This document shows, one piece after another, positions 1-64,000 of a DNA stretch of 64,000 nucleotides. Every line of letters starts with the position of its first letter. The stretch's first letter is position 1. Origin of the DNA: Calditrichia bacterium (lineage in GTDB: Bacteria; Calditrichota; Calditrichia; RBG-13-44-9; J075); the NCBI GenBank assembly GCA_050633245.1, contig JBOEGD010000030.1, forward strand, positions 96,001 through 160,000. Reading direction: 5' to 3'. The position numbers and the translations under genes were made by a program. Below the pieces are notes generated by a model. That model was given only the letters and a program-made list of their open reading frames with translations. It did not search any database and was not told where the DNA came from.

Positions 1-510
1 CATTGTTCGCGGATGAATCGCATTAGCAGTAGCAGCGACTCCCAACATTGGCATCAAAAGCGGCTTCAGATCGGTTCCCAGCAGGTGACGGCTGCGCACG
101 GTAATAATATTGTGTCTTAGAAACGGATGAGAAAGTAGCTCGGACTTTCCGGATTCACCCAGTAACTGATGAAGAATATGATCGACTACGCGTGTCACAT
201 CTGCAGGTGATGGCTTTTGATCATAGTACTGATGAATATAATGATGCTGTAAGCGCCGGGTTGCCGCGGCAGGATCTTTCATACAGGCTGCAGCTAAACG
301 CCATGAGGCTATCGAACCGCCCGTTAAGTGAATTGGATGCGATACGCCTTGCAGCCACTCTCCAAACAACACCTGATCGAGCTTACTAAGCAGCAACCAT
401 TTCGGCCCACCCGCCGCACCGATGATCCAGCGAATTAAGTTGGGATGCAGACCATTCTGCTCAATGCGTTCGCGTGCTTCCGCGCCAGCATACCAATGAA
501 GCATACTCAT
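1..510 (-). CDS. Patatin-like phospholipase family protein (partial, runs off the window start)
   Basis: Not in ORF track. Manual translation from ATG 510 gives MSMLHWYAGAEARERIEQNGLHPNLIRWIIGAAGGPKWL...GGSIASWRLAAAC, with a Gly-rich loop and a GxSxxxWR nucleophile motif. Confidence 0.7.
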   Translation of the reverse strand, partial: MSMLHWYAGAEARERIEQNGLHPNLIRWIIGAAGGPKWLLLSKLDQVLFGEWLQGVSHPIHLTGGSIASWRLAAACMKDPAAATRRLQHHYIHQYYDQKPSPADVTRVVDHILHQLLGESGKSELLSHPFLRHNIITVRSRHLLGTDLKPLLMPMLGVAATANAIHPRTM

Positions 511-583
511 AGGAAAGACCTTCTTACTTATGGAGTTTTCTTTGGCTAAAAGATAATGGAAGGAGAGCAAATAAACCAAGGGA

Positions 584-618
584 TCGACTGCGATTTCGAT
601 GTTTAAAATCGCAGTCGA
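584..618. terminator. Stem-loop downstream of the Trx-TPR gene
   Basis: TCGACTGCGATTT...AAATCGCAGTCGA inverted repeat. It lacks a properly placed U tract. Confidence 0.45.
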
Positions 619-624
619 AAAAAA

Positions 625-1695
625 TTAAGCCTGCGGCTTCATATATGTTGCAAGATTGTCTTTATAAGACTTCTCTTCCGGATTCAACTCGGACGCTTTC
701 TTCATTGCCTTAATGGCTGCCTCTGCATTGCCATTCGCAAAATGAAGTTGACCCAGCGTATCCCAAATCGCATCAGCTTCGGGTTCTAACTTCAGCGCTG
801 CTTCGGCAACTTCAATCGCACGGTCGTACTGCTTATCCATTTTACCTTTAAAGACAAACCAGGCATAGGCATTCATCATATTTGCGTTTTCCGGCATACG
901 CTTAATCGCGGCTTCATAGGCGGCAACGGCACCCTCGGAATCGTCGTTCCTTGCACTTTGGCGCGCGAGGCTACTATAGCTGCGCGACAGGAATGGACTA
1001 TCGTCAGGCAGAGAAGCGATCAGATTCTTTAGCTTACTCATATCACCCTTAGCGGCAGCATAACCTGCCAGACGGTATTTCGCCTCGTCCGCCAAGCCTT
1101 TCTCATTATTTGGATCTAAACTGAGAAGAGCTTCATAATACTTTGCGGCACTTTCATCATCTTTTCGCATGGAGTATTTATCGGCAATTTGCTTTGCCAA
1201 CTCTGCACTCTTATTGCTTTCAAACTGACTGGTTAAATCAGAAAGTGTGCCCGTGCCTTTGAGGTAATCTTTTACCTTCTGAACATACTCATCTTTATCG
1301 CCACCAAACCCAACCAGGCGATCAATTTCATTGCCATCTTTATCCAAAAAGATAACGGTTGGATATCCGGCAACGCTAAACTTCTTCATGAGATCCGGGC
1401 CTTCACCCTTCTCTCCATCAATTTTCATGCTAACAAAATTGGTGTTAAAAAACTCTCCTGCTTCACTGTCCTGAAAGACCGACCGGTCTAAACGTTTACA
1501 GGGACCTCACCATACGGCAAAGAAATCGAGCATCATCATTTTCTGCTTGTCGGCAGCCATTTTGGTTGTCTCATCAAATGAAGTCTTTACAAACTGGACT
1601 CCATTTGAAGCAACTTCAGTAGACGGACTTTCCGTCTCGTAGCCACCACAGGCAAGCAAAAACAACAACGCTGTTAGTAAAAGCGGCTGTTTCAT
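625..1695 (-). CDS. Thioredoxin-fold + TPR lipoprotein, probable selenoprotein (Sec at codon 63), 356 aa
   Basis: ORFs 1507..1695 and 625..1428 are in frame, joined through TGA 1509-1507: LLAC lipobox...MMLDFFAVW-U-GPCKRLDRSVF...YPTVIFLDKDGNEIDRLVGF, then C-terminal TPRs. Confidence 0.88.
1468..1505 (-). promoter_or_regulatory. Putative bacterial SECIS element
   Basis: Immediately 3' of the UGA: lower stem GUCCCUG/CAGGAC, upper stem AGACC/GGUCU, 4-nt loop GGUC starting with G, 22 nt after the UGA. Confidence 0.7.
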
Positions 1696-1820
1696 GCGTT
1701 TCTCCTCTGGTTGTTAATATGACAGGACTTAGTAGAACAAAAATAATACATCAACTTATAAATAACGTCAATATACCACAAAAGATTCATTCGCCTGCCA
1801 GAGTCAAACTCTGGTGCGAC

Positions 1821-2792
1821 TTATTTATTCTTATCGTTCTTCAAAGACTCTCGCAATGCCTTGGCATCCTGCTTTACCTTATCACTGGGACGCTTAAACA
1901 GTTTCTTTCCTTCGGCATAAACACGTGCTGGTGGCGTGCGTAAGTCCCAAACAATGCGAAACCAGGACAGCACCCGCAAACCATAATGTGCCGGATCAAA
2001 CTCCCACCAGTAAAAGCCCTGACGCTCCGAGGACGGAAAACGGTGATGGTTATTATGCCATCCTTCACCCAGGGTAATAATGGAAATCAGCAAGCTGTTG
2101 CGACTATCATCATCTGTCTTAAAACGCTTGCGCCCGTAAACATGAGTAAGCGAATTTACCGTAAAGGTGCCGTGATACAACAGCGTTGTACTGATGAAAA
2201 ATCCCCAAACCACCATTTGAAAACCCGATGTGCCGAGCTCCGGAAAAAATGAGTTCAGCGTATAACCAATTCCGTACATAATTCCAGCCAGCGTAACCGG
2301 TGGAATCCAGTAAAAACGATCCAGGAAATTCAACTCGGGAAATTTAATTAAATCTTTTACCAGCTTCGTATGCGTACATTTGTATTTATCACACAAGATC
2401 CAACCAACATGCGACCAAACAAATCCTTTTCTTGGGGAATGTATATCCTCCTCGGTGTCGGAGTGCTTGTGATGATGGCGGTGATGCGCTGCCCACCAAA
2501 GCGGGCCTTTTTGTGCAGCAGACGTCCCGAGATAAGCCATCATAAATTGAAAAACGCGGGTGGTTTTATACGTACGGTGTGAAAAATAGCGATGGTAGCC
2601 GGCAACTATTCCGAACATGCGAATACTATACGTCAACAATAATGCGACAATTGCTACCCAGCTAACGCCTGCCCATATGACTAATACGCAGGCAATGTGA
2701 ACTAAAAAAAACGGAATACCTTGAAACCAATTTGTGACTTCATCTGATGGTCGTGACATGAAGTAATCCTCAATGTTAAAACAGTTACTCAC
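1821..2792 (-). CDS. Acyl-CoA (delta-9 type) fatty acid desaturase
   Basis: His boxes HRYFSH, HRHHH and GEGWHNNHH, plus TM segments. Start codon uncertain. Confidence 0.92.
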   Translation of the reverse strand: MSNCFNIEDYFMSRPSDEVTNWFQGIPFFLVHIACVLVIWAGVSWVAIVALLLTYSIRMFGIVAGYHRYFSHRTYKTTRVFQFMMAYLGTSAAQKGPLWWAAHHRHHHKHSDTEEDIHSPRKGFVWSHVGWILCDKYKCTHTKLVKDLIKFPELNFLDRFYWIPPVTLAGIMYGIGYTLNSFFPELGTSGFQMVVWGFFISTTLLYHGTFTVNSLTHVYGRKRFKTDDDSRNSLLISIITLGEGWHNNHHRFPSSERQGFYWWEFDPAHYGLRVLSWFRIVWDLRTPPARVYAEGKKLFKRPSDKVKQDAKALRESLKNDKNK

Positions 2793-2866
2793 CGGTACAT
2801 CAACCGGCTAAACAATTCTGATTAAAAATATAGCCGTTTTAGCACGATTTACCAATCATTTTGAAA

Positions 2867-2984
2867 CAGAACTCAGAACTCAGAACTCAGAACTCAGAAC
2901 TCAGAACTCAGAACTCAGAACTCACAACTCAGAACTCAGAACTAAGAACTCAGAACTCAGAACTCAGAACTCAGAACTCAGAAC
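2867..2984. repeat. Heptamer tandem repeat (CAGAACT) x ~17
   Basis: Directly visible, with two variant units (CACAACT, AAGAACT). Followed by about 3 copies of GACAATC at 3001-3020. Confidence 0.97.
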
Positions 2985-3265
2985 AGTATAAAGTTCAATG
3001 GACAATCGACAATCGACAATATAAAGTGCAATGATTCGAAAATTAAGTTGTCAAACGAATGTGCGGCAGTAGTATCGCACAGGAGTGCTTACCAGTTGCG
3101 TGGAGCTACTGCAAAAAAGATTGCCGGGGTGGAATAATAACGTTAGATTAAAGTGATACTTCTGCCAGAACCAAATGGAACATGCGGCGTTATATTGAAT
3201 AGCAGGTGTCAGGAAGCAAAACATATCAACAAGCAGAAGAACAACTAAGAGTTGAAGCATCATTC

Positions 3266-4231
3266 ATGAATAATATATCTTCGATGAAAAACCGCGAACG
3301 AAACACATACGCAACATCAGTGGTGCTATCCATTCTGCTGCACTTGTTGCTGCTGTTTCTAATCGGTTTATTTCAACTGCTTTCTCCTTCGGCTCAGGCA
3401 CAGCCGGAAACACAACCGATCGTGCTGGAGTTCGAACAACCGGCACAGCCCCCCCCCCCACAACCAATTCAACAACAGCAGCCGCTACCGGAGAAGCTCT
3501 ATGAAGTTGTGGAAAACCCAAATGCCGATAAGCAGAAGGCATTGGATGGTTCATTGCTTGCCGCACAGTCATCGCGTTCTGCTGCACCAGACATCAGCAA
3601 ACCGGAAAAATCGCAGGCTCCTAAAACAAAGCCTGAACTAAGCAATGAGGTAACGCTACCATCTGAAGCGTCTTCAAGTGCTGAAAAAGCCCCGGAAGAA
3701 GCATTCGATATGGATGGAACAATAGAAGCATTTCTGCGCAAAAATCAGCCCCGCTTTTCCAAAAAACTCCTGACGCAAAACAAAAAAAATGACAGCGGAT
3801 CCAGCCAAAACTCAGCTCAATCCGAAACCGGATATGTTCAAACAGAGTTTGATGCTGAGTTTGTCGGTGAAATGCGATTCAACACCTACGAATGGGATTG
3901 GGCACCATGGTGGTTGAAGTTTCGCGAAAAACTCATTCGCTTTTGGGTTTTAAACGTTCCCAGTATGTATAACCGTCTTGGTCTTATAGATGGTCGCACA
4001 TATGTTACTATTCAAATTGATCAAGATGGAAAATTAATCCAGTACAAGATCAATGAACATGTTGGGCACGAATCACTCTACCACAGTAGCGTCGGAACAA
4101 TAGAAGGCGTATTTCCTTTTAAAGCACTGCCGCCTGATTTTCCCGAAGAATTTCTCGAACTTAATTTTGTTATGATATATCCTAACCTAAGAGAACTGAG
4201 CGAAAAGTATCCTGATCGATTTCGAAAATAG
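3266..4231 (+). CDS. TonB/TolA-like energy transducer
   Basis: N-terminal TM helix with SxxxH motif (SILLH), Pro/Gln-rich linker and TonB-C-like C-terminus, upstream of exbBD-like genes. Start may be 3284. Confidence 0.75.
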   Translation: MNNISSMKNRERNTYATSVVLSILLHLLLLFLIGLFQLLSPSAQAQPETQPIVLEFEQPAQPPPPQPIQQQQPLPEKLYEVVENPNADKQKALDGSLLAAQSSRSAAPDISKPEKSQAPKTKPELSNEVTLPSEASSSAEKAPEEAFDMDGTIEAFLRKNQPRFSKKLLTQNKKNDSGSSQNSAQSETGYVQTEFDAEFVGEMRFNTYEWDWAPWWLKFREKLIRFWVLNVPSMYNRLGLIDGRTYVTIQIDQDGKLIQYKINEHVGHESLYHSSVGTIEGVFPFKALPPDFPEEFLELNFVMIYPNLRELSEKYPDRFRK

Positions 4232-4280
4232 ATAATCCGTTCTCTCGATTATAGACAACTCTTTTACATACGGACAAACA

Positions 4281-4928
4281 ATGCTCGAACTATTTGAAAC
4301 AGGCGGAATAATGATGTATCCGCTGGTGTTGTGCTCTTTTCTAACGCTAACCGTGTTTTTTGAACGCCTCTGGAGTATGCGCAGAGCAAAAATAATGATA
4401 CCGGAAGTTATTACCGTTGTGGAGCAACTTAACAAGAAAGAAGACCTGAACCTGGCGAAATCCGTTTGCGAGAAGTTCGACGGTCCTTTTCCAAACATCA
4501 TTGTCTCCACAATCAACAACTTCAACCTTGCACCGGAAGACCTGCGCGTAACGGTCGAAGATGAAGGCCGCCAGCAGGTACGCACCCTGTCGCGTGGATT
4601 GAGCATACTGGAAACAGTCGCTGGAATTGCACCGCTTCTTGGTTTGCTCGGAACCGTATTGGGAATGATAGAAGTCTTTAACGTAATCGAAGAGCTCGGT
4701 GTAGGACAAGCCAAGGCACTTTCCGGTGGAATCGCTGAGGCTCTTGTAACCACAGCCACCGGACTGTTTATTGGAATCCCGGCACTAATCGCGTTTAACT
4801 ATTTCAATACGCGTTCCGAAGGCTTAATTCTTGATATCGAAAATTATGTGCTGATCCTTGTTAATAAGATCATTCATCTAAAGAATGAAGAAGCCGAGCC
4901 GGTTGAAGTGAGGTTACGCTCCGAATGA
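4281..4928 (+). CDS. exbB: MotA/TolQ/ExbB proton channel protein
   Basis: APLLGLLGTVLGMI and GIAEALVTTATGL motifs. Confidence 0.9.
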   Translation: MLELFETGGIMMYPLVLCSFLTLTVFFERLWSMRRAKIMIPEVITVVEQLNKKEDLNLAKSVCEKFDGPFPNIIVSTINNFNLAPEDLRVTVEDEGRQQVRTLSRGLSILETVAGIAPLLGLLGTVLGMIEVFNVIEELGVGQAKALSGGIAEALVTTATGLFIGIPALIAFNYFNTRSEGLILDIENYVLILVNKIIHLKNEEAEPVEVRLRSE

Positions 4929-5323
4929 AGTTAATAGACAAGCAAAAAGCAAAGGCTGTTTTGAATATTACACCGTTGATAGACGTGCTGTTTATTCTAA
5001 TCATCTTCTTTACCATCACCTCGACCTTTTTGGAGCAGCCGGGATTAAAACTGGATCTGCCCAAAGCGGCAACCGGTGAACTGCAAAAAGTAGAGAAGGC
5101 AGTACTCACTATTGCCGATGGCTCCCGAATGCAGTTTGGCGATCAAGACGTTACAAAGACCAGTCTTCCTGATATTTTGAAATCTGCCATGGAAGAACGC
5201 GGCGATAAGAGCTTAATAATCAGTGCAGATAAGAAGGTAGAACATGGGATGGTTGTGGAGATTATGGACATAGCCCGCCAGAACGGCGTAGAAAAGCTGG
5301 TTATTTCAACAGAAAGCCGATAG
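4925..5323 (+). CDS. exbD: ExbD/TolR biopolymer transport protein
   Basis: NITPLIDVLFILIIFF and ADKKVEHG motifs; ATGA overlap with exbB. Confidence 0.92.
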   Translation: MKLIDKQKAKAVLNITPLIDVLFILIIFFTITSTFLEQPGLKLDLPKAATGELQKVEKAVLTIADGSRMQFGDQDVTKTSLPDILKSAMEERGDKSLIISADKKVEHGMVVEIMDIARQNGVEKLVISTESR

Positions 5324-5329
5324 CGGTTT

Positions 5330-6199
5330 TTAATCCAGCAGCAGCTCCTGAAATGACTGCAGATTACGCACTATCGCCGAGCTGTCGATGCGAAGTTGAG
5401 AAAATCCTCGGCCACCCAGAAATGCAGACGACCGATGCATTCCGCAAAGTTCCAGAGCCTCATCCAAATACATCTGTGTCTCTTTTTGATTCATTACATA
5501 CGTGCTGCTAAAATAGACCCGATTGGGCTGTATCCGCTCGAATAGCGAAGCGAGCTTAAAGTTAGGTGTTGGCATTGCGCCCCCAAAGAACACCTCGAAC
5601 CCTCGCTCTTCCAATACATAATCTGTCATTTTCAGCGCTACGTAATGCGTATCATTTGGCAAAACCAGGCACAACACCCGCCCGCGCGTCGGATTGGGAA
5701 TACGCACAATCCCCTGTAGTCGGGAAAGCGAATCACACAGCGTATCGGTCGCCAAATGTTCATCAAGTATTTCAATTTTCCCCTCATGCCATAGAATACC
5801 AATACGATGCAGAACCGGGGTTATTAGCTCATCAAAAATTTGATGCAGCGGTACCTGACTCAAGTACAAGCCGCTCAATACCTTCTGAACCTGCTTACGT
5901 TGACTTTTCAAGGCGCACTTTTCCACATAGTCAATTAGCACAGGAAAATTCATTTTTAGAACATTCGTCGCGATTTCCACATCATCCGGACTTTCGATGG
6001 GAAACAAATTGATCTTTTTTGTTTGTGATTTGTTGTTCTGAATAAAGGCGGTAAGGTGACTCATTAAAAATTTGCGATGCCCACCTGCAGTACGGATACA
6101 TTCCAATCGACCGGCGTCTGTCCAACGTTTTACCGATGACACGTTTACGCCAAATAATTTGGCAACTTCAAGACTATTTAGACTCTTTTGCATACTCAC
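5330..6199 (-). CDS. Cobalamin-binding HTH regulator (CarH/LitR-like)
   Basis: N-terminal excisionase/MerR-type HTH (VKRWTDAGRL...TAGGHRKF), W-x9-EH motif (WHEGKIEILDEH) and DxH (DTH) in a B12-binding Rossmann domain. Confidence 0.8.
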   Translation of the reverse strand: MSMQKSLNSLEVAKLFGVNVSSVKRWTDAGRLECIRTAGGHRKFLMSHLTAFIQNNKSQTKKINLFPIESPDDVEIATNVLKMNFPVLIDYVEKCALKSQRKQVQKVLSGLYLSQVPLHQIFDELITPVLHRIGILWHEGKIEILDEHLATDTLCDSLSRLQGIVRIPNPTRGRVLCLVLPNDTHYVALKMTDYVLEERGFEVFFGGAMPTPNFKLASLFERIQPNRVYFSSTYVMNQKETQMYLDEALELCGMHRSSAFLGGRGFSQLRIDSSAIVRNLQSFQELLLD

Positions 6200-6610
6200 A
6201 CCACCTTCTACACAAGATCCAACCTGAACGATTTGCGCGAATTCATGTTACATGAAAACAACATCGTACAACTTGTGCAAGAGATTTCTTCAGGAAAAAC
6301 AGGTGTCAGGTGTCAGGCATGCGTTACTTTTTTTAGCCACTTTCTTTAATTAGAGAAGAAGAAACGACACCGTTTTCTACTTTTTCAGGGCGATTTAAAT
6401 TAAAATGTAAAAAGATTCATAACCCTGAACACTTAATGCTAATATAGATTAAAACGCCAGTAACAAGTTATCCTCTCATTGACACTTGCTTAATCAAGAG
6501 TGTTCTTCTACAAGGTATATCACGTGATGACTTTTGCGTTTTTAAGAATAGGTTAAGTAAGCCTGCTCGCTAACAAAAAGCCTTTTAAGGAGGTGAGTTA
6601 ATGTATGGCA

Positions 6611-6651
6611 TAAAAAAATGCCCATCCTGATGCGGACACATCCGGATGGGC
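6611..6651 (-). terminator. Intrinsic terminator-like hairpin on the minus strand
   Basis: Minus strand reads GCCCATCCGGATGTGTCCGCATCAGGATGGGCA followed by T7. Confidence 0.55.
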
Positions 6652-6892
6652 GAATGCAGGTAAAATACCGGTATAGGGCATTTTAATCGTTCCTACAGAG
6701 GTACAACTTACGAAAGTTTTACTTATTTCAAAGTTTTTGCCCTCTGTATTCTACCCCCTACCCCGGTCAGCCTTACAAATTCAGTATACAATTTATTTTT
6801 CAACCTCTGCTTAAATCGTTTTAAAGGAAACTCCTTATCGATTCTCTATGCAGTTGAAAAACCATATTTCAATTCAAAAAGCCGGAGTCGTT

Positions 6893-7918
6893 ATGAAAAA
6901 CTATTCATTTATTATATTACTGACCGTTTTAATCTTTTCACTTAATCCTCTATTTGCCCAGTCAAATTGGGTGCCAACCTCAAATACGATGTATTTGATA
7001 CCCACCAGTGCCAAAGTTGGGATTGGTACAACAAATCCATTGCAAAAGCTGGATGTTAACGGAGGCCTTCGTTTAACCGGTTCACTGATGGGCTATGATG
7101 CCAGCGACAAGCTATCCATCTTTCAAAACACAAATGCCGGCAACAGCCGCAGCTGGATTGAGTTATGGGATCAGGATGGAGCCGGCAGCAGAATTGGTGA
7201 GCTAACCATGGCCGGCACTTATGTAGATCTGCGCTATGGCTCAACAAACGTCAGTTCCGGTTCTACTGGCTTGCGCCTCAACAGTAGCGGAAATGTTGGG
7301 ATTGGTACAACAAATCCTCAGGACAAGCTGCATGTGGCAGGAGCACTTCGATTAGATAGTAATATTCGTAGAAACCTTACCGGAACAAGCGGCACGGCAT
7401 GGGGAATTTATAGTGAAACAGGATCCACTAACAGCCGTGCCTGGATTGAATTCTGGCGGCAAAACAATTCTGGTAGCAGGATAGGTGAGCTTACCCTTGC
7501 AGGAACCTATATCGATTTCTTTTACAACTCCACAAGTACAGGTGCTGGAAGTGTTGGGATGCGACTTAACTCCAGTGGAAATGTTGGTATCGGTACAATT
7601 GGAGATATTACTGAGAAGCTAACAGTTAATGGCACTGTTCGCGCAGAAGAAGTGATTGTTGAAAATATAAGTGCAGACTTCGTCTTTGAAGATGACTATA
7701 AACTGCGCTCGCTTGAAGAAGTGGAAAGTTTTATAGAAGAGAATAAGCATTTACCCGACATGCTCCCCGCTATAGAGATGGAAAAAGGCATTGGCGTCAG
7801 CGAAATGCAAACTCTCCTGTTGCAAAAAGTGGAAGAACTCACCCTTTATTTAATCGAAATCAAAAAAGAAAACGTGGAGCTGCGTAAGCACATTACAACT
7901 ACACAGGTAGGCAATTAG
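6893..7918 (+). CDS. Secreted GNVGIGT-repeat fibre-like protein with C-terminal chaperone/coiled-coil domain
   Basis: Signal peptide, three (K/N)VGIGT motifs, ADFVFEDDYKLRSLEEVESFI...LLQKVEELTLY tail typical of FCB fibre-like proteins. Confidence 0.7.
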   Translation: MKNYSFIILLTVLIFSLNPLFAQSNWVPTSNTMYLIPTSAKVGIGTTNPLQKLDVNGGLRLTGSLMGYDASDKLSIFQNTNAGNSRSWIELWDQDGAGSRIGELTMAGTYVDLRYGSTNVSSGSTGLRLNSSGNVGIGTTNPQDKLHVAGALRLDSNIRRNLTGTSGTAWGIYSETGSTNSRAWIEFWRQNNSGSRIGELTLAGTYIDFFYNSTSTGAGSVGMRLNSSGNVGIGTIGDITEKLTVNGTVRAEEVIVENISADFVFEDDYKLRSLEEVESFIEENKHLPDMLPAIEMEKGIGVSEMQTLLLQKVEELTLYLIEIKKENVELRKHITTTQVGN

Positions 7919-8003
7919 TCATTTAAACATTCTCTTCAACATAAAAGATTTTTTATAAATCCTGATATAAATAACTCTGATAATAGTTTGGAGAACCATT
8001 ACG

Positions 8004-10595
8004 ATGAAGATCATAAATATATATGCAAAGCTATTGCTGATCTTTGTGCTAATGACTTTGTTCACTACGACGCATCTAAACGCGTACGGTTTTGCGAGTC
8101 ATATGGCACATAAAGATGAAATACTAGCAATATACCCACCAGGCACTCCAATAGGAGATCTCATTACAACCCATGAAGCTTATTTTCTGTATGGCAGTAT
8201 CTTTCCAGATGCTCAATTTGCAAACCGCCTCAAAAGTAGCTTAACGGATATTTATGATGAGGTAGAGGGAACCTTTGGGGTAAAAAGAGTCACATATAAA
8301 ATACTTGTCGACAATGTACCTGATGGTGACTTTCCCTTTGGTTTTGATACTCACCACCCGCTATACGGACTCGACTTTGCCGAGTTTATGTTACAACAAG
8401 CGAATCTACCGAATCCTCCCGGACCAAATCCACCAGAAGGATCTAATTGGATAACAAATCCTGCGCGAGGTGAAAAGCTTGCCTTTGCTTTGGGTTATTA
8501 TGCCCATCTAAGTGAGGACATTGTAGCACATGAGTTTTTTGTACCTGAAATTCTTGCAGGGTCAAATATTGGAGCATTATCTATTCTTAAGGTTGAGGAG
8601 AACGACCCGAACAACCTGATAGAGATTCCCGGAGAAAGCGAAACAGCAATTGAAATTAATACTGATTATAGGTTGGGTAGCACTGCTTCAGATTTGGTAG
8701 AGGATGTGGTTTTTAATGATTTTTGGGTTAAAGTTGGGCAGCTTGAGCCGCCAGTGCCCTTAATAATTTATATTAATGGAATCGCTATTGAATTCTATAA
8801 GGGAGGAACAAATCCCACGCTTAAATTTTTTCAGGAATGTGTTCAACAATGGAATACTATGCATCCCGAATATTTCGAAAACCCTCCTATAAACCTATTG
8901 GGGTTAGTTCAGATGTGCCATATGTTCCGTTTTCAAAATCGTTTTTATGGAGAAGCTGTTGGCCATGGCTCTCTTCCCGATGAATTGACTGATTGGATCG
9001 TAAATCACATTGATTGGGAAACATGGGTCGATTTAACACCAGCTTTCCTTGCTGCTACAATTGGAGTAATTAAGGCAATCGTTTTAAAAGAATTTTTTGA
9101 TGATTTTGTCGAAGGTACGGTTCTCGGTCAAAGTAAGGAAAAAGCACTTGAAGCATCAAAAACATTTTTTGGGATAATGAATAACGATGTAGGAGAGACG
9201 AACGCATATACCAGCAGCAAGCCAGACTTGTTTAATTTGGATGAATATAATATTTTCAAACAAAGCCCGGTATATTCAAGCTCTTCCTTTTTATTAGATC
9301 CCTTCAATAGTAGATACAAGGCCTTGGGCGCTAAGGTATTTGAGGATGTTGGCCCGGGTTCAAACTGGAACACCTCATGGTCTCCAAGAAATGTGAATTC
9401 ACTACGTGGGGCTGTACAAACATCGTTAAACAATCAACTTACGCAAGACTACGAAGCAAGAAACGATCTCGCTGTGTACGATTGCTATTTTACAGTAAAT
9501 GGTATCCGTGTGGCCGAGCAAAGCATTGATTATTCAGAGCTTGGTATCAACAATGTTCAAGCTGTTGCAGAGTTGTACAACTTAGTAGATACTTCTCCAA
9601 TTAATGTGACGCTCAAAGTTCGTGCACTAAATAATTCACCGCCAAATAATATAATTTCGCAATCATCAGTAACAATCAACCATGATCCGCTTACTTATAC
9701 ATCAACTAACCGAACAGAGATATTCACAACTTTCGGTCTGACTGAATTGGCAAAACACCTGTCTGTTCAAGATGGATTTGTAATCGAGTTATTCGCAAAT
9801 GGTAATACAAAGCCCTTCTTTACAACACTTTGGGATATATACTCTACCGTTCCCCAAGTCGATCCATTACCAAAGGCAATATATCGAGAGTTTAACACCT
9901 ATCAATATTGGCCACATTCTTTACTTATTGAAAGTTCAACTCCTGTTAATCTAACACTCTCGAACCTTGTGATTAATTATAGCACAGACTATACAGCAAT
10001 TAACAGCATTACTGCCGGGCCAAACTTTACAATCACCAACACAGGGGATGTATCACTAAATTCGGGTTCACAAATCCGTTTGGTTAATGGTTTTACCGCA
10101 GTTGCCGGGTCAGGATTTTCTGCCAAGATCGATCAAAATATCTCTTCACCAATCTTAGCGAATGTAGATAATCAACTGCGATCAAAAGGAAGTATTCATT
10201 CTGGTCAAACAGAAAGACGGCAAAAGCCTGGTTTTGACAAGGCAAAAATCCGGTATTCCCCGCAAGAAGTTTATGCTAAGGGAACAATAAATAAGCAGTC
10301 AGAAACAAAGCTTCCGGAACGATTTGAGCTAGAAGCAAATTATCCTAATCCTTTCAATCCTTCAACTACAATATCATATGCTATTAAGTATGAAACGCCA
10401 GTTATTTTAACCATATACGATGTACTGGGAAAGGAAGTAGCAACTCTCGTTGACAAGCCACAAGCAGCTGGCTATTATTCGGTTACTTGGGATGGAATTA
10501 ACCAGCACGGAGCATTGGTTGGTTCAGGAGTTTATGTCTATAGGATTAATGCTGGCGACTTTACAAAAAGCCACAGAATGGTATTTATGAAATAA
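8004..10595 (+). CDS. Secreted Zn-dependent phospholipase C-like protein with C-terminal FlgD-Ig/T9SS-type sorting domain
   Basis: Signal peptide, YGFASH, GSIFPD and GYYAHLSEDIVAH motifs; C-terminal NYPNPFNPSTTI...WDG...SGVYVYRI. Confidence 0.7.
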   Translation: MKIINIYAKLLLIFVLMTLFTTTHLNAYGFASHMAHKDEILAIYPPGTPIGDLITTHEAYFLYGSIFPDAQFANRLKSSLTDIYDEVEGTFGVKRVTYKILVDNVPDGDFPFGFDTHHPLYGLDFAEFMLQQANLPNPPGPNPPEGSNWITNPARGEKLAFALGYYAHLSEDIVAHEFFVPEILAGSNIGALSILKVEENDPNNLIEIPGESETAIEINTDYRLGSTASDLVEDVVFNDFWVKVGQLEPPVPLIIYINGIAIEFYKGGTNPTLKFFQECVQQWNTMHPEYFENPPINLLGLVQMCHMFRFQNRFYGEAVGHGSLPDELTDWIVNHIDWETWVDLTPAFLAATIGVIKAIVLKEFFDDFVEGTVLGQSKEKALEASKTFFGIMNNDVGETNAYTSSKPDLFNLDEYNIFKQSPVYSSSSFLLDPFNSRYKALGAKVFEDVGPGSNWNTSWSPRNVNSLRGAVQTSLNNQLTQDYEARNDLAVYDCYFTVNGIRVAEQSIDYSELGINNVQAVAELYNLVDTSPINVTLKVRALNNSPPNNIISQSSVTINHDPLTYTSTNRTEIFTTFGLTELAKHLSVQDGFVIELFANGNTKPFFTTLWDIYSTVPQVDPLPKAIYREFNTYQYWPHSLLIESSTPVNLTLSNLVINYSTDYTAINSITAGPNFTITNTGDVSLNSGSQIRLVNGFTAVAGSGFSAKIDQNISSPILANVDNQLRSKGSIHSGQTERRQKPGFDKAKIRYSPQEVYAKGTINKQSETKLPERFELEANYPNPFNPSTTISYAIKYETPVILTIYDVLGKEVATLVDKPQAAGYYSVTWDGINQHGALVGSGVYVYRINAGDFTKSHRMVFMK

Positions 10596-10641
10596 CGACC
10601 ACTGCTACCCCATGCAATAAGGACAATGCATTAACAATCAC

Positions 10642-10676
10642 TATCCCTCTTTCAAAAGCTCAGGAAAGAGGGATGG
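10642..10676 (+). terminator. Stem-loop after the PLC-like gene
   Basis: ATCCCTCTTTC...GAAAGAGGGAT inverted repeat. Confidence 0.55.
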
Positions 10677-10764
10677 TATTCTCCCTACAAAGCCCAATTA
10701 TCTATTGCCCCCAAAACTCAAATACCTTAGCTTATTCCTTTATCAAAACACTGAGCGGAAATAC

Positions 10765-11865
10765 ATGTCTACAGTTTTTGCACCAGAACTTGGTCATACA
10801 GAGAATCAGAAAGAGCTGCTAATCGGCATCAAGCAAAACCGTTTGCCGCACGCCTTTCTTTTTCACGGCCCTGAGGGAAGTGGCAAAGAAGCATTTGCCC
10901 TCGCACTCGCACAGCTGCTCAACAGCACCGCCGGTGTTCTGGATCCGAACGACCCGCCTCAACGCAAAATCAGCACGCTACAACATCCGGATGTAAAACT
11001 TGTCTTTCCCACTCCAGCCAAGACTAATATGAAGGAAGGCGACTATCTGGAGGTGTTAAAAGAGAAAGCGTCGAATCCATTTAAGCGAAGTGAGTTTCGC
11101 GGAAAAAATACCTTTATCGGAATCAACACTATTCGTGAGTTAAAAAGGGAATCGGCCTTTAAACTTTATGAAGGCAAGCGCAAGGTGTTCATCATTACCG
11201 AAGCACACACTATGCGGGTTGAAGCTGCGAATGCCTTACTAAAACTTCTTGAAGAACCACCGGACAATCTGGTGCTTATCCTCATCACATCGAATATCTA
11301 CAAAATTCTTACCACTATAAAGTCACGCTGTCAGATCATGTATTTTGCCAGCCTTGGTGAAGGACAACTCACCCATCTGATGGAAAAGTACGCCGGTGAT
11401 GTCCCGGATGAGAAGCGACGTTTGCTGATACGTTTATCCGGATACAATATCAAACGCGTTTTCGATTTTCTCGATCGCGATGTATTGGCCATCCGCGAGT
11501 CGGCAATAGACCTGTTACGCAAATCCATTCTCATTCACCGCGGACAGGAACTATTTAGCGTCTTGGAGCCCATCGCTCGCAACAAAGACAAAGCAGAAAC
11601 GCGACTGGTTCTCTGGTTTCTACTATTGTGGTTTCAGGACATTCTGCACTTAAAATACGGTGCTCAGGATCGCACCGGACTGTTCAATCGCGATAAGCTG
11701 GAAACTCTGCAAAAGTTCTGGGCCTATATTCCCAATGCCGATCTTCCGGAAGTTGTTTGGCACATTGAAAAAGCGCTACAGGATTTGAATGACACCAGGA
11801 ATTTTAATCCGTTATTGCTTTTAACCAACCTTACGGTTAAAATAAACTTATGTCTTAAAAAATAG
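10765..11865 (+). CDS. holB: DNA polymerase III subunit delta-prime
   Basis: HAFLFHGPEGSGK, AANALLKLLEEPP and TIKSRCQ motifs; upstream of ricT-metG. Confidence 0.92.
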   Translation: MSTVFAPELGHTENQKELLIGIKQNRLPHAFLFHGPEGSGKEAFALALAQLLNSTAGVLDPNDPPQRKISTLQHPDVKLVFPTPAKTNMKEGDYLEVLKEKASNPFKRSEFRGKNTFIGINTIRELKRESAFKLYEGKRKVFIITEAHTMRVEAANALLKLLEEPPDNLVLILITSNIYKILTTIKSRCQIMYFASLGEGQLTHLMEKYAGDVPDEKRRLLIRLSGYNIKRVFDFLDRDVLAIRESAIDLLRKSILIHRGQELFSVLEPIARNKDKAETRLVLWFLLLWFQDILHLKYGAQDRTGLFNRDKLETLQKFWAYIPNADLPEVVWHIEKALQDLNDTRNFNPLLLLTNLTVKINLCLKK

Positions 11866-12007
11866 ACATTTGGGGACATTGTAAACATCATTTATATAGA
11901 GCATTGGCAGGGCTGGCGGCTTGTACATGTCGCACGTCAATGCAATTTTTCCGTTCGTTGGTTAGTTTCTTTTCGCTACGTTCAGGAAGGATGAAAGGAA
12001 TTGCCCA

Positions 12008-12823
12008 ATGGCAGTTGAAATCTTAGAGGTCGCTTTTAAAGCCGGCCGAATTGGCGTGTACGTCAATAAATCAGAAATAGATATTACGTCTGAAGACTAT
12101 ATCATCGTTGAGGCTCAAAAAGGTTATGATATTGGCCGGACGCTTCAGCAAGGACAGCTATTCTACGAAGAAGGTCTGAATGAGGATCTGAAGAACGTAG
12201 TTCGCAAAGCCACTGAAGCCGATCTTTCAAAGATGAAAGAGAATCGCAGACTTGAAGAAGATGCGATTCGCACCTGCAAGCAAAAGATCCATGCCCATAA
12301 GCTGAACATGAACCTGGTAGATGCAGAATATCAGCTCGACCATAGTAAGCTCTCCTTTTATTTCACCTCCGAACAACGCGTAGACTTCCGAAAGTTGGTT
12401 CGTGATCTGGCTTCACAATTTCGCACCCGTATTGAGCTACGCCAGATTGGCGTTCGCGATGCCGCCCGCCACGTCAGTGGTTATGGCGCATGTGGTTGCC
12501 AGCTATGCTGCACGACGTTTATCAAGAAATTCGAGAACATCACAACTCAATACGTGAAAAATCAGCTCATCCCGATGAGCCCCTCCCGGCTAACCGGAAT
12601 TTGCGGTCGCCTGAAATGCTGCCTGGCCTACGAGAACGATTTCTATCTCGAAGAACTTGCCAAGCACCCAGCCGTCGATTCAAAAGTCGAAACGCCGGAC
12701 GGCCAGGGTTATGTTCACAAAATCGACATCTTCAACTCAATTATTTATGTGCGCTTTAAAAGCGGTGATATTGAGAAGTACGAAGCGGATGTACTCGCGG
12801 GTGTAACCACAGACAATGGATGA
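12008..12823 (+). CDS. ricT: PSP1/RicT (YaaT) regulatory Fe-S protein
   Basis: RVDFRKLVRDLA, RIELRQIGVRD, CGCQLCC and CGRLKCCL motifs. Confidence 0.92.
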   Translation: MAVEILEVAFKAGRIGVYVNKSEIDITSEDYIIVEAQKGYDIGRTLQQGQLFYEEGLNEDLKNVVRKATEADLSKMKENRRLEEDAIRTCKQKIHAHKLNMNLVDAEYQLDHSKLSFYFTSEQRVDFRKLVRDLASQFRTRIELRQIGVRDAARHVSGYGACGCQLCCTTFIKKFENITTQYVKNQLIPMSPSRLTGICGRLKCCLAYENDFYLEELAKHPAVDSKVETPDGQGYVHKIDIFNSIIYVRFKSGDIEKYEADVLAGVTTDNG

Positions 12824-13165
12824 GTTATGATTCATGAATGATGAATTCACCACTCATCGCTTGTATAAAAAGTCGTTGTCAATACCATTATATTTTCTAT
12901 TATCTATCATCAGTCAATAAATCGCTTTTATTGTGCTTATTCACATTATTAGCCCTTCCTTCCGTTCCACAGTCACATTCCACTTTTAAAACCCTTTAGA
13001 TTATCAGTCTTAGTTCTGCAATCGTATTCTATCTTTCGAATCTTTTAAATCATCATTCATTAATCATCATTCATCAATTCTATTGAATTCCCCTCCGAAT
13101 ATCGCTATTTTGTGGCCTCCTATTTTTCTATTGTAATCACTGATTTGTAATCCTGAGGTTTTCAC

Positions 13166-15268
13166 GTGAGACGCGAATTTACATATACCCCCAAAAGTAA
13201 CAAAAAACTATCCGATAAGAAGCGCTACATGCTGACCAGTGCGCTACCGTATGCCAACGGTCCGATCCATCTTGGACATTTGGCTGGGGCTTACCTTCCC
13301 GGAGACATTTATGCGCGTTACTGCCGTTTGAAAAAACGCGATGTCGTGTATATCTGTGGATCGGATGAACACGGCGTAGCAATTCAAATTCGCGCACGCA
13401 AAGATGGTGTTACGCCACGTGAAATTATAGATCGTTATCATCCGCTGATAAAAGAGAGCTTTGAGCGCGTGGGAATGTCCTTCGATTATTATGGCCGCAC
13501 CTCAGCGGAGATCCATCATAAAACCAGTCAGGACTTTTTTCGCACTGTCGCTGAAAACGGTCATTTTCAGGTCAAAAGTGAAGAACAATTATTTGACCCT
13601 GAAGCAAATATGTTTCTGGCCGATCGCTTTGTAATAGGGACCTGTCCAAACTGTTCATTCGAAAATGCCTATGGAGATCAGTGTGAAAATTGCGGCACAG
13701 CACTCAGCCCAAAAGAGCTGGTTAACCCTCGCAGTACAATTACGGATGCCAAGCCGGAACTTCGCACCACAACTCACTGGTATTTGCCGTTAGATAAATT
13801 CCAGAGTGAACTGGAAAAATACATCGAGAGCCACCCGGAGTGGCGCAAGAACGTGCTGGGCCAAATCGGAAGCTGGTTTAAATCGGGACTACAGCCACGC
13901 TCAATTACTCGAGATCTGAGCTGGGGAATTCAGGTTCCGCAGGATGTTGCTGACAAAGAAGGCGTCGACGCCAGCGGTAAAAAACTGTACGTCTGGTTCG
14001 ATGCGCCAATCGGTTATATTTCCGCAACCAAAGAATGGGCAGTTCAACAGGGCAACCCTGATGCCTGGGAGGCGTATTGGAAAAATAAAGATACCGCGCT
14101 GGTTCACTTCATTGGCAAAGACAACATCGTATTTCACTGCCTTACCTTTCCGGCAATTCTAATGGCGCACGGCGATTATATTTTGCCTGAAAACGTTCCG
14201 GCGAACGAATTTCTGAATCTGGAAGGCAACAAATTCTCTACAAGTCGCGACTATGCAGTATGGCTAAACGACTATCTCGACCGTTTCGACCCTGACCCTT
14301 TACGCTATACGCTGGCCATTGGTATGCCGGAGTCTAAGGATGGGGATTTTTCGTGGAAGGAATTTCAATCGCGCCACAACAACGAACTCGCAGACGTGCT
14401 GGGGAACTTTGTTAATCGCACCTTTACCTTCGTGAAAAAATATTTTGAAGACGGTGTTCCCGCTGCCGAGACGCATGACGATTTAGATAAAGAGCTCTTC
14501 GGCGCTATAGAATCGGCGCAACAAGAAATGGGTCAGGCTCTCGATGAGTTCGAATTCAAAAAAGCGACGAAGCGTCTGATGGAACTTGGTCGATTCGCCA
14601 ATAAATATTTTAACGATCGCGAACCATGGAAAACCCGCAAGAGCGCTCCCGAAGTTTGCGCCACCAGCCTGAACAATTGCGTGCAGGCGACTCGTGCGCT
14701 GGCTGTATTGATGAGCCCGTTTATTCCTTTTAGCGCCGAGAAGATCTGGCAAATGCTGCAGCTGGAAGGCAAAGCTGCTGACGCCGAGTGGGAAAGCGTC
14801 GCGGAACGTCATATTCAGCCCGGCCATAAGATTGGCGAGCTGGTTATTCTGTTCCAGAAGTTGGAAGATAACGTTATCGATGCAGAGATTGAGCGCCTAA
14901 ACAGCGCCCTAAAAACCGAACCGGATACACCGGTTGAGGAGAGTAATTTGATCAGCTTTGAAGATTTTCAAAATATTGACCTGCGCACAGCAAAAGTAAT
15001 TGAAGCCGAGGCAGTGCCGAAAGCAAATCGCCTGCTGCGGTTACAGGTCGACTTAGGCAGCGAGAAGCGACAGATTGTTGCCGGGCTGGCAGAGAACTAT
15101 CAGCCGGAAGACCTGATTGGCAAAACTGTTGTTGTCGTTGCCAATCTAAAACCCGCAACGATTCGCGGTGTAGAATCGCAGGGCATGCTACTGGCCGTGA
15201 AAGATGAGAGCGGTTTAACAATCGTTTCTCCGGAAAAAGACGTTGCACCTGGAAACAGTGTGGCATAA
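13166..15268 (+). CDS. metG: Methionine-tRNA ligase
   Basis: ALPYANGPIHLGH, Zn knuckles, KFSTS and C-terminal tRNA-binding OB domain. Confidence 0.97.
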   Translation: MRREFTYTPKSNKKLSDKKRYMLTSALPYANGPIHLGHLAGAYLPGDIYARYCRLKKRDVVYICGSDEHGVAIQIRARKDGVTPREIIDRYHPLIKESFERVGMSFDYYGRTSAEIHHKTSQDFFRTVAENGHFQVKSEEQLFDPEANMFLADRFVIGTCPNCSFENAYGDQCENCGTALSPKELVNPRSTITDAKPELRTTTHWYLPLDKFQSELEKYIESHPEWRKNVLGQIGSWFKSGLQPRSITRDLSWGIQVPQDVADKEGVDASGKKLYVWFDAPIGYISATKEWAVQQGNPDAWEAYWKNKDTALVHFIGKDNIVFHCLTFPAILMAHGDYILPENVPANEFLNLEGNKFSTSRDYAVWLNDYLDRFDPDPLRYTLAIGMPESKDGDFSWKEFQSRHNNELADVLGNFVNRTFTFVKKYFEDGVPAAETHDDLDKELFGAIESAQQEMGQALDEFEFKKATKRLMELGRFANKYFNDREPWKTRKSAPEVCATSLNNCVQATRALAVLMSPFIPFSAEKIWQMLQLEGKAADAEWESVAERHIQPGHKIGELVILFQKLEDNVIDAEIERLNSALKTEPDTPVEESNLISFEDFQNIDLRTAKVIEAEAVPKANRLLRLQVDLGSEKRQIVAGLAENYQPEDLIGKTVVVVANLKPATIRGVESQGMLLAVKDESGLTIVSPEKDVAPGNSVA

Positions 15269-15282
15269 TAAAGGAGAACGGC

Positions 15283-15531
15283 ATGGCAGTCAAAATTCAG
15301 GATGATATAAAGGAGAAATTACGTGGTTCAGTTCAGCGTTATTTCGATGAAGAGCTCGATATGGAAATCGGTGATCTAAAATCTGAACTGATTCTCGACT
15401 TTATTCTGAAAGAAGCAGGTCCGGTTATTTACAATCAGGCCATTAAAGATGCGCAGGCCTTTATATCAGATAAGGCTGATGACATGGATGCCACACTCTA
15501 TCACGTCGAATTCGCCTACTGGAAAAAATGA
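15283..15531 (+). CDS. DUF2164 family protein
   Basis: YFDEELDMEIGDL...GPVIYNQAIKDAQ. Confidence 0.8.
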   Translation: MAVKIQDDIKEKLRGSVQRYFDEELDMEIGDLKSELILDFILKEAGPVIYNQAIKDAQAFISDKADDMDATLYHVEFAYWKK

Positions 15532-16250
15532 GTTATCAACAAGACCTCGCCTATGTTCACCATACCGGCTATGGTAGCTTTGCCGAGAATGCTGCGCGTG
15601 AACTGATTTCCATACTACAAAAATACAATATTCACAACGGACAGATTCTCGATCTCGGTTGTGGTAGCGGCATCACCTCACGTATATTCACCGATGCAGG
15701 TTATGACGTTCACGGAATCGACTATTCGCAGGATCTAATCGGTCTGGCAAAAAAAAATGCACCAAAAGCGACCTTTCAAACGGCTTCGTTTTATGATTGC
15801 GCCCTACCCGATTCCTCCGCAGTGGTTTGCCTGAGTGAATGCCTTAACTATCTATTCGACGCCGATGCTGAAAAGAAGCTCTTTGCACTTTTCCAAACAA
15901 TCTATGAATCGTTGCCAAAGAACGGTGTATTTATTTGTGATGTTATTGAGCCGGGCGTGAACGGAAAAGAGGCGCTGGTCCGCACGTATTCCAAGGGAGA
16001 AGACTGGGCTATTTTGCTCGAAAAGGAGGAGTTTCCCAGAGAGCGCATGCTGGAACGCAGGATGACAATCTTCCGAAAAACTGGCGAGCTATGGCGCAGA
16101 AGTGAGGAAACGCATCGCGTTCGACTCTATAAAAGCACTACCTTTGCAAAGCTCTTAAGAAAAGCGAACTTCAGCGTTCGTACTGTTCGAGGCTATGGCG
16201 CTCTGCGTTTCCGCAAAGGCCAGGTCGGATTTATTGCGCGAAAAAGATAG
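15528..16250 (+). CDS. Class I SAM-dependent methyltransferase
   Basis: ILDLGCGSG motif I. Confidence 0.88.
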   Translation: MSYQQDLAYVHHTGYGSFAENAARELISILQKYNIHNGQILDLGCGSGITSRIFTDAGYDVHGIDYSQDLIGLAKKNAPKATFQTASFYDCALPDSSAVVCLSECLNYLFDADAEKKLFALFQTIYESLPKNGVFICDVIEPGVNGKEALVRTYSKGEDWAILLEKEEFPRERMLERRMTIFRKTGELWRRSEETHRVRLYKSTTFAKLLRKANFSVRTVRGYGALRFRKGQVGFIARKR

Positions 16251-16274
16251 GATCAACCTATGTGTAATATTAGC

Positions 16275-16296
16275 GGGCAGACACATAGGTCTGCCC
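16275..16296. repeat. REP-like palindrome
   Basis: GGGCAGAC-ACATAG-GTCTGCCC; related to the palindrome at 17721-17752. Confidence 0.7.
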
Positions 16297-16319
16297 TTCA
16301 ATACCATGAGAGGAGAGTT

Positions 16320-16490
16320 ATGAGAAAGTTAATGGTTTTATTTATGTTATGTGGGGCTTCCTTCATGATTATGCCGGGTTGTTCCGGAGGCGGGGAAGAG
16401 ACCGAGACGGCAGCAGCCTGTTCTGATTGTGAAGGACATGAGTGTTCCTGTAAAGCTGGCGAGTGCAAATGCGATGGCTGTGGAGGCTAA
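16320..16490 (+). CDS. Small Cys-rich metallothionein-like lipoprotein (56 aa)
   Basis: RBS GAGAGGAG before ATG 16320, signal peptide ending MPG-C, C-terminal CSDCEGHECSCKAGECKCDGC; its stop abuts the next ATG. Confidence 0.7.
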   Translation: MRKLMVLFMLCGASFMIMPGCSGGGEETETAAACSDCEGHECSCKAGECKCDGCGG

Positions 16491-16982
16491 ATGGCTACCA
16501 ATGAAGTAAAGTCATATTTTCAGGATAAGATGACCAAAAATCACTGCTTCGGCTGCGGCATAGATAATAAAAACGGTCTGCAGATCAAAAGCTATTGGAG
16601 CGGTGAGAAAGAATCCACCTGCATTTTCCAGCCGAAAAAGCATCACGCAGCCGGACCGATACAATTTATGAACGGCGGCATTTCTGCAACTATTATCGAC
16701 TGCCATACTGTCTGTACGGCTATGGCAAGGCACTACCGGGATGAGGGGCGGGAAATTGGTTCCGGCGACCTTATCTGGTGCGTAACCGGATCTCTGGAGC
16801 TACAGTATAAGCGACCGGTTCCGCTTAATAAACCGGTACGCCTTCTAGCCAGAATTGAAAAAGAAGAAGGTCAAAAGACCTTCCTAAACTGCGGACTCTA
16901 TTCTGGGGAAACCCTTTGTGTAACCGCCACGGTTTTGGCTATTCGCGTAAACGATGAGTGGTTAAAAGCAAACCCCAATTAG
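16491..16982 (+). CDS. PaaI/hotdog-fold thioesterase
   Basis: CFGCG, NGGISATIIDCH and TGSLELQYKRPVP motifs. Confidence 0.88.
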   Translation: MATNEVKSYFQDKMTKNHCFGCGIDNKNGLQIKSYWSGEKESTCIFQPKKHHAAGPIQFMNGGISATIIDCHTVCTAMARHYRDEGREIGSGDLIWCVTGSLELQYKRPVPLNKPVRLLARIEKEEGQKTFLNCGLYSGETLCVTATVLAIRVNDEWLKANPN

Positions 16983-17090
16983 CACTTTCCCAAATTTCTC
17001 CTGCGTTAGTTAATAGACGGATCATTTAAAAGACACAAGAGCAGCTCTCGTCTGATTAACAACCATTCATTCATATGCAGGGGAACTATT

Positions 17091-17696
17091 ATGAAATCAT
17101 TGCGCCTCATTTCGTTATTTCTGTTTTTCGCATTAAGTGCGTTAAACGCCCAGGAAAAAGCTCGGGAAATTGGAATCACTCTTTTTGGTGGCGGGTTCTC
17201 AGCTACCTCAGAAATTATTGCCGAAGACCTTGGTCTATTTGGTGAAGCCACCGCAAAACATGTTTCCGCCACTGCTTTCGGTGCACATGTTACAAACTGG
17301 GTAAGCCCAAACATTGGGGTTGAATCGACCGTGGCATTTACGCCGAGTGCCGTTGAGGTATCTGGCCTGGGTCTTGAAGAACAAATTTCGGCAGGCCTAT
17401 TTTTTAGCTCTATTAAATTTTTGGTTGGCGGCGGTACATCGTCGCGCTTTCATCTTGGCTTTGGAATCGGGTTGGTTACCAGTAGTTATGATGAGTTTCT
17501 TGGCGGTGATACACATCTTACCGGAGCTCTGGGAGCTGCCGTTTCCATTCCGATAGGAAAAAGCATAGCGCTTCGGCTTGGAGTCGACAATAACATTCAT
17601 ACTGTTTTTTGGGAATTTGATGGTGTAGAGTCCGAATCCAAACTGCAAAATGACCTGGTATTTGGATTAGGCCTTACGGTAAGAAATACGTATTGA
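17091..17696 (+). CDS. Outer-membrane beta-barrel protein
   Basis: Signal peptide and alternating amphipathic strands. Confidence 0.65.
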   Translation: MKSLRLISLFLFFALSALNAQEKAREIGITLFGGGFSATSEIIAEDLGLFGEATAKHVSATAFGAHVTNWVSPNIGVESTVAFTPSAVEVSGLGLEEQISAGLFFSSIKFLVGGGTSSRFHLGFGIGLVTSSYDEFLGGDTHLTGALGAAVSIPIGKSIALRLGVDNNIHTVFWEFDGVESESKLQNDLVFGLGLTVRNTY

Positions 17697-17720
17697 TAAA
17701 ACGTTGAGCATAAAGCGTAT

Positions 17721-17752
17721 AACAGAGGCTGACATATAGGTCAGCCTCTGTT
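17721..17752. terminator. REP-like hairpin between convergent genes (possible bidirectional terminator)
   Basis: AACAGAGGCTGAC-ATATAG-GTCAGCCTCTGTT. Confidence 0.7.
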
Positions 17753-17762
17753 TATATACCCA

Positions 17763-18227
17763 TCATTTGCCTGTCGAACCAATTCCACCACGGGTTGGGC
17801 CGGCAAAATCAGCAGAATTCATTTCCTGCCATTCTACTTGTGAAGCATAATTCTTTTCGAAAATAATCTGCGCGATTCGCGTGCCTTTCTCAATAATAAA
17901 CGGCTCATCCTTTTTCGCATCGCGGGGATTGTACAAACGTACCATCGCAATTTTCAGCTCATCTTCCGGACCGCAATAATCTTCGTCAATAATGCCAACA
18001 TCATTCGCCAGACAAATTCCATTTTTAATCGCAACGCTGCTGCGAATATGGATTTTATAAAAGAATCCCCGTGGTGGTTCAATAATCAAGCCGGTCGGAA
18101 TGACCACCACCTCACCCGGCCAAAGCTCGGTTGTTGCCGACGCGTGCACGTCCAACCCGGCAGAACCAGGCGTTTGACATTTCGGCAATGCCACTGATTT
18201 ATCTTTGCGATAGATTCTAACTTTCAC
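17763..18227 (-). CDS. dut: dUTP diphosphatase
   Basis: GSAGLD, RSS, GIIDEDY, RIAQ and RGGIGSTG motifs. Confidence 0.93.
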   Translation of the reverse strand: MKVRIYRKDKSVALPKCQTPGSAGLDVHASATTELWPGEVVVIPTGLIIEPPRGFFYKIHIRSSVAIKNGICLANDVGIIDEDYCGPEDELKIAMVRLYNPRDAKKDEPFIIEKGTRIAQIIFEKNYASQVEWQEMNSADFAGPTRGGIGSTGK

Positions 18228-18230
18228 AAT

Positions 18231-19484
18231 CTACTCGTCGTATTTTTTGAACACTGCAATGGCATTGTGCCCACCAAAGCCAAAGGTATTACTCATAGCA
18301 ACGTTAATTGTCTTTTCCTTCTTTTTGCCAAGCGTCAGGTCAATCCTTGTCTCCATATCAGGGTCGAGAGTATGGTGATTAATCGTCGGTGGAACGACAT
18401 TGTCATGAATTGCCAGCACGGTTGCCATTCCTTCGATTGCTCCGGCAGCACCAAGTAAGTGTCCTGTCATAGATTTCGTTGCACTAACGTTGATCTTATC
18501 AACCGTCTCGGCAAAAACTTTCTCAATGGCCTTTACTTCACTGACGTCTCCAACCGGAGTAGCCGTCGCATGCGCATTAATATAGTCGACATCGTTTGGA
18601 TGCAACCCGGCATCGTCAAGCGCCGCATTCATGCCGAGCACCGCTCCCAATCCTTCCGGATGTGTCGAGGTAATATGATAGGCATCTGCTGCCATTCCTC
18701 CACCAACCACTTCTGCATAAATGGTTGCGCCTCGTGCTTTCGCGTGTTCCATTTCTTCCAGAATCAACGCCACGCCACCTTCACCGAGCACAAAACCGTC
18801 ACGGTCTTTGCAAAAAGGACGCGAGGCTGTTTTCGGATCATCGTTACGTTCAGACAAGGCGCGCATTGCACTAAATCCACCCATACCGCTTTCCGTAACG
18901 GCCGCTTCCGAGCCACCGGAGACAATAATATTTGCCTTACCGTAGCGAATAGCATTAAATCCATCGATTAGCGCATTTGTAGAGGATGCACAGGCTGAGA
19001 CCGTTGCATAATTGGGACCGCGGAAACCATTCTTAATGGAAATCATTCCCGCAGCCAGATCTACAATCAGGCGCGTAATAAAAAATGGCGTAAAGCGTGG
19101 CTTGCCATTATTCTTTGCGTGCTTATATACTTCTTCCTGAAAGGAAAATAATCCACCTACTCCGGAAGCCCAAATTACACCAACGCGATTTTTATCAATC
19201 TTTTCCAGGTCCAAACCAGAATCGTTGAGAGCCTCATCAGCAGCAATCATCGCATAATGAACGAAGAAATCATTCTTACGTGCTTCCTTGCGATCAAAAT
19301 AATTTAGCGGGTCGTAGTTTTTAACCTCGCAGGCAAAACGGGTTTTATATTGACTGGCATCGAAGCGGGTAATTTCCGCAGCACCGCTCTCACCTGCCTG
19401 CATAGCTTTCCACGTTTCCTGCCAGGTATTGCCTAACGGCGTAAGGGCGCCTAATCCCGTTACAGCAACTCGTTTTAATTCCAT
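18231..19484 (-). CDS. fabF: Beta-ketoacyl-ACP synthase II
   Basis: VSACASS, NAHATAT, TGHLLGAAG and NTFGFGGHNA motifs. Confidence 0.96.
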   Translation of the reverse strand: MELKRVAVTGLGALTPLGNTWQETWKAMQAGESGAAEITRFDASQYKTRFACEVKNYDPLNYFDRKEARKNDFFVHYAMIAADEALNDSGLDLEKIDKNRVGVIWASGVGGLFSFQEEVYKHAKNNGKPRFTPFFITRLIVDLAAGMISIKNGFRGPNYATVSACASSTNALIDGFNAIRYGKANIIVSGGSEAAVTESGMGGFSAMRALSERNDDPKTASRPFCKDRDGFVLGEGGVALILEEMEHAKARGATIYAEVVGGGMAADAYHITSTHPEGLGAVLGMNAALDDAGLHPNDVDYINAHATATPVGDVSEVKAIEKVFAETVDKINVSATKSMTGHLLGAAGAIEGMATVLAIHDNVVPPTINHHTLDPDMETRIDLTLGKKKEKTINVAMSNTFGFGGHNAIAVFKKYDE

Positions 19485-19716
19485 TGGAATTCTCCTGCAA
19501 TTGATCGCATTTTATATTTCTATTCTATAGTTATATCTTATTACTCAAACAAGCAGTGCAGAGCTTGCCTATAAATGCGTCTTAAACTACATTCCTCAAA
19601 TATGGTTGTGCAATCAAAAAAGAAAAACACTGTTCAGAAGTCAGAACAATTTTATTTTTTTACCTCTCTAATGCAAACGGGCAGCACTGATATCAATAAA
19701 ATCATGAGGTTGTGAA

Positions 19717-20241
19717 ATGACACCAGCACAAGAGTTATTAGCAGAGCTTATATTAGAAGCAGAGGTAACGCGCAGCTACCTGGAAAAGGTACCATTCAAC
19801 GAAGCCGACTTTCAACCACACAAGAAGTCTGAAAAGCTTGGACGACTTGCGATCCACGTGGCGGAAATAATAGGCTGGTGGAAAGAATGCGTTGCTCATG
19901 ATCATCTGGACTTTATAGATTTTGAGCCAGAGCAGATTAAAACAACATCAGAACTTTTGGCTTATTTTGATAAATTGCTCGGAGAAGCAAAGGAAACATT
20001 GAACAAGGCCACCGACGCAGACTTTGATAGGCAATGGTCAATGCGCTATGGCGACGAAGTTCTTTTTACTCTGCCTAAAAAACAGGTAATTCGAATCTTT
20101 TGCATGAATCACCTTATTCACCATCGCGCTCAGTTGGGCGTTTACCTGCGTCTCCTTGACATAGAGATCCCGGCAACCTATGGGCCTTCTGCTGATGATG
20201 AGAATGTGATTCTCGTTCAGGAGTTTTCAAAAAGAGTCTAG
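19717..20241 (+). CDS. DinB family protein
   Basis: LAIHVAE and NHLIHHRAQLGVYLR motifs. Confidence 0.9.
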   Translation: MTPAQELLAELILEAEVTRSYLEKVPFNEADFQPHKKSEKLGRLAIHVAEIIGWWKECVAHDHLDFIDFEPEQIKTTSELLAYFDKLLGEAKETLNKATDADFDRQWSMRYGDEVLFTLPKKQVIRIFCMNHLIHHRAQLGVYLRLLDIEIPATYGPSADDENVILVQEFSKRV

Positions 20242-20271
20242 TTCAACAACCAGATTTCAAGGAGAAAAACA

Positions 20272-20697
20272 TTGATTGTTCGCGAGATGACACTGGAAGA
20301 TGCTAAACAAACAACAAGCCTTGCCAACCAGCTCGGTTATAGTGTTCCGGAAGAATCCGTCACCGCGCACATCAAAGAGATCGCTGCGCACTCCGACCAT
20401 TTTATATTTGTTGCAATTCTGGACAATAGAGTAATCGGCTTTATTCACGGATGCCGGATGCTTCGACTCACCTCACTTCCGTTTTTGGAAATTTGCGGTC
20501 TTGTAGTCAGCATAGAACACCGCAGAGAAGGAATCGGTAAAAAGCTGGTTCGACATTTGGAAACATTTTCAGAAAACATGCCTGTACGCGTACGATGTAA
20601 TATCAAGCGGACATCTGCACATGAGTTTTATCAACACCTCGGCTATTCCGAGAAAAAAGAACAAAAAGTGTTCATCGCCCAAAGATCAGCAGGGTAA
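20272..20697 (+). CDS. GNAT N-acetyltransferase
   Basis: RREGIGKKL and AHEFYQHLGY motifs. Confidence 0.88.
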   Translation: MIVREMTLEDAKQTTSLANQLGYSVPEESVTAHIKEIAAHSDHFIFVAILDNRVIGFIHGCRMLRLTSLPFLEICGLVVSIEHRREGIGKKLVRHLETFSENMPVRVRCNIKRTSAHEFYQHLGYSEKKEQKVFIAQRSAG

Positions 20698-20730
20698 TCT
20701 TCTCATTCACCCAAAACAACGTTAAAGCCC

Positions 20731-21546
20731 GTGAAGCCAGCATCCGAACTAAGACAACTCTACACGCCAATTCAGCCGACGGTAAAACAGGCGGCCGAGA
20801 ACGTAACATATCGCGAATATCTTCCAAATGAAAAACTACAGTCTTTTATCTACTGCTACTGGGAACTGAAAACAACACGGGTTCTGAAAAAGAACTTCAA
20901 CTACCGGGTGGTGGCCGATGGCTGCATCGATATCTTCTTTGAGCTGAACAGACCTTCAGAGAACTTTGTCATGGGGTTTTGCAAAAAGTACACCGAGTTT
21001 TTGCTGGATAATTCATTCCATCACTTCGGCGTTCGCTTTCTTCCAACAATGTTTCCCCAATTCTTTACTGTCGACGCCTCTGAGCTTAGTAATCGCTACG
21101 AAGCACTGGAAATGGTTGCTCCTAAAACCGGGCATTATATTTCAACTATTCTTTCCGCAGAACAGAACGGTTCTCAAATCTGTAAGCTGCTGGATGCACA
21201 TTTCCTCAACATTCTTGCAGATATGGATTTCAATTCTGATTCCCGGCTTTATGAGGCGATCCATATTATTCTGCAAAAGTCTGGTGTATTAAATGTGCAA
21301 ACTGACTTAGATACCGGCATTAGTCCAAGACAGTTACGACGCCTCTTCAAATATTATATTGGGGATACTGCCAAGACATTTTCCAAAGTTGTTCGCTTTC
21401 AAAACATCCTTCGGGCAAAGCCTTCTACACAAAGCCTAAAAGAGAACAAGCTTTTCTTTGATGGTGGTTACTATGATCAAGCACATTTCATCAAAGAATT
21501 CAAAAACTTTTATGGCGTTACTCCCGGCAAAGCCTTTGGCAGATAA
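20731..21546 (+). CDS. AraC family transcriptional regulator
   Basis: ADGCIDI, SPRQLRRLF and GYYDQAHFIKEFK motifs. Confidence 0.9.
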   Translation: MKPASELRQLYTPIQPTVKQAAENVTYREYLPNEKLQSFIYCYWELKTTRVLKKNFNYRVVADGCIDIFFELNRPSENFVMGFCKKYTEFLLDNSFHHFGVRFLPTMFPQFFTVDASELSNRYEALEMVAPKTGHYISTILSAEQNGSQICKLLDAHFLNILADMDFNSDSRLYEAIHIILQKSGVLNVQTDLDTGISPRQLRRLFKYYIGDTAKTFSKVVRFQNILRAKPSTQSLKENKLFFDGGYYDQAHFIKEFKNFYGVTPGKAFGR

Positions 21547-21624
21547 GAATGTCCGTTTTATACAATACTTCGCGACTTCCAATAAGTATGTTTATCTAAA
21601 CACTAAAACAAAAGGGAGTATCTT

Positions 21625-22005
21625 ATGAAGTTAAATGCAGGCGTTCTTACCGAAAAAATTGCTGAGAGCAAAGAGTTTTATACGAGTAAATTAGGATTTG
21701 GTGTAACGTTTGAGAATGAGTTTTATTTACTTCTTCATACACCAGACAGATCTGCTGAAATCAGTTTTCTTCTACCAAACCACCCGTCGCAACAGCCCTT
21801 CTTCCACAAGCCGTTTACCGGTGAGGGAATGTATTTGACAATTGAAGTCGAGGATGTTGATTCGATCTACCAAGACATAAAAAGTAAGGATGTTGATATA
21901 AAGGTTGAAATTCGCGATGAGCCCTGGGGAGACCGACACTTTGCTATCCAGGACCCCAACGGCATTGGAATCGACATTGTAAAGTATTCTCCGCCCGAAA
22001 GCTAA
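21625..22005 (+). CDS. VOC/glyoxalase family protein
   Basis: EPWGDRHFAIQDPNG motif. Confidence 0.9.
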   Translation: MKLNAGVLTEKIAESKEFYTSKLGFGVTFENEFYLLLHTPDRSAEISFLLPNHPSQQPFFHKPFTGEGMYLTIEVEDVDSIYQDIKSKDVDIKVEIRDEPWGDRHFAIQDPNGIGIDIVKYSPPES

Positions 22006-22019
22006 ACAACTCGGGCTAA

Positions 22020-22133
22020 GAGAGCTTAGATTATTTTGCAATCTTTTACAAACGCGCTGCAATCATCATCCCCGGACATGGCAAAGTTGGGGATCAGAGC
22101 CTTTTGGAATACACCGGAAACATGTTTAAATAA
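22020..22133 (+). pseudogene. 3' remnant of a subclass B1-like metallo-beta-lactamase-fold gene
   Basis: Manual translation KRAAIIIPGHGKVGDQSLLEYTGNMFK*; no start or N-terminal part present. Confidence 0.55.
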
Positions 22134-22194
22134 TAAGCAGTAGAACGAGACTAATAGAATTATTCTAAAAGAATCCGAGGTGGAGTAGAAATTT

Positions 22195-22305
22195 ATGGCA
22201 GAATCTATTTATCCGTGTCTGTGGTTTAACGGCAAGGCCAAAGAAGCAGCTGAATTCTATGGAGCCATCTTCCGAGACAAAGGCGGCTTTAGCGGAATTC
22301 TTTAA
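22195..22305 (+). pseudogene. 5' remnant of a PhnB/3-demethylubiquinone-9 methyltransferase-like VOC gene
   Basis: RBS GAGGTGGAG, then MAESIYPCLWFNGKAKEAAEFYGAIFRD, terminating after 36 aa. Confidence 0.65.
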
Positions 22306-22570
22306 TTGGGACAATCCCGGTTTTAAGAAAATCGAAGTTCAAGCTCTAATTATTACAGAGCAGATTATTGATGGAAAAAAAGTCACCACCAAAGGTTACT
22401 TCACTCCATTTAAATGGGGAGAAGCTCGTTTCGAGACAATGCACTTCACGACGCTATTAACGTTCAATGAGCAGGGAAAAATTATTAAACAAGTAGACTG
22501 GATAAACTACCCAACGACCCTGCTGGACTATAATAAGAGAAAAAACTCCAATGAAGATATTGCAAATTGA
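22259..22570 (+). pseudogene. C-terminal part of an NTF2/SnoaL-like protein
   Basis: FTTLLTFNEQGKIIKQVDWINY; N-terminus is replaced by the PhnB-like fragment. Confidence 0.55.
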
Positions 22571-22582
22571 TTGGGTGCATCC

Positions 22583-23563
22583 ATGTCCCTTATAATTACC
22601 AACGGCGACAGCGCCGTACATCGTCTAAGAGCCTCCGGTTTTAGCGCCGAGATACTCCCCTGGCGGGATATTCTGCATGACGGCCCGGTGCCGAAAGACC
22701 TAACGCTTTCGGAACTTTCGAAGGTTCGCGCACTATTTATTGCTGAAATCAACCTGGGCGATTTTAGTGAGATCAGACAATCGTTCCAGCACCGCGATGC
22801 GATCGTGCAAAACCTGGACAAGTTTGAAGAAGTTATTCTTTGCTTCGAACACGACCTCTACGATCAGCTTCAGCTTCTGCAACTTCTAGACTGGTTATAT
22901 CACCATCCATCGCCAAATCAAAAGAGAACACTCATTTGTGAGGAAGAGTTTCTCGGTGAAATGTCCGTTGAACGTTTAAAAGAACTATACGCCAATCGCT
23001 CCAAGATTACAGATATACAGTTAGAGACAGCGAAACTCGGTTGGCAGGCATTTCGTTCAGACAATCCTGCAGAGTTAAACGAACTGATAATACAACCTCA
23101 TCCCGAACTGCCCTTTCTCAACAATGCGCTCATCCGTCTCATCGAAGAATATCCTTCCAGTCAAAATGGACTCGCCCGCAACGAAAACCAAATCTGTACG
23201 CTCATTTCAAATGGCGTCACGCAACCGGTCGAGCTTTTTCAAAAAGTGCAGGTCATGGAGGAAGCCAAATATCTTGGGGACTGGTCTTTTTGGCGCTATA
23301 TACAGAATTTGGCAAACACCGAGAATCCGCTAATTGCTACGCAGAATAATACCCCCTTCTGTTTTCCTCAGGAACCATTTCCCGATAAAGCCTTCAACTT
23401 GCAGGAGCTACAGCTGACAGAGCTTGGGGAAGACGTTCTGGCTGGGAAAGAAGATCGAGTCACGGTATGCGGTATCGACAAGTGGATTGGCGGAGTTCAT
23501 TTGACGACAAAGAACGATTGGCGTTGGGATAAACAAAAGACGGCAATGAAAAGACGGCAATGA
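22583..23563 (+). CDS. DUF1835-like protein
   Basis: ITNGDSA, WRDILHDGPV and FEHDLYDQLQL motifs. Confidence 0.75.
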   Translation: MSLIITNGDSAVHRLRASGFSAEILPWRDILHDGPVPKDLTLSELSKVRALFIAEINLGDFSEIRQSFQHRDAIVQNLDKFEEVILCFEHDLYDQLQLLQLLDWLYHHPSPNQKRTLICEEEFLGEMSVERLKELYANRSKITDIQLETAKLGWQAFRSDNPAELNELIIQPHPELPFLNNALIRLIEEYPSSQNGLARNENQICTLISNGVTQPVELFQKVQVMEEAKYLGDWSFWRYIQNLANTENPLIATQNNTPFCFPQEPFPDKAFNLQELQLTELGEDVLAGKEDRVTVCGIDKWIGGVHLTTKNDWRWDKQKTAMKRRQ

Positions 23564-23575
23564 AAAGACGGCAAA
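23538..23575. repeat. 14-nt tandem repeat (GACGGCAATGAAAA) x ~3
   Basis: Visible; relatives at 32440-32490, 33176-33200 and, inverted, at 54603-54660. Confidence 0.85.
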
Positions 23576-23580
23576 TTCAT

Positions 23581-23608
23581 TTGACTCTTAATAAATATTG
23601 AATATATT
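23581..23608 (+). promoter_or_regulatory. Sigma70-like promoter
   Basis: TTGACT-N16-TATATT upstream of the leader ORF. Confidence 0.55.
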
Positions 23609-23622
23609 CATTGAACACAGAC

Positions 23623-23685
23623 ATGCAACCTTGTGTTGCGCACCTGCTTTCTAACTTTAAGGAAGACCATCGGGGAAACAGGTGA
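23623..23685 (+). CDS. Putative leader peptide MQPCVAHLLSNFKEDHRGNR
   Basis: 20-codon ORF between promoter and attenuator hairpin. No clear SD; it starts close to the predicted TSS. Confidence 0.5.
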   Translation: MQPCVAHLLSNFKEDHRGNR

Positions 23686-23695
23686 ATTCTTACGG

Positions 23696-23750
23696 AAAAC
23701 CTCCGTATACCTTAAATCAATTTAATTGATAGGGTGTGCGGAGGTTTTTT
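23696..23750 (+). terminator. Leader terminator (attenuator)
   Basis: AAAACCTCCGTATACCTTA...TAGGGTGTGCGGAGGTTTTTT long stem with G-U pairs and a U tract, ending about 20 nt before the operon ATG. Confidence 0.8.
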
Positions 23751-23769
23751 AGTTCTACCGAGGAGAAAA

Positions 23770-24735
23770 ATGATTACACGCAGCGATATCACCAACACGT
23801 ACCGGTACATTAAAGACGATATCTACAAAACACCGCTGGTTCTTTCCCGTAAGCTAAGCGAGCTTTCTGGTGCCAATGTCTATCTGAAGATGGAGCAGCT
23901 GCAACACAGTGGCTCGTTCAAAATTCGCGGGGTCTTAAGCAAATTTCATACAATTAAGAAAGCCGATTTTAACAAACCATTTGTCGCAGCATCAACCGGC
24001 AACCACGGCGCGGCATTTTGTCATGCAGCAGACAAGCTCAATGTTAAAGGCGTTCTCTTCCTCCCGGAAGATACCAGCCCGGCAAAAGTACAGGCTCTGG
24101 AGGGCTCTGATGTAGAGATTATCTTCCACGGAGCAAACTGCATGGATGCCGAATCAAAAGCCGGCACGTATGCCAAGGAAGTAAACGGAATCCTCATCCA
24201 CCCCTATAATGATCTGGAAATAATAAAAGGGCAGGGCACAATAGGCCTCGAAATTGCCGAACAGCTGCCAGAAGTGAATACCATTCTGGCACCAATTGGC
24301 GGAGGAGGTCTTATTGGAGGAATTGCATCATATTTCAAAGATCTTCCGGATATCGATGTTGTTGGATGCCAACCGACAAACGCGGCGGAGATGTATCATT
24401 CGATAAAGGCAGGGCATATCGTACCACCAAGTACGCTGCACACAATATCCGATGCAACAGCTGGTGGGATCGAAGAGAAGTCGATCACCTTCGACATATG
24501 TAATAAGCTGCTCGATGGAATTGAACTCATTGATGAAGAAGACATTAAAAAGGCGCTGGCTTTCATTGTAAAATATCATCAAACGCTGATTGAACCCGCC
24601 TGCGCTATGCCTGTAGCGGCACTCCTCAACTCAAAACGCTATGCGGGAACAAATATCGTTTTGGTGCTCACCGGAAAGAAAGTCAACATCACCTTACTAA
24701 AAGAGATTTTAAATGCCTATTCCGATTGTTATTGA
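23770..24735 (+). CDS. PLP-dependent threonine/serine dehydratase (EutB-like)
   Basis: SGSFKIRG, ASTGNHG and PIGGGGL motifs; RBS GAGGAG before ATG 23770. Confidence 0.9.
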   Translation: MITRSDITNTYRYIKDDIYKTPLVLSRKLSELSGANVYLKMEQLQHSGSFKIRGVLSKFHTIKKADFNKPFVAASTGNHGAAFCHAADKLNVKGVLFLPEDTSPAKVQALEGSDVEIIFHGANCMDAESKAGTYAKEVNGILIHPYNDLEIIKGQGTIGLEIAEQLPEVNTILAPIGGGGLIGGIASYFKDLPDIDVVGCQPTNAAEMYHSIKAGHIVPPSTLHTISDATAGGIEEKSITFDICNKLLDGIELIDEEDIKKALAFIVKYHQTLIEPACAMPVAALLNSKRYAGTNIVLVLTGKKVNITLLKEILNAYSDCY

Positions 24736-25666
24736 CAAACAAGAAATCATCTCTGCTCTCGAGAGTATCGACATAATCTCCGCGATGCAAGCCGGTTTCA
24801 TTGCCTACAGCAATGGACAAGCAGTCGTTCCTCCAGTTGGCGAATTACTCTTCGAGCAACCAAAGGGTGAAGCGCATATCAAATACGGGTATATCAAAAG
24901 CGAGCCGTATTACGTCATTAAAATTGCCTCCGGCTTTTATGACAATCCACAGATGGGTCTTTCCTCCAGCCAGGGTTTAATGCTTCTCTTTAGTCAGCAA
25001 ACCGGACAGGCTATTGCCATTTTGCTCGATGAAGGTCATTTAACAGACGTGCGCACAGCAGCAGCCGGCGCACTGGCAGCAAAATACTTCGCTCCAAACG
25101 AGGTAAATGCTATCGGTATTCTCGGAACCGGCATACAGGCCAGATTTCAGTTGGAATATCTTCAACACGTCAGGCCATGCAAAAATGTTTGGATTTGGGG
25201 AAGAACGCCAGAGAATGTTCAAAAGCTTAAAGTAGATTTGAATAAGGATTTCGATATCCAGATCGCGGGTAGCCCGGCAGAAGTTGCACATCATGCCAAC
25301 CTAATTGTCACAACAACGCCATCCGGAACACCACTATTAAAAGCGGATGATATTCGTCCCGGTACTCATATAACAGCTGTTGGATCAGACACATCGACAA
25401 AACAGGAATTGCAAAGTGAGATCCTGGAAAGAGCAGACCTGGTTATTGCTGATAGTATCCCACAATCAAAAAGTCGCGGCGAAATATTCCGCGCTCTAAA
25501 AGCAGGTGTTTTGTTAGATGAAAACATCACTGAGCTCGGTATCGCCCTGCAAAACAATACTCTACGACGAACCAATGAAACGCAAATCAGCATCGTCGAT
25601 TTAACCGGCGTGGCAGTGCAAGACATAATGATCGCCAGCGCGGTGTATAACGCATTTAAGAGATAG
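24713..25666 (+). CDS. Ornithine cyclodeaminase/mu-crystallin family protein
   Basis: LTDVRTAAAG, GTGIQA and DLTGVAVQD motifs. Confidence 0.92.
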   Translation: MPIPIVIDKQEIISALESIDIISAMQAGFIAYSNGQAVVPPVGELLFEQPKGEAHIKYGYIKSEPYYVIKIASGFYDNPQMGLSSSQGLMLLFSQQTGQAIAILLDEGHLTDVRTAAAGALAAKYFAPNEVNAIGILGTGIQARFQLEYLQHVRPCKNVWIWGRTPENVQKLKVDLNKDFDIQIAGSPAEVAHHANLIVTTTPSGTPLLKADDIRPGTHITAVGSDTSTKQELQSEILERADLVIADSIPQSKSRGEIFRALKAGVLLDENITELGIALQNNTLRRTNETQISIVDLTGVAVQDIMIASAVYNAFKR

Positions 25667-25677
25667 GAGAAAAAATC

Positions 25678-26796
25678 ATGAACATTCGCATCTTTGAACT
25701 GGAACGCGTCCAATCGCTCTATGAAAACACCGTTGACTACAATCTTACTGAAAGCGGCTTTCATCCATATACGCTCAGCGAGTTGCTTACAAAGAACCAG
25801 CTGGATGAGCTGAACAACACCGTTTTGGGATATGGGCAAACGAATGGCTCCATTCCGCTGCGCCGGCGAATTGCTGCCATGTATAATGGTGCAACAGAAG
25901 ACCATGTTCTGGTAACAAACGGCTCTGCGGAAGCCAATTTTATTGCCTGTCATAGCCTGCTGGAAAAAGGCGATGAAGTGGTTATGATGGTTCCCAACTA
26001 TATGCAGATCTGGGGAATCGCCGAAGAGATGGGATGCATACCCAAAGCCTGGCATTTGCGGGAAGAGAATAAGTGGGCTCCTGATTTAGATGAATTACGT
26101 TCGCTGGTTACGTCCAAAACAAAAATGATTGCTGTTTGCAATCCAAACAACCCAACCGGTTATACGCTTACTACTGCGGAGATGCAGGAAATTATCGATA
26201 TTGCAGAATCGGTCGGCGCCTGGGTATATGGTGATGAGGTGTATCGCGGTGCGGAACTAAACGGACAAACAATCCAAAGCTTCTTTGGCAAGTACGACAA
26301 AGTACTGGTCAACGGCGGACTTTCGAAAGCCTATGCCTTGCCGGGTCTGCGCCTGGGTTGGCTGGTTGGCCCGGAGAAAACTATTTCGGATACCTGGGCC
26401 TATAGCGACTACACCTCAATAACCGCTGGAATTATGAGTCATTATATTGGTGAAATAGCCCTCCGCCCACAAAAGCGCATGGAAATTTTAACCCGCAACC
26501 GAACTATGCTAAACGAAAATTTGATTGCGGTAAAGCAGTGGCTCGATCAATACGGCAGCCTATTTGAATATGTTGAGCCAAAGGCGGGCGGCATGTTTTT
26601 CATAAAATATCATCTGGATATTAATTCGACCGAACTGGCAGAATGGCTACGCACTGAGAAGAGTGTTTTTATCGTGGCGGGCGATTGCTATGGAATGGAT
26701 TATCATTTTAGAATCGGTATTGGTGAGCGCAAGGAGTATATTCTGGCAGGATTGGAAAGAATTAAACAGGCGTTAAAAGAGCGGTTTAATCTGTAG
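25678..26796 (+). CDS. Class I/II PLP-dependent aminotransferase
   Basis: NPNNPTG, DEVY and SKAYALPGLRLGW motifs. Confidence 0.92.
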   Translation: MNIRIFELERVQSLYENTVDYNLTESGFHPYTLSELLTKNQLDELNNTVLGYGQTNGSIPLRRRIAAMYNGATEDHVLVTNGSAEANFIACHSLLEKGDEVVMMVPNYMQIWGIAEEMGCIPKAWHLREENKWAPDLDELRSLVTSKTKMIAVCNPNNPTGYTLTTAEMQEIIDIAESVGAWVYGDEVYRGAELNGQTIQSFFGKYDKVLVNGGLSKAYALPGLRLGWLVGPEKTISDTWAYSDYTSITAGIMSHYIGEIALRPQKRMEILTRNRTMLNENLIAVKQWLDQYGSLFEYVEPKAGGMFFIKYHLDINSTELAEWLRTEKSVFIVAGDCYGMDYHFRIGIGERKEYILAGLERIKQALKERFNL

Positions 26797-26900
26797 CGAA
26801 ATACACAGGGCTCAGGTGGAAAAGTTAAGGTAACTTTCGATCTCGTCTTTCGTATTTTCAGGCAGACATCTTTCTACATCAAACCCGGATTTTTCTTCGT

Positions 26901-28382
26901 ATGAAAAAAAGCTACCTGCTCATCGCTGTGCTCGCTGTAATAAAACTTGTCATTCAACTGCTCGGAAACCGCAATTATGGGTTTCATCGCGACGAGCTTC
27001 TTCATTTATCCGTCAGCGAGCATCTCGATTGGGGATTCATGGAGTTCCCGCCATTTATTGGCCTGGCTGGTAAGTTATCGTATCTGTTTTTCGACTACTC
27101 TCTCATGGGAACGCGTTTTTTTCCAACGCTCGCCGGAGTTGCAATACTCGTTTTGTGCTGTCTGATGGCCAGAGAGTTTAAAGGCTCATTCAAAGCAATG
27201 CTCCTTGCCGGTGTTTGTGTGCTGGCGTTTCTGCCATTCTACAGGAACCACACCCTGTTTCAGCCGGTCGCCTTCGATCAGCTGTTCTGGACACTTGGGT
27301 TTTATTTCTGGATTCGCTTTATCAACACGGAAGACAAAAATTATTTGCTACTCACCGGCTTGACTCTCGGCGCCGGGTTAATGAATAAATACACCATCAT
27401 TATTTGGGCATTTGGAATCTTTTCAGGAATACTTTTGTCGGATCAAAAGAGCCTGCTGAAAGACAAATGGCTATACCTTTCCGGGTTATTAGCACTTGCT
27501 ATCTTTCTGCCGAATATTATCTGGCAGCTCGAAAACGGCGTTCCTTTTATCAGACATCTTCAAGAGTTGAGCAGCAGTCAACTGGACGAAATAAGCTGGT
27601 ATGATTTTGGACTTCAGCAGCTGGCCTTTCCGGTAACGCTTATCATCAGTATTATCGGCGTAAATGCACTGATCCGCGGAAAGACGTACCGATCCGTCGG
27701 CGTGGCGGCAATTATCATTTTTATCACCATGTGGGCACTCAAATCCAAAGCCTACTATGTTTTTGCACTTTATCCGGTACTGTTCGCTGCCGGCTCTGCT
27801 AAAGTTGAGGCCATGTTGTCTGCCAGAAACCCAATATGGATTTATACTTCCTCCGCTATTCTTTTTCTGTCAATTGTCCCTTTCATTCCTCACCTGACTC
27901 CTGTATTACCAATCGATCAATTCATAAAGTATGCGGATATCAACGCGGAAGCCGGTCGCTATGAACTCACCGGCGACTACGCAGATATGTTTGGCTGGGA
28001 AGAGCAAGCCGCTCTTGTAGACAGTGTTTATGGAGCGCTGAGTGATGAAGAACGCGCCAATTGCGTTCTTTGGGCTGAGAATTACGGCGAAGCCGGGGCT
28101 CTAAAAATATTGGGAAGGAAATATGGTTTACCAAATCCAATTAGTCGGCACGGCAGTTTTTGGTCCTGGGGCCACGGTAATGCGAATGCTTCGGTCTGGA
28201 TAAGCCTTGGCAATGAACAGGATGCCGTTGAGTGGATTTTTAATGACGTTGAACTCGTCACAACAATTACTCATCCATATGCCATTGGTGAAGAGAATGG
28301 CATCCCGCTTTACGTTTGCCGAACACCAAAGCGAGATGTCGCTCAGTGGTGGAAAGACTATGAGCCATATATTTTTGATTAA
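26901..28382 (+). CDS. Glycosyltransferase family 39 (ArnT/PMT-like) membrane protein
   Basis: YGFHRDEL motif, multiple TM helices and NYGEAGA. Confidence 0.8.
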   Translation: MKKSYLLIAVLAVIKLVIQLLGNRNYGFHRDELLHLSVSEHLDWGFMEFPPFIGLAGKLSYLFFDYSLMGTRFFPTLAGVAILVLCCLMAREFKGSFKAMLLAGVCVLAFLPFYRNHTLFQPVAFDQLFWTLGFYFWIRFINTEDKNYLLLTGLTLGAGLMNKYTIIIWAFGIFSGILLSDQKSLLKDKWLYLSGLLALAIFLPNIIWQLENGVPFIRHLQELSSSQLDEISWYDFGLQQLAFPVTLIISIIGVNALIRGKTYRSVGVAAIIIFITMWALKSKAYYVFALYPVLFAAGSAKVEAMLSARNPIWIYTSSAILFLSIVPFIPHLTPVLPIDQFIKYADINAEAGRYELTGDYADMFGWEEQAALVDSVYGALSDEERANCVLWAENYGEAGALKILGRKYGLPNPISRHGSFWSWGHGNANASVWISLGNEQDAVEWIFNDVELVTTITHPYAIGEENGIPLYVCRTPKRDVAQWWKDYEPYIFD

Positions 28383-28587
28383 CAGACAGTATTAGTCGTT
28401 TGTTCCAAATCGTAATTTCCACTTGTTTTCAAACCATCGACGTCTGCAAAAACTGAATCAGGTTTTATCGCAGTTTCAACTGCGCTTCTTAGAGCTAACC
28501 GGGCAGGAAGAGTTGATGAAAACGCTATATGAAGATGCGATCAAACAAATGAAACAGTAGCACGTAAGCTAAAGGAAACTCATTTTT

Positions 28588-29100
28588 ATGGAGAAAAGCA
28601 TGCCCCGACATGTCCATTATCGAAGCGGACTTACAATCCTTGCGATCATTTTTTTTGTGCTATCTTGTCAGACATCCCACTCTTCTTCAATTGCCGAGGA
28701 AAAAGAGCAAATATTAAAATTGCACCACGCTCAAAGGGACTATCACTTCAAAAAAGATTCCGTTGCCTTCGCCAATCAACTCTCAGACAATTTTATTTCT
28801 GTGAACAGAGGCGTAATTACCACACCAAAACGAGAAGAAACCATTGCACGATATAATGGCTACTTCTCGGCAGTTGAGTTCTTGAAATGGGATGATGTAT
28901 CCGACCCGATTATCCGATTTTCAGATGACGGTAGTATGGCCTATACAATCGTCGATAAAATTGTCGCCACAACAAGTCCAGATGAACAGGGCAATAATAT
29001 AGAGGGGTCAACTCATTTCGCCTGGACTGCCATTTACCGCAAGCATAATGGCGCTTGGAAAATTGATTGTGTTACATCGACCAATAAACCGATTGAGTAA
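28588..29100 (+). CDS. NTF2-like lipoprotein
   Basis: VLSC lipobox; WTAIYRKHNGAWKI. Confidence 0.7.
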   Translation: MEKSMPRHVHYRSGLTILAIIFFVLSCQTSHSSSIAEEKEQILKLHHAQRDYHFKKDSVAFANQLSDNFISVNRGVITTPKREETIARYNGYFSAVEFLKWDDVSDPIIRFSDDGSMAYTIVDKIVATTSPDEQGNNIEGSTHFAWTAIYRKHNGAWKIDCVTSTNKPIE

Positions 29101-29248
29101 ACCATTCATTAAAGATGCTTGGCAGGAACAATTTCGTATTGCCCTCAACAGGATACGGATCTATATTTCATGCATCATTACAAGAACAACCGACACATTT
29201 TTCCATCGAAGCATTACGCATTTCTAAACTCAAGAGTTGGAGAGAACT

Positions 29249-29944
29249 ATGAGCATAAGATCAATTATCCAAACACCGGCAAACGATCTAAGCAAAAGCC
29301 TTGAATTTTATACCAAGCTAAAATTCAGTATCGTTTCCGAAAAAGATCCGGTTATCGTCTCCGATGGAAAAGCCTTTATTGAAATTACCACTAATAAATT
29401 TACCCGGGCCGGGATAAAACTACTTAGCCCAAGCTGGGAGCGTATAGTGCCTGAGATTGAAAAGCTGACCAGTGTTATAAAAATTGACACGGGTTATCTT
29501 CTGAGCGATACGTCCGGCATGTGGATCTATCTTATTGAACACCCGGACGAGTTTGACCTCAAGCCATCAGAGTCTTCAACTTCAGTACTGGGTAACTATG
29601 CCGGTATTAGCTTGGAAACCGTCGATATCGAAAAGTCGATTGAGGTTTTTACTCTTCTTGGCTTTATGAAAACTGCCGGCGATGCCGATCAGGGTTGGCT
29701 TACGCTAAAAAACGATGACGATCTTGGCATTAGCGTTATGAAGCCCAATTTCTGTCCACATTTATTCACCAACCCTTCGTTAACCTACTTTAACGGCGGC
29801 AAGAACGAACCGGTCATTCAAAACATCAGAGATTTGAATATTCCTATCACGGAAGAAATTACCCACTTCAACGATGCTGGAATCGTAGACAATGTGATCA
29901 TAAAAGATCCTGGTGGATTCGGGTTCTTTATTTTTAATGATTAG
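29249..29944 (+). CDS. Two-domain VOC-like protein
   Basis: DLSKSLEFYTKLKF, DIEKSIEVFTLLGF and IKDPGG motifs. Confidence 0.7.
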   Translation: MSIRSIIQTPANDLSKSLEFYTKLKFSIVSEKDPVIVSDGKAFIEITTNKFTRAGIKLLSPSWERIVPEIEKLTSVIKIDTGYLLSDTSGMWIYLIEHPDEFDLKPSESSTSVLGNYAGISLETVDIEKSIEVFTLLGFMKTAGDADQGWLTLKNDDDLGISVMKPNFCPHLFTNPSLTYFNGGKNEPVIQNIRDLNIPITEEITHFNDAGIVDNVIIKDPGGFGFFIFND

Positions 29945-29959
29945 AATCGGGAGTCGGGA

Positions 29960-30406
29960 TCAGTTTTTCTCCAAAAAGCTTTTCAGATGGGTGGCAATAT
30001 AGCTGCCCCACGTTCTTGAACAAACGTCGTAACAGATAAAATCCGGGACCAGACCCTCGTGGTAGAAGCTTACTTCTACAGTTTCAGCATCCATTCGCTT
30101 TACATCCCAATGCTGCTTGGTTCCCACCCATTCCTTCTCGACCCCCTGCAAACCAGAAATAATTTGCCTCGAGTCGATACATTCCCAGCTTATTTTTTCA
30201 TCCGGCTTAAAGTCGATTACTTTAAATCGGTACCATGGTTCTCCCCAGGAAACGGTAAATTCATCGCTTAACCCGCTTACAGGCCTGTCCGTTTTTCCCC
30301 ACCAGCTATCGATATGTTTGGTTAGTCCCTCAAAAACTGAGCGCTGATTCGCCTTTATGATAACGGATGTTTTGTAGCCCAGCTGCTTACTTTCAAGTGT
30401 AGCCAT
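29960..30406 (-). CDS. SRPBCC/START domain protein
   Basis: ISWECID, EWVGT and FYHEGLVP...CYDVCSRTW. Confidence 0.82.
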   Translation of the reverse strand: MATLESKQLGYKTSVIIKANQRSVFEGLTKHIDSWWGKTDRPVSGLSDEFTVSWGEPWYRFKVIDFKPDEKISWECIDSRQIISGLQGVEKEWVGTKQHWDVKRMDAETVEVSFYHEGLVPDFICYDVCSRTWGSYIATHLKSFLEKN

Positions 30407-30511
30407 TTTGCCTATCCTTTCTGGTTGCAAATTTAAAGCAGTTGCAATTTAGGCCATCTGATTGTATTTTGCAACCAGAAATACTAAAACCACTAATTCG
30501 ACGGAATACCA

Positions 30512-30928
30512 ATGAAAAAACCCAGGTCCAACTGTCCGCAAAATCTAATTCTGGAAGTTATAGGAGATCGCTGGACGCTGCTGATTATCCGCGATATGAT
30601 TATTAACGGAAAGCACTACTTTCGCGAATTTATGAAGTCCGATGAAAAAATCGCATCAAACATTCTGGCTGCCAGATTAAAAATGTTGGAAGAAGAAGGC
30701 ATTATCCACCAACAGGATGACCCACAGCATAAACAAAAGATACGCTACTCACTGACGCAGAAAGGTATCGATCTCTTTCCCATTTTGATGGAAAATGCAC
30801 GCTGGAGCCTGAAATACAAAGCCGTTGATCCGGCAGATGCACAAATCGCCCAACAGATTCTGGATGCTGGGCCAAGCGCCATTCAGTCCATAATGGAGAA
30901 TCTCGCCAAAGAACATCTTAATTCGTAG
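30512..30928 (+). CDS. HxlR family winged-helix regulator
   Basis: CP...LEVIGDRWTLLIIRD and YSLTQKG motifs; divergent from the SRPBCC gene. Confidence 0.9.
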   Translation: MKKPRSNCPQNLILEVIGDRWTLLIIRDMIINGKHYFREFMKSDEKIASNILAARLKMLEEEGIIHQQDDPQHKQKIRYSLTQKGIDLFPILMENARWSLKYKAVDPADAQIAQQILDAGPSAIQSIMENLAKEHLNS

Positions 30929-30940
30929 CGACGCGCAATC

Positions 30941-30978
30941 GTGTAGTAGAGGCGCAAAATCGTGAGCCTCTACTACAC
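30941..30978. repeat. GTAG-type REP-like palindrome
   Basis: GTGTAGTAGAGGC...GCCTCTACTACAC. Confidence 0.7.
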
Positions 30979-31111
30979 ATCATTTCTGATTGTTCTTTAG
31001 CATATCACACCATATATTCAATCTATTCCTTACTACTCTCCCCGCTTTTCTCAACGTGCAATGATATATCGCCTAATTCATTCACTGAGAATTAAACAAG
31101 AGGAATCGCAA

Positions 31112-32440
31112 ATGAAGATCGCCCCTTTTAACCGTCTTACATTATTCTTAACTCTCTTACTCGCCAGTTTACTAATGAATTGTCAGCGCCAGTCTATCGA
31201 TGCATCGAATTATCATGCCGACATGCTGAATGATTGGAATAAGAAAGTTATGGAAATCGCCATCACAGAAGATAAACTGCTCACGATGAAAGGTGTTCGC
31301 ACGGAAGCATTGATGCATATCGCCATTCACGATGCATTAAATTCCATAAAGCCGATGTATTCTCCCTATTCTTATTCAGAACCTTCTACAAATGCAAACC
31401 CAATTGCGGCGACAGCACAAGCAGCCTATGACATAGCAATTAGTCAATATCCCGATAAACAAAAGGACTTCGAAAAGGAGTTGAACAAGTGGCTGATTAC
31501 AGTCGATGAAGGAACAGCAAAGACGGCTGGAATTGCATTGGGAAGTGCCAGTGCAGCCAGCATTCTAGCCAAGCGCAGCAATGACAAATGGAATGGCGAG
31601 GCCGATTATACCTGGCATCCTATGGCACCGGGCGTCTATGCCGAGTTTAATGAGCATAGCGGGACACCGGAAGGGTTCATTTTTGGTGCCGGCTGGGCAG
31701 CGGCGAAACCTTTTGTTTTGCCAAGTCAGGATCATTTCCGCTCACCTGCGCCTCCCGAAATAAACAGTGCCGATTATACCTCAGCATTTAATGAAGTAAA
31801 AGAATTTGGAAGTACCAAAAGCACAGTACGCACAGACGATCAGGCACACCTGGCAATGTGGTGGAAAGATTTTGTTGAGAGTTCACATAACCGGTTGGCA
31901 AGAGAACTCGTGGTAAAGGAAAAGTTAAACCTCTGGCAAGCAGCGAGAGTTTTCGCCTTATTGAACATGACAACCTGCGATGCCTATATTAACGTTTTTA
32001 ACAATAAATTCCACTACAACCACTGGCGCCCATATACGGCGATACGGTGGGCTGAAAATGATGAAAATCCGGATACGAAAGCAGACACGGAGTGGAATAA
32101 CCTTCACGAGCACACCTATGCCTTTCCGTCTTATCCATCAGCACATGGCACAGCCAGCACTGCGGCAATGACGGTATTGGCCAGTACATTGGGCAAAGGG
32201 AATACCTACAGCTTTACCATGACCACCGAAGAAGTCGACAAAGCGGGTCCTTTTTCTGAGAAAATAGAGATGGAGCCGCCTTTTCGTACATTTAACAGCT
32301 TTTCAGAAGCAGGACTGGAAGCTTCCATGTCCCGCGTTTATCTGGGCATTCATTTTCGATACGACTCTGAAGAAGGTCATCGCCTGGGAGCAGAAATTGG
32401 CAACTATGCCAGCGATAACTTTCTCAAACCTCTGGAGTAA
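31112..32440 (+). CDS. Vanadium-dependent haloperoxidase-like PAP2 lipoprotein
   Basis: KFHYNHWRP, PSYPSAH and SRVYLGIHF motifs; signal peptide with Cys. Confidence 0.85.
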   Translation: MKIAPFNRLTLFLTLLLASLLMNCQRQSIDASNYHADMLNDWNKKVMEIAITEDKLLTMKGVRTEALMHIAIHDALNSIKPMYSPYSYSEPSTNANPIAATAQAAYDIAISQYPDKQKDFEKELNKWLITVDEGTAKTAGIALGSASAASILAKRSNDKWNGEADYTWHPMAPGVYAEFNEHSGTPEGFIFGAGWAAAKPFVLPSQDHFRSPAPPEINSADYTSAFNEVKEFGSTKSTVRTDDQAHLAMWWKDFVESSHNRLARELVVKEKLNLWQAARVFALLNMTTCDAYINVFNNKFHYNHWRPYTAIRWAENDENPDTKADTEWNNLHEHTYAFPSYPSAHGTASTAAMTVLASTLGKGNTYSFTMTTEEVDKAGPFSEKIEMEPPFRTFNSFSEAGLEASMSRVYLGIHFRYDSEEGHRLGAEIGNYASDNFLKPLE

Positions 32441-32529
32441 TGGCAATTGAAAGACGGCAAGTAAAGGACGGCAAATAGCAGACGGCAGGAGAGCGGATGA
32501 AACTTCAAAATGAGTCCTTCGGTTTCCCT

Positions 32530-32620
32530 ATCCCGAGCGGAGTCGAGGGTCTAAAGACAATCTCCGTCGAAATCTGAGCGGAGCGAAGGCAAGCGCTCCC
32601 CGAGCGAAGCCGAGGGGAAG
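32530..32620. repeat. Cluster of three REP-like elements (CCCGAGCGGAGTCGAGGG family)
   Basis: Three related imperfect palindromes; degenerate relatives near 35795-35842 and 39428-39470. Confidence 0.65.
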
Positions 32621-32665
32621 CTAAAGACGGCAGGTGAAAGACTGCATTAACATCCGGAGCTAAAA

Positions 32666-33157
32666 ATGACCAGAACATACACAATTCCCTCAAAAACCCG
32701 TATCGGCCATATCCATTTGAAAGTCTCGGATCTTGAGAGATCACTTCAGTTCTACCGGGACTTGCTGGGCTTTGAAGTAATAACAATGTATGGAGACCAG
32801 GCGGCTTTTATCTCGGCCGGTGGTTATCATCATCATATCGGGTTGAATACCTGGCAGAGCAAAGATATGCCACCAGCGCCAAAACAAGGCGTTGGCTTAT
32901 TTCATACTGCGATTCTGTATCCAACGCGTAAAGACCTGGCGACAATATATAATCGACTGCGCAAAGCGAATTATCCATTAACCGGCGCGAGTGACCACGG
33001 CGTTTCCGAAGCGCTCTACCTGGATGACCCTGATGGCAACGGCGTCGAGCTGTACTGGGACCGTCCGAAAGATCAGTGGCCTAAAAAAGCTAACGGATCG
33101 CTGGAAATGTATACCAAAGCGCTGGATATTGACGGGTTGTTAAAAGAACTAGACTGA
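32666..33157 (+). CDS. VOC family protein (CatE/catechol 2,3-dioxygenase-like)
   Basis: IGHIHLKVSDL, GGYHHHIGLNTW and DHGVSEALYLDDPDGNGVELY motifs. Confidence 0.9.
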   Translation: MTRTYTIPSKTRIGHIHLKVSDLERSLQFYRDLLGFEVITMYGDQAAFISAGGYHHHIGLNTWQSKDMPPAPKQGVGLFHTAILYPTRKDLATIYNRLRKANYPLTGASDHGVSEALYLDDPDGNGVELYWDRPKDQWPKKANGSLEMYTKALDIDGLLKELD

Positions 33158-33353
33158 CTGGAGGCAGGTGAAATTAACGGCAAATAAAAGACGGCAATGT
33201 GAAACCGAGGCCGGGAGGTGTAATAAAATGGCTTGAATCTGCCTGCCCGGTGAAGGGGGAATTGGGAACGTAATTTTCTCAACGATTCTGACCGTTTCTC
33301 ACTAAACTTGTTCACTTTTCACTTTTCACTGTTTTTAACCATGCAAAACTACA

Positions 33354-33893
33354 TTGAACTCGCCAAAAAAAAATGGAATCGTGCTGCTGGAGGCAGGCCC
33401 CTGCCAATTCTGTGGTGCCCAAACAAAACGCGGCATCCATGAATGTCTGGAGATCTTTAATCTTGGATTTCCGGCAATCGATTACTCTCAGCCTGAAAAC
33501 CATATCTATCGCTTTTTAGCTGTCAATGCTCATACCCTGCAACATTCCGAAATACACGGCAGATGGAGCAATCATTTTCACCTCAGTCGGCTACACCTCG
33601 TTTTGCGTTACTATGCGAAGTGGCAATACCAACTTTCACCCCAGCTTAGCGATCACCTGCGAAGCTATAAAAAAGACAATCCGAATGAGCTCCTTACGCC
33701 ACCCGCCATTAAATTACGAGGCAACATCACCACTACCGATGTCTTGCAAAAATCGACTGACGAAGAATCTTGCAAAGCAATGGTTAAAGAGTGAGCTGAG
33801 TTCGTATACTCTATCTGGCAAGCTCATCACACAACAGTGGACAAAGTTGCAATCCGTTTTTTGAAAGTTGGAAACGAACACACAAAACCGTAG
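33354..33893 (+). pseudogene. DUF5946-like gene interrupted by TGA at 33792
   Basis: Frame continues past TGA as MVKE*AEFVYSIWQAHH to TAG 33893. The stop sits where Trp is expected from my recollection of the family. Confidence 0.6.
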
Positions 33894-33907
33894 TCAATGG
33901 AGTACCA

Positions 33908-34399
33908 ATGCCTGATATCCGGAAAAAATTACTACATTATTTCAACGAGGATCTCTCTCAATTAAAACAAAAAGCACTAGAAATAGATACGGAAACCTCC
34001 AAAATAGGGGCAGCAAAAACACGTTCAGTTTATAAGTGGAAACTGGCTAAACCGATATTGATTTTCACCCATGCAGAACAAATTGAATTTAATGATGTTC
34101 CTCTACTTTTTACCTTAAAAGCTTATAAAACTGCGACGGCTGATTATGAACACATCTTCAACGCGCTTGTAAAATTGATAGGACTGGATGCAAATGGGAA
34201 TGGCATTATTACATCAGAGGAAAGACAACGAGCGGGTCAATATATAAGCAGGATTTGGTGTATAAATAAACACCACAACAATATTCAAGAGTATCCACCG
34301 GAAGGAGAAGGCTATATTATTTCTCTCAGAAATAATCCTAAAGAATGCGGTCTTGAAATAACTCATTTTCTGAACTTGTTCGCTGCTTCTCCACCTTAA
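33908..34399 (+). CDS. Hypothetical protein
   Basis: 163-aa ORF with RBS (GGAG); AT-rich. Confidence 0.55.
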   Translation: MPDIRKKLLHYFNEDLSQLKQKALEIDTETSKIGAAKTRSVYKWKLAKPILIFTHAEQIEFNDVPLLFTLKAYKTATADYEHIFNALVKLIGLDANGNGIITSEERQRAGQYISRIWCINKHHNNIQEYPPEGEGYIISLRNNPKECGLEITHFLNLFAASPP

Positions 34400-34506
34400 C
34401 TACTGCTGATTCAATATAATACTGCCCTAATAAACTCGAAAGAAAACGGAAACAATTAGCGAAATCAGCCTTTTCGACCTCTTTAAAAGACAAAAAAGAA
34501 GCCGCT

Positions 34507-35757
34507 ATGAAAAATCTAGCATTATTTCTACCTCTTTTATTATTCTCTACAGGGATAATTGCGCAGGCCCCCTCTGAAAATCCTGCCGAAATGATAGCCA
34601 TCGGTGATAAACATATCATTGACTCTAAAATTCTCGGCGAGCAACGTGAAATTCTGATACACGTCCCAAGCGACTTTTACGGCATGAACGAGACCAACAT
34701 GCGCTACCCGATCGTGGTAGTAATGGATGGAGAAAGTCAATTTATCTCTACGGTAGGCGTTTTAGATCAGCTGAACTCGGCAGCCAGCGCAAATGATCTT
34801 TGTCCGGCAATGATTATTGTCGGCATTCCCAATACTAATCGCGACCGCGACTTAACGCCCACACCCGGAGTTGTTGGCAGCGATTCGTCCAGCCTCAGCT
34901 ATACCGGTGGCGCAGACAAGCTGGCACAGTTTCTGGAAAAAGAGCTGATACCGTGCATAGACAAGACCTATCCGACGGCACCGCATCGCACGCTTATTGG
35001 CCACTCGCTTGGCGGACTCTTCGCACTAAATACGCTGATCAAATTCCCGCATCTGTTTACGAATTATCTAGCGATTGACCCGTTTATGAGCTGGGATGAT
35101 CAACGCTTTTCCAGGTATGTTATTGAGCAGCTAAGTGAGAACAGATTTGAGGGAAAGAATCTGTACATCGCTACAGCAAATACACGCATGTCCTGGATGG
35201 ATCTGAATGACGTGCGAAGCGATACTTCAGAAATAATGAAGGTGATGCGTAGCGTTATTGAGTTTGGCGACGAGCTGAAGAAAAACAAACTTGCTATTTC
35301 CTTTCAGAATAAGTTATACGAGAATGAAAATCACTTTCAGATTCCGCTAATTGCTACTTATGATGGCCTTCGCTATTTTTATCAGGACTATCCATTCCGG
35401 AAAATGGTGGAATATTATCACCCCGACCCACCGATAGCACATGCAAACCTGACTAACGAGTTGGAAGCACACTTTAAAAAGCTCTCTAACCAAATGGGTT
35501 ACACCGTTCGTCCAATGGAAAGCTATCTGAACGCCTGGGCTTTTGGCTTTCTGCAGTGGAAAAAACCGAAATTCGCAGAGCAGTTATTTAATCTTAACAC
35601 CGAATACTATCCCGGCAGTGCAAATGTCTGGGCTGCCAAGGCTCACTATTTCCTCACGCAAAATGACACGGTTCAGGCGATTCGAAGTTTAGAAAAATCA
35701 TTGGCGATTAAAGAAGTAACCTATGTGCGGGAACAGCTGGAAGCCCTACAAAAATGA
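34507..35757 (+). CDS. Secreted alpha/beta hydrolase esterase (IroE/Fes-like) with C-terminal TPR
   Basis: Signal peptide, RDRDLTP and GHSLGG motifs. Confidence 0.88.
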   Translation: MKNLALFLPLLLFSTGIIAQAPSENPAEMIAIGDKHIIDSKILGEQREILIHVPSDFYGMNETNMRYPIVVVMDGESQFISTVGVLDQLNSAASANDLCPAMIIVGIPNTNRDRDLTPTPGVVGSDSSSLSYTGGADKLAQFLEKELIPCIDKTYPTAPHRTLIGHSLGGLFALNTLIKFPHLFTNYLAIDPFMSWDDQRFSRYVIEQLSENRFEGKNLYIATANTRMSWMDLNDVRSDTSEIMKVMRSVIEFGDELKKNKLAISFQNKLYENENHFQIPLIATYDGLRYFYQDYPFRKMVEYYHPDPPIAHANLTNELEAHFKKLSNQMGYTVRPMESYLNAWAFGFLQWKKPKFAEQLFNLNTEYYPGSANVWAAKAHYFLTQNDTVQAIRSLEKSLAIKEVTYVREQLEALQK

Positions 35758-35955
35758 GCGGGCGAGTGGGAGAACGGGTGAGCGGGAGAAGTCAAGCGCT
35801 CCCCGAGGGACAGCACTTATACAAAGCCTCAAGCTGAGCGAGCATAGAGTATAGACTGTGAGAAATTCTCTCATTCACTTTTTTTGACCATTCACTTAGA
35901 GACTTATTGCCCGATTGCACTATTGCCTACAAACGACTGCAGTGAGCGACCTATT

Positions 35956-36387
35956 ATGAATACTCTCAAATTTCGCCCATACCAGCCAATCGATTTGGCT
36001 TATTGCAACTCGCTGGTCGAGGCTAATATGAAATCCTACTTTGAAGCCCAGGACATCGTTTGGGATAAAGCGCGATATGAAAAAGAACTGCAAAACGGCT
36101 TTGTTCGGATAGCAGAAATCGACGGGGAAAGAGTTGGATTCTATCACCTTGGCGAAAAGGAAACGCATGTTCATATTCACACCATCCAAATTGATGCGGC
36201 AAAAAGGAATCTGGGAATCGGAAGTCAGGTTATGCATCAGATAGAAAAAGATGTTCTAAAAATGGGGAAAGACAAGATTCAACTCAATGTGTTTGAGGCC
36301 AACCCTGCCAAAAAGCTTTATCTTCGACTGGGCTATCAAGTGGAAGAAAAGAGTGGTTCGAAGTTTCTGATGAGCAAGGAAATTTGA
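35956..36387 (+). CDS. GNAT N-acetyltransferase
   Basis: RNLGIGS and NPAKKLYLRLGY motifs. Confidence 0.85.
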   Translation: MNTLKFRPYQPIDLAYCNSLVEANMKSYFEAQDIVWDKARYEKELQNGFVRIAEIDGERVGFYHLGEKETHVHIHTIQIDAAKRNLGIGSQVMHQIEKDVLKMGKDKIQLNVFEANPAKKLYLRLGYQVEEKSGSKFLMSKEI

Positions 36388-36967
36388 CCCTCATTTAACC
36401 GTAGACACTTAGACCGACGGCGCAAAGAGCAGTAATCTTATTAACAGAAAAAGACATCATTTGCGGCAAATGGCAAATCCCGCTCATCACAATTAAAACG
36501 TCTAAGTTAACAGAATTCGGATCTTTTCTTGGTGCTGGACAGGTATTGAAGATCCAAACCAGGGGCGATACAAACCATCCATTTGGGATGCAGCGAAATC
36601 CCGAATGGACACATCAGCAAGTCTTACCACTTATGCCTGAAAAGGGCCGGATGGGCAATTCTCCTTTTAGCATCATCATTCGTGCAGTCGTAGTTGACTA
36701 CCTGCTCTATTTAATTTATGAAAGGTCTTTTCAAACCTGAAACACAGAAGCCGCCTAAAGTTCCTCACCATATAATTGATTCAACAGCTGGCCTACCACA
36801 TTTAATCTATAAGTCGATAATCATTTTGCAAGCAGGTCGCCGAGTTTCTAATTGCGCTTCCATAGAGTAGCAATTATATTTTATCTACTCTTCATGTTAT
36901 CTCTAATTTAACAATGACAATCGTTGCATCAGTGTGTATATAACATTTAGAAATATGAAAGTTTAGT

Positions 36968-37828
36968 ATGGTATTAAATAAAAAGTCATTAGAAAAACTA
37001 AGAGAGCTGATTAATGAGGAGACAGAATATCGCTCTGGACCGAAGTTAGTTACTTTTTTTAATGAGCTTGGGTTTCGAGACTCATATGGTCAAGGGTTTC
37101 CTTCTCGGTGGATGTATACCGATGAAAAACTGTCTACAATTAATGGCTCACCAGAGTTGGATACCTGCATAAAAAAATTACTAAACCCAATAAACTTTAT
37201 AGGTAAGGTCTCTAAACTAGATGAACACATACAAGACTTAAACCAATATTTAGCATTTGATAAGTGGAAAATAGTTCGGAAAGACACCACTATTTCGTTC
37301 AAAAAAACAGATAAAATTGAATTGCATGATAGCAATATTGAATCGACAGTAACAGAAGATCAATTTCTTGATAGAGAGTTTAAAGAGATTTCAATTCGGC
37401 CTTTAGGACTTGATTCAATTGTAAGCGAGGTTTTAGAAAAAAGACTATCCGAAATAAAAAACTGCCTTAATTCAAAATCACCTTTAGCTGTTATCTTTTT
37501 ATCAGGTAGTAGTTTAGAAGGGATTTTGTTGGGATTGGCGTTAGCTCAACCAAAAAACTTTAATCAAGCAAAGTCTGCACCAAAAGAAAAAGACGGAAAA
37601 GTAAAGCATTTTCCCAATTGGACATTAGCACAATTTATTGACACAACTTATGAAATCGGACTTATAGGAGAAGACGTTAAAAAGTTTAGTCATGTCCTTA
37701 GAGACTTTAGAAACTATATCCATCCTTATCAACAAGTAAGTTCTAGATTTAACCCTGATGAGCATACAGCTAAAATCTGCTTTCAAGTCTTAAAGACTGC
37801 AATTCATCAAATAAGTAAAAACATTTGA
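36968..37828 (+). CDS. AbiJ-like N-terminal domain + HEPN-like C-terminal domain protein
   Basis: YRSGPKLVTFFN...SRWMY N-terminus and LRDFRNYIHP motif; AT-rich. Confidence 0.6.
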   Translation: MVLNKKSLEKLRELINEETEYRSGPKLVTFFNELGFRDSYGQGFPSRWMYTDEKLSTINGSPELDTCIKKLLNPINFIGKVSKLDEHIQDLNQYLAFDKWKIVRKDTTISFKKTDKIELHDSNIESTVTEDQFLDREFKEISIRPLGLDSIVSEVLEKRLSEIKNCLNSKSPLAVIFLSGSSLEGILLGLALAQPKNFNQAKSAPKEKDGKVKHFPNWTLAQFIDTTYEIGLIGEDVKKFSHVLRDFRNYIHPYQQVSSRFNPDEHTAKICFQVLKTAIHQISKNI

Positions 37829-37920
37829 AATAACTCGCTAAAAAACACACTCTCCTTGTAATAATAACACTATTTGAGCCTAATAAACGAAGCCGCTCTC
37901 CCACTCATATTTTCACTTGC

Positions 37921-37962
37921 GTAACCGAATTGTTACACTTATATTGGTAACCAAATGGTGAC
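37921..37962. promoter_or_regulatory. Putative ArsR autoregulatory operator (two imperfect palindromes)
   Basis: GTAACCGAATTGTTAC and GTAACCAAATGGTGAC just upstream of the ArsR ATG. Confidence 0.6.
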
Positions 37963-37968
37963 CTATCT

Positions 37969-38304
37969 ATGAGAAGAGACGTTTTTCAAGCAATTGCCGA
38001 TCCGGTGCGACGTGAAATAATCACGCTACTGGCGGAAGAGACCCTTACGGTAAATGCCGTGGCCGAACAGTTCGATATCAGCCGACCGGCGATTTCCAAA
38101 CATCTGAAGATTCTGCAGGAATGCGGCATCGTGGCGATACATAAACAAGGGCGGGAACGCATTTGCATGATCCAGCCGCGTAACCTGATTCCGGCGTTTT
38201 TGTGGATAGAACAGTATCGGAGTTTATGGGAGGAGCGAATCGACTCCTTCGAAGAGTATGTTAATCAATTAAATGCTGAACAGCAGAAGAAGAAGGAGAA
38301 GTAA
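37969..38304 (+). CDS. ArsR/SmtB family regulator
   Basis: DVFQAIADPVRREI and SRPAISKHLKIL motifs. Confidence 0.92.
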   Translation: MRRDVFQAIADPVRREIITLLAEETLTVNAVAEQFDISRPAISKHLKILQECGIVAIHKQGRERICMIQPRNLIPAFLWIEQYRSLWEERIDSFEEYVNQLNAEQQKKKEK

Positions 38305-38305
38305 C

Positions 38306-38755
38306 ATGACAGATGCAGCCAATCGCACGTTAACAATTAAGAAAGTCCTGAATGCCCCAATCAAGTTGGTTTGGGATGCCTGGACGCAGCCAGAGCACAT
38401 CGCCCACTGGTGGGGGCCAGGCGGGATGAAAACCCGCATCGTGGATCATGACTTTCGCGTCGGCGGCAACTGGAAGTTCGCAATGGACACACCGGACGGC
38501 AAGGAGTTCATCTGCGAAGGTACCTATAGCGAAATCGACGCGCCAAACAAGATCGTCACCTCGGCAGACTTCAAGCCGATGACCGAAGGCGTAGAGCTAC
38601 AGGTGTTGCTGGAGGCCGATGGAGAGAAAACCAACTTCACTTTCAACGTGGTACACGCCACTGCCGAATACTGCAAGCAGCAGGAAGAAATGGGATTCTA
38701 CAACGGCTGGGGATCGGTGTTTGAAAACCTGGCAACCTACCTGGACAAGCAGTAG
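38306..38755 (+). CDS. SRPBCC (AHSA1-like) protein
   Basis: VWDAWTQPEHIAHWWGP, DFRVGGNW and GW motifs. Confidence 0.9.
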   Translation: MTDAANRTLTIKKVLNAPIKLVWDAWTQPEHIAHWWGPGGMKTRIVDHDFRVGGNWKFAMDTPDGKEFICEGTYSEIDAPNKIVTSADFKPMTEGVELQVLLEADGEKTNFTFNVVHATAEYCKQQEEMGFYNGWGSVFENLATYLDKQ

Positions 38756-39023
38756 AACTGGAGAGCGGGTGACAAAACGAATGGGCGCTCTCCCTGTCGG
38801 GATTGCTGATGGGGCGTCCCTTCGGGACTTATAGGTCGCTACTCTTATGGGGAACGACAAGATCGCGGGGTATTTTATTGCTCCCATGCCCTCGATTAGC
38901 GAACAAGGTGAGAGTCCATTCTATTTCTTCTCTTGTCTCTTTGTCTCTTTGTCTCCTTGTCGCTTGCCCTACCTTAATACCCATCCTATATTTTCATAAA
39001 CACAATGCGGGAATGACCATCCA

Positions 39024-39422
39024 GTGAACATGGAACTCATCACCAGACTATTCATCTATGCAGCTGCCATCGTCGGCATTGCATTTTGGGCCCCCTGGGG
39101 AGAAAACGGTGAGCACATTGAAATATTCCATTTCTACTACCTGATCCTGGCAGTAATCATCTGGGTAGTGAGCTATCGGCTTTTTGGCGGACGCTTTATT
39201 CGCCCGCAGTGGAAAAAAGCAGGAAAGTTCATTGCATATCTGATCGCGTCGTTTATTTTACTAGTCCTATTCGGACACTACGCTCTTATTTTCATTATAG
39301 GGCATCAAGCATTAGGCGGGTTGGGACATTACATGATCTGCAAGAAACACGACATCAATTTCTGGACATGTCAGCCTGAAGAAAGGTATCTGGAAGTAAC
39401 TAAAAAATGGGCAGGTCGATGA
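39024..39422 (+). CDS. Hypothetical membrane protein
   Basis: Three to four hydrophobic segments. Confidence 0.65.
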   Translation: MNMELITRLFIYAAAIVGIAFWAPWGENGEHIEIFHFYYLILAVIIWVVSYRLFGGRFIRPQWKKAGKFIAYLIASFILLVLFGHYALIFIIGHQALGGLGHYMICKKHDINFWTCQPEERYLEVTKKWAGR

Positions 39423-39507
39423 TCTAGCCCGAACGAAGTGAGCACCCCATAAGTCCCCAATCAGCGAAGCGCCCTAATCTGTAATGCTATAACAAGAAGA
39501 ACAACAC

Positions 39508-40755
39508 ATGACAATGACAAATGTTTGGACCAGAAAATCTCAGGACGAAATCAAGCAAGCCGTCTTTGCTGCTATTGAAAAAAACATCAATTACGATAAA
39601 CAAGGAGCACTCGGCGTACCAGCATCGTATCTGGATGACAAGGTGTTTAATCAGGATGCCTCTTTCTTAAAGGAAGCACCGTTCATGTATGCCCTTGTAA
39701 AAAATCCCAACCACATTGGGTGTCATACCTTAGGTAAATCCGAACCATTTTTTGAAGGCACACATGCGATAGAAAAAGAACTGATTGAAATATGCGCCGT
39801 CGATATTCTGAAAGGAGCGTTTGAAGAGCAGGATGGATACGTCGCATCAGGTGGAACGGAAGCAAATATTCAGGCAATCTGGATATACAGAAATTATTTT
39901 GTCGCAGAGCATTCTGCCAAGCCAAATGAAATTGCGATTGTTTGCAGTGAAGACAGCCATTACTCCATGGACAAAGCTGCCAATCTGTTGTCCATAGACA
40001 TCTATAAGGTTGCTGTCGATAAGAACACGAGAGAAATCAGTAAAGAGACCGTTGAGCAGGCTCTGGAAAAAGCAAAGAACGAAGGCAAAAAACATTTTGT
40101 TGTTATCTGCAATATGATGACAACCATGTTCGGCTCTGTGGACAATATTGAAATCTATACCGATTGTTTAGCCAGCATATCTTGCGAATTCAAAATTCAC
40201 GTAGATGGCGCCTATGGAGGATTTTATTATCCCTTTACACATGAAGAGAGTTTGCTAACATTTCAAAACAAGGCCATAACCTCTTTTACTCTGGACGCGC
40301 ATAAAATGGCGCAATCTCCCTATGGTACCGGAATATTTCTAATTCGAAAGGGGTTCATCCAATATGTAAATACTCAGGAGGCGAGCTATGTGGAGGGAGA
40401 AGATTTCACGCTGATCGGTAGCCGCTCTGGAGCAAATGCAATTGCTGTCTGGATGATTTTAGTTAAAAACGGCCCTTACGGATGGTATGAGAAAATTTAT
40501 ATTTTGCAAAAAAGATCAGAATGGTTGTGCAATCAATTGGAACAGCTCGGAGTTAAATACTATCGAAACCCAATGTCCAATATCATCACTATTGGTAAGC
40601 AATTTATCACTCATGATATCGCCGTTAAGTTTGGCCTGGTTCCAGATAATCATACAAAGCCAGAATGGTTCAAAGTCGTCATAATGGATCACGTGTCTAT
40701 CGAGAAGCTGGCCTTACTTATCGAAGAGATTAAAAAAGCCATGCACAGCAGCTAA
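39508..40755 (+). CDS. Group II PLP-dependent decarboxylase
   Basis: SGGTEAN, HYSMDK, HVDGAYGG and DAHK motifs. Confidence 0.88.
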   Translation: MTMTNVWTRKSQDEIKQAVFAAIEKNINYDKQGALGVPASYLDDKVFNQDASFLKEAPFMYALVKNPNHIGCHTLGKSEPFFEGTHAIEKELIEICAVDILKGAFEEQDGYVASGGTEANIQAIWIYRNYFVAEHSAKPNEIAIVCSEDSHYSMDKAANLLSIDIYKVAVDKNTREISKETVEQALEKAKNEGKKHFVVICNMMTTMFGSVDNIEIYTDCLASISCEFKIHVDGAYGGFYYPFTHEESLLTFQNKAITSFTLDAHKMAQSPYGTGIFLIRKGFIQYVNTQEASYVEGEDFTLIGSRSGANAIAVWMILVKNGPYGWYEKIYILQKRSEWLCNQLEQLGVKYYRNPMSNIITIGKQFITHDIAVKFGLVPDNHTKPEWFKVVIMDHVSIEKLALLIEEIKKAMHSS

Positions 40756-40821
40756 CGTTCAGCAAGAACCTATCATAACGAAAAGACCATAACGTCACAA
40801 ACATGCGGAACCGGAAACAAC

Positions 40822-41421
40822 ATGACAAAAAAGGAACAAGACAACTACTGGTCGAAACGCTATGAAGACAACAGTACTGGTTGGGATATCGGCTATGCAT
40901 CTACGCCGCTGGTAGAATACATCGACCAGTTAGAAGATAAAGACCTCAAGATACTCATCCCCGGAGCCGGGAACGCCTACGAAGCCGAGTATCTGTTTCA
41001 GCAAGGGTTTACAAACGTGTTCGTGCTGGATATTTCAGAGTTTCCATTAAAAGCGCTAAAAGAAAGGCTACCGGAGTTTCCTGAAACTCAATTAATACAT
41101 GGAGACTTTTTTGATCATGAAGGAGAGTATGATCTGATTCTCGAACAGACGTTCTTCTGCTCATTCGAACCATCGAGAGAGAATAGAACCAATTATGGCC
41201 GCAAAATGAATGAGTTGTTAAAACCAAACGGCAAGCTGGTTGGGCTTTGGTTTAATCATGCATTGTTCGATGGTGCTAAACGACCGTTCGGTGGTTCCAG
41301 GGAAGAATATCTCAGCTATTTGATGCCACATTTTGAGGTGAAATGCTTTGAAGACTGTCGCAATTCAATTAAGCCAAGAATGGGCAGTGAGTTCTTTGGC
41401 GTTTTTCAGAAAAGTGGCTAG
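40822..41421 (+). CDS. Thiopurine/halide S-methyltransferase-like protein
   Basis: WDIG, LIPGAGNAYE, GDFF and EQTFFC motifs. Confidence 0.85.
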   Translation: MTKKEQDNYWSKRYEDNSTGWDIGYASTPLVEYIDQLEDKDLKILIPGAGNAYEAEYLFQQGFTNVFVLDISEFPLKALKERLPEFPETQLIHGDFFDHEGEYDLILEQTFFCSFEPSRENRTNYGRKMNELLKPNGKLVGLWFNHALFDGAKRPFGGSREEYLSYLMPHFEVKCFEDCRNSIKPRMGSEFFGVFQKSG

Positions 41422-41451
41422 AGTTATTTAAAAGTTAAGGAATTGAAATAA

Positions 41452-42402
41452 ATGAAACCAATCCTCCTAACGGCACTATTGATGATCGGAATGGCATTAA
41501 ACATTCTCCAGGCAGAAACGCTTGCTGACAAGGTTCGATTTGCTTCCACTGAGCAGGCAAAAAAACTTCTGACTCAGGAAGACGAGTTTACAAAAAGCTG
41601 GAGTCCATTTGATATTGATTCCCGAATGCAAAAAAAGAATAGCACTCGGCAGGAGCTGTTCGACTTCATTGCTGAACAAGCCAGAAATTGGACGAATGAT
41701 GAAACTGAGAAGCTGCAGTCTATTTTTCAGAGCATCGATGAGCAAATTGCCGAGCAGGGCTTTGCCATTCCATTTCCAAACGAGATATTTTTTGTGAAAA
41801 CAACCACTAAGGAAGAAGGTGGTGCCGGTGGCTATACCCGCGCCAACTATGTGGTATTGAAGGAAGATATCCTCTCCAGACCAACGGAAGACCTGACGCG
41901 AACCGTCATTCACGAATTGTTTCACGTGTTATCGCGAAATAATCCGGAATTTAGAAAAGCGCTGTATGAGATTATCGGATTCAAGTTGATGAATAGCGTT
42001 GACTATCCAGATAGTCTGAGCACTTTCCGAATTACAAACCCCGATGCACCGCAAACAGATTCGTATATCACTCTGACGGTTAACGAAAAGCCGGTCGACT
42101 GTATGATGATTTTATATTCCAATCGCGAATATAATGGCGGTGCTTTTTTTGAGTACCTAAACATCGGCTTTCTACAGTTGACAGGAGACAGAAACAAGAC
42201 TGCTCTAATGGTTGGTGAAAAGCCGGTAATCTACACACTGAAGCAGGTGGCAAATTTTTTTGAGCAGATTGGCGGAAACACCAAATACATTATACATCCA
42301 GAAGAAATTATGGCAGACAACTTTACGCTTGCCATTCTAAATAGAATGGAATTGCCGGATCAGCACATCGTTGAGCAGATCAAAATGCAGCTTAAAAAAT
42401 AA
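41452..42402 (+). CDS. Secreted zincin-like metallopeptidase
   Basis: Signal peptide, HELFH and HPEEIMADNF motifs. Confidence 0.65.
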   Translation: MKPILLTALLMIGMALNILQAETLADKVRFASTEQAKKLLTQEDEFTKSWSPFDIDSRMQKKNSTRQELFDFIAEQARNWTNDETEKLQSIFQSIDEQIAEQGFAIPFPNEIFFVKTTTKEEGGAGGYTRANYVVLKEDILSRPTEDLTRTVIHELFHVLSRNNPEFRKALYEIIGFKLMNSVDYPDSLSTFRITNPDAPQTDSYITLTVNEKPVDCMMILYSNREYNGGAFFEYLNIGFLQLTGDRNKTALMVGEKPVIYTLKQVANFFEQIGGNTKYIIHPEEIMADNFTLAILNRMELPDQHIVEQIKMQLKK

Positions 42403-42451
42403 AGAAAATTGCAGGTCCGCATAATTCTGCGAGCCTGTAATTCCTTGAGAC

Positions 42452-42820
42452 ATGAATAAAGAATTCAATCTAGCCAGCGGAAAAACCTGTAAACTCCTCG
42501 AGATCAAGAAAGACATCATACCAAATTATTTTCTGCTATCATTTCCAAAAGATCAGGGAGAGCCTTCGCATTCCGAAGTAACGGAGATGCTCACCTATGG
42601 AATATTGCACGCGCAAAAGCTGGCGCAAGACCTCTTAAACGATCCAACTGCATTTACCATTCTCTACAGCGGCTATAGTGCGCGCCGTGAAAAAGGCTGG
42701 CATGTTCACATCGTATTACTCGGCAATCGCTGGAAAAAGACCTGGCTGTATCTAATATTATCGATGAAGAATCTACTGCAGGCCATCGGTTTAAGAAAAG
42801 ATGATGCGCCGCGTTTATAA
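42452..42820 (+). CDS. Hypothetical protein with HIT-like HxH motif
   Basis: GWHVHIVL. Confidence 0.5.
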   Translation: MNKEFNLASGKTCKLLEIKKDIIPNYFLLSFPKDQGEPSHSEVTEMLTYGILHAQKLAQDLLNDPTAFTILYSGYSARREKGWHVHIVLLGNRWKKTWLYLILSMKNLLQAIGLRKDDAPRL

Positions 42821-42880
42821 TTCTCTTATGATACCTCAATAGAACAATTTCTGTGTCAAAAAGGTGAAAGGTAAAAGTAG

Positions 42881-43564
42881 ATGGGAACCTGGAATACAAG
42901 AATAAAGGGTAATGATACCACTCTCGATATTTATTCCAGATTTTTTGACCTCTACAACGAGGGAATGGCTCCTGTAGAGGTTTGTGCAAAAGTTTGGAGT
43001 GAATTTGAGAAAGATTTCAGCGATTATGAAGATCGCTATAACTTACTATTCGGGTTTGCACTTGCTCAATGGGAAACCAATTGTCTTGAGGAACAAGTCT
43101 TTGCAGAAGTAAAAAACGTTATAGAGCAGGGACTGGATCTGAAATTATGGGCAGACTTGGGTGCAGATAAAAAAACTATAAAAAGAAGAGATAACGTCTT
43201 AAAAAGGTTTTTAATCCAATTGTCTACTCAAAGGTCAAAAGCCAAAAGGCGTGTAAAGTCAAAGTTCAACTTCTCAACCAATGCCCTGGCTGAAGCAATC
43301 GCGCCCGACGCGCAAAAATCGTTTAAAATACAGGAAGAGTTTGTCAATAATAAATATGTACATACATCCGGAATATTAATGTGGTTCTCCGGGGGCGGAG
43401 CAGGAGTCTTCTACTATGACGCAATGGGAAGGAAAGTATCTGCTAGATGGGTAGATAGCCAAAATCTTGAGATTAGAATTGAAAAGGGTGTCGAGTTTTC
43501 GAAGCAAGAAACAAGAACATATTATTGTGGAGACGATGTGATTATTTCCTATAAGTGGTTTTAG
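42881..43564 (+). CDS. Hypothetical protein
   Basis: 227-aa AT-rich ORF starting MGTWNTRIKGND. Confidence 0.6.
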   Translation: MGTWNTRIKGNDTTLDIYSRFFDLYNEGMAPVEVCAKVWSEFEKDFSDYEDRYNLLFGFALAQWETNCLEEQVFAEVKNVIEQGLDLKLWADLGADKKTIKRRDNVLKRFLIQLSTQRSKAKRRVKSKFNFSTNALAEAIAPDAQKSFKIQEEFVNNKYVHTSGILMWFSGGGAGVFYYDAMGRKVSARWVDSQNLEIRIEKGVEFSKQETRTYYCGDDVIISYKWF

Positions 43565-43668
43565 GCAATCAAATGATTGCCCGTCACCCGATCACCTTGT
43601 CGACCCTTCACCCGCTCTCCCCAGCAGCGAAGTACCCAGAATCTCACAATCAAAAAAAATTAAAACCA

Positions 43669-43684
43669 TTACCCCTAGAGGTAA
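43669..43684. promoter_or_regulatory. Putative TA operator
   Basis: TTACC-N6-GGTAA inverted repeat about 20 nt upstream of the toxin gene. Confidence 0.5.
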
Positions 43685-43703
43685 ATCATTTCATACATTA
43701 AGT

Positions 43704-44036
43704 ATGCGGTTATCATTTAAAACAAGAAAGTTGGAGCGATCGCTCACCAATGATAAGGAAACGCTCAAAAGCTACGGAACGCGTGCAAAAAAAATAAAAC
43801 AACGCATAAGCCAACTTAAAGCAGCACCACAATTGTCGGTTATTGCAACACTACCAGCATTGCGGCTGCATCAATATATCGGCAAGAGAAAAGGAACCTG
43901 GTCTATCGATATACATGAAAACTGGCGAATCTGTTTTCAAATAGATCATGATCCGGTACCAACATTGGAAGATGGAGGAGTTGACTTAGATGAGGTTACC
44001 GCAATTAGAATTTCAACTATAGAAGACCCTCACTAA
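43704..44036 (+). CDS. higB: HigB/RelE-like toxin
   Basis: LHQYIGKRKGTWSIDIHENWRICF; toxin-first arrangement. Confidence 0.85.
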   Translation: MRLSFKTRKLERSLTNDKETLKSYGTRAKKIKQRISQLKAAPQLSVIATLPALRLHQYIGKRKGTWSIDIHENWRICFQIDHDPVPTLEDGGVDLDEVTAIRISTIEDPH

Positions 44037-44053
44037 TTTAGATAGGCAATATT

Positions 44054-45157
44054 ATGACTGATTTAATGGCAAAAAAGAAACTACTATCCTGTCCCGGTGA
44101 TACCGTTCAGGAAACAATCGATGAAATCGGTATGTCACAGGCGGAACTGGCGGAACGCCTGGGACGCTCTATACCAAAACTTAATGAGTTAATTAAAGGC
44201 AAGGCGCCCATAACCAAGGAAACCGCTACAAAACTGGAATATGTTTTGGGCATTCCCACCCACTTTTGGCTTAATCTGGAAAGACAATATCAGGATGAGC
44301 TCCTTGAAATTGAGCAAATGGAATATCTGGAGCAGTGTACAAACTGGGTCAGAACGTTTCCACTGTCGCAGCTCAAAAAGATGGGCATTCTACCTGAGAC
44401 AAACAGCAAGCCGGAATTGGCCGAAAGTCTGCTAAAGTTTTTCCGCGTGGCTACGCCGAATCAATGGTCAACAATTTACGAGGGCAGTTCGCTGGCATTT
44501 AAAATCGAGCTGCGACACACGGCTGAGCCGCAGGCCATTTCAGTGTGGTTACGCATCGGAGAATTACAGGCAGACCAAATAAGCGTTAACTTGTTCGACA
44601 AAACCGCGCTCAGAAAGAATCTGGACGAATTTAAAGCAATCTCGTATCAGCCTTCGAATAACTGGCTGGATGACCTACAACGGGTATGCGCAGAATGTGG
44701 AGTCGCATTGGTTTTTACCCCCTGCATCGCAAAGGCACCAATTTACGGCGCCACTCGCTGGATAAAGAACAGTTCCATCCCGCTTATTCAAATAACAGAT
44801 CGAAAAAAAGACTATCATGCCTTTTGGTTTAGCTTTTACCACGAACTGGCGCATATTTTATTACATGGAAAAAAAGATATCTTTATCGACGGTTTGCAGA
44901 GCATTGAACAGGACAAAGAAAAAGAGAAAGAGGCAGATGACTTTGCCGCTCGTATGCTTTTATCTGCGGCTGAACGAAAGGAACTCTTTCAGAATTCCGA
45001 TTACGATGCGGCAAAAATTGATCAACTTAGCAAAAAATTCAACAAACATCCCTCTATTCTGGTTGGCCAAATTCAGCGAGTAAATAAAGAATTGTACAAA
45101 GACATTCGTTTAAATCGCTTAAAAACCAAAGTACGGTTTAAGGATCTGTCGTTTTAA
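44054..45157 (+). CDS. higA: HigA antitoxin (XRE HTH) fused to ImmA/IrrE metallopeptidase domain
   Basis: PG...MSQAELAERLG...FWLNLE; HELAHILLH and EKEADDFA motifs. Confidence 0.88.
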   Translation: MTDLMAKKKLLSCPGDTVQETIDEIGMSQAELAERLGRSIPKLNELIKGKAPITKETATKLEYVLGIPTHFWLNLERQYQDELLEIEQMEYLEQCTNWVRTFPLSQLKKMGILPETNSKPELAESLLKFFRVATPNQWSTIYEGSSLAFKIELRHTAEPQAISVWLRIGELQADQISVNLFDKTALRKNLDEFKAISYQPSNNWLDDLQRVCAECGVALVFTPCIAKAPIYGATRWIKNSSIPLIQITDRKKDYHAFWFSFYHELAHILLHGKKDIFIDGLQSIEQDKEKEKEADDFAARMLLSAAERKELFQNSDYDAAKIDQLSKKFNKHPSILVGQIQRVNKELYKDIRLNRLKTKVRFKDLSF

Positions 45158-45305
45158 CTTACCACTACTAACGTTATTCCTTTTTCACTCCTCTCACAAA
45201 CCAACCTCAATCTATAGAAGTTACAAAGGGACGCACGATACTGCCTTTCCGTTGTCAGCAAGATCTCTTATATTCTGGCGGATAACAAAACACAACGGAC
45301 TGCGC

Positions 45306-46805
45306 ATGAATACAACTACAAAAGAATCAAAAACCGGGCTGGCTCGACACATTGGTCTGCTCGGACTCACCGCAACCGGCATCTGCTCGATGATGGGCGC
45401 CGCCATCAACTTCATACCATTTAACATTCAGCGCAACATAGAAGGAATTGGCGCCGACGTGCTGCCAGCCTACATGGTTGCCATGATACCGGCATTTCTG
45501 GCGGCGCTCGCCTACGCAGTTCTGGCATCCGCAATGCCGCGAGCCGGAGGCAGTTATGTATACGCCAGCCGCGCGATTAATCCATACTTTGGTTTTGTCG
45601 CCAGTTTTTCGCAGTGGTTCGGCCTGTCTATTGCCATCGGCGTGGTCTCATATGTCATCGTTCCGTTTATGCGGGATGCCGCCCTTGCCGTTGAAGCAAC
45701 CAACCTGGCTGCATGGTTTGAAAGTGGGCCAATTCGCTTATCCATTTCGCTTGGGTTTCTCTGGTTGTTTGTTTGGATAAATATTCGCGGCGTTCAGCTC
45801 TATGAAAAAACGCTGATCCCACTGATGTTTATCATGTTCGCGCTTGGGGCGATAGTCATTTTCGCAGGCTTCTCCTTCAATCATTCCGATTTCGCAACCG
45901 CACTGATGGAAAAAGAGGGTCGTGCCATTCCCGACGCCAGTGGAACGGGTAGTTTTAACTTGATGTATTTCCTCGCTGCTTCAGCCGTTTTGTTTTCCAG
46001 CTTTATCGGGTTCGACTCGATTGCTCAGGCCGGTGGCGAGGCTAAAAATCCCAACCGCAATCTACCAATCGCGATTGGACTCACCATCGCTATTGTGGGA
46101 ATATTCTATATGTTTTTTACCGCTGCCGTGTACAACGCCATTCCCTGGCAATTCATCGCTGCGGAAGCTGCGGTAAAAGATATTTCCGCACCCGGCCTGC
46201 TGGGATACCTGCTTTCACCAACGTTAACCATGCTCATTCTTACCGGTGCGGTCATCGCATTGATAAATGATCTTCCTGCGATGCTTTTAGCTACCTCACG
46301 GCTGATGTTTGCCTGGGCCGAAGATGGCATCTTTCCATCCGCTGCAGCCAAAGTGCATCCAAAACTGCATACCCCGCACATCGCTATCATACTCAGTGCA
46401 GTCATGTCTTCAATCGGGATTTTAGGTTGTCATTTTGCCGGAGATTTCTTTCTGGGGGTCGATCTACTGTTAATATCAATGCTTTTTAATTTTCTGGTGA
46501 TGTGCCTTTCGGTTTTAATGTTGCCAATACGCAATCCGGAAATTGCCAAGAACATATCGATTTTTAAATCACCGATGCTACGGAATTCATTGGCGGGATT
46601 TGGTGCATTAATGTTGACCGGTCTCCTGATCATACATATTTCCAAAGATCTAGATGCCAATGTAGATGCCTGGTATTTTCATTCTACCTGGACATGGCTG
46701 GTAGTCATTCTCGGAGCCAGCGCGATTTATTTTTACAAAATGAGCGGTCTGCGCAAAAGCGGCGTAAACGTCGATGAACTATTCAAACAGCTACCACCGG
46801 AGTAA
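45306..46805 (+). CDS. APC family amino acid permease
   Basis: MPRAGGSY and FIGFD...GEAKNP motifs; about 12 TM helices. Confidence 0.9.
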   Translation: MNTTTKESKTGLARHIGLLGLTATGICSMMGAAINFIPFNIQRNIEGIGADVLPAYMVAMIPAFLAALAYAVLASAMPRAGGSYVYASRAINPYFGFVASFSQWFGLSIAIGVVSYVIVPFMRDAALAVEATNLAAWFESGPIRLSISLGFLWLFVWINIRGVQLYEKTLIPLMFIMFALGAIVIFAGFSFNHSDFATALMEKEGRAIPDASGTGSFNLMYFLAASAVLFSSFIGFDSIAQAGGEAKNPNRNLPIAIGLTIAIVGIFYMFFTAAVYNAIPWQFIAAEAAVKDISAPGLLGYLLSPTLTMLILTGAVIALINDLPAMLLATSRLMFAWAEDGIFPSAAAKVHPKLHTPHIAIILSAVMSSIGILGCHFAGDFFLGVDLLLISMLFNFLVMCLSVLMLPIRNPEIAKNISIFKSPMLRNSLAGFGALMLTGLLIIHISKDLDANVDAWYFHSTWTWLVVILGASAIYFYKMSGLRKSGVNVDELFKQLPPE

Positions 46806-46808
46806 CCT

Positions 46809-48266
46809 TTGAAAGACATAACCGTAGAACGCTGCGAATTAGCACCGGGGCTTTCGATCTCCCGGATTCTTACCGGACTTTGGCAAATTGCCGACATGGA
46901 ACGCGATGGCAGCGAGATAAATCCCGACACCGCCGCCGAGTTTATGACGCCCTATACTCAGGCCGGACTTACCACTTTCGACATGGCCGATCACTACGGC
47001 TCATCAGAAATCATTACCGGACGTTATCAGAAAAAGTATGGCAAAGACTCCGTTCAGCTTTTCACCAAATGGGTACCGAAACCGGAAAACACGACCAAAC
47101 AGGATGTGCGGGATGCTATTCAGCTTTCTCTCGATCGCATGCAAAGCGATCAATTGGACCTGCTACAGTTTCACGCCTGGAATTATGCTAACCCAGACTG
47201 GCTGGATTGTCTTTATTGGCTACAGGAGTTAAAAGAAGAAGGCTTAATTCGCCATCTTGGTCTTACCAATTTTGATACCGCCCACTTGCGCATCGTTTTA
47301 ACCAGCGGCATCGATGTAGTTACCAATCAAGTCTGCTTTTCACTAATCGACCGACGCCCGGAACGAGCGATGACTGCGCTTTGCGAAGAGTTTAACGTGA
47401 AACTATTGTGCTACGGCACCGTGGCCGGTGGATTTCTATCCGATCGCTGGCTGAATAATCCCGAACCGGATTGGGATAATCTGACTACCTGGTCTCAGAT
47501 GAAATATGGTCGCTTTATTGCAGCAGCCGGTGGCTGGAAACCACTGCAGACAGTTCTGTCCGCCGCCGATACGATTGCCAAAAAACACAGCGTCTCTGTT
47601 TCCAATGTCGCCTGTCGCTATATTCTCGATCAACCGGGAGTCGGAGGCGTTATTATTGGAGCGCGATTAGGCATCAGCGAGCGCATTGCCGATAATCTGA
47701 AATTGTTCACTTTTCAAATGGATGCCGGCGATCGTGAACTTTTAGCCAACGCACTTGCAGAGCTTCAAACCATTCCCGGAGACAGCGGAGACGAGTATCG
47801 TAAGCCACCATTTCTCACGGCTTCAGGAGATCTGAGCCATCACCTCGAAAAGATTCCGGCGCCATATGAAGCGATTGAAAAGAACGGTCGACAGCATGTT
47901 TTAAGCGGCACCTACTGGGAAGAAATGGCCGGGTTTTGTCGCGCTGTTAAAAACGGCAATCGCATTGCGGTTTCTGGAACGACAGCCACTCATGGCAAGC
48001 GCGCAATCGGTGGTAATGATGTTGCTGCACAAACGCATTTTATTATCGATAAGATTGAAGGTGCGTTGCAATCTTTTGGAAGCAGCTTGCAAGATGTCGT
48101 GCGAACACGTATTTTTGTGCGCGACATTGCTGACTGGGAAGCCGCCGCTCGCGCTCATGGCGAACGCTTTGCAGATATCCAGCCGGCCAACACATTGGTC
48201 GAAGCCAAACTGGTCGGCGAGGAATACCTCGTCGAGATCGAGGCCGAAGCAATAGCAAGATCGTAA
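46809..48266 (+). CDS. Aldo/keto reductase fused to a RidA-family domain
   Basis: GLWQ, FDMADHYG and DLLQFH (AKR); VSGTTA, DVVRTR and LVEIEAEA (RidA). Confidence 0.88.
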   Translation: MKDITVERCELAPGLSISRILTGLWQIADMERDGSEINPDTAAEFMTPYTQAGLTTFDMADHYGSSEIITGRYQKKYGKDSVQLFTKWVPKPENTTKQDVRDAIQLSLDRMQSDQLDLLQFHAWNYANPDWLDCLYWLQELKEEGLIRHLGLTNFDTAHLRIVLTSGIDVVTNQVCFSLIDRRPERAMTALCEEFNVKLLCYGTVAGGFLSDRWLNNPEPDWDNLTTWSQMKYGRFIAAAGGWKPLQTVLSAADTIAKKHSVSVSNVACRYILDQPGVGGVIIGARLGISERIADNLKLFTFQMDAGDRELLANALAELQTIPGDSGDEYRKPPFLTASGDLSHHLEKIPAPYEAIEKNGRQHVLSGTYWEEMAGFCRAVKNGNRIAVSGTTATHGKRAIGGNDVAAQTHFIIDKIEGALQSFGSSLQDVVRTRIFVRDIADWEAAARAHGERFADIQPANTLVEAKLVGEEYLVEIEAEAIARS

Positions 48267-48331
48267 CGTGGGTTATAACCCACGCAACAACGCAGCTCAA
48301 CGATGGGCGTAACGTGGGTTATAACCCACGC
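48262..48331. repeat. Two direct copies of a 24-nt REP-like palindrome
   Basis: CGTAACGTGGGTTATAACCCACGC at 48262 and 48308, separated by 22 nt. Confidence 0.85.
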
Positions 48332-48372
48332 TTGTCACAACTCATGCAGGCACACCACGCTTGGTACCAATC

Positions 48373-48843
48373 ATGGAATACACACCACTCAAAGACGAAA
48401 AGCTCCGCAATCTTCGCAAAGCCTTCGGTCAGCTAATTGATAAACGTTTCACACATTTTCACACGCTCGATCTGCTGCATGAAGACAATAATTTTGAGCG
48501 CTGTAATGACCTGCCAATCATCCTGTTCTTTGAGGAAGTCGATCCGGTTTCTATTTCCTGGTCGAAGACAGAAGATCTTGCCGTCGCATTTGGCATTTGC
48601 CTGCCGTTTGGTATCGGCGGACAAACAACCCGCTGGGTAGAAAACGACGTCCCCGAACTGAAACCATTGCTAAAACAAAAGCTTCGCGGTGTTCACCTCG
48701 CCAAAGAAGCGACTGGCGAACTCTGGAATCGTATTGTCTTAACTTTTGACTCGGGCCTTATGGACGTCTTTAATGCCGGTGATGAAAACGGCTATCAATT
48801 TCTCGCAACGAAACCAGATTATCAGTTAAAAAATGTATTATGA
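48373..48843 (+). CDS. Hypothetical protein
   Basis: ORF overlapping the next gene (ATGA). Confidence 0.6.
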   Translation: MEYTPLKDEKLRNLRKAFGQLIDKRFTHFHTLDLLHEDNNFERCNDLPIILFFEEVDPVSISWSKTEDLAVAFGICLPFGIGGQTTRWVENDVPELKPLLKQKLRGVHLAKEATGELWNRIVLTFDSGLMDVFNAGDENGYQFLATKPDYQLKNVL

Positions 48844-49418
48844 TCGCTGCATGGCTCACCCTCATGATTCCGCTGGTTTTTAGTCCCGGTCCAATCAATA
48901 TCATTTCCTCAATTTCCGGCGCGCAGGTCGGTTTCAAAAAGTCAATCCCATTTCTGATAAGCATAAACATCGTCTATTTCGCTTATGGACTGATTACCGG
49001 GCTCGGCGTTGGACAATTGCTGGCTGCTTATCCGGCCTTGATGATGCTGATGCAATATGGCGGCGGCGCATTTATTGCCTGGCAGGGAATTACCTTATGC
49101 CGACGTCAGCGCAGTGCCGGCACAGAGCAAAGCTTCGGGTTTCGCGAAGGGCTTATCCTTCAAGCACTCAATCCAAAAATAATTATCATTCTAATCACCA
49201 TGTATTCTGCATTCCTGGAAATGGATCGACCTCTGGTTCAGCAAGTACTTTTGCTTACCGCCGGTACGATAATTTTAAATATTCTGAATGTAACGATCTA
49301 CACTGTAGCAGGACAATTGCTCGGCAGTCGTCTCAGCTCTCCTAAAATGATGCGGCGACAGGATCAGGTTTTCAGAATTCTGCTAATTATCGTCGGCCTG
49401 TGGATTGCCTTTCGCTAA
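48840..49418 (+). CDS. LysE family translocator
   Basis: SPGP and LNPK motifs, TM helices. Confidence 0.88.
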   Translation: MIAAWLTLMIPLVFSPGPINIISSISGAQVGFKKSIPFLISINIVYFAYGLITGLGVGQLLAAYPALMMLMQYGGGAFIAWQGITLCRRQRSAGTEQSFGFREGLILQALNPKIIIILITMYSAFLEMDRPLVQQVLLLTAGTIILNILNVTIYTVAGQLLGSRLSSPKMMRRQDQVFRILLIIVGLWIAFR

Positions 49419-49499
49419 CCAGATAATCGCAATTGCAGAAGTGCCGACAGTCTGCTATACTTTCTACGCACAAATGCTCACTACGGAAAGCGAAAAAAC

Positions 49500-50378
49500 A
49501 TGACTGCCACTCCGCGCGGCTCTACTACAATTCTGCTTACGACGTTTGCACTTATTGCTTTTGCAGCCAACTCGGTTCTTTGCCGGTTGGCACTCGGGCA
49601 ACAGGCAATCGACGCATCTGCTTTTACCGCGATACGGATTTGCTCGGGGGCATTGTTGCTGTTAACAATTTTTTATTTGAGATACCAAAAAGAAGGCAAG
49701 GCATCCGATGCGCATGGCAGTTGGTTGTCTGCCGGAATGCTCTTTATGTACGCCGCCCCCTTCTCCTTTGCATATCTAACCCTCGATACCGGAACCGGAG
49801 CGCTTATTCTTTTTGGAGCTGTGCAGATCACAATGATTTTGGCTGCCCTTTTACAAGGGAACAAACTTCACTTGTTGGAATGGGCAGGCTTGATTATCGC
49901 ATTTGGCGGTTTTGTCTATTTGGTGCTACCGGGCGTGTCTGCTCCACCGCTTGAAGGGTTCTTACTAATGAGCCTGGCCGGAGTTGGATGGGGATTGTAT
50001 ACGCTTCGCGGAAAAGGCTCTGCAAATCCATTAGGCGATACCGCCTTTAATTTCGCACGTGCCGTTCCGCTAGCACTGATTTTACTTGTGTTCATGATAA
50101 AACAGATTCAACTTTCATCAACGGGGGTTCTTTTGGCTGTCGCTTCCGGCGCTATCGCTTCCGGACTGGGTTATACCATCTGGTATATGGCACTACGTGG
50201 GTTGTCCACCAGTCAAGCAGCCGTCGTTCAACTATCCGTTCCAATTATTGCCGCATTCGGTGGAGTTCTTTTTGTTGCCGAATCCTTAACCATGCGTCTG
50301 ACAATTGCAGCCCTCTTGATTCTTGGTGGTATTGGCCTTGTTGTCCTAGGTAGAAACAAAACTAATAAAGTGAGGTAG
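49500..50378 (+). CDS. DMT/EamA family transporter
   Basis: AFAANSVLCRLAL; about 10 TM helices. Confidence 0.88.
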   Translation: MTATPRGSTTILLTTFALIAFAANSVLCRLALGQQAIDASAFTAIRICSGALLLLTIFYLRYQKEGKASDAHGSWLSAGMLFMYAAPFSFAYLTLDTGTGALILFGAVQITMILAALLQGNKLHLLEWAGLIIAFGGFVYLVLPGVSAPPLEGFLLMSLAGVGWGLYTLRGKGSANPLGDTAFNFARAVPLALILLVFMIKQIQLSSTGVLLAVASGAIASGLGYTIWYMALRGLSTSQAAVVQLSVPIIAAFGGVLFVAESLTMRLTIAALLILGGIGLVVLGRNKTNKVR

Positions 50379-50380
50379 TC

Positions 50381-51019
50381 ATGTTTTTTCTTCCAACAGA
50401 AAGTTTACTGCTGTTTATTGCGGCATCAATCGCCTTATTGGTAACTCCGGGACCGGCTGTATTATACATCGTGACGCAGAGTATTTCCCAAGGCACGAAG
50501 GCCGGCATCTTTTCTTCGCTTGGTTTGGGTATGGGAGGAATCGTTCACGTTTTTGCCGCGGCATTTGGGCTAAGCGCAATTCTCGCTGCCTCCGCAACGG
50601 CGTTTACAGTTGTGAAGTTGCTGGGCGCTGCTTATTTGATCTTTTTAGGTATCCAGAAATTCAGAGAAGTAGGAAAGGAAGCAAAGCCGGGTTTCGATCA
50701 TCAGCCGAGCTCGATGCGTAAAATTTTTATGCGCGGAGTCTGGGTGAATGTGCTAAACCCAAAAGCAGCGCTGTTCTTTCTGGCATTTTGCCCGCAGTTT
50801 ATCGACCCAGTTGTTGGTAATCCGGAAATACAGATGTTGTTTCTTGGCGGTCTATTTCTCGCCATTGCCTTAATAACAGATATATCCTTTGCTGTATTTT
50901 CCGGAAAAGTTCGCAGGCTTTTTATTAAAGGCTCAAAATATTCTCGCAACTTAAACTACGCAGCAGGAAGTATTTATATTTTGATGGGTATTGCAGCCGC
51001 TTTCGGTTCAAAAGACTAG
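50381..51019 (+). CDS. LysE/RhtB family translocator
   Basis: TPGP, GAAYLIFLG and LNPKAALFF motifs. Confidence 0.9.
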   Translation: MFFLPTESLLLFIAASIALLVTPGPAVLYIVTQSISQGTKAGIFSSLGLGMGGIVHVFAAAFGLSAILAASATAFTVVKLLGAAYLIFLGIQKFREVGKEAKPGFDHQPSSMRKIFMRGVWVNVLNPKAALFFLAFCPQFIDPVVGNPEIQMLFLGGLFLAIALITDISFAVFSGKVRRLFIKGSKYSRNLNYAAGSIYILMGIAAAFGSKD

Positions 51020-51192
51020 AGACAAATTTAGTATCTTAAAACCCCCTGTTATTTGAACTGTATTTTCAGCAGAAGAGTATTTTGGGATAATAGCTTAATG
51101 AGATCATTTGATTAAGATCTCTCACTATTTCCCGCGCATTAGGAATTCCTAATTGAAACCTTGTTGTACCTGTGCTATTGGAGAGACACGCT

Positions 51193-52515
51193 ATGTCAAA
51201 AGTCAAAACGTCGCTGGGTATGCGACTGGCCATTATCGGCTTTCTTACCTTTGTACTTCTTATTCCATCCTTTATGGTGATGGGACTAATTTCCGATCGA
51301 CAATCAACCCGATCTCAGGCGATTAGTGAAGTCAGCAGCAAATGGGGACAGAGTCAGCAGATTACCGGTCCGCTGATCAGTATTCCTTATAAAGAGTATT
51401 TGAAAGATCAGAATGATAAAGTCGTCACCGTAATTAAGTACGCTCACTTTTTGCCGGATGAACTCTCAGTAGACAGTGAAGTGGAGCCGGAAGTTCGCTA
51501 TCGCGGTATCTATGAAGTGGTACTTTATCATTCAAGCATCAAGGTGAACGCCGCGTTTAGCTTTCCCGATTTCGAATCGTTGAATATCCCGGAAGATGAC
51601 CTGCTACTGGAGGACGCATTTATTTCACTCGGCATTAGCGACATGAGTGGAATTAACGACCTGATTTATTTTAATTGGAACAGCTCCAAACTTGAAGCAA
51701 GTCCCGGTATTAAAACGAATGACGTGCTTGGCTCGGGAATCAGCTCGCCAATTCCACTTAGTAAAAATGAAAACAGCTATCGCTTTGCCGCGACAATTGA
51801 TTTAAATGGAAGTGAAACGCTTTCGTTTAGTCCCATTGGTAAAGAAACCAAGGCGAAGGTTTCTGCCAATTGGGGGGATCCCAGTTTTACCGGCAACTTT
51901 TTACCCGACAGCCGCGAGATTAACGAAGCAGAAGGAACGTTTTCTGCCGAATGGAAGATTCTGCATCTTAATCGCAACTTTCCACAGCGTTGGGTTGGAA
52001 GCGGGTATAATATTAATTATACCAACTTTGGCGTGAATTTCTTTCAACCGGTCGACCAATATCAACAAACCATGCGCACAGCCAAATATGCCATTATGTT
52101 TATTGCCATGACCTTCCTGGCATTTTTCCTAATCGAGCTGCTGAACAAGAAGGTGCTGCACCCCATTCAGTACTTGCTGATTGGCTTTGCACTTCTGGTT
52201 TTCTACACGCTACTTCTTTCTTTTTCCGAACACATGACCTTTCAAAATGCCTACTGGCTATCCAGCCTTGGGATCATCGGTCTAATTACTGCGTATACAA
52301 GAAGCGTGCTAGGCGATAAACTGCAGACAATCGTTATCGCTGGTGTTCTTTTATTACTTTACGGATATCTTTACATTGTGCTGCAGCTTGAAGATTTTGC
52401 GCTGCTGATGGGTAGCTTAATGTTGTTTATCGTGCTGTCAGTTGTTATGTATTTAACACGAAAGATTGACTGGTTTAATATTATGAAGGCCGATACCGGA
52501 CAGTTTAAGAAGTAA
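51193..52515 (+). CDS. creD: Inner membrane protein CreD
   Basis: RGIYEV, PSFTGNFLP, HPIQYLLIG and MYLTRKIDW motifs. Confidence 0.92.
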   Translation: MSKVKTSLGMRLAIIGFLTFVLLIPSFMVMGLISDRQSTRSQAISEVSSKWGQSQQITGPLISIPYKEYLKDQNDKVVTVIKYAHFLPDELSVDSEVEPEVRYRGIYEVVLYHSSIKVNAAFSFPDFESLNIPEDDLLLEDAFISLGISDMSGINDLIYFNWNSSKLEASPGIKTNDVLGSGISSPIPLSKNENSYRFAATIDLNGSETLSFSPIGKETKAKVSANWGDPSFTGNFLPDSREINEAEGTFSAEWKILHLNRNFPQRWVGSGYNINYTNFGVNFFQPVDQYQQTMRTAKYAIMFIAMTFLAFFLIELLNKKVLHPIQYLLIGFALLVFYTLLLSFSEHMTFQNAYWLSSLGIIGLITAYTRSVLGDKLQTIVIAGVLLLLYGYLYIVLQLEDFALLMGSLMLFIVLSVVMYLTRKIDWFNIMKADTGQFKK

Positions 52516-52555
52516 TCTGTTGACCTATGGTCTTTAAGCGGGCCTTGTGAAACAG

Positions 52556-52590
52556 GATAGCCCGGGCATTTGCTCGGGCTATCGCTTTTT
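52556..52590 (+). terminator. Intrinsic terminator after creD
   Basis: GATAGCCCGGGC-ATTT-GCTCGGGCTATC followed by a T tract. Confidence 0.8.
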
Positions 52591-52629
52591 ACTGGATTTT
52601 CAACAGCGGTATAGCTATTGTTAAAAAGT

Positions 52630-53090
52630 ATGAAGAAATTCCTTAAACGAATATTTCAGATCTTGCTGGTATTTCTGAGCATAAATATTATGACATGGTA
52701 TGCGTGGAGACAAGATAGATTTTTCAAGAAAGTTTCTGAGGAGGTTATCGCAACCTTCATTGCATCTGATCTTCCACTGGCAGAAAATACGTTTGCTATA
52801 GCACCGCGAGTTGGCCCCGTGGGCAAGGCTGAGTTTTCTAGTTTCAAACTTTATCGAAAGCAACTCCGTTTCGGATAATAAACCTTAATAGCACTACAGA
52901 ATATCGCGAACACTTTTTACAGGGCTTTAAAGAAGAAGATGGGGACTGGAATTATTACGGAGCAGACATTTACCTGGAATATGACCTTCCGTTATTTGCA
53001 TTTGGAAACGTGGCAATAATGAATAATTGCGGAATAGAAACACGTTTTATATATGTGTGGTGTATTTCTAACTGGATAAGAATTCATTGA
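52630..53090 (+). pseudogene. Frameshifted hypothetical gene
   Basis: ORF stops at 52878; an overlapping open frame without its own start continues to TGA 53090. Confidence 0.5.
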
Positions 53091-53947
53091 GTGAAATGTT
53101 ATCACAAAAAAGCTTAATTTCCCGCCGCGAGTTTCTCAAACGCTCATCGGCCGCAGCAATGTTGTTGGCACTGCACGATACCTCTCTATTTGCTGAAACC
53201 CTACAGCAAGAATCAGAGAGCAAGCCAAACCACCTTATTCGCAGCATGGAACTGCAGACGGTAGCCCCACTTTCAGATCTAAGAACGTTTTACTCCAACA
53301 AACTAGGTTTTTCTATATTAGATGAATCTGACAAGCACCTTACCCTTGCCGGCGGCAAAACCACGATTACCTTTCTGAAAGTCGACACAATCGACTCCTT
53401 TCCCTGGTATCACTTTGCTTTCAATATTCCGCAGAACCAGATTCTTTCCGCACGTGAGTGGCATCTGAAGCGCGGGCCGCTTATTGAAACGCCACCGCAC
53501 CAGCGCGATCCCGATTACCCTAACGATGTCCGCCATTTTCGCCATTGGAACGCGCATTCATTGTTCTTTTGGGATCCTGCGGGCAATCTCGTTGAATACA
53601 TCGCTCGACATGAGCTGGACAATGATTCTGAGAGTGACTTTTCAGTTGGGGATATTCATTACGCCAGTGAGATTGGTTTTATCGTTGAAGATCAGCAGGA
53701 AGCAGCAAGACAGCTGAATAAAGCATTTGGTTTGAGCGCTTATCCAAAAGAAACAAATTTCTGGTGGGCAATGGGAGACGCAGATGGATTACTGCTCTGC
53801 TTGCCGAAAGGGCGTGAATGGGGAGAGTTTGAAGGCAGGACACAAAAATTCTCCGAGTATCCAACCAACGTAACCATCAACGGTTCTACTGAACAAGAGT
53901 TTGCATTTGCAGGTCTTCCGTATAGTGTGAAGGTAGAAAAGGCATGA
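53087..53947 (+). CDS. Tat-exported VOC family protein
   Basis: SRREFLK twin-arginine signal, YHFAFNIP and FWDPAGNLVEYIAR motifs. Confidence 0.8.
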   Translation: MSEMLSQKSLISRREFLKRSSAAAMLLALHDTSLFAETLQQESESKPNHLIRSMELQTVAPLSDLRTFYSNKLGFSILDESDKHLTLAGGKTTITFLKVDTIDSFPWYHFAFNIPQNQILSAREWHLKRGPLIETPPHQRDPDYPNDVRHFRHWNAHSLFFWDPAGNLVEYIARHELDNDSESDFSVGDIHYASEIGFIVEDQQEAARQLNKAFGLSAYPKETNFWWAMGDADGLLLCLPKGREWGEFEGRTQKFSEYPTNVTINGSTEQEFAFAGLPYSVKVEKA

Positions 53948-54549
53948 ATGCCAACAGTCATCTTCACATCTTAATGAACGTGCACAAAATAGGCTTGCCC
54001 ATAACTGGAACGGTTAGCAGAATTATTGAACAACCACACTCAAAGTCACACAATTCACATTTACCGGAATGGGCGAAGCTTCCTGAATTAAAAATTGATG
54101 TCGATTCACCGTTTCATGCGAAACTTCCTGCACATCGCCTCGCCAATACGCCAGAGCAAGCTGGCTCGGTAATTTTACCGAAGGTAGGGGAGAGCATAAT
54201 TACCATCGTTGAAAATTTTGTTAACGATACCCTCATTTTAAGCGCACGGCCAAACGAGCTATCGAAGGAAAGCATCGCCTCCTGGAAACATTATCACGAT
54301 TTCATAAATTATCTGGAGCTCGGTCAGGAAATTGAAGGTACCGTTCTGCGCAGTGAACCATTTGGTTTGTTCATTAATATCAACGGGCCGGGAATGGGAA
54401 TTATTGATGTTGCCCTTATGAAAAACCTGCCCGGAACTCCTTTGCCGGCAAACCCGCAGGGCTGGCCGCAATCGGGTGACAAAATCACCGTCTGCGTAAA
54501 CGGTTTTCGCTTGGGCAACAAACAGGTTGAGGTTGGCTGGGTTAGTTAA
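53944..54549 (+). CDS. Hypothetical protein with S1/OB-like domain
   Basis: GQEIEGTVLRSEPFGLFINI. Confidence 0.55.
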   Translation: MNANSHLHILMNVHKIGLPITGTVSRIIEQPHSKSHNSHLPEWAKLPELKIDVDSPFHAKLPAHRLANTPEQAGSVILPKVGESIITIVENFVNDTLILSARPNELSKESIASWKHYHDFINYLELGQEIEGTVLRSEPFGLFININGPGMGIIDVALMKNLPGTPLPANPQGWPQSGDKITVCVNGFRLGNKQVEVGWVS

Positions 54550-54840
54550 TTGATGAATTATGATTGATGAATTATGATTGATGAATTATGAATCGACACA
54601 TGTTGCCGTCTGTTGTTTTACGTCCTTTTCCTGCCGTCTGTTATTTCCCGTCTGTTAATTGCACACTTTTCCTACGACGCGAGCATCGCGTCTCTACCAA
54701 ACCCGGGAAACCGTAAACTTGCGTCTTGCGTCTTGCGTCTTGCGTCTTGCGTCTTCCCGATCACCGATCACCGTTCACCGCTCTACAGATCACCTATCAC
54801 CTATTACTGTTGCCCGATCTGTCTTCCGTCTTGCGTTTCT
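54550..54840. repeat. Composite repeat region (14-mer, several 7-mers, REP-like hairpin)
   Basis: (TGATGAATTATGAT)x3, CCGTCTG units, GACGCGAGCATCGCGTCTCTAC, (TTGCGTC)x5 and (CCGATCA)-like x5. Confidence 0.9.
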
Positions 54841-54894
54841 GATTCCCGCGTCGTATTTTCGACTGAATTTTGATTGATGGAGAATTTTTGAAAT

Positions 54895-55458
54895 ATGGAC
54901 GTTTATTTAATTCGACACACCACACCTGCTGTTCCACGTGGAACTTGCTATGGCCACTCTGATGTAGAGCTGGCGCGATCGTTCCCGCAGGAACTCACCT
55001 CTATTAAACGGCGACTGGAAATTACTCGCGATTTTACGATTTATTCCAGTCCACTTTCTCGCTGCGCGCGCTTAGCTCAGTTGCTGGCGAAAACTGGTTT
55101 GCAATACGATGATCGTCTGATGGAAATGAACTTTGGCGATTGGGAAATGCAGCAGTGGGACGATTTGGACTCCAAAGAGTTTGCCGCCTGGTCTGCAGAC
55201 TTCTTTAATATCCCGGCTCCAAAAGGCGAATCGTATAAAGATCTTTATGAACGCAGCACCGAGTTTCTGAATGAGCTTCGTGATAAGAAGGATTCGCCGG
55301 TGGCAATTGTTACCCATAGTGGCGTTATTCGCTCGATGATTTGCTATGTTTTGGGCATGCCAAAAGAGAATCTATACAACTTCGACATCATCTACGCCGG
55401 TATCTGCAAACTGTGTTATGAAGACAATCGCTGGCGCATGGTCTACTGCAATTTGTAA
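54895..55458 (+). CDS. cobC: Alpha-ribazole phosphatase-like histidine phosphatase
   Basis: LIRHT, CYGHSDV, SSPLSRC, EMNFGDWE and VTHSGVIR motifs. Confidence 0.8.
   Translation: MDVYLIRHTTPAVPRGTCYGHSDVELARSFPQELTSIKRRLEITRDFTIYSSPLSRCARLAQLLAKTGLQYDDRLMEMNFGDWEMQQWDDLDSKEFAAWSADFFNIPAPKGESYKDLYERSTEFLNELRDKKDSPVAIVTHSGVIRSMICYVLGMPKENLYNFDIIYAGICKLCYEDNRWRMVYCNL
54930..54945. promoter_or_regulatory. parS-like palindrome
   Basis: TGTTCCACGTGGAACT, with a perfect 14-bp core palindrome matching the known parS variant TGTTCCACGTGGAACA at 15/16 positions. Confidence 0.55.
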
Positions 55459-55589
55459 CCCCTCCGAAAAAGTTTAAAAATAGTTAGGTTTTAGCTTTCT
55501 ATTAACGATATTGTCGGCCAATAAATGACTCCGCGACGGATTGATTTCCATCGCGGTTTTATTTTTACCTTTTAATTGGAGACTGAGCC

Positions 55590-56177
55590 ATGACAGTACT
55601 ATCTGCATCCTTGCTGTTAATTCTGGTGATGGATCCGATCGGAAATATTCCTTTCTTCCTCACCACCCTCAAGAACGTTGAACAAAAACGTCAACGCTTC
55701 ATTATTATTCGTGAACACCTTATCGCACTTACGGTATTAGTACTGTTTCTGTTTTTCGGACAGTATATTCTGCAGGTTCTTCAGATTTCTGAACCAGCCC
55801 TTACCGTGGCCGGCGGAATCATTCTTTTCCTGATTGCTCTTCGCATGATTTTTCCGGGATTTAAGAATGGAGATGAAAGTCAAATGGAAGGCGAGCCGTT
55901 TATCGTGCCGTTGGCGATTCCACTTATTGCCGGTCCATCGGCAATGGCATCGGTCATGCTCATTATGAGTCATGATACCGGTCGGTGGGATGAATGGTTA
56001 CTTGCTCTCACTATCGCCTGGTTCACTTCGGGAACAATTCTGTTTCTCGCCAGCTCACTGCGCCGTATTTTGGGAAGCCGTGGACTTGTTGCTATCGAAC
56101 GCCTGATGGGAATGGTTTTGATAACAATTGCTACTCAGATGGTATTGAGCGGTATTCGTAAGTTTATGTTGGAGTAG
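55590..56177 (+). CDS. MarC family membrane protein
   Basis: DPIGN, PLAIPLIAGPS and ERLMG motifs. Confidence 0.92.
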   Translation: MTVLSASLLLILVMDPIGNIPFFLTTLKNVEQKRQRFIIIREHLIALTVLVLFLFFGQYILQVLQISEPALTVAGGIILFLIALRMIFPGFKNGDESQMEGEPFIVPLAIPLIAGPSAMASVMLIMSHDTGRWDEWLLALTIAWFTSGTILFLASSLRRILGSRGLVAIERLMGMVLITIATQMVLSGIRKFMLE

Positions 56178-56366
56178 AAGCCGCATCAAAGAATCTACCT
56201 TTCTTACAACCAACCCGCGATTTACGTCGCGGGTTGTGCTATACACACCACACACGATTACCATATTGACATAGAAACGCGGGATTTCCATTGCACCCTC
56301 TTTTGACAAAACATATATTCTGAATAAAGGCAATTGAGGATTTGGGAATGTTATACTTCATTTCGA

Positions 56367-56906
56367 ATGAAAAAGCGAACCAAAATAAATCTGATCTTAA
56401 TTTCATGTTTAGCGATTTTCATAATCTTCTCATTTGAGTTTCTATGTAAACTAGGAATCAAATGCGAAAAATGTAATAAGACTTCCAGCTCAAAAACTGA
56501 ATCAAAAGAGAGCGGCTTTTACATCGCAGACTATGAACCATTATCTAGAACCTTGAAATTATCACATCATGATGAGACTATCGAGTTCTTAGACATTTGG
56601 GCAGAGAATAAATGGTTTATCAACTCTGAGATTTGCCTTTTTAGCCATAAAGAGAAAAGAGATGGATACAATGTAATCTTCGAGTTTCAGAAGTCGAATG
56701 AAAATACATTTTTGTTTTCACTGTCACCTCTTATAAACGGAAAACTTGACAAAACTAATGGTGGAATACAGGAGGACAAGAAAAAAATAAGACTATCAAT
56801 TCTACCAGATACGCTTTGGTTGCAAGTTCACGAAAAGAATCCCCTAAAAGAGATAGGTTGGAGGAATGGAATTGAAGGGCAAAAAGTTGGATTTGTAAAA
56901 AAATGA
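56367..56906 (+). CDS. Hypothetical protein with N-terminal membrane anchor
   Basis: AT-rich ORF, one TM segment and CxxC. Confidence 0.55.
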   Translation: MKKRTKINLILISCLAIFIIFSFEFLCKLGIKCEKCNKTSSSKTESKESGFYIADYEPLSRTLKLSHHDETIEFLDIWAENKWFINSEICLFSHKEKRDGYNVIFEFQKSNENTFLFSLSPLINGKLDKTNGGIQEDKKKIRLSILPDTLWLQVHEKNPLKEIGWRNGIEGQKVGFVKK

Positions 56907-56957
56907 AAACTCGCAAACCTAATTCTCTTCCAACTTTCCACATTGCAAGCCCCAACT

Positions 56958-57704
56958 ATGACATACGATGATTTCAACTGGCATTACGGTGACGACTTCC
57001 CTGAAGACTCACCAAGCGGATTTGCAGCTACTCATATTGCGCTTTTTCTGAAGTGGTGTATAATAAAAGGATTCGCAAGTGATATTCATAAAAATGAATA
57101 TCCCAAAGACATTGAAGAACTACTAAACGGGACAATGCGCGCTACAGTGTATTTTCTTAAAAACTGTGATGGAAAACTTACGAATGAAGACTTGAACGAT
57201 GAGGGGAATGCTTTTGCTCAACGGTATTATGGCGAGGAAGGACTGTATTTATCAGATTATGTAGAGAACTTTGGTGATTTATTTTATTTGGCACCCGAAA
57301 GGGAACACGACTTCGAAAAGTTCTCTTCTATGTTGGAAGGAAGGGTTCGAAGCGGCATCCTTACTGAATCTGAAATCAGATATGATCTTTTAAGCAGAAT
57401 CAGCTATTTCCTATACGTATTTCTTTTCGGGTCACTCATAATTTGCATTATTGTTTTTGCCGGGATGAAGGGCTATAATTTTTGGCTTTCAACTATACTG
57501 GGTGGAATCGCTCAAACTGTCTTTCGCTTAAGTAAACGAATGTTAAAAAGGGCCAACATAACATCAACTGAAAAGTCAAGCAAAGCAGAAGAACAAATAG
57601 TCTCCTGGTCAGCTCTAAATGTCTTTGTGTTTATTTTTTTATTTATGATGATTGTTTCGGCGTTCTGGTACGGCATCGGAGTGTTGTTAAATCGTATTAT
57701 CTAA
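56958..57704 (+). CDS. Hypothetical protein: acidic soluble N-terminal domain + 3 TM helices
   Basis: YDDFNWH...THIALFLKW...DGKL...EGNAF N-terminal domain; hydrophobic C-terminus. Confidence 0.6.
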   Translation: MTYDDFNWHYGDDFPEDSPSGFAATHIALFLKWCIIKGFASDIHKNEYPKDIEELLNGTMRATVYFLKNCDGKLTNEDLNDEGNAFAQRYYGEEGLYLSDYVENFGDLFYLAPEREHDFEKFSSMLEGRVRSGILTESEIRYDLLSRISYFLYVFLFGSLIICIIVFAGMKGYNFWLSTILGGIAQTVFRLSKRMLKRANITSTEKSSKAEEQIVSWSALNVFVFIFLFMMIVSAFWYGIGVLLNRII

Positions 57705-57742
57705 CTACATTAATACAAAAAATTCTTCTCAGAACAAGGTTG

Positions 57743-58924
57743 CTACTTCTTTCTCAACCAGCGCGATGGATTCAAAGGCTTATTGGCGCCGTAAATTTCG
57801 AAATGAAGTAAGGCGCCTTCAAGCGAGCCCGAATCACCCACCGAGGCAATCACGTCTCCGGCATTTACCAACTGGTATTTATTGACAAACACTTCATTCA
57901 AATGCGCATACACCGTGTAGTAACCATTATTGTGATCGACAATGACCGTGTTGCCAAATCCGCCCATGTAGGTTATTAGACTCACAACTCCGGAAAAGAC
58001 ACAGCGCACGTCACTTCCTTTTTTACCGCGGATGTCTATTCCATTATTGGTGAGCACCGTTTTTAGCTTGGGGTTTCGAATCTTACCAAAGCCATGCAAA
58101 ACAGAACCGCGTATCGGCCAATTGAGCTTTCCTTTTTGCCCGGCGAAGTTTCCCTTAATCTTATTCCACTGTGCCAGGTCGGAAGAATTCAATTTCCGCG
58201 ATTCGCGATTGTTTTCCAGACTTCCAATGAGGCTTTTAAGCCGAGAAAAACTTCTTTTCTTTTCACTGAGCGCTGCTTCAAGGAGCTGCTTATTTTTACT
58301 GACATTTTTTAATGTGCGCTGACGATCGGAAAGCTTTTTTTTGAGGTCATCGGTCTCATAAGACTTTTCACGCAACAACCGCTTTTGTTCTTTCAGCTCA
58401 ATACTTCTATTTTCCTGCAGCCCAGTCAGTTGCTGCTGACGGTCTGTAAGACGTGAATGGAGACGTTCGACGCCTTCAGATATTTTGCGAAAGTAGCGAT
58501 AGCGTATAAGTGCCTGATTAAAATTCTCAGAACCCAAAATCCAGTCGTATTCGCGACCGCGCTGATATTTGTAGGAGAAGATTGCTTGTTTTGCGAATAT
58601 TTTCTTCAACTCTCCCACCTGACCACTCAAGTCTTCGATCTGGCCATTCAAACGCTTCACTTCACGATCCTTATTCGTCAACTCGCCTCGGATAATACGA
58701 AGTGCCTTTTGCTGAAGCGTCGTTTGCTTATCGAGGTTTTTTATGCGCTCCAGTTCGGAGGTTACGGATTTTTGCGAAGCACGCAACTGTTTCTCTAATG
58801 TTGAGATTTCTGTACGCACTTCGTCGAGCTGACGTTTAGCAGAATCGGCTTTGGGGCCCGCATCCTGAGCCAACATGCCAACTGTAAAAACAAAGAGGAA
58901 GATTTTCAGTATTTTCATAGTCAA
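57743..58924 (-). CDS. envC: Murein hydrolase activator EnvC-like (coiled coil + M23 domain)
   Basis: Signal peptide, long coiled coil, WPIRG, NNGIDI, YAHL and LHFEI motifs. Confidence 0.85.
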   Translation of the reverse strand: MTMKILKIFLFVFTVGMLAQDAGPKADSAKRQLDEVRTEISTLEKQLRASQKSVTSELERIKNLDKQTTLQQKALRIIRGELTNKDREVKRLNGQIEDLSGQVGELKKIFAKQAIFSYKYQRGREYDWILGSENFNQALIRYRYFRKISEGVERLHSRLTDRQQQLTGLQENRSIELKEQKRLLREKSYETDDLKKKLSDRQRTLKNVSKNKQLLEAALSEKKRSFSRLKSLIGSLENNRESRKLNSSDLAQWNKIKGNFAGQKGKLNWPIRGSVLHGFGKIRNPKLKTVLTNNGIDIRGKKGSDVRCVFSGVVSLITYMGGFGNTVIVDHNNGYYTVYAHLNEVFVNKYQLVNAGDVIASVGDSGSLEGALLHFEIYGANKPLNPSRWLRKK

Positions 58925-58925
58925 A

Positions 58926-59726
58926 CTACTTTACAAATGAAAGACCAGCCACATGCGTGGCTCCGAGTTCAAAATGATGCTGCAGCGCATAGTTCATCTG
59001 CACCCGCTTAATTTTAACCAGAATTCCGGCTGCGGGTTTCACATCATTCAACAAGACACCGCTAAAGAACGTGAATGATTCGACCGGCGATATTTCCATT
59101 CCCATGGAAACCTCCGGCTGAAAGGCACCATCCTTCTGAACAGCCAGGTAAACAGTGGCATTATCAGCCGGATCATAAGCGCAACCGAAACGAATAATTG
59201 GCGAAAGCTCTTCGCCGAATTTATTGACAGCCGGATGGTTCATATTACTAATCGACCCGCCAAAGCGCAAACATGTGAACACATCGTAAATAAACCCGGC
59301 ATCGAGACTAAAAAGCGAGCTGTTGCCATAGCGCTGCACATCGGTTCTGAGGTAGCGCAAATTCCCCCCGGCATGAATTCCGGATTCCCATGCTCTGGAC
59401 AAATTTGCTGTCAGCATCATTTCCTGATAAAGGCTATGGCCAAAATGCTGAATTGACAATCCAATATTTACCGTCTCATTTGGCAAGATCAACGAGCCGC
59501 CGGAAAGTGGAAGCTCCTTTAAGCCAAATAACCGGGAATGCCAGGTATCGATTATCAAATGTTCTGCATAAGCCGATAGCGCCGGGTTTACTAAAAACTG
59601 TCCCGTTGTCGTTTTACCGGCAATGTTGCTTTCTCTGAGTGCTGCCGAACGCACACCCGGCACGGCGTTGTCTATCGCCGTGCTTACTCCGCTGCATAAA
59701 AAAAGCAGCATAAAAATATATCGCAT
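58926..59726 (-). CDS. Putative outer-membrane beta-barrel protein (PorV/PorQ-like)
   Basis: Signal peptide, GVRSAAL...NPA N-terminus, beta-strand pattern. Confidence 0.5.
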   Translation of the reverse strand: MRYIFMLLFLCSGVSTAIDNAVPGVRSAALRESNIAGKTTTGQFLVNPALSAYAEHLIIDTWHSRLFGLKELPLSGGSLILPNETVNIGLSIQHFGHSLYQEMMLTANLSRAWESGIHAGGNLRYLRTDVQRYGNSSLFSLDAGFIYDVFTCLRFGGSISNMNHPAVNKFGEELSPIIRFGCAYDPADNATVYLAVQKDGAFQPEVSMGMEISPVESFTFFSGVLLNDVKPAAGILVKIKRVQMNYALQHHFELGATHVAGLSFVK

Positions 59727-59730
59727 GATT

Positions 59731-60717
59731 TCACTTATCAGTTATGGAAAACTGGCGGTAGGGGAAAAGCCGGGCAAGAACCTTATCTCGTTCAATCTGC
59801 AGGGCCTGCTCCAGAATTGGCGCTTCGTCCCGCTTATCCAGACGACCACGATTGTATTGCGATAAGTTTTGTCGGGCGAATTCAAGAATCTCCTGCTTCT
59901 GAGATTCGTTCATTTCCTGAAAACGCTCATCATAATAGCGACGTTTATCTTTCGCACCCGCGTGATCGCGCAGAAACTCTTCTCCAAAATTCTGATAATC
60001 AAAAGCACCGGTCGACTTGTTATCGTATTCAAAGATACTTTTTCCCTGTGATGATGCTTCTTTCAGGGAAACTGAATTTCGAATAAAAGAGCGATACAGT
60101 TTATGCGGAAAATTCTTTTCCAGAATTCCCCGCACTTCCTGAGAATGCCGGGTGCGAAAATCGCACATCGTCATTACCACTCCCTTAAGCTTGATGCTAC
60201 GGTTCAACCGACTCTTCACCATTAGAAACGTATCGTAAAGTGGCTTAATCGCCTTCATCGGAAAAAACTCAGGTGAAACGGTCATCAAAAACTCAGTACT
60301 GGTAGCTAGTGCATTGATTGCCAGAATGCCAAGGTTTGGGGGGCAATCGATCAATATAAAGTCGTATTTATTGCGAACCGGTGCCAAAACATCACGCAAA
60401 ATATATTCGCGGTTCATAGACTTATATAATGAGAACTCGACTGAAGTCATCTCAATATTATTGGGGAGGACGTGAAGATTATCATCTCGCTTTAACACCA
60501 CTTCGTCAAAGCTACTTTTGTTCATAAATAGATGCAGAAGGGTTTGCTTCAGATTATCGCTATCGAATCCGAAGTGCTGGGTCATATTTCCCTGCGGATC
60601 CATATCGACAGTCAGAACCTTGTAGCCCTGTCTTGCCAGGTAGCTGGCCGTATTCACCGTAGTGGTGGTTTTAGCGCAGCCGCCCTTTTGAATAATAAAG
60701 GAGACTATCTGCGTCAT
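59731..60717 (-). CDS. ParA/Soj family ATPase with C-terminal extension
   Basis: QKGGCAKTTT, DMDPQGN and YDFILIDCPP motifs; about 80 extra residues. Confidence 0.9.
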   Translation of the reverse strand: MTQIVSFIIQKGGCAKTTTTVNTASYLARQGYKVLTVDMDPQGNMTQHFGFDSDNLKQTLLHLFMNKSSFDEVVLKRDDNLHVLPNNIEMTSVEFSLYKSMNREYILRDVLAPVRNKYDFILIDCPPNLGILAINALATSTEFLMTVSPEFFPMKAIKPLYDTFLMVKSRLNRSIKLKGVVMTMCDFRTRHSQEVRGILEKNFPHKLYRSFIRNSVSLKEASSQGKSIFEYDNKSTGAFDYQNFGEEFLRDHAGAKDKRRYYDERFQEMNESQKQEILEFARQNLSQYNRGRLDKRDEAPILEQALQIERDKVLARLFPYRQFSITDK

Positions 60718-60857
60718 GCTTCCCTCTCATCGCATCTACTATTAGATTAGATTATACCGTCAATTTTTTGGTAATGCAATAATTTTAACCTGCCCGCATT
60801 CTGCTTTCGTCTTTCGCCTCACAAACCAAGAGAGTAAAATATTTATACCCGACACAT

Positions 60858-60875
60858 TTGTGAAAATATTCACAC
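60858..60875. promoter_or_regulatory. Palindrome resembling a Rex operator (or paired DnaA-like boxes)
   Basis: TTGTGAA-AATA-TTCACAC versus Rex consensus TTGTGAA-N4-TTCACAA. Confidence 0.45.
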
Positions 60876-60983
60876 AACTTCATTTTATTGTTTCACGTAC
60901 ACTATCTTATTCTGCTCATTGACATCGACATCATTTTTTGTTTTATTTGAAGGCTTGAATCGAAACCATAGTGGAGATAGAAA

Positions 60984-61124
60984 ATGAAACGCACGTATCA
61001 ACCGCACAATCGTAAGCGCCGCAACAAACACGGCTTTCGCGCACGCATGGCTAGTAAGAATGGACGTCAGGTAATTGCCCGTCGTCGTGCCAAAGGACGC
61101 AAGCGTCTAACCGTAAGTGGTTAA
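60984..61124 (+). CDS. rpmH: 50S ribosomal protein L34
   Basis: Not in ORF track. [46 protein letters not shown]. Confidence 0.97.
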
Positions 61125-61467
61125 CAGAACGAATCGAAAACGTACGCTTCCCCGGAAGCGTATGCTGAAGCAGTCGGATCTTATCCAGAAAGCCCTCAGA
61201 CGCGGCAGGAAGTATCCGGGGAAACATCTTGTGCTGTACGTTCTCGATTCAACTGAAAGTCAGTTTGCAGTTCTTGTTGCTACACGCCTTGGCAATGCAG
61301 TTCAACGCAATCGTATGAAGCGTTTGGCACGGGAAGTATATCGGTATCAGCAGCATCGGTTTGAGGGGAAAGTAGTTTTGTTTCTGTTGCGGAAATATCA
61401 TGATGTCTTTAGCGATCTGGAAGAGGACGTTTCGCACTTGCTTTCCCGGATAGAGAAAAAGTCGTAA
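61117..61467 (+). CDS. rnpA: Ribonuclease P protein component
   Basis: [15 protein letters not shown] motif; downstream of rpmH. Confidence 0.92.
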
Positions 61468-61595
61468 CCCGCCAGTTATTCGTTCCTCCCTGCACAGATT
61501 TGCGCTACCAATTCCCGAAACATATTACTAACCGGTTCTATGCAAACCGGAACTTGTCTGCAATGCAGACATCACGATGATGATAAGGATTTAGG

Positions 61596-63443
61596 ATGGA
61601 CCAGAAACAGATAATCGGCATCTTTCTAATTGTCAGCATTTTCTTGTTGATGCCAACGTATTTAGAATGGATGGGTCTTGCCCCGCAGCCACAACCGGAA
61701 CAAGAAGCTCCCGCTGTTACTCAGGTTGACAGCAGTGCTACAGAAGAGCGTATTTCAGCTCCTCCAACATTACAGAGTGCTGCCATCGATTCACCGGAGA
61801 TGATGAGGGACTCAATAATTGCAGGTACAGAGCAAACAATCCCTGCAGTCGACTTCACGATACACACACCCTTACTGTCTGCCGAGTTTTCCAACGCTGC
61901 CGGTGGTCGCTTTACTCGCTGGGAGCTGAAGAAGTATGACTACTTCGACGGGGGCAAGGTTAACCTGGCAACGCCCAATAACGGATTCGACATTGAATTC
62001 AGCGATCCGAATGGCAAGCAAATTCAGCTTAGTAATTTCACGATGCAGTCTACCGATACGATTGGCGGCACCATCTCACTGGACGAAGCAAATCCGACCG
62101 CAGACATTGAACTATTCGTTCCTTATGGAAACGGGCGCATTATAAAGACCTATCGCTTTTACTACGATCGCTATGCAGTAGACGTTCTCATCCGCATGGA
62201 GAATGTTCAGAACCATATTGTGAATCGGTTTTATTCTGCTATTTGGGAAAACGGCCTGCCGAACATTGAAGAAAATCAGCAGGATGAAGCTCAGTATTCT
62301 CTTGTCATGCTCTCAACGGCCGGCAGTACCGATGACTTCTACGTTGATGCAGATGAAGACAACAGGCAGACATTTACCGGTGATCTGGACTGGGCAGCCG
62401 TTCGTAATAAGTATTTCACCGCTGCGATTCTCCCAGGCCAAGGTACCAAGATCGAGAATCTCCTGGTTGAAGGACGCGGTTTGCAGGATGCCGAAGAGAC
62501 AGACATTGGTCGCATTTACTCAACCATCGCTGAAGTTCCTCTGTCGCAGAGCAGTGCCCACGTCGATACATTTACCGTCTATGCCGGTCCATTAGACTAT
62601 CAGGTACTCAAAAGTTATGGCTCGACCATGCAGGACATGGTTTTGAATTCCGGTTGGTATGAACGTGCTTTTCGCTGGATCAGCATTTACCTGATTCTTC
62701 CGGCGTTCAAATTCCTGAACGGATTTATCCCGAACTACGGACTTGTCATCATCATTTTCTCCATCGTCATCAAGCTGCTTCTTTATCCGCTTACCAAAAA
62801 GAGCTACGAATCTACCGCTCGTATGACGGATCTGCGTCCGAAAATGACGGAGATTCAGGAGAAATACAAGAGCGATCCGGCTCGGCTACAGAAGGAAACC
62901 ATGAAGCTTTACAAGGACGAGGGTGTCAATCCACTTGGTGGCTGTTTGCCAATGCTTTTACAGATGCCTCTGCTGGTTGCATTATTCACCGTATTCCGCT
63001 CGACAATCCAGCTTCGTGGCGAACCCTTTATGCTATGGATAACCGACCTGTCCTTACCGGATCAGCTAGCGCTTCCATTTGAACTACCGTTCTTTGGTGC
63101 CGCTATTGCCATCCTGCCATTCCTGATGGGTATAACAATGCTCTTTCAGTCTATGGCAACAGTAACCGACCCGAAGCAAAAGGCTTTCGTTTACATGATG
63201 CCGGTAATGCTGACGTTCTTCTTTTACAGTTTTCCATCCGGACTGAACCTGTATTACTCAGTCTTTAATCTACTGACAATGCTTCAGACACAGATGATTA
63301 AAAAGAACATGCATAGCAACGACGCGGCAACAACAGCTGCGGCGGCGGCTCCTTCGCGCTCGAAGCCAACTACTGAAAAGGGCGGTGCGGCAAGACTTCC
63401 AAAGTCTCCGAAGGGCAGCCGAAAGAAGAAAAAGCAGAAGTAA
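61596..63443 (+). CDS. yidC: Membrane protein insertase YidC
   Basis: YAGP, NYGLVII, NPLGGCLPML and WITDLS motifs. Confidence 0.96.
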   Translation: MDQKQIIGIFLIVSIFLLMPTYLEWMGLAPQPQPEQEAPAVTQVDSSATEERISAPPTLQSAAIDSPEMMRDSIIAGTEQTIPAVDFTIHTPLLSAEFSNAAGGRFTRWELKKYDYFDGGKVNLATPNNGFDIEFSDPNGKQIQLSNFTMQSTDTIGGTISLDEANPTADIELFVPYGNGRIIKTYRFYYDRYAVDVLIRMENVQNHIVNRFYSAIWENGLPNIEENQQDEAQYSLVMLSTAGSTDDFYVDADEDNRQTFTGDLDWAAVRNKYFTAAILPGQGTKIENLLVEGRGLQDAEETDIGRIYSTIAEVPLSQSSAHVDTFTVYAGPLDYQVLKSYGSTMQDMVLNSGWYERAFRWISIYLILPAFKFLNGFIPNYGLVIIIFSIVIKLLLYPLTKKSYESTARMTDLRPKMTEIQEKYKSDPARLQKETMKLYKDEGVNPLGGCLPMLLQMPLLVALFTVFRSTIQLRGEPFMLWITDLSLPDQLALPFELPFFGAAIAILPFLMGITMLFQSMATVTDPKQKAFVYMMPVMLTFFFYSFPSGLNLYYSVFNLLTMLQTQMIKKNMHSNDAATTAAAAAPSRSKPTTEKGGAARLPKSPKGSRKKKKQK

Positions 63444-63507
63444 ATTCCTAAACCGCTGAAAGGTTTAAGAATCCGGACAGCTCTCTTTCACCACAGCATT
63501 TCGATTC

Positions 63508-63541
63508 CAAAGCCTTTCAGGGTATCCTGAAAGGCTTTTTT
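63508..63541 (+). terminator. Intrinsic terminator after yidC
   Basis: AAAGCCTTTCAGG-GTAT-CCTGAAAGGCTTT plus T tract, directly abutting the mnmE ATG. Confidence 0.75.
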
Positions 63542-64000
63542 ATGTCCGATTACTTAAACAACGGCGATACAATTATCGCTCTTTCCACTCCATTAGGTAA
63601 TGGCGCTATTGCCGTTATTCGCATTGGTGGCCCCGATGCACTCGCTGTATTTAATCCCTTCCTGAAGCAGCCTATTCGCGAAGAGGATGCCCGTAAGGCG
63701 ATCTTTAACGAGATAGTTACTCAAGACAAGACTACGATTGATCAGGTGATTACAACTTGGTTTCGCGCGCCTGCAAGCTATACCGGCGAAGACTTACTCG
63801 AGATCAGCTGTCACTGTAACCCACTGATTATCGATAGCATTATCGATCTGGCCATCAGCAATGGTGCTCGCGTAGCAGCACCGGGTGAGTTTACTTTTCG
63901 TGCTTTTCTAAACGGGAAGTTAAACCTGGCACAGGCTGAGGCCGTCTCAGATCTTATCAACTCACGTTCCCGGCAAAGCCTGACCCAGTCGATGCGCCAT
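63542..64000 (+). CDS. mnmE: tRNA modification GTPase MnmE (partial)
   Basis: DTIIALSTP...GAIAVIRI, SYTGED and PGEFTFRAFLNGK motifs; follows yidC. Confidence 0.95.
   Translation, partial: MSDYLNNGDTIIALSTPLGNGAIAVIRIGGPDALAVFNPFLKQPIREEDARKAIFNEIVTQDKTTIDQVITTWFRAPASYTGEDLLEISCHCNPLIIDSIIDLAISNGARVAAPGEFTFRAFLNGKLNLAQAEAVSDLINSRSRQSLTQSMRH

Follow-up and report, generated by a model that had tools for sequence, protein, structure and literature searches.

A predicted lipid-anchored thioredoxin-TPR selenoprotein encoded across an in-frame TGA in a Calditrichia bacterium

Introduction

The window analyzed here, a stretch of 64,000 nucleotides from the genome of a Calditrichia bacterium, contains two minus-strand open reading frames, 1507..1695 (62 aa) and 625..1428 (267 aa), which share one frame in the ORF list. 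The question raised by this locus is whether the TGA at 1509-1507 ends a gene or is read as selenocysteine (Sec). A first-pass annotation, made from the sequence alone, had proposed a hidden selenoprotein: one frame broken solely by the TGA, with Sec in the attacking-Cys position of a thioredoxin motif (W-U-G-P-C for WCGPC), a hairpin with a G-initiated 4-nt loop 22 nt downstream, an LLAC lipobox and C-terminal TPRs, in a form that standard annotation would get wrong. All five of these features are present in the sequence, and the comparisons that it called for came out in its favor. According to our results, 1695..625 is very probably a real Sec-decoded gene. Our best explanation of its identity, an exported thioredoxin-TPR selenoprotein, is a prediction from sequence to which we give a probability of roughly 0.85.

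Results

When TGA was translated as U, 1695..625 gave 356 residues whose sole mismatch to translation table 11 was U63, so the two minus-strand frames are indeed one. The residues around codon 63 read FFAVW-U-G-P-C-K. The features of the gene and its signals are as follows:

625..1695, minus strand: whole coding sequence, 356 codons including the predicted Sec63, plus a TAA stop at 627-625
1507..1509, minus strand: UGA codon of the predicted selenocysteine 63, which opens the UxxC redox motif, in an invariant Cys/Sec column
1498..1500, minus strand: TGT codon of Cys66, the resolving cysteine of UxxC, in an invariant column
1702..1706, minus strand: Shine-Dalgarno sequence AGGAG, read from the sequence, 6 nt ahead of the ATG at 1695
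1743..1771, minus strand: promoter-like site TTGACG-17-TATTAT upstream of the gene, from a consensus scan (10 of 12 matches)
616..639, minus strand: terminator-like hairpin AAGCC-GCA-GGCTT followed by a T run, from a consensus scan and the sequence, overlapping the stop codon

The AGGAG, lying 6 nt from the ATG at 1695, favors a start there over the internal ATG at 1428. The promoter-like site is a consensus match only, in a region that gave 6 sites against 4.4 expected. The locus may be read as one intact monocistronic gene on the minus strand (1695..625) for a 356-residue selenoprotein.

The predicted product has three parts:

1648..1695, minus strand: predicted signal peptide with the lipobox LLAC, Cys16 being the predicted lipid anchor, from a pattern match
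1279..1590, minus strand: thioredoxin-fold domain of the DsbD-gamma/Thioredoxin_7 type, residues 36-139, from Pfam and structure
628..1248, minus strand: TPR domain, an all-helical repeat solenoid, residues about 150-356

The sequence MKQPLLLTALLFLLAC matches the lipobox pattern of PROSITE PS51257, and residues 17-28 have low model confidence, as a tether would show. The product is predicted to be a lipid-anchored exported lipoprotein. Of 87 other family loci, 11 also match the lipobox pattern; the majority of the remainder have N-termini that look signal-peptide-like by eye and are without the Cys, and most orthologs of the Calditrichota type have a Cys at the place of Cys16. In the thioredoxin domain, PF13899 (48.9 bits, cut-off 27), PF00085 (46.3, cut-off 23.5) and PF13098 (46.5, cut-off 27) all scored over their Pfam cut-offs. 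The predicted model (overall pLDDT 92.3, pTM 0.82) places a strand at 53-59, then U63 and a helix at 64-74, and the invariant cis-Pro position is P112 in G-Y-P-T. The profile scores, the redox motif where helix 1 begins and the cis-Pro loop are those of a UxxC oxidoreductase. The TPR region was also found where it had been proposed: TPR_2 scored 58.6 bits, and TPR_14, TPR_19 and others were over their Pfam cut-offs at residues ~160-350. The model has 13 helices in residues 151-355 with pLDDT >90, and this region matched TPR proteins with structural Z of 15-18.

Decoding of UGA as Sec would need the Sec machinery, and the genome, which is 97% complete in a draft assembly of 59 contigs, carries the complete set. 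A tRNA-Sec was found over the cut-off (71.2 bits) and called SeC(tca) by ARAGORN; selA (561 bits) and selB (359.8 bits) are adjacent genes; and selD (358.9 bits) is of the Sec type, with its own in-frame TGA. All four exceeded their curated cut-offs. Among relatives, selA was present in all 8 genomes with Sec forms, as Sec decoding requires, but also in all 4 with Cys forms and in 71 of the 86 genomes overall, so co-distribution does not discriminate. Reassignment of TGA (code 4 or 25) was rejected, because TGA terminates 506 of 2,724 long frames and is thus an ordinary stop elsewhere in this genome.

The candidate SECIS element lies immediately after the UGA:

1476..1489, minus strand: SECIS-like hairpin AGACC-GGUC-GGUCU with its loop at 1484-1481, from the sequence and a loop-motif scan

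The stem begins 18 nt after the UGA codon and exactly 22 nt separate the TGA from the first loop base, as the first-pass annotation had stated; the GGUC loop begins 25 nt from the U of the codon. Judged solely by its folding energy, the hairpin is unremarkable: the 76-nt fold had z = -1.46, with 17 of 200 shuffles equally stable, and 23.8% of synonymous-codon resamples folded as well. Folding energy, being non-significant, was dropped as a discriminator and a positional loop motif was taken instead. In criteria of the bSECISearch type, the apical loop lies 16-37 nt from the UGA and has a G in its first positions, and the hairpin at 1489-1476 has such a G-starting loop just downstream of the UGA. 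As a specific motif the hairpin is rare. With the positional loop motif, which was set after the data were seen and whose criteria are those of the bSECISearch rules, a GGU-loop hairpin in the right position was found after 961 of 221,549 TGAs (0.43%) and arose in 0.26% of synonymous resamples of the gene, and a GGUC-loop hairpin was found after 168 of the 221,549 TGAs (0.076%). No Rfam SECIS family matched the hairpin at E up to 10; there were two chance-level matches only.

Genome-wide hairpin scans for further Sec genes gave mostly noise, and 11 candidates were put to Pfam. In L044, L045 and L047 a Pfam domain spans the TGA, and L046 was confirmed by NCBIfam only; L048-L054 were dropped, since any domains they had lay entirely past the TGA or no family was matched. 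Four further selenoprotein genes of the same genome have a GGUC-type loop after their in-frame TGA, which in each of them lies inside a domain scoring over its cut-off:

selD: loop GGUC at +20
fdhA-like gene: loop GGUCU at +21
TIGR01926 AhpD-like gene: loop GGUC at +20
AhpC/TSA-like gene: loop GGUCC at +21

The loop of the thioredoxin-TPR gene lies 4-5 nt farther from the UGA than those of these four genes.

Comparison with relatives tied the TGA to one codon. In a 26-row alignment of relatives, the column of codon 63 was invariant as Cys or Sec and that of C66 was invariant, which places the TGA in the attacking-Cys position. Among the best 80 of 468 confirmed loci, the first motif position was TGA in 15 and Cys in 65, and the second was Cys in 80 of 80; the expected alternation of Cys and TGA thus falls at exactly codon 63. 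The Sec motifs were WUGPC in the studied gene, GUGGC in five relatives (G037, G033, G081, G078, G080), WUGSC in G039 and WUPSC in G040; Cys motifs were WCGPC in G014 and WCVPC in G004, G008 and G012. On an 86-row tree the Sec state must have changed 5 times or more, with well-supported branches forcing 3 of these changes, and the switches spanned Calditrichota, Planctomycetota and Fidelibacterota-like lineages.

The hairpin largely followed the Sec state. A loose hairpin motif was present in 7 of 8 Sec forms and none of 4 Cys forms, and in a larger set in 9 of 15 Sec forms and 1 of 65 Cys forms; in the six Sec forms that miss it there are small hairpins of another kind, whose loops read AGGUUA, AGGUCA and CGAU. 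For the four core pairs, 32 cells were scored in each state: Sec forms had Watson-Crick pairing in 31 of them and Cys forms in 13. Between G039 and G040 there was a compensatory change from U-A to C-G at synonymous sites. Within the Calditrichota-clade stem, covariation was not found (0 pairs changed on both sides; 346 of 500 shuffles did as well), and support for the hairpin there consists of conservation and codon choice.

No neighbor gene was shared among 26 flanking ORFs of 11 loci, or among 97 of the 149 picked flanking ORFs of about 50 loci. Neighbors recurred only within clades: the Planctomycetota clade, for example, has an ammonium transporter beside the gene, and one clade of Ignavibacteria has a chromate transporter.

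Discussion

How such a protein might work can be outlined from its domains. Guided by the hairpin with the GGUC loop, SelB and tRNA-Sec would decode the UGA at 1509-1507 as Sec. The product would be exported via its N-terminal signal peptide and lipid-anchored at Cys16, and would consist, in order, of a flexible tether, a DsbD-gamma/DsbH-like thioredoxin domain (W-U-G-P-C) and a TPR solenoid some 200 residues long. With an envelope protein bound to the TPR domain, the U63 selenolate may attack a disulfide or an oxidized Cys of that protein; Cys66 would resolve the mixed selenenylsulfide, and a three-domain DsbD, whose gene lies elsewhere in the genome, would reduce the oxidized U63-C66 pair. 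This true DsbD of the genome, encoded by a gene of its own, has 696 residues in alpha, TM and gamma domains and is a potential electron source; both recharge by DsbD and client binding by the TPR domain are suggested steps. The protein would then be a reductase of the periplasm that binds clients with its TPR arm, and would parallel, outside the cytoplasm, the thioredoxin-plus-TPR "chaperedoxin" layout. We infer that it reduces its targets from its WCGPC-type motif and its resemblance to DsbD-gamma and DsbH, and give the mechanism of reduction with client binding about an even chance.

Among the alternatives, a real selenoprotein that acts as a thiol oxidase or isomerase (DsbA- or DsbC-like) on TPR-held exported proteins, rather than as a reductase, is the strongest, and we regard it as unlikely. 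The protein is predicted to be extracytoplasmic, its PDB matches include protein disulfide isomerases (E 1e-13 to 1e-15), the closest solved domain, 2kuc, is titled "putative disulphide-isomerase", and a 2026 review lists DsbA-like and DsbG-like UxxC selenoproteins. However, its closest characterized structural relatives are of the reducing pathway, DsbH (2ju5, Z 15.9) and DsbD-gamma (1vrs_D, Z 15.1, rmsd 1.9), and the model is without the helical insertion of the DsbA type. The motif of DsbA is C-P-H-C, while that of the studied protein is the thioredoxin-type W-[C/U]-G-P-C.

It is less probable still that the protein is a dedicated apocytochrome c reductase and chaperone, whose TPR domain would hold apocytochromes like CcmI/CycH while U63 keeps CXXCH reduced. 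TPR_CcmH_CycH (PF23914) scored 41.7 bits and is pre-computed for most homologs, but this is below its cut-off of 42, if only just, and generic TPR families outscore it. The C-terminal domain of 3f9u, a "putative exported cytochrome C biogenesis-related protein", is a neighbor of the thioredoxin domain (Z 15.4), but its title reflects a DsbD-type protein and is not cytochrome-specific. Moreover, no redox or cytochrome-maturation gene adjoined any of about 60 family loci examined.

A pseudogene, that is, a Cys-type thioredoxin-TPR gene in which a nonsense mutation turned TGC or TGT into TGA and from which no full-length protein is made, is very improbable. The full-length relatives closest in identity (46%) are of the Cys type, TGA is one base from either Cys codon, and the stability of the hairpin is ordinary. 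On the other hand, two metagenome contigs with 77-78% protein identity share both the TGA and, letter for letter, the hairpin, and contigs from two runs of two other studies, which cover 1420-1702, keep the TGA. The latter vary elsewhere relative to the window and are unchanged at 1507-1509 and 1476-1489. The strain differences comprise 19 synonymous and 8 non-synonymous changes and occur also on the 5' side of the TGA, so mostly synonymous change continues on both sides of the supposed stop. That stop sits on the one residue for which Sec is a functional equivalent, TGA turns up at this codon in 5 clades or more, the hairpin is like the genome's other SECIS loops, and the Sec machinery is present. 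A sequencing or assembly error with a true codon of TGC or TGT is hardly credible, for although the window comes from a draft assembly of many contigs, the contigs of both other studies and the two further metagenome contigs have TGA at this place, and truncated public gene calls of close relatives imply the same stop.

Those gene calls also bear on annotation. In public protein sets, Sec-form relatives are N-terminally truncated just after the TGA and kept as "TPR repeat proteins" without the catalytic domain, which is the kind of mis-annotation that had been predicted. An annotation error that recurs across public data is thereby put right for the Sec forms of the thioredoxin-TPR family. If the gene is what it appears to be, an exported thioredoxin-TPR architecture is added to the bacterial selenoprotein catalog, and the Cys/Sec switches supply naturally matched pairs in which the benefit of selenium to a redox enzyme outside the cytoplasm can be studied. 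The understanding of Sec decoding and of thioredoxin chemistry is unchanged.

A bolder reading, which is doubtful, takes the gene as the founding member of a multi-phylum family of selenoproteins, so far unlisted, that act as extracytoplasmic chaperedoxins. Its TPR holdase would capture oxidatively damaged or unfolded envelope proteins, a DsbD-recharged Sec would reduce them, and the repeated recruitment of Sec would be explained by the resistance of a selenolate to irreversible over-oxidation in the oxidizing periplasm. If true, this would be the first periplasmic counterpart of CnoX, and the Sec/Cys pairs could be used to test why exported redox enzymes adopt selenium.

Regarding known selenoproteins, the 2026 review catalogs 119 bacterial selenoprotein families, and none of these is a TPR fusion; "tpr" and "tetratricopeptide" each occur 0 times in it. 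We found no thioredoxin-TPR selenoprotein in the literature searched, and the supplementary tables of references 59-65 of PMC13188914 might list the family. None of the 22 NCBIfam families listed, selenoprotein models included, reached its cut-off; the best of the selenoprotein models was NF045694 (TsoB), with 68.2 bits against 805. The Trx7/PDZ selenoprotein NF041199 of the 2026 list is similarly a Thioredoxin_7-type selenoprotein with a protein-binding domain, but its Sec is the second residue of the motif (CxxU) and its partner is PDZ; it was absent from the NCBIfam matches to the studied protein at E up to 0.01.

The thioredoxin domain resembles DsbD-gamma (PF13899, as scored above; 26% identity to 1vrs_D over 110 residues) and Chlamydia DsbH, both of which are extracytoplasmic, as the studied protein is predicted to be. 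Unlike them, it is standalone, without the DsbD membrane domain, has Sec in place of Cys, and has an added TPR domain. The protein is not DsbD, since NF001419 scored 59.1 against a cut-off of 330 over the gamma part only and the domain is not fused to DsbD_TM or DsbD_N; nor is it DsbH by NCBIfam, where NF043050 scored 43.4 against a cut-off of 190. The closest solved relative of the domain is 2kuc from Bacteroides thetaiotaomicron (E 6.7e-30; Z 16.5, rmsd 2.5, 42% identity), which shares WCGPC and a D-x-EKGEG motif. It differs in being a Cys form with a solved chain of 130 residues and no TPR, and is itself uncharacterized.

In layout, the nearest likeness is to the chaperedoxin CnoX/YbbN of E. 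coli and Salmonella (3qou, 3qdn), in which an N-terminal thioredoxin domain is likewise followed by TPRs. These were the sole solved chains aligned over both domains among the Foldseek matches listed (316 and 332 columns), but identity was 15-16% and the arrangement of the domains differs (TM 0.26-0.32, rmsd about 22). CnoX is cytoplasmic, whereas the studied protein has an export signal with a lipobox, a thioredoxin domain of the DsbD-gamma type and a predicted Sec. Membership of CnoX/YbbN was rejected: the domain order agrees, while cytoplasmic location, arrangement and sequence kinship do not.

UxxC thioredoxin-fold selenoproteins are a long-known class, and the thioredoxin-TPR gene belongs to it. 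As in the known members, Sec stands for the attacking Cys, Cys homologs exist, and the SECIS lies just after the UGA; what sets the studied protein apart from them is its lipobox signal peptide and its C-terminal TPR domain.

Reading Frame and Gene Structure

The first-pass annotation had proposed that two minus-strand ORFs of the window conceal one selenoprotein, a lipid-anchored UxxC thioredoxin fused to TPRs, and each element of this proposal was recovered. No stop other than TGA lies between the two frames, and when TGA is read as selenocysteine (Sec, U), 1695..625 encodes 356 residues, with U63 (1509-1507) as the sole departure from table 11. The TGA occupies the attacking-Cys position of the redox motif (...DFFAVW-U-G-P-C-KRLDRSVF), and the U63 and C66 columns are both invariant in a 26-row protein alignment. 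The N-terminus matches the lipobox pattern. The features of the gene and its product are as follows.

1771-1743, minus strand: promoter-like site TTGACG-17-TATTAT (scan)
6 nt before the ATG at 1695, minus strand: AGGAG (sequence read directly)
1695..1507, minus strand: 62-codon frame (ORF list)
1489-1476, minus strand: hairpin AGACC/GGUC/GGUCU, with a G-initiated 4-nt loop and 22 nt between TGA and loop
1428..625, minus strand: 267-codon frame (ORF list)
639-627, minus strand: terminator-like hairpin overlapping the stop codon (scan)
Residues 36-139: thioredoxin domain (Pfam Thioredoxin_7 48.9, Thioredoxin 46.3, Thioredoxin_2 46.5 bits, over cut-offs)
Residues 160-350: C-terminal TPR domain (many Pfam TPR families over cut-offs)

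Given the AGGAG, the promoter-like site and the terminator-like hairpin, the unit looks monocistronic, with its start at 1695. Farther upstream, a 7-nt tandem repeat (CAGAACT, 16.9 copies, 96% matches, 2867-2984) occupies the divergent gap between a fatty-acid desaturase gene (start 2792, minus strand) and an ORF at 3206-4231 (plus strand), and could be a slippage-prone promoter region.

The TGA is not an artefact. An assembly error would have appeared as TGC or TGT in other reads, and the TGA is unchanged in Logan contigs of two sequencing runs from two studies that span the U63 codon (X1, 1442-1702; X2, 1420-1570 and 1505-1668); relative to the window these vary at 1453, 1536, 1618 and 1627, and nowhere at 1507-1509 or in the hairpin. 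Over 600-1800, 27 differences are listed, of which 19 are synonymous and 8 non-synonymous; the three located 5' of the TGA comprise two synonymous changes and one M54V. Synonymous changes predominate on both sides of the TGA, so that coding constraint seems to act on each part of the frame. In addition, W-U-G-P-C and the 14-nt hairpin recur unchanged in two metagenome contigs with a product 77-78% identical; counted over 60 nt from the TGA, these contigs show 4 and 5 differences respectively, each at a third codon position and none in the hairpin.

Selenocysteine Machinery and SECIS-Like Hairpin

The genome of the window (6.35 Mb, 59 contigs, 97% complete) contains all four Sec components sought. 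The tRNA-Sec scores 71.2 bits, over the Rfam cut-off, and is called tRNA-SeC (tca) by ARAGORN; selA (561 bits) is directly followed by selB (359.8 bits), and selD (358.9 bits) has one in-frame TGA of its own. Genome-wide reassignment of TGA is ruled out, as it is the ordinary stop of 506 of the 2,724 stop-to-stop frames of at least 300 codons. Across the phylum, 71 of 86 genomes carry selA, among them every one of the 15 other members of the window's family; it is found in 0/10 genomes of family f5, a pattern suggesting that this whole lineage has lost the Sec trait.

Four other in-frame TGAs of this genome are followed by hairpins with the same loop type.

Table. Hairpins after other in-frame TGAs (distance of loop start from U of UGA)
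selD: TIGR00476 over cut-off; loop GGUC; 20 nt
fdhA-like gene: Molybdopterin domain across TGA; loop GGUCU; 21 nt
AhpD-like gene (L046, G000:C26:110836-111417): TIGR01926, 101.9 bits, cut-off 81.8; loop GGUC; 20 nt
AhpC/TSA-like gene ("SUGFC"; L047, G000:C24:180285-181070): AhpC-TSA domain across TGA; loop GGUCC; 21 nt

Two of these genes merit a remark of their own. L047 is a second exported UxxC selenoprotein candidate, with a signal peptide, an AhpC/TSA-Redoxin domain carrying S-U-G-F-C, FlgD_ig and a type IX secretion C-terminal sorting domain. L046 is a "peroxidase-related" selenoprotein with C-P-F-U, and a Pfam search of it gave no match at E <= 0.001.

It is the form and place of the hairpin, not its stability, that is distinctive. 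The 76-nt fold is unremarkable (z = -1.46), and the +13..+48 stretch, when recoded for the same protein with the genome's codon usage, folds as well in 23.8% of samples. A GGUC-started hairpin (loop of 4-5 nt, at least 4 non-wobble pairs, loop start 14-36 nt from U) follows 168 of the genome's 221,549 TGA triplets (0.076%), and a wider GGU-loop hairpin follows 0.43% of TGAs and occurs in 0.26% of synonymous resamples of the gene, these three rates being descriptive only because the motifs were defined after the data had been seen. An Rfam search of the hairpin region returned no family match.

Alternation of Cysteine and Selenocysteine

Within the phylum, 11 of 86 genomes matched the protein at E <= 1e-30, 6 with one TGA inside the match and 5 with none, and the weaker G039 and G040 matches have one TGA each. 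Every such TGA is the first position of the redox motif.

Table. Redox motifs within the phylum
Sec forms: WUGPC (window); GUGGC (G037, G033, G081, G078, G080); WUGSC (G039); WUPSC (G040)
Cys forms: WCGPC (G014); WCVPC (G004, G008, G012)

A pattern scan over all prokaryotes (one genome per species) confirmed 468 loci. In the best 80 of these, the first position is TGA in 15 and TGC/TGT in 65, and the second is a Cys codon in 80/80, which is the alternation that had been proposed as a check on this codon. By record title, the Sec forms belong to Calditrichota, Planctomycetota and Fidelibacterota, with others in unclassified bins. A quick maximum-likelihood tree with 86 rows (19 Sec, 67 Cys) requires a minimum of 5 changes of the Sec state, with 3 changes forced by branches of SH-aLRT >= 95; the tree excluded L021, L023 and L040 (same records as L055, L057 and L058), the truncated L042, and L027 and L029, which the extraction pattern missed. 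L042 (G080:C13) is an ortholog with TGA and hairpin whose frame is open for only ~167 residues; either the copy is broken or the assembly is faulty there.

The hairpin was also expected to be conserved with Sec. Under looser criteria (4-6 nt in the loop, with GU at its positions 1-2 or 2-3), the motif was present in 7/8 Sec forms and 0/4 Cys forms of the phylum, and in 9/15 Sec forms versus 1/65 Cys forms in the best 80 of the 468 loci; the remaining six Sec forms carry small hairpins at this place too, whose loops are AGGUUA, AGGUCA or CGAU. When 8 Calditrichota-type Sec forms are aligned, 31 of the 32 cells of the four core pairs are Watson-Crick, whereas in 8 Cys forms 13/32 are Watson-Crick, 12 wobble and 7 unpaired, a difference that reflects the choice of GAC and GUC codons for conserved Asp and Val. 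Compensatory covariation was absent from this 8-row alignment, with the shuffle control not exceeded, and the sole compensatory change seen is between G039 and G040 (UUUGCU/AGCAGA versus UUCGCU/AGCGAA, both sites synonymous). In two Cys-form orthologs, L023 and L024 (G008 and G012), an A/U-rich hairpin of 7 bp (AAAACUG...CGGUUUU) lies ~15-35 nt past the Cys codon, shifted 5' of the SECIS position, and may be chance or a former-SECIS remnant. Taken together, we put the probability that the window gene is a real selenoprotein gene at about 90%.

Protein Structure and Possible Function

The AlphaFold model, built from the 26-row alignment, has a mean pLDDT of 92.3 and a pTM of 0.82, with low confidence only in residues 1-3 and 17-28, the latter being the tether after the lipid-anchor Cys. 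U63 lies between strand 53-59 and helix 64-74, a thioredoxin-like placement. The lipobox pattern is found in the window protein and 11 of 87 other family loci, mostly of Calditrichota type, and nearly all the rest have a hydrophobic, signal-peptide-like start lacking the Cys, as judged by eye. From these N-termini, export appears to be family-wide and lipid anchoring a clade feature.

Residues 28-148 resemble B. thetaiotaomicron 2kuc, a "putative disulphide-isomerase" (Z 16.5, rmsd 2.5, 42% identity; E 6.7e-30 by sequence), which shares the WCGPC and D-x-EKGEG motifs, as well as Chlamydia DsbH (Z 15.9), the DsbD-type C-terminal domain 3f9u of Bacteroides fragilis (Z 15.4) and E. coli DsbD-gamma (Z 15.1, rmsd 1.9). 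No NCBIfam model scored over its cut-off; among the redox models, the best matches fall on the gamma-domain portions of TsoB and DsbD. A reductase is suggested by the WCGPC-type motif and by relatedness to DsbD-gamma and DsbH, which both belong to reducing pathways. An oxidase or isomerase, the activity that the name of 2kuc would suggest, is therefore unlikely. A cytochrome-c-specific role is more doubtful still; TPR_CcmH_CycH reached 41.7 bits against a cut-off of 42. The neighbouring genes differ from clade to clade and include no redox partner, so the genomic context is uninformative on function. A fatty-acid desaturase gene, the only neighbour common to distant loci, adjoins the gene in the window (1821-2792, upstream, same strand) and in G040 (L029:2257-3255, divergent), and this may be chance.

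The protein joins a thioredoxin-fold domain with U-x-x-C, apparently exported, to a TPR domain. In a reductase of this kind, the disulfide or oxidised Cys of a client would be attacked by the U63 selenolate, the resulting mixed selenenylsulfide would be resolved by C66, and DsbD would recharge the enzyme; a complete DsbD (DsbD_N, DsbD_TM, Thioredoxin_7; 696 residues) is encoded elsewhere in the genome. The TPR solenoid would hold clients in the manner of CnoX or CcmI. For this scheme as a whole, we would give even odds.

Annotation and Comparison with Known Systems

As anticipated, standard annotation mishandles such genes. In public protein collections, Sec forms are stored as shortened products of 267-291 residues, starting at an internal MKIDGEKGEG or just past the motif (one is named "tetratricopeptide (TPR) repeat protein"), whereas Cys forms are full proteins of 355-363 residues. 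A full-text literature search found no paper on a thioredoxin-TPR selenoprotein, although one may be listed in supplementary tables; in the whole text of the 2026 review PMC13188914, none of the terms "TPR", "lipoprotein", "periplasm" and "Calditrich" occurs.

Selenoproteins that combine a thioredoxin fold and UxxC, and that have Cys homologs, form a classic class, and the decoding, chemistry and Cys/Sec alternation of the window gene are all standard. Residues 148-356 align with generic TPR solenoids (Z 15-18). Among the matches listed, YbbN/CnoX (3qou, 3qdn) are the only solved chains aligned over both domains, but with 15-16% identity, TM 0.26-0.32 and a different domain arrangement. The exported thioredoxin_7-TPR architecture, recurrent as a selenoprotein in several phyla, seems not to have been described previously. 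As an annotation catch the gene is clean, and it probably extends the catalogue of selenoproteins, though it would not surprise a specialist.
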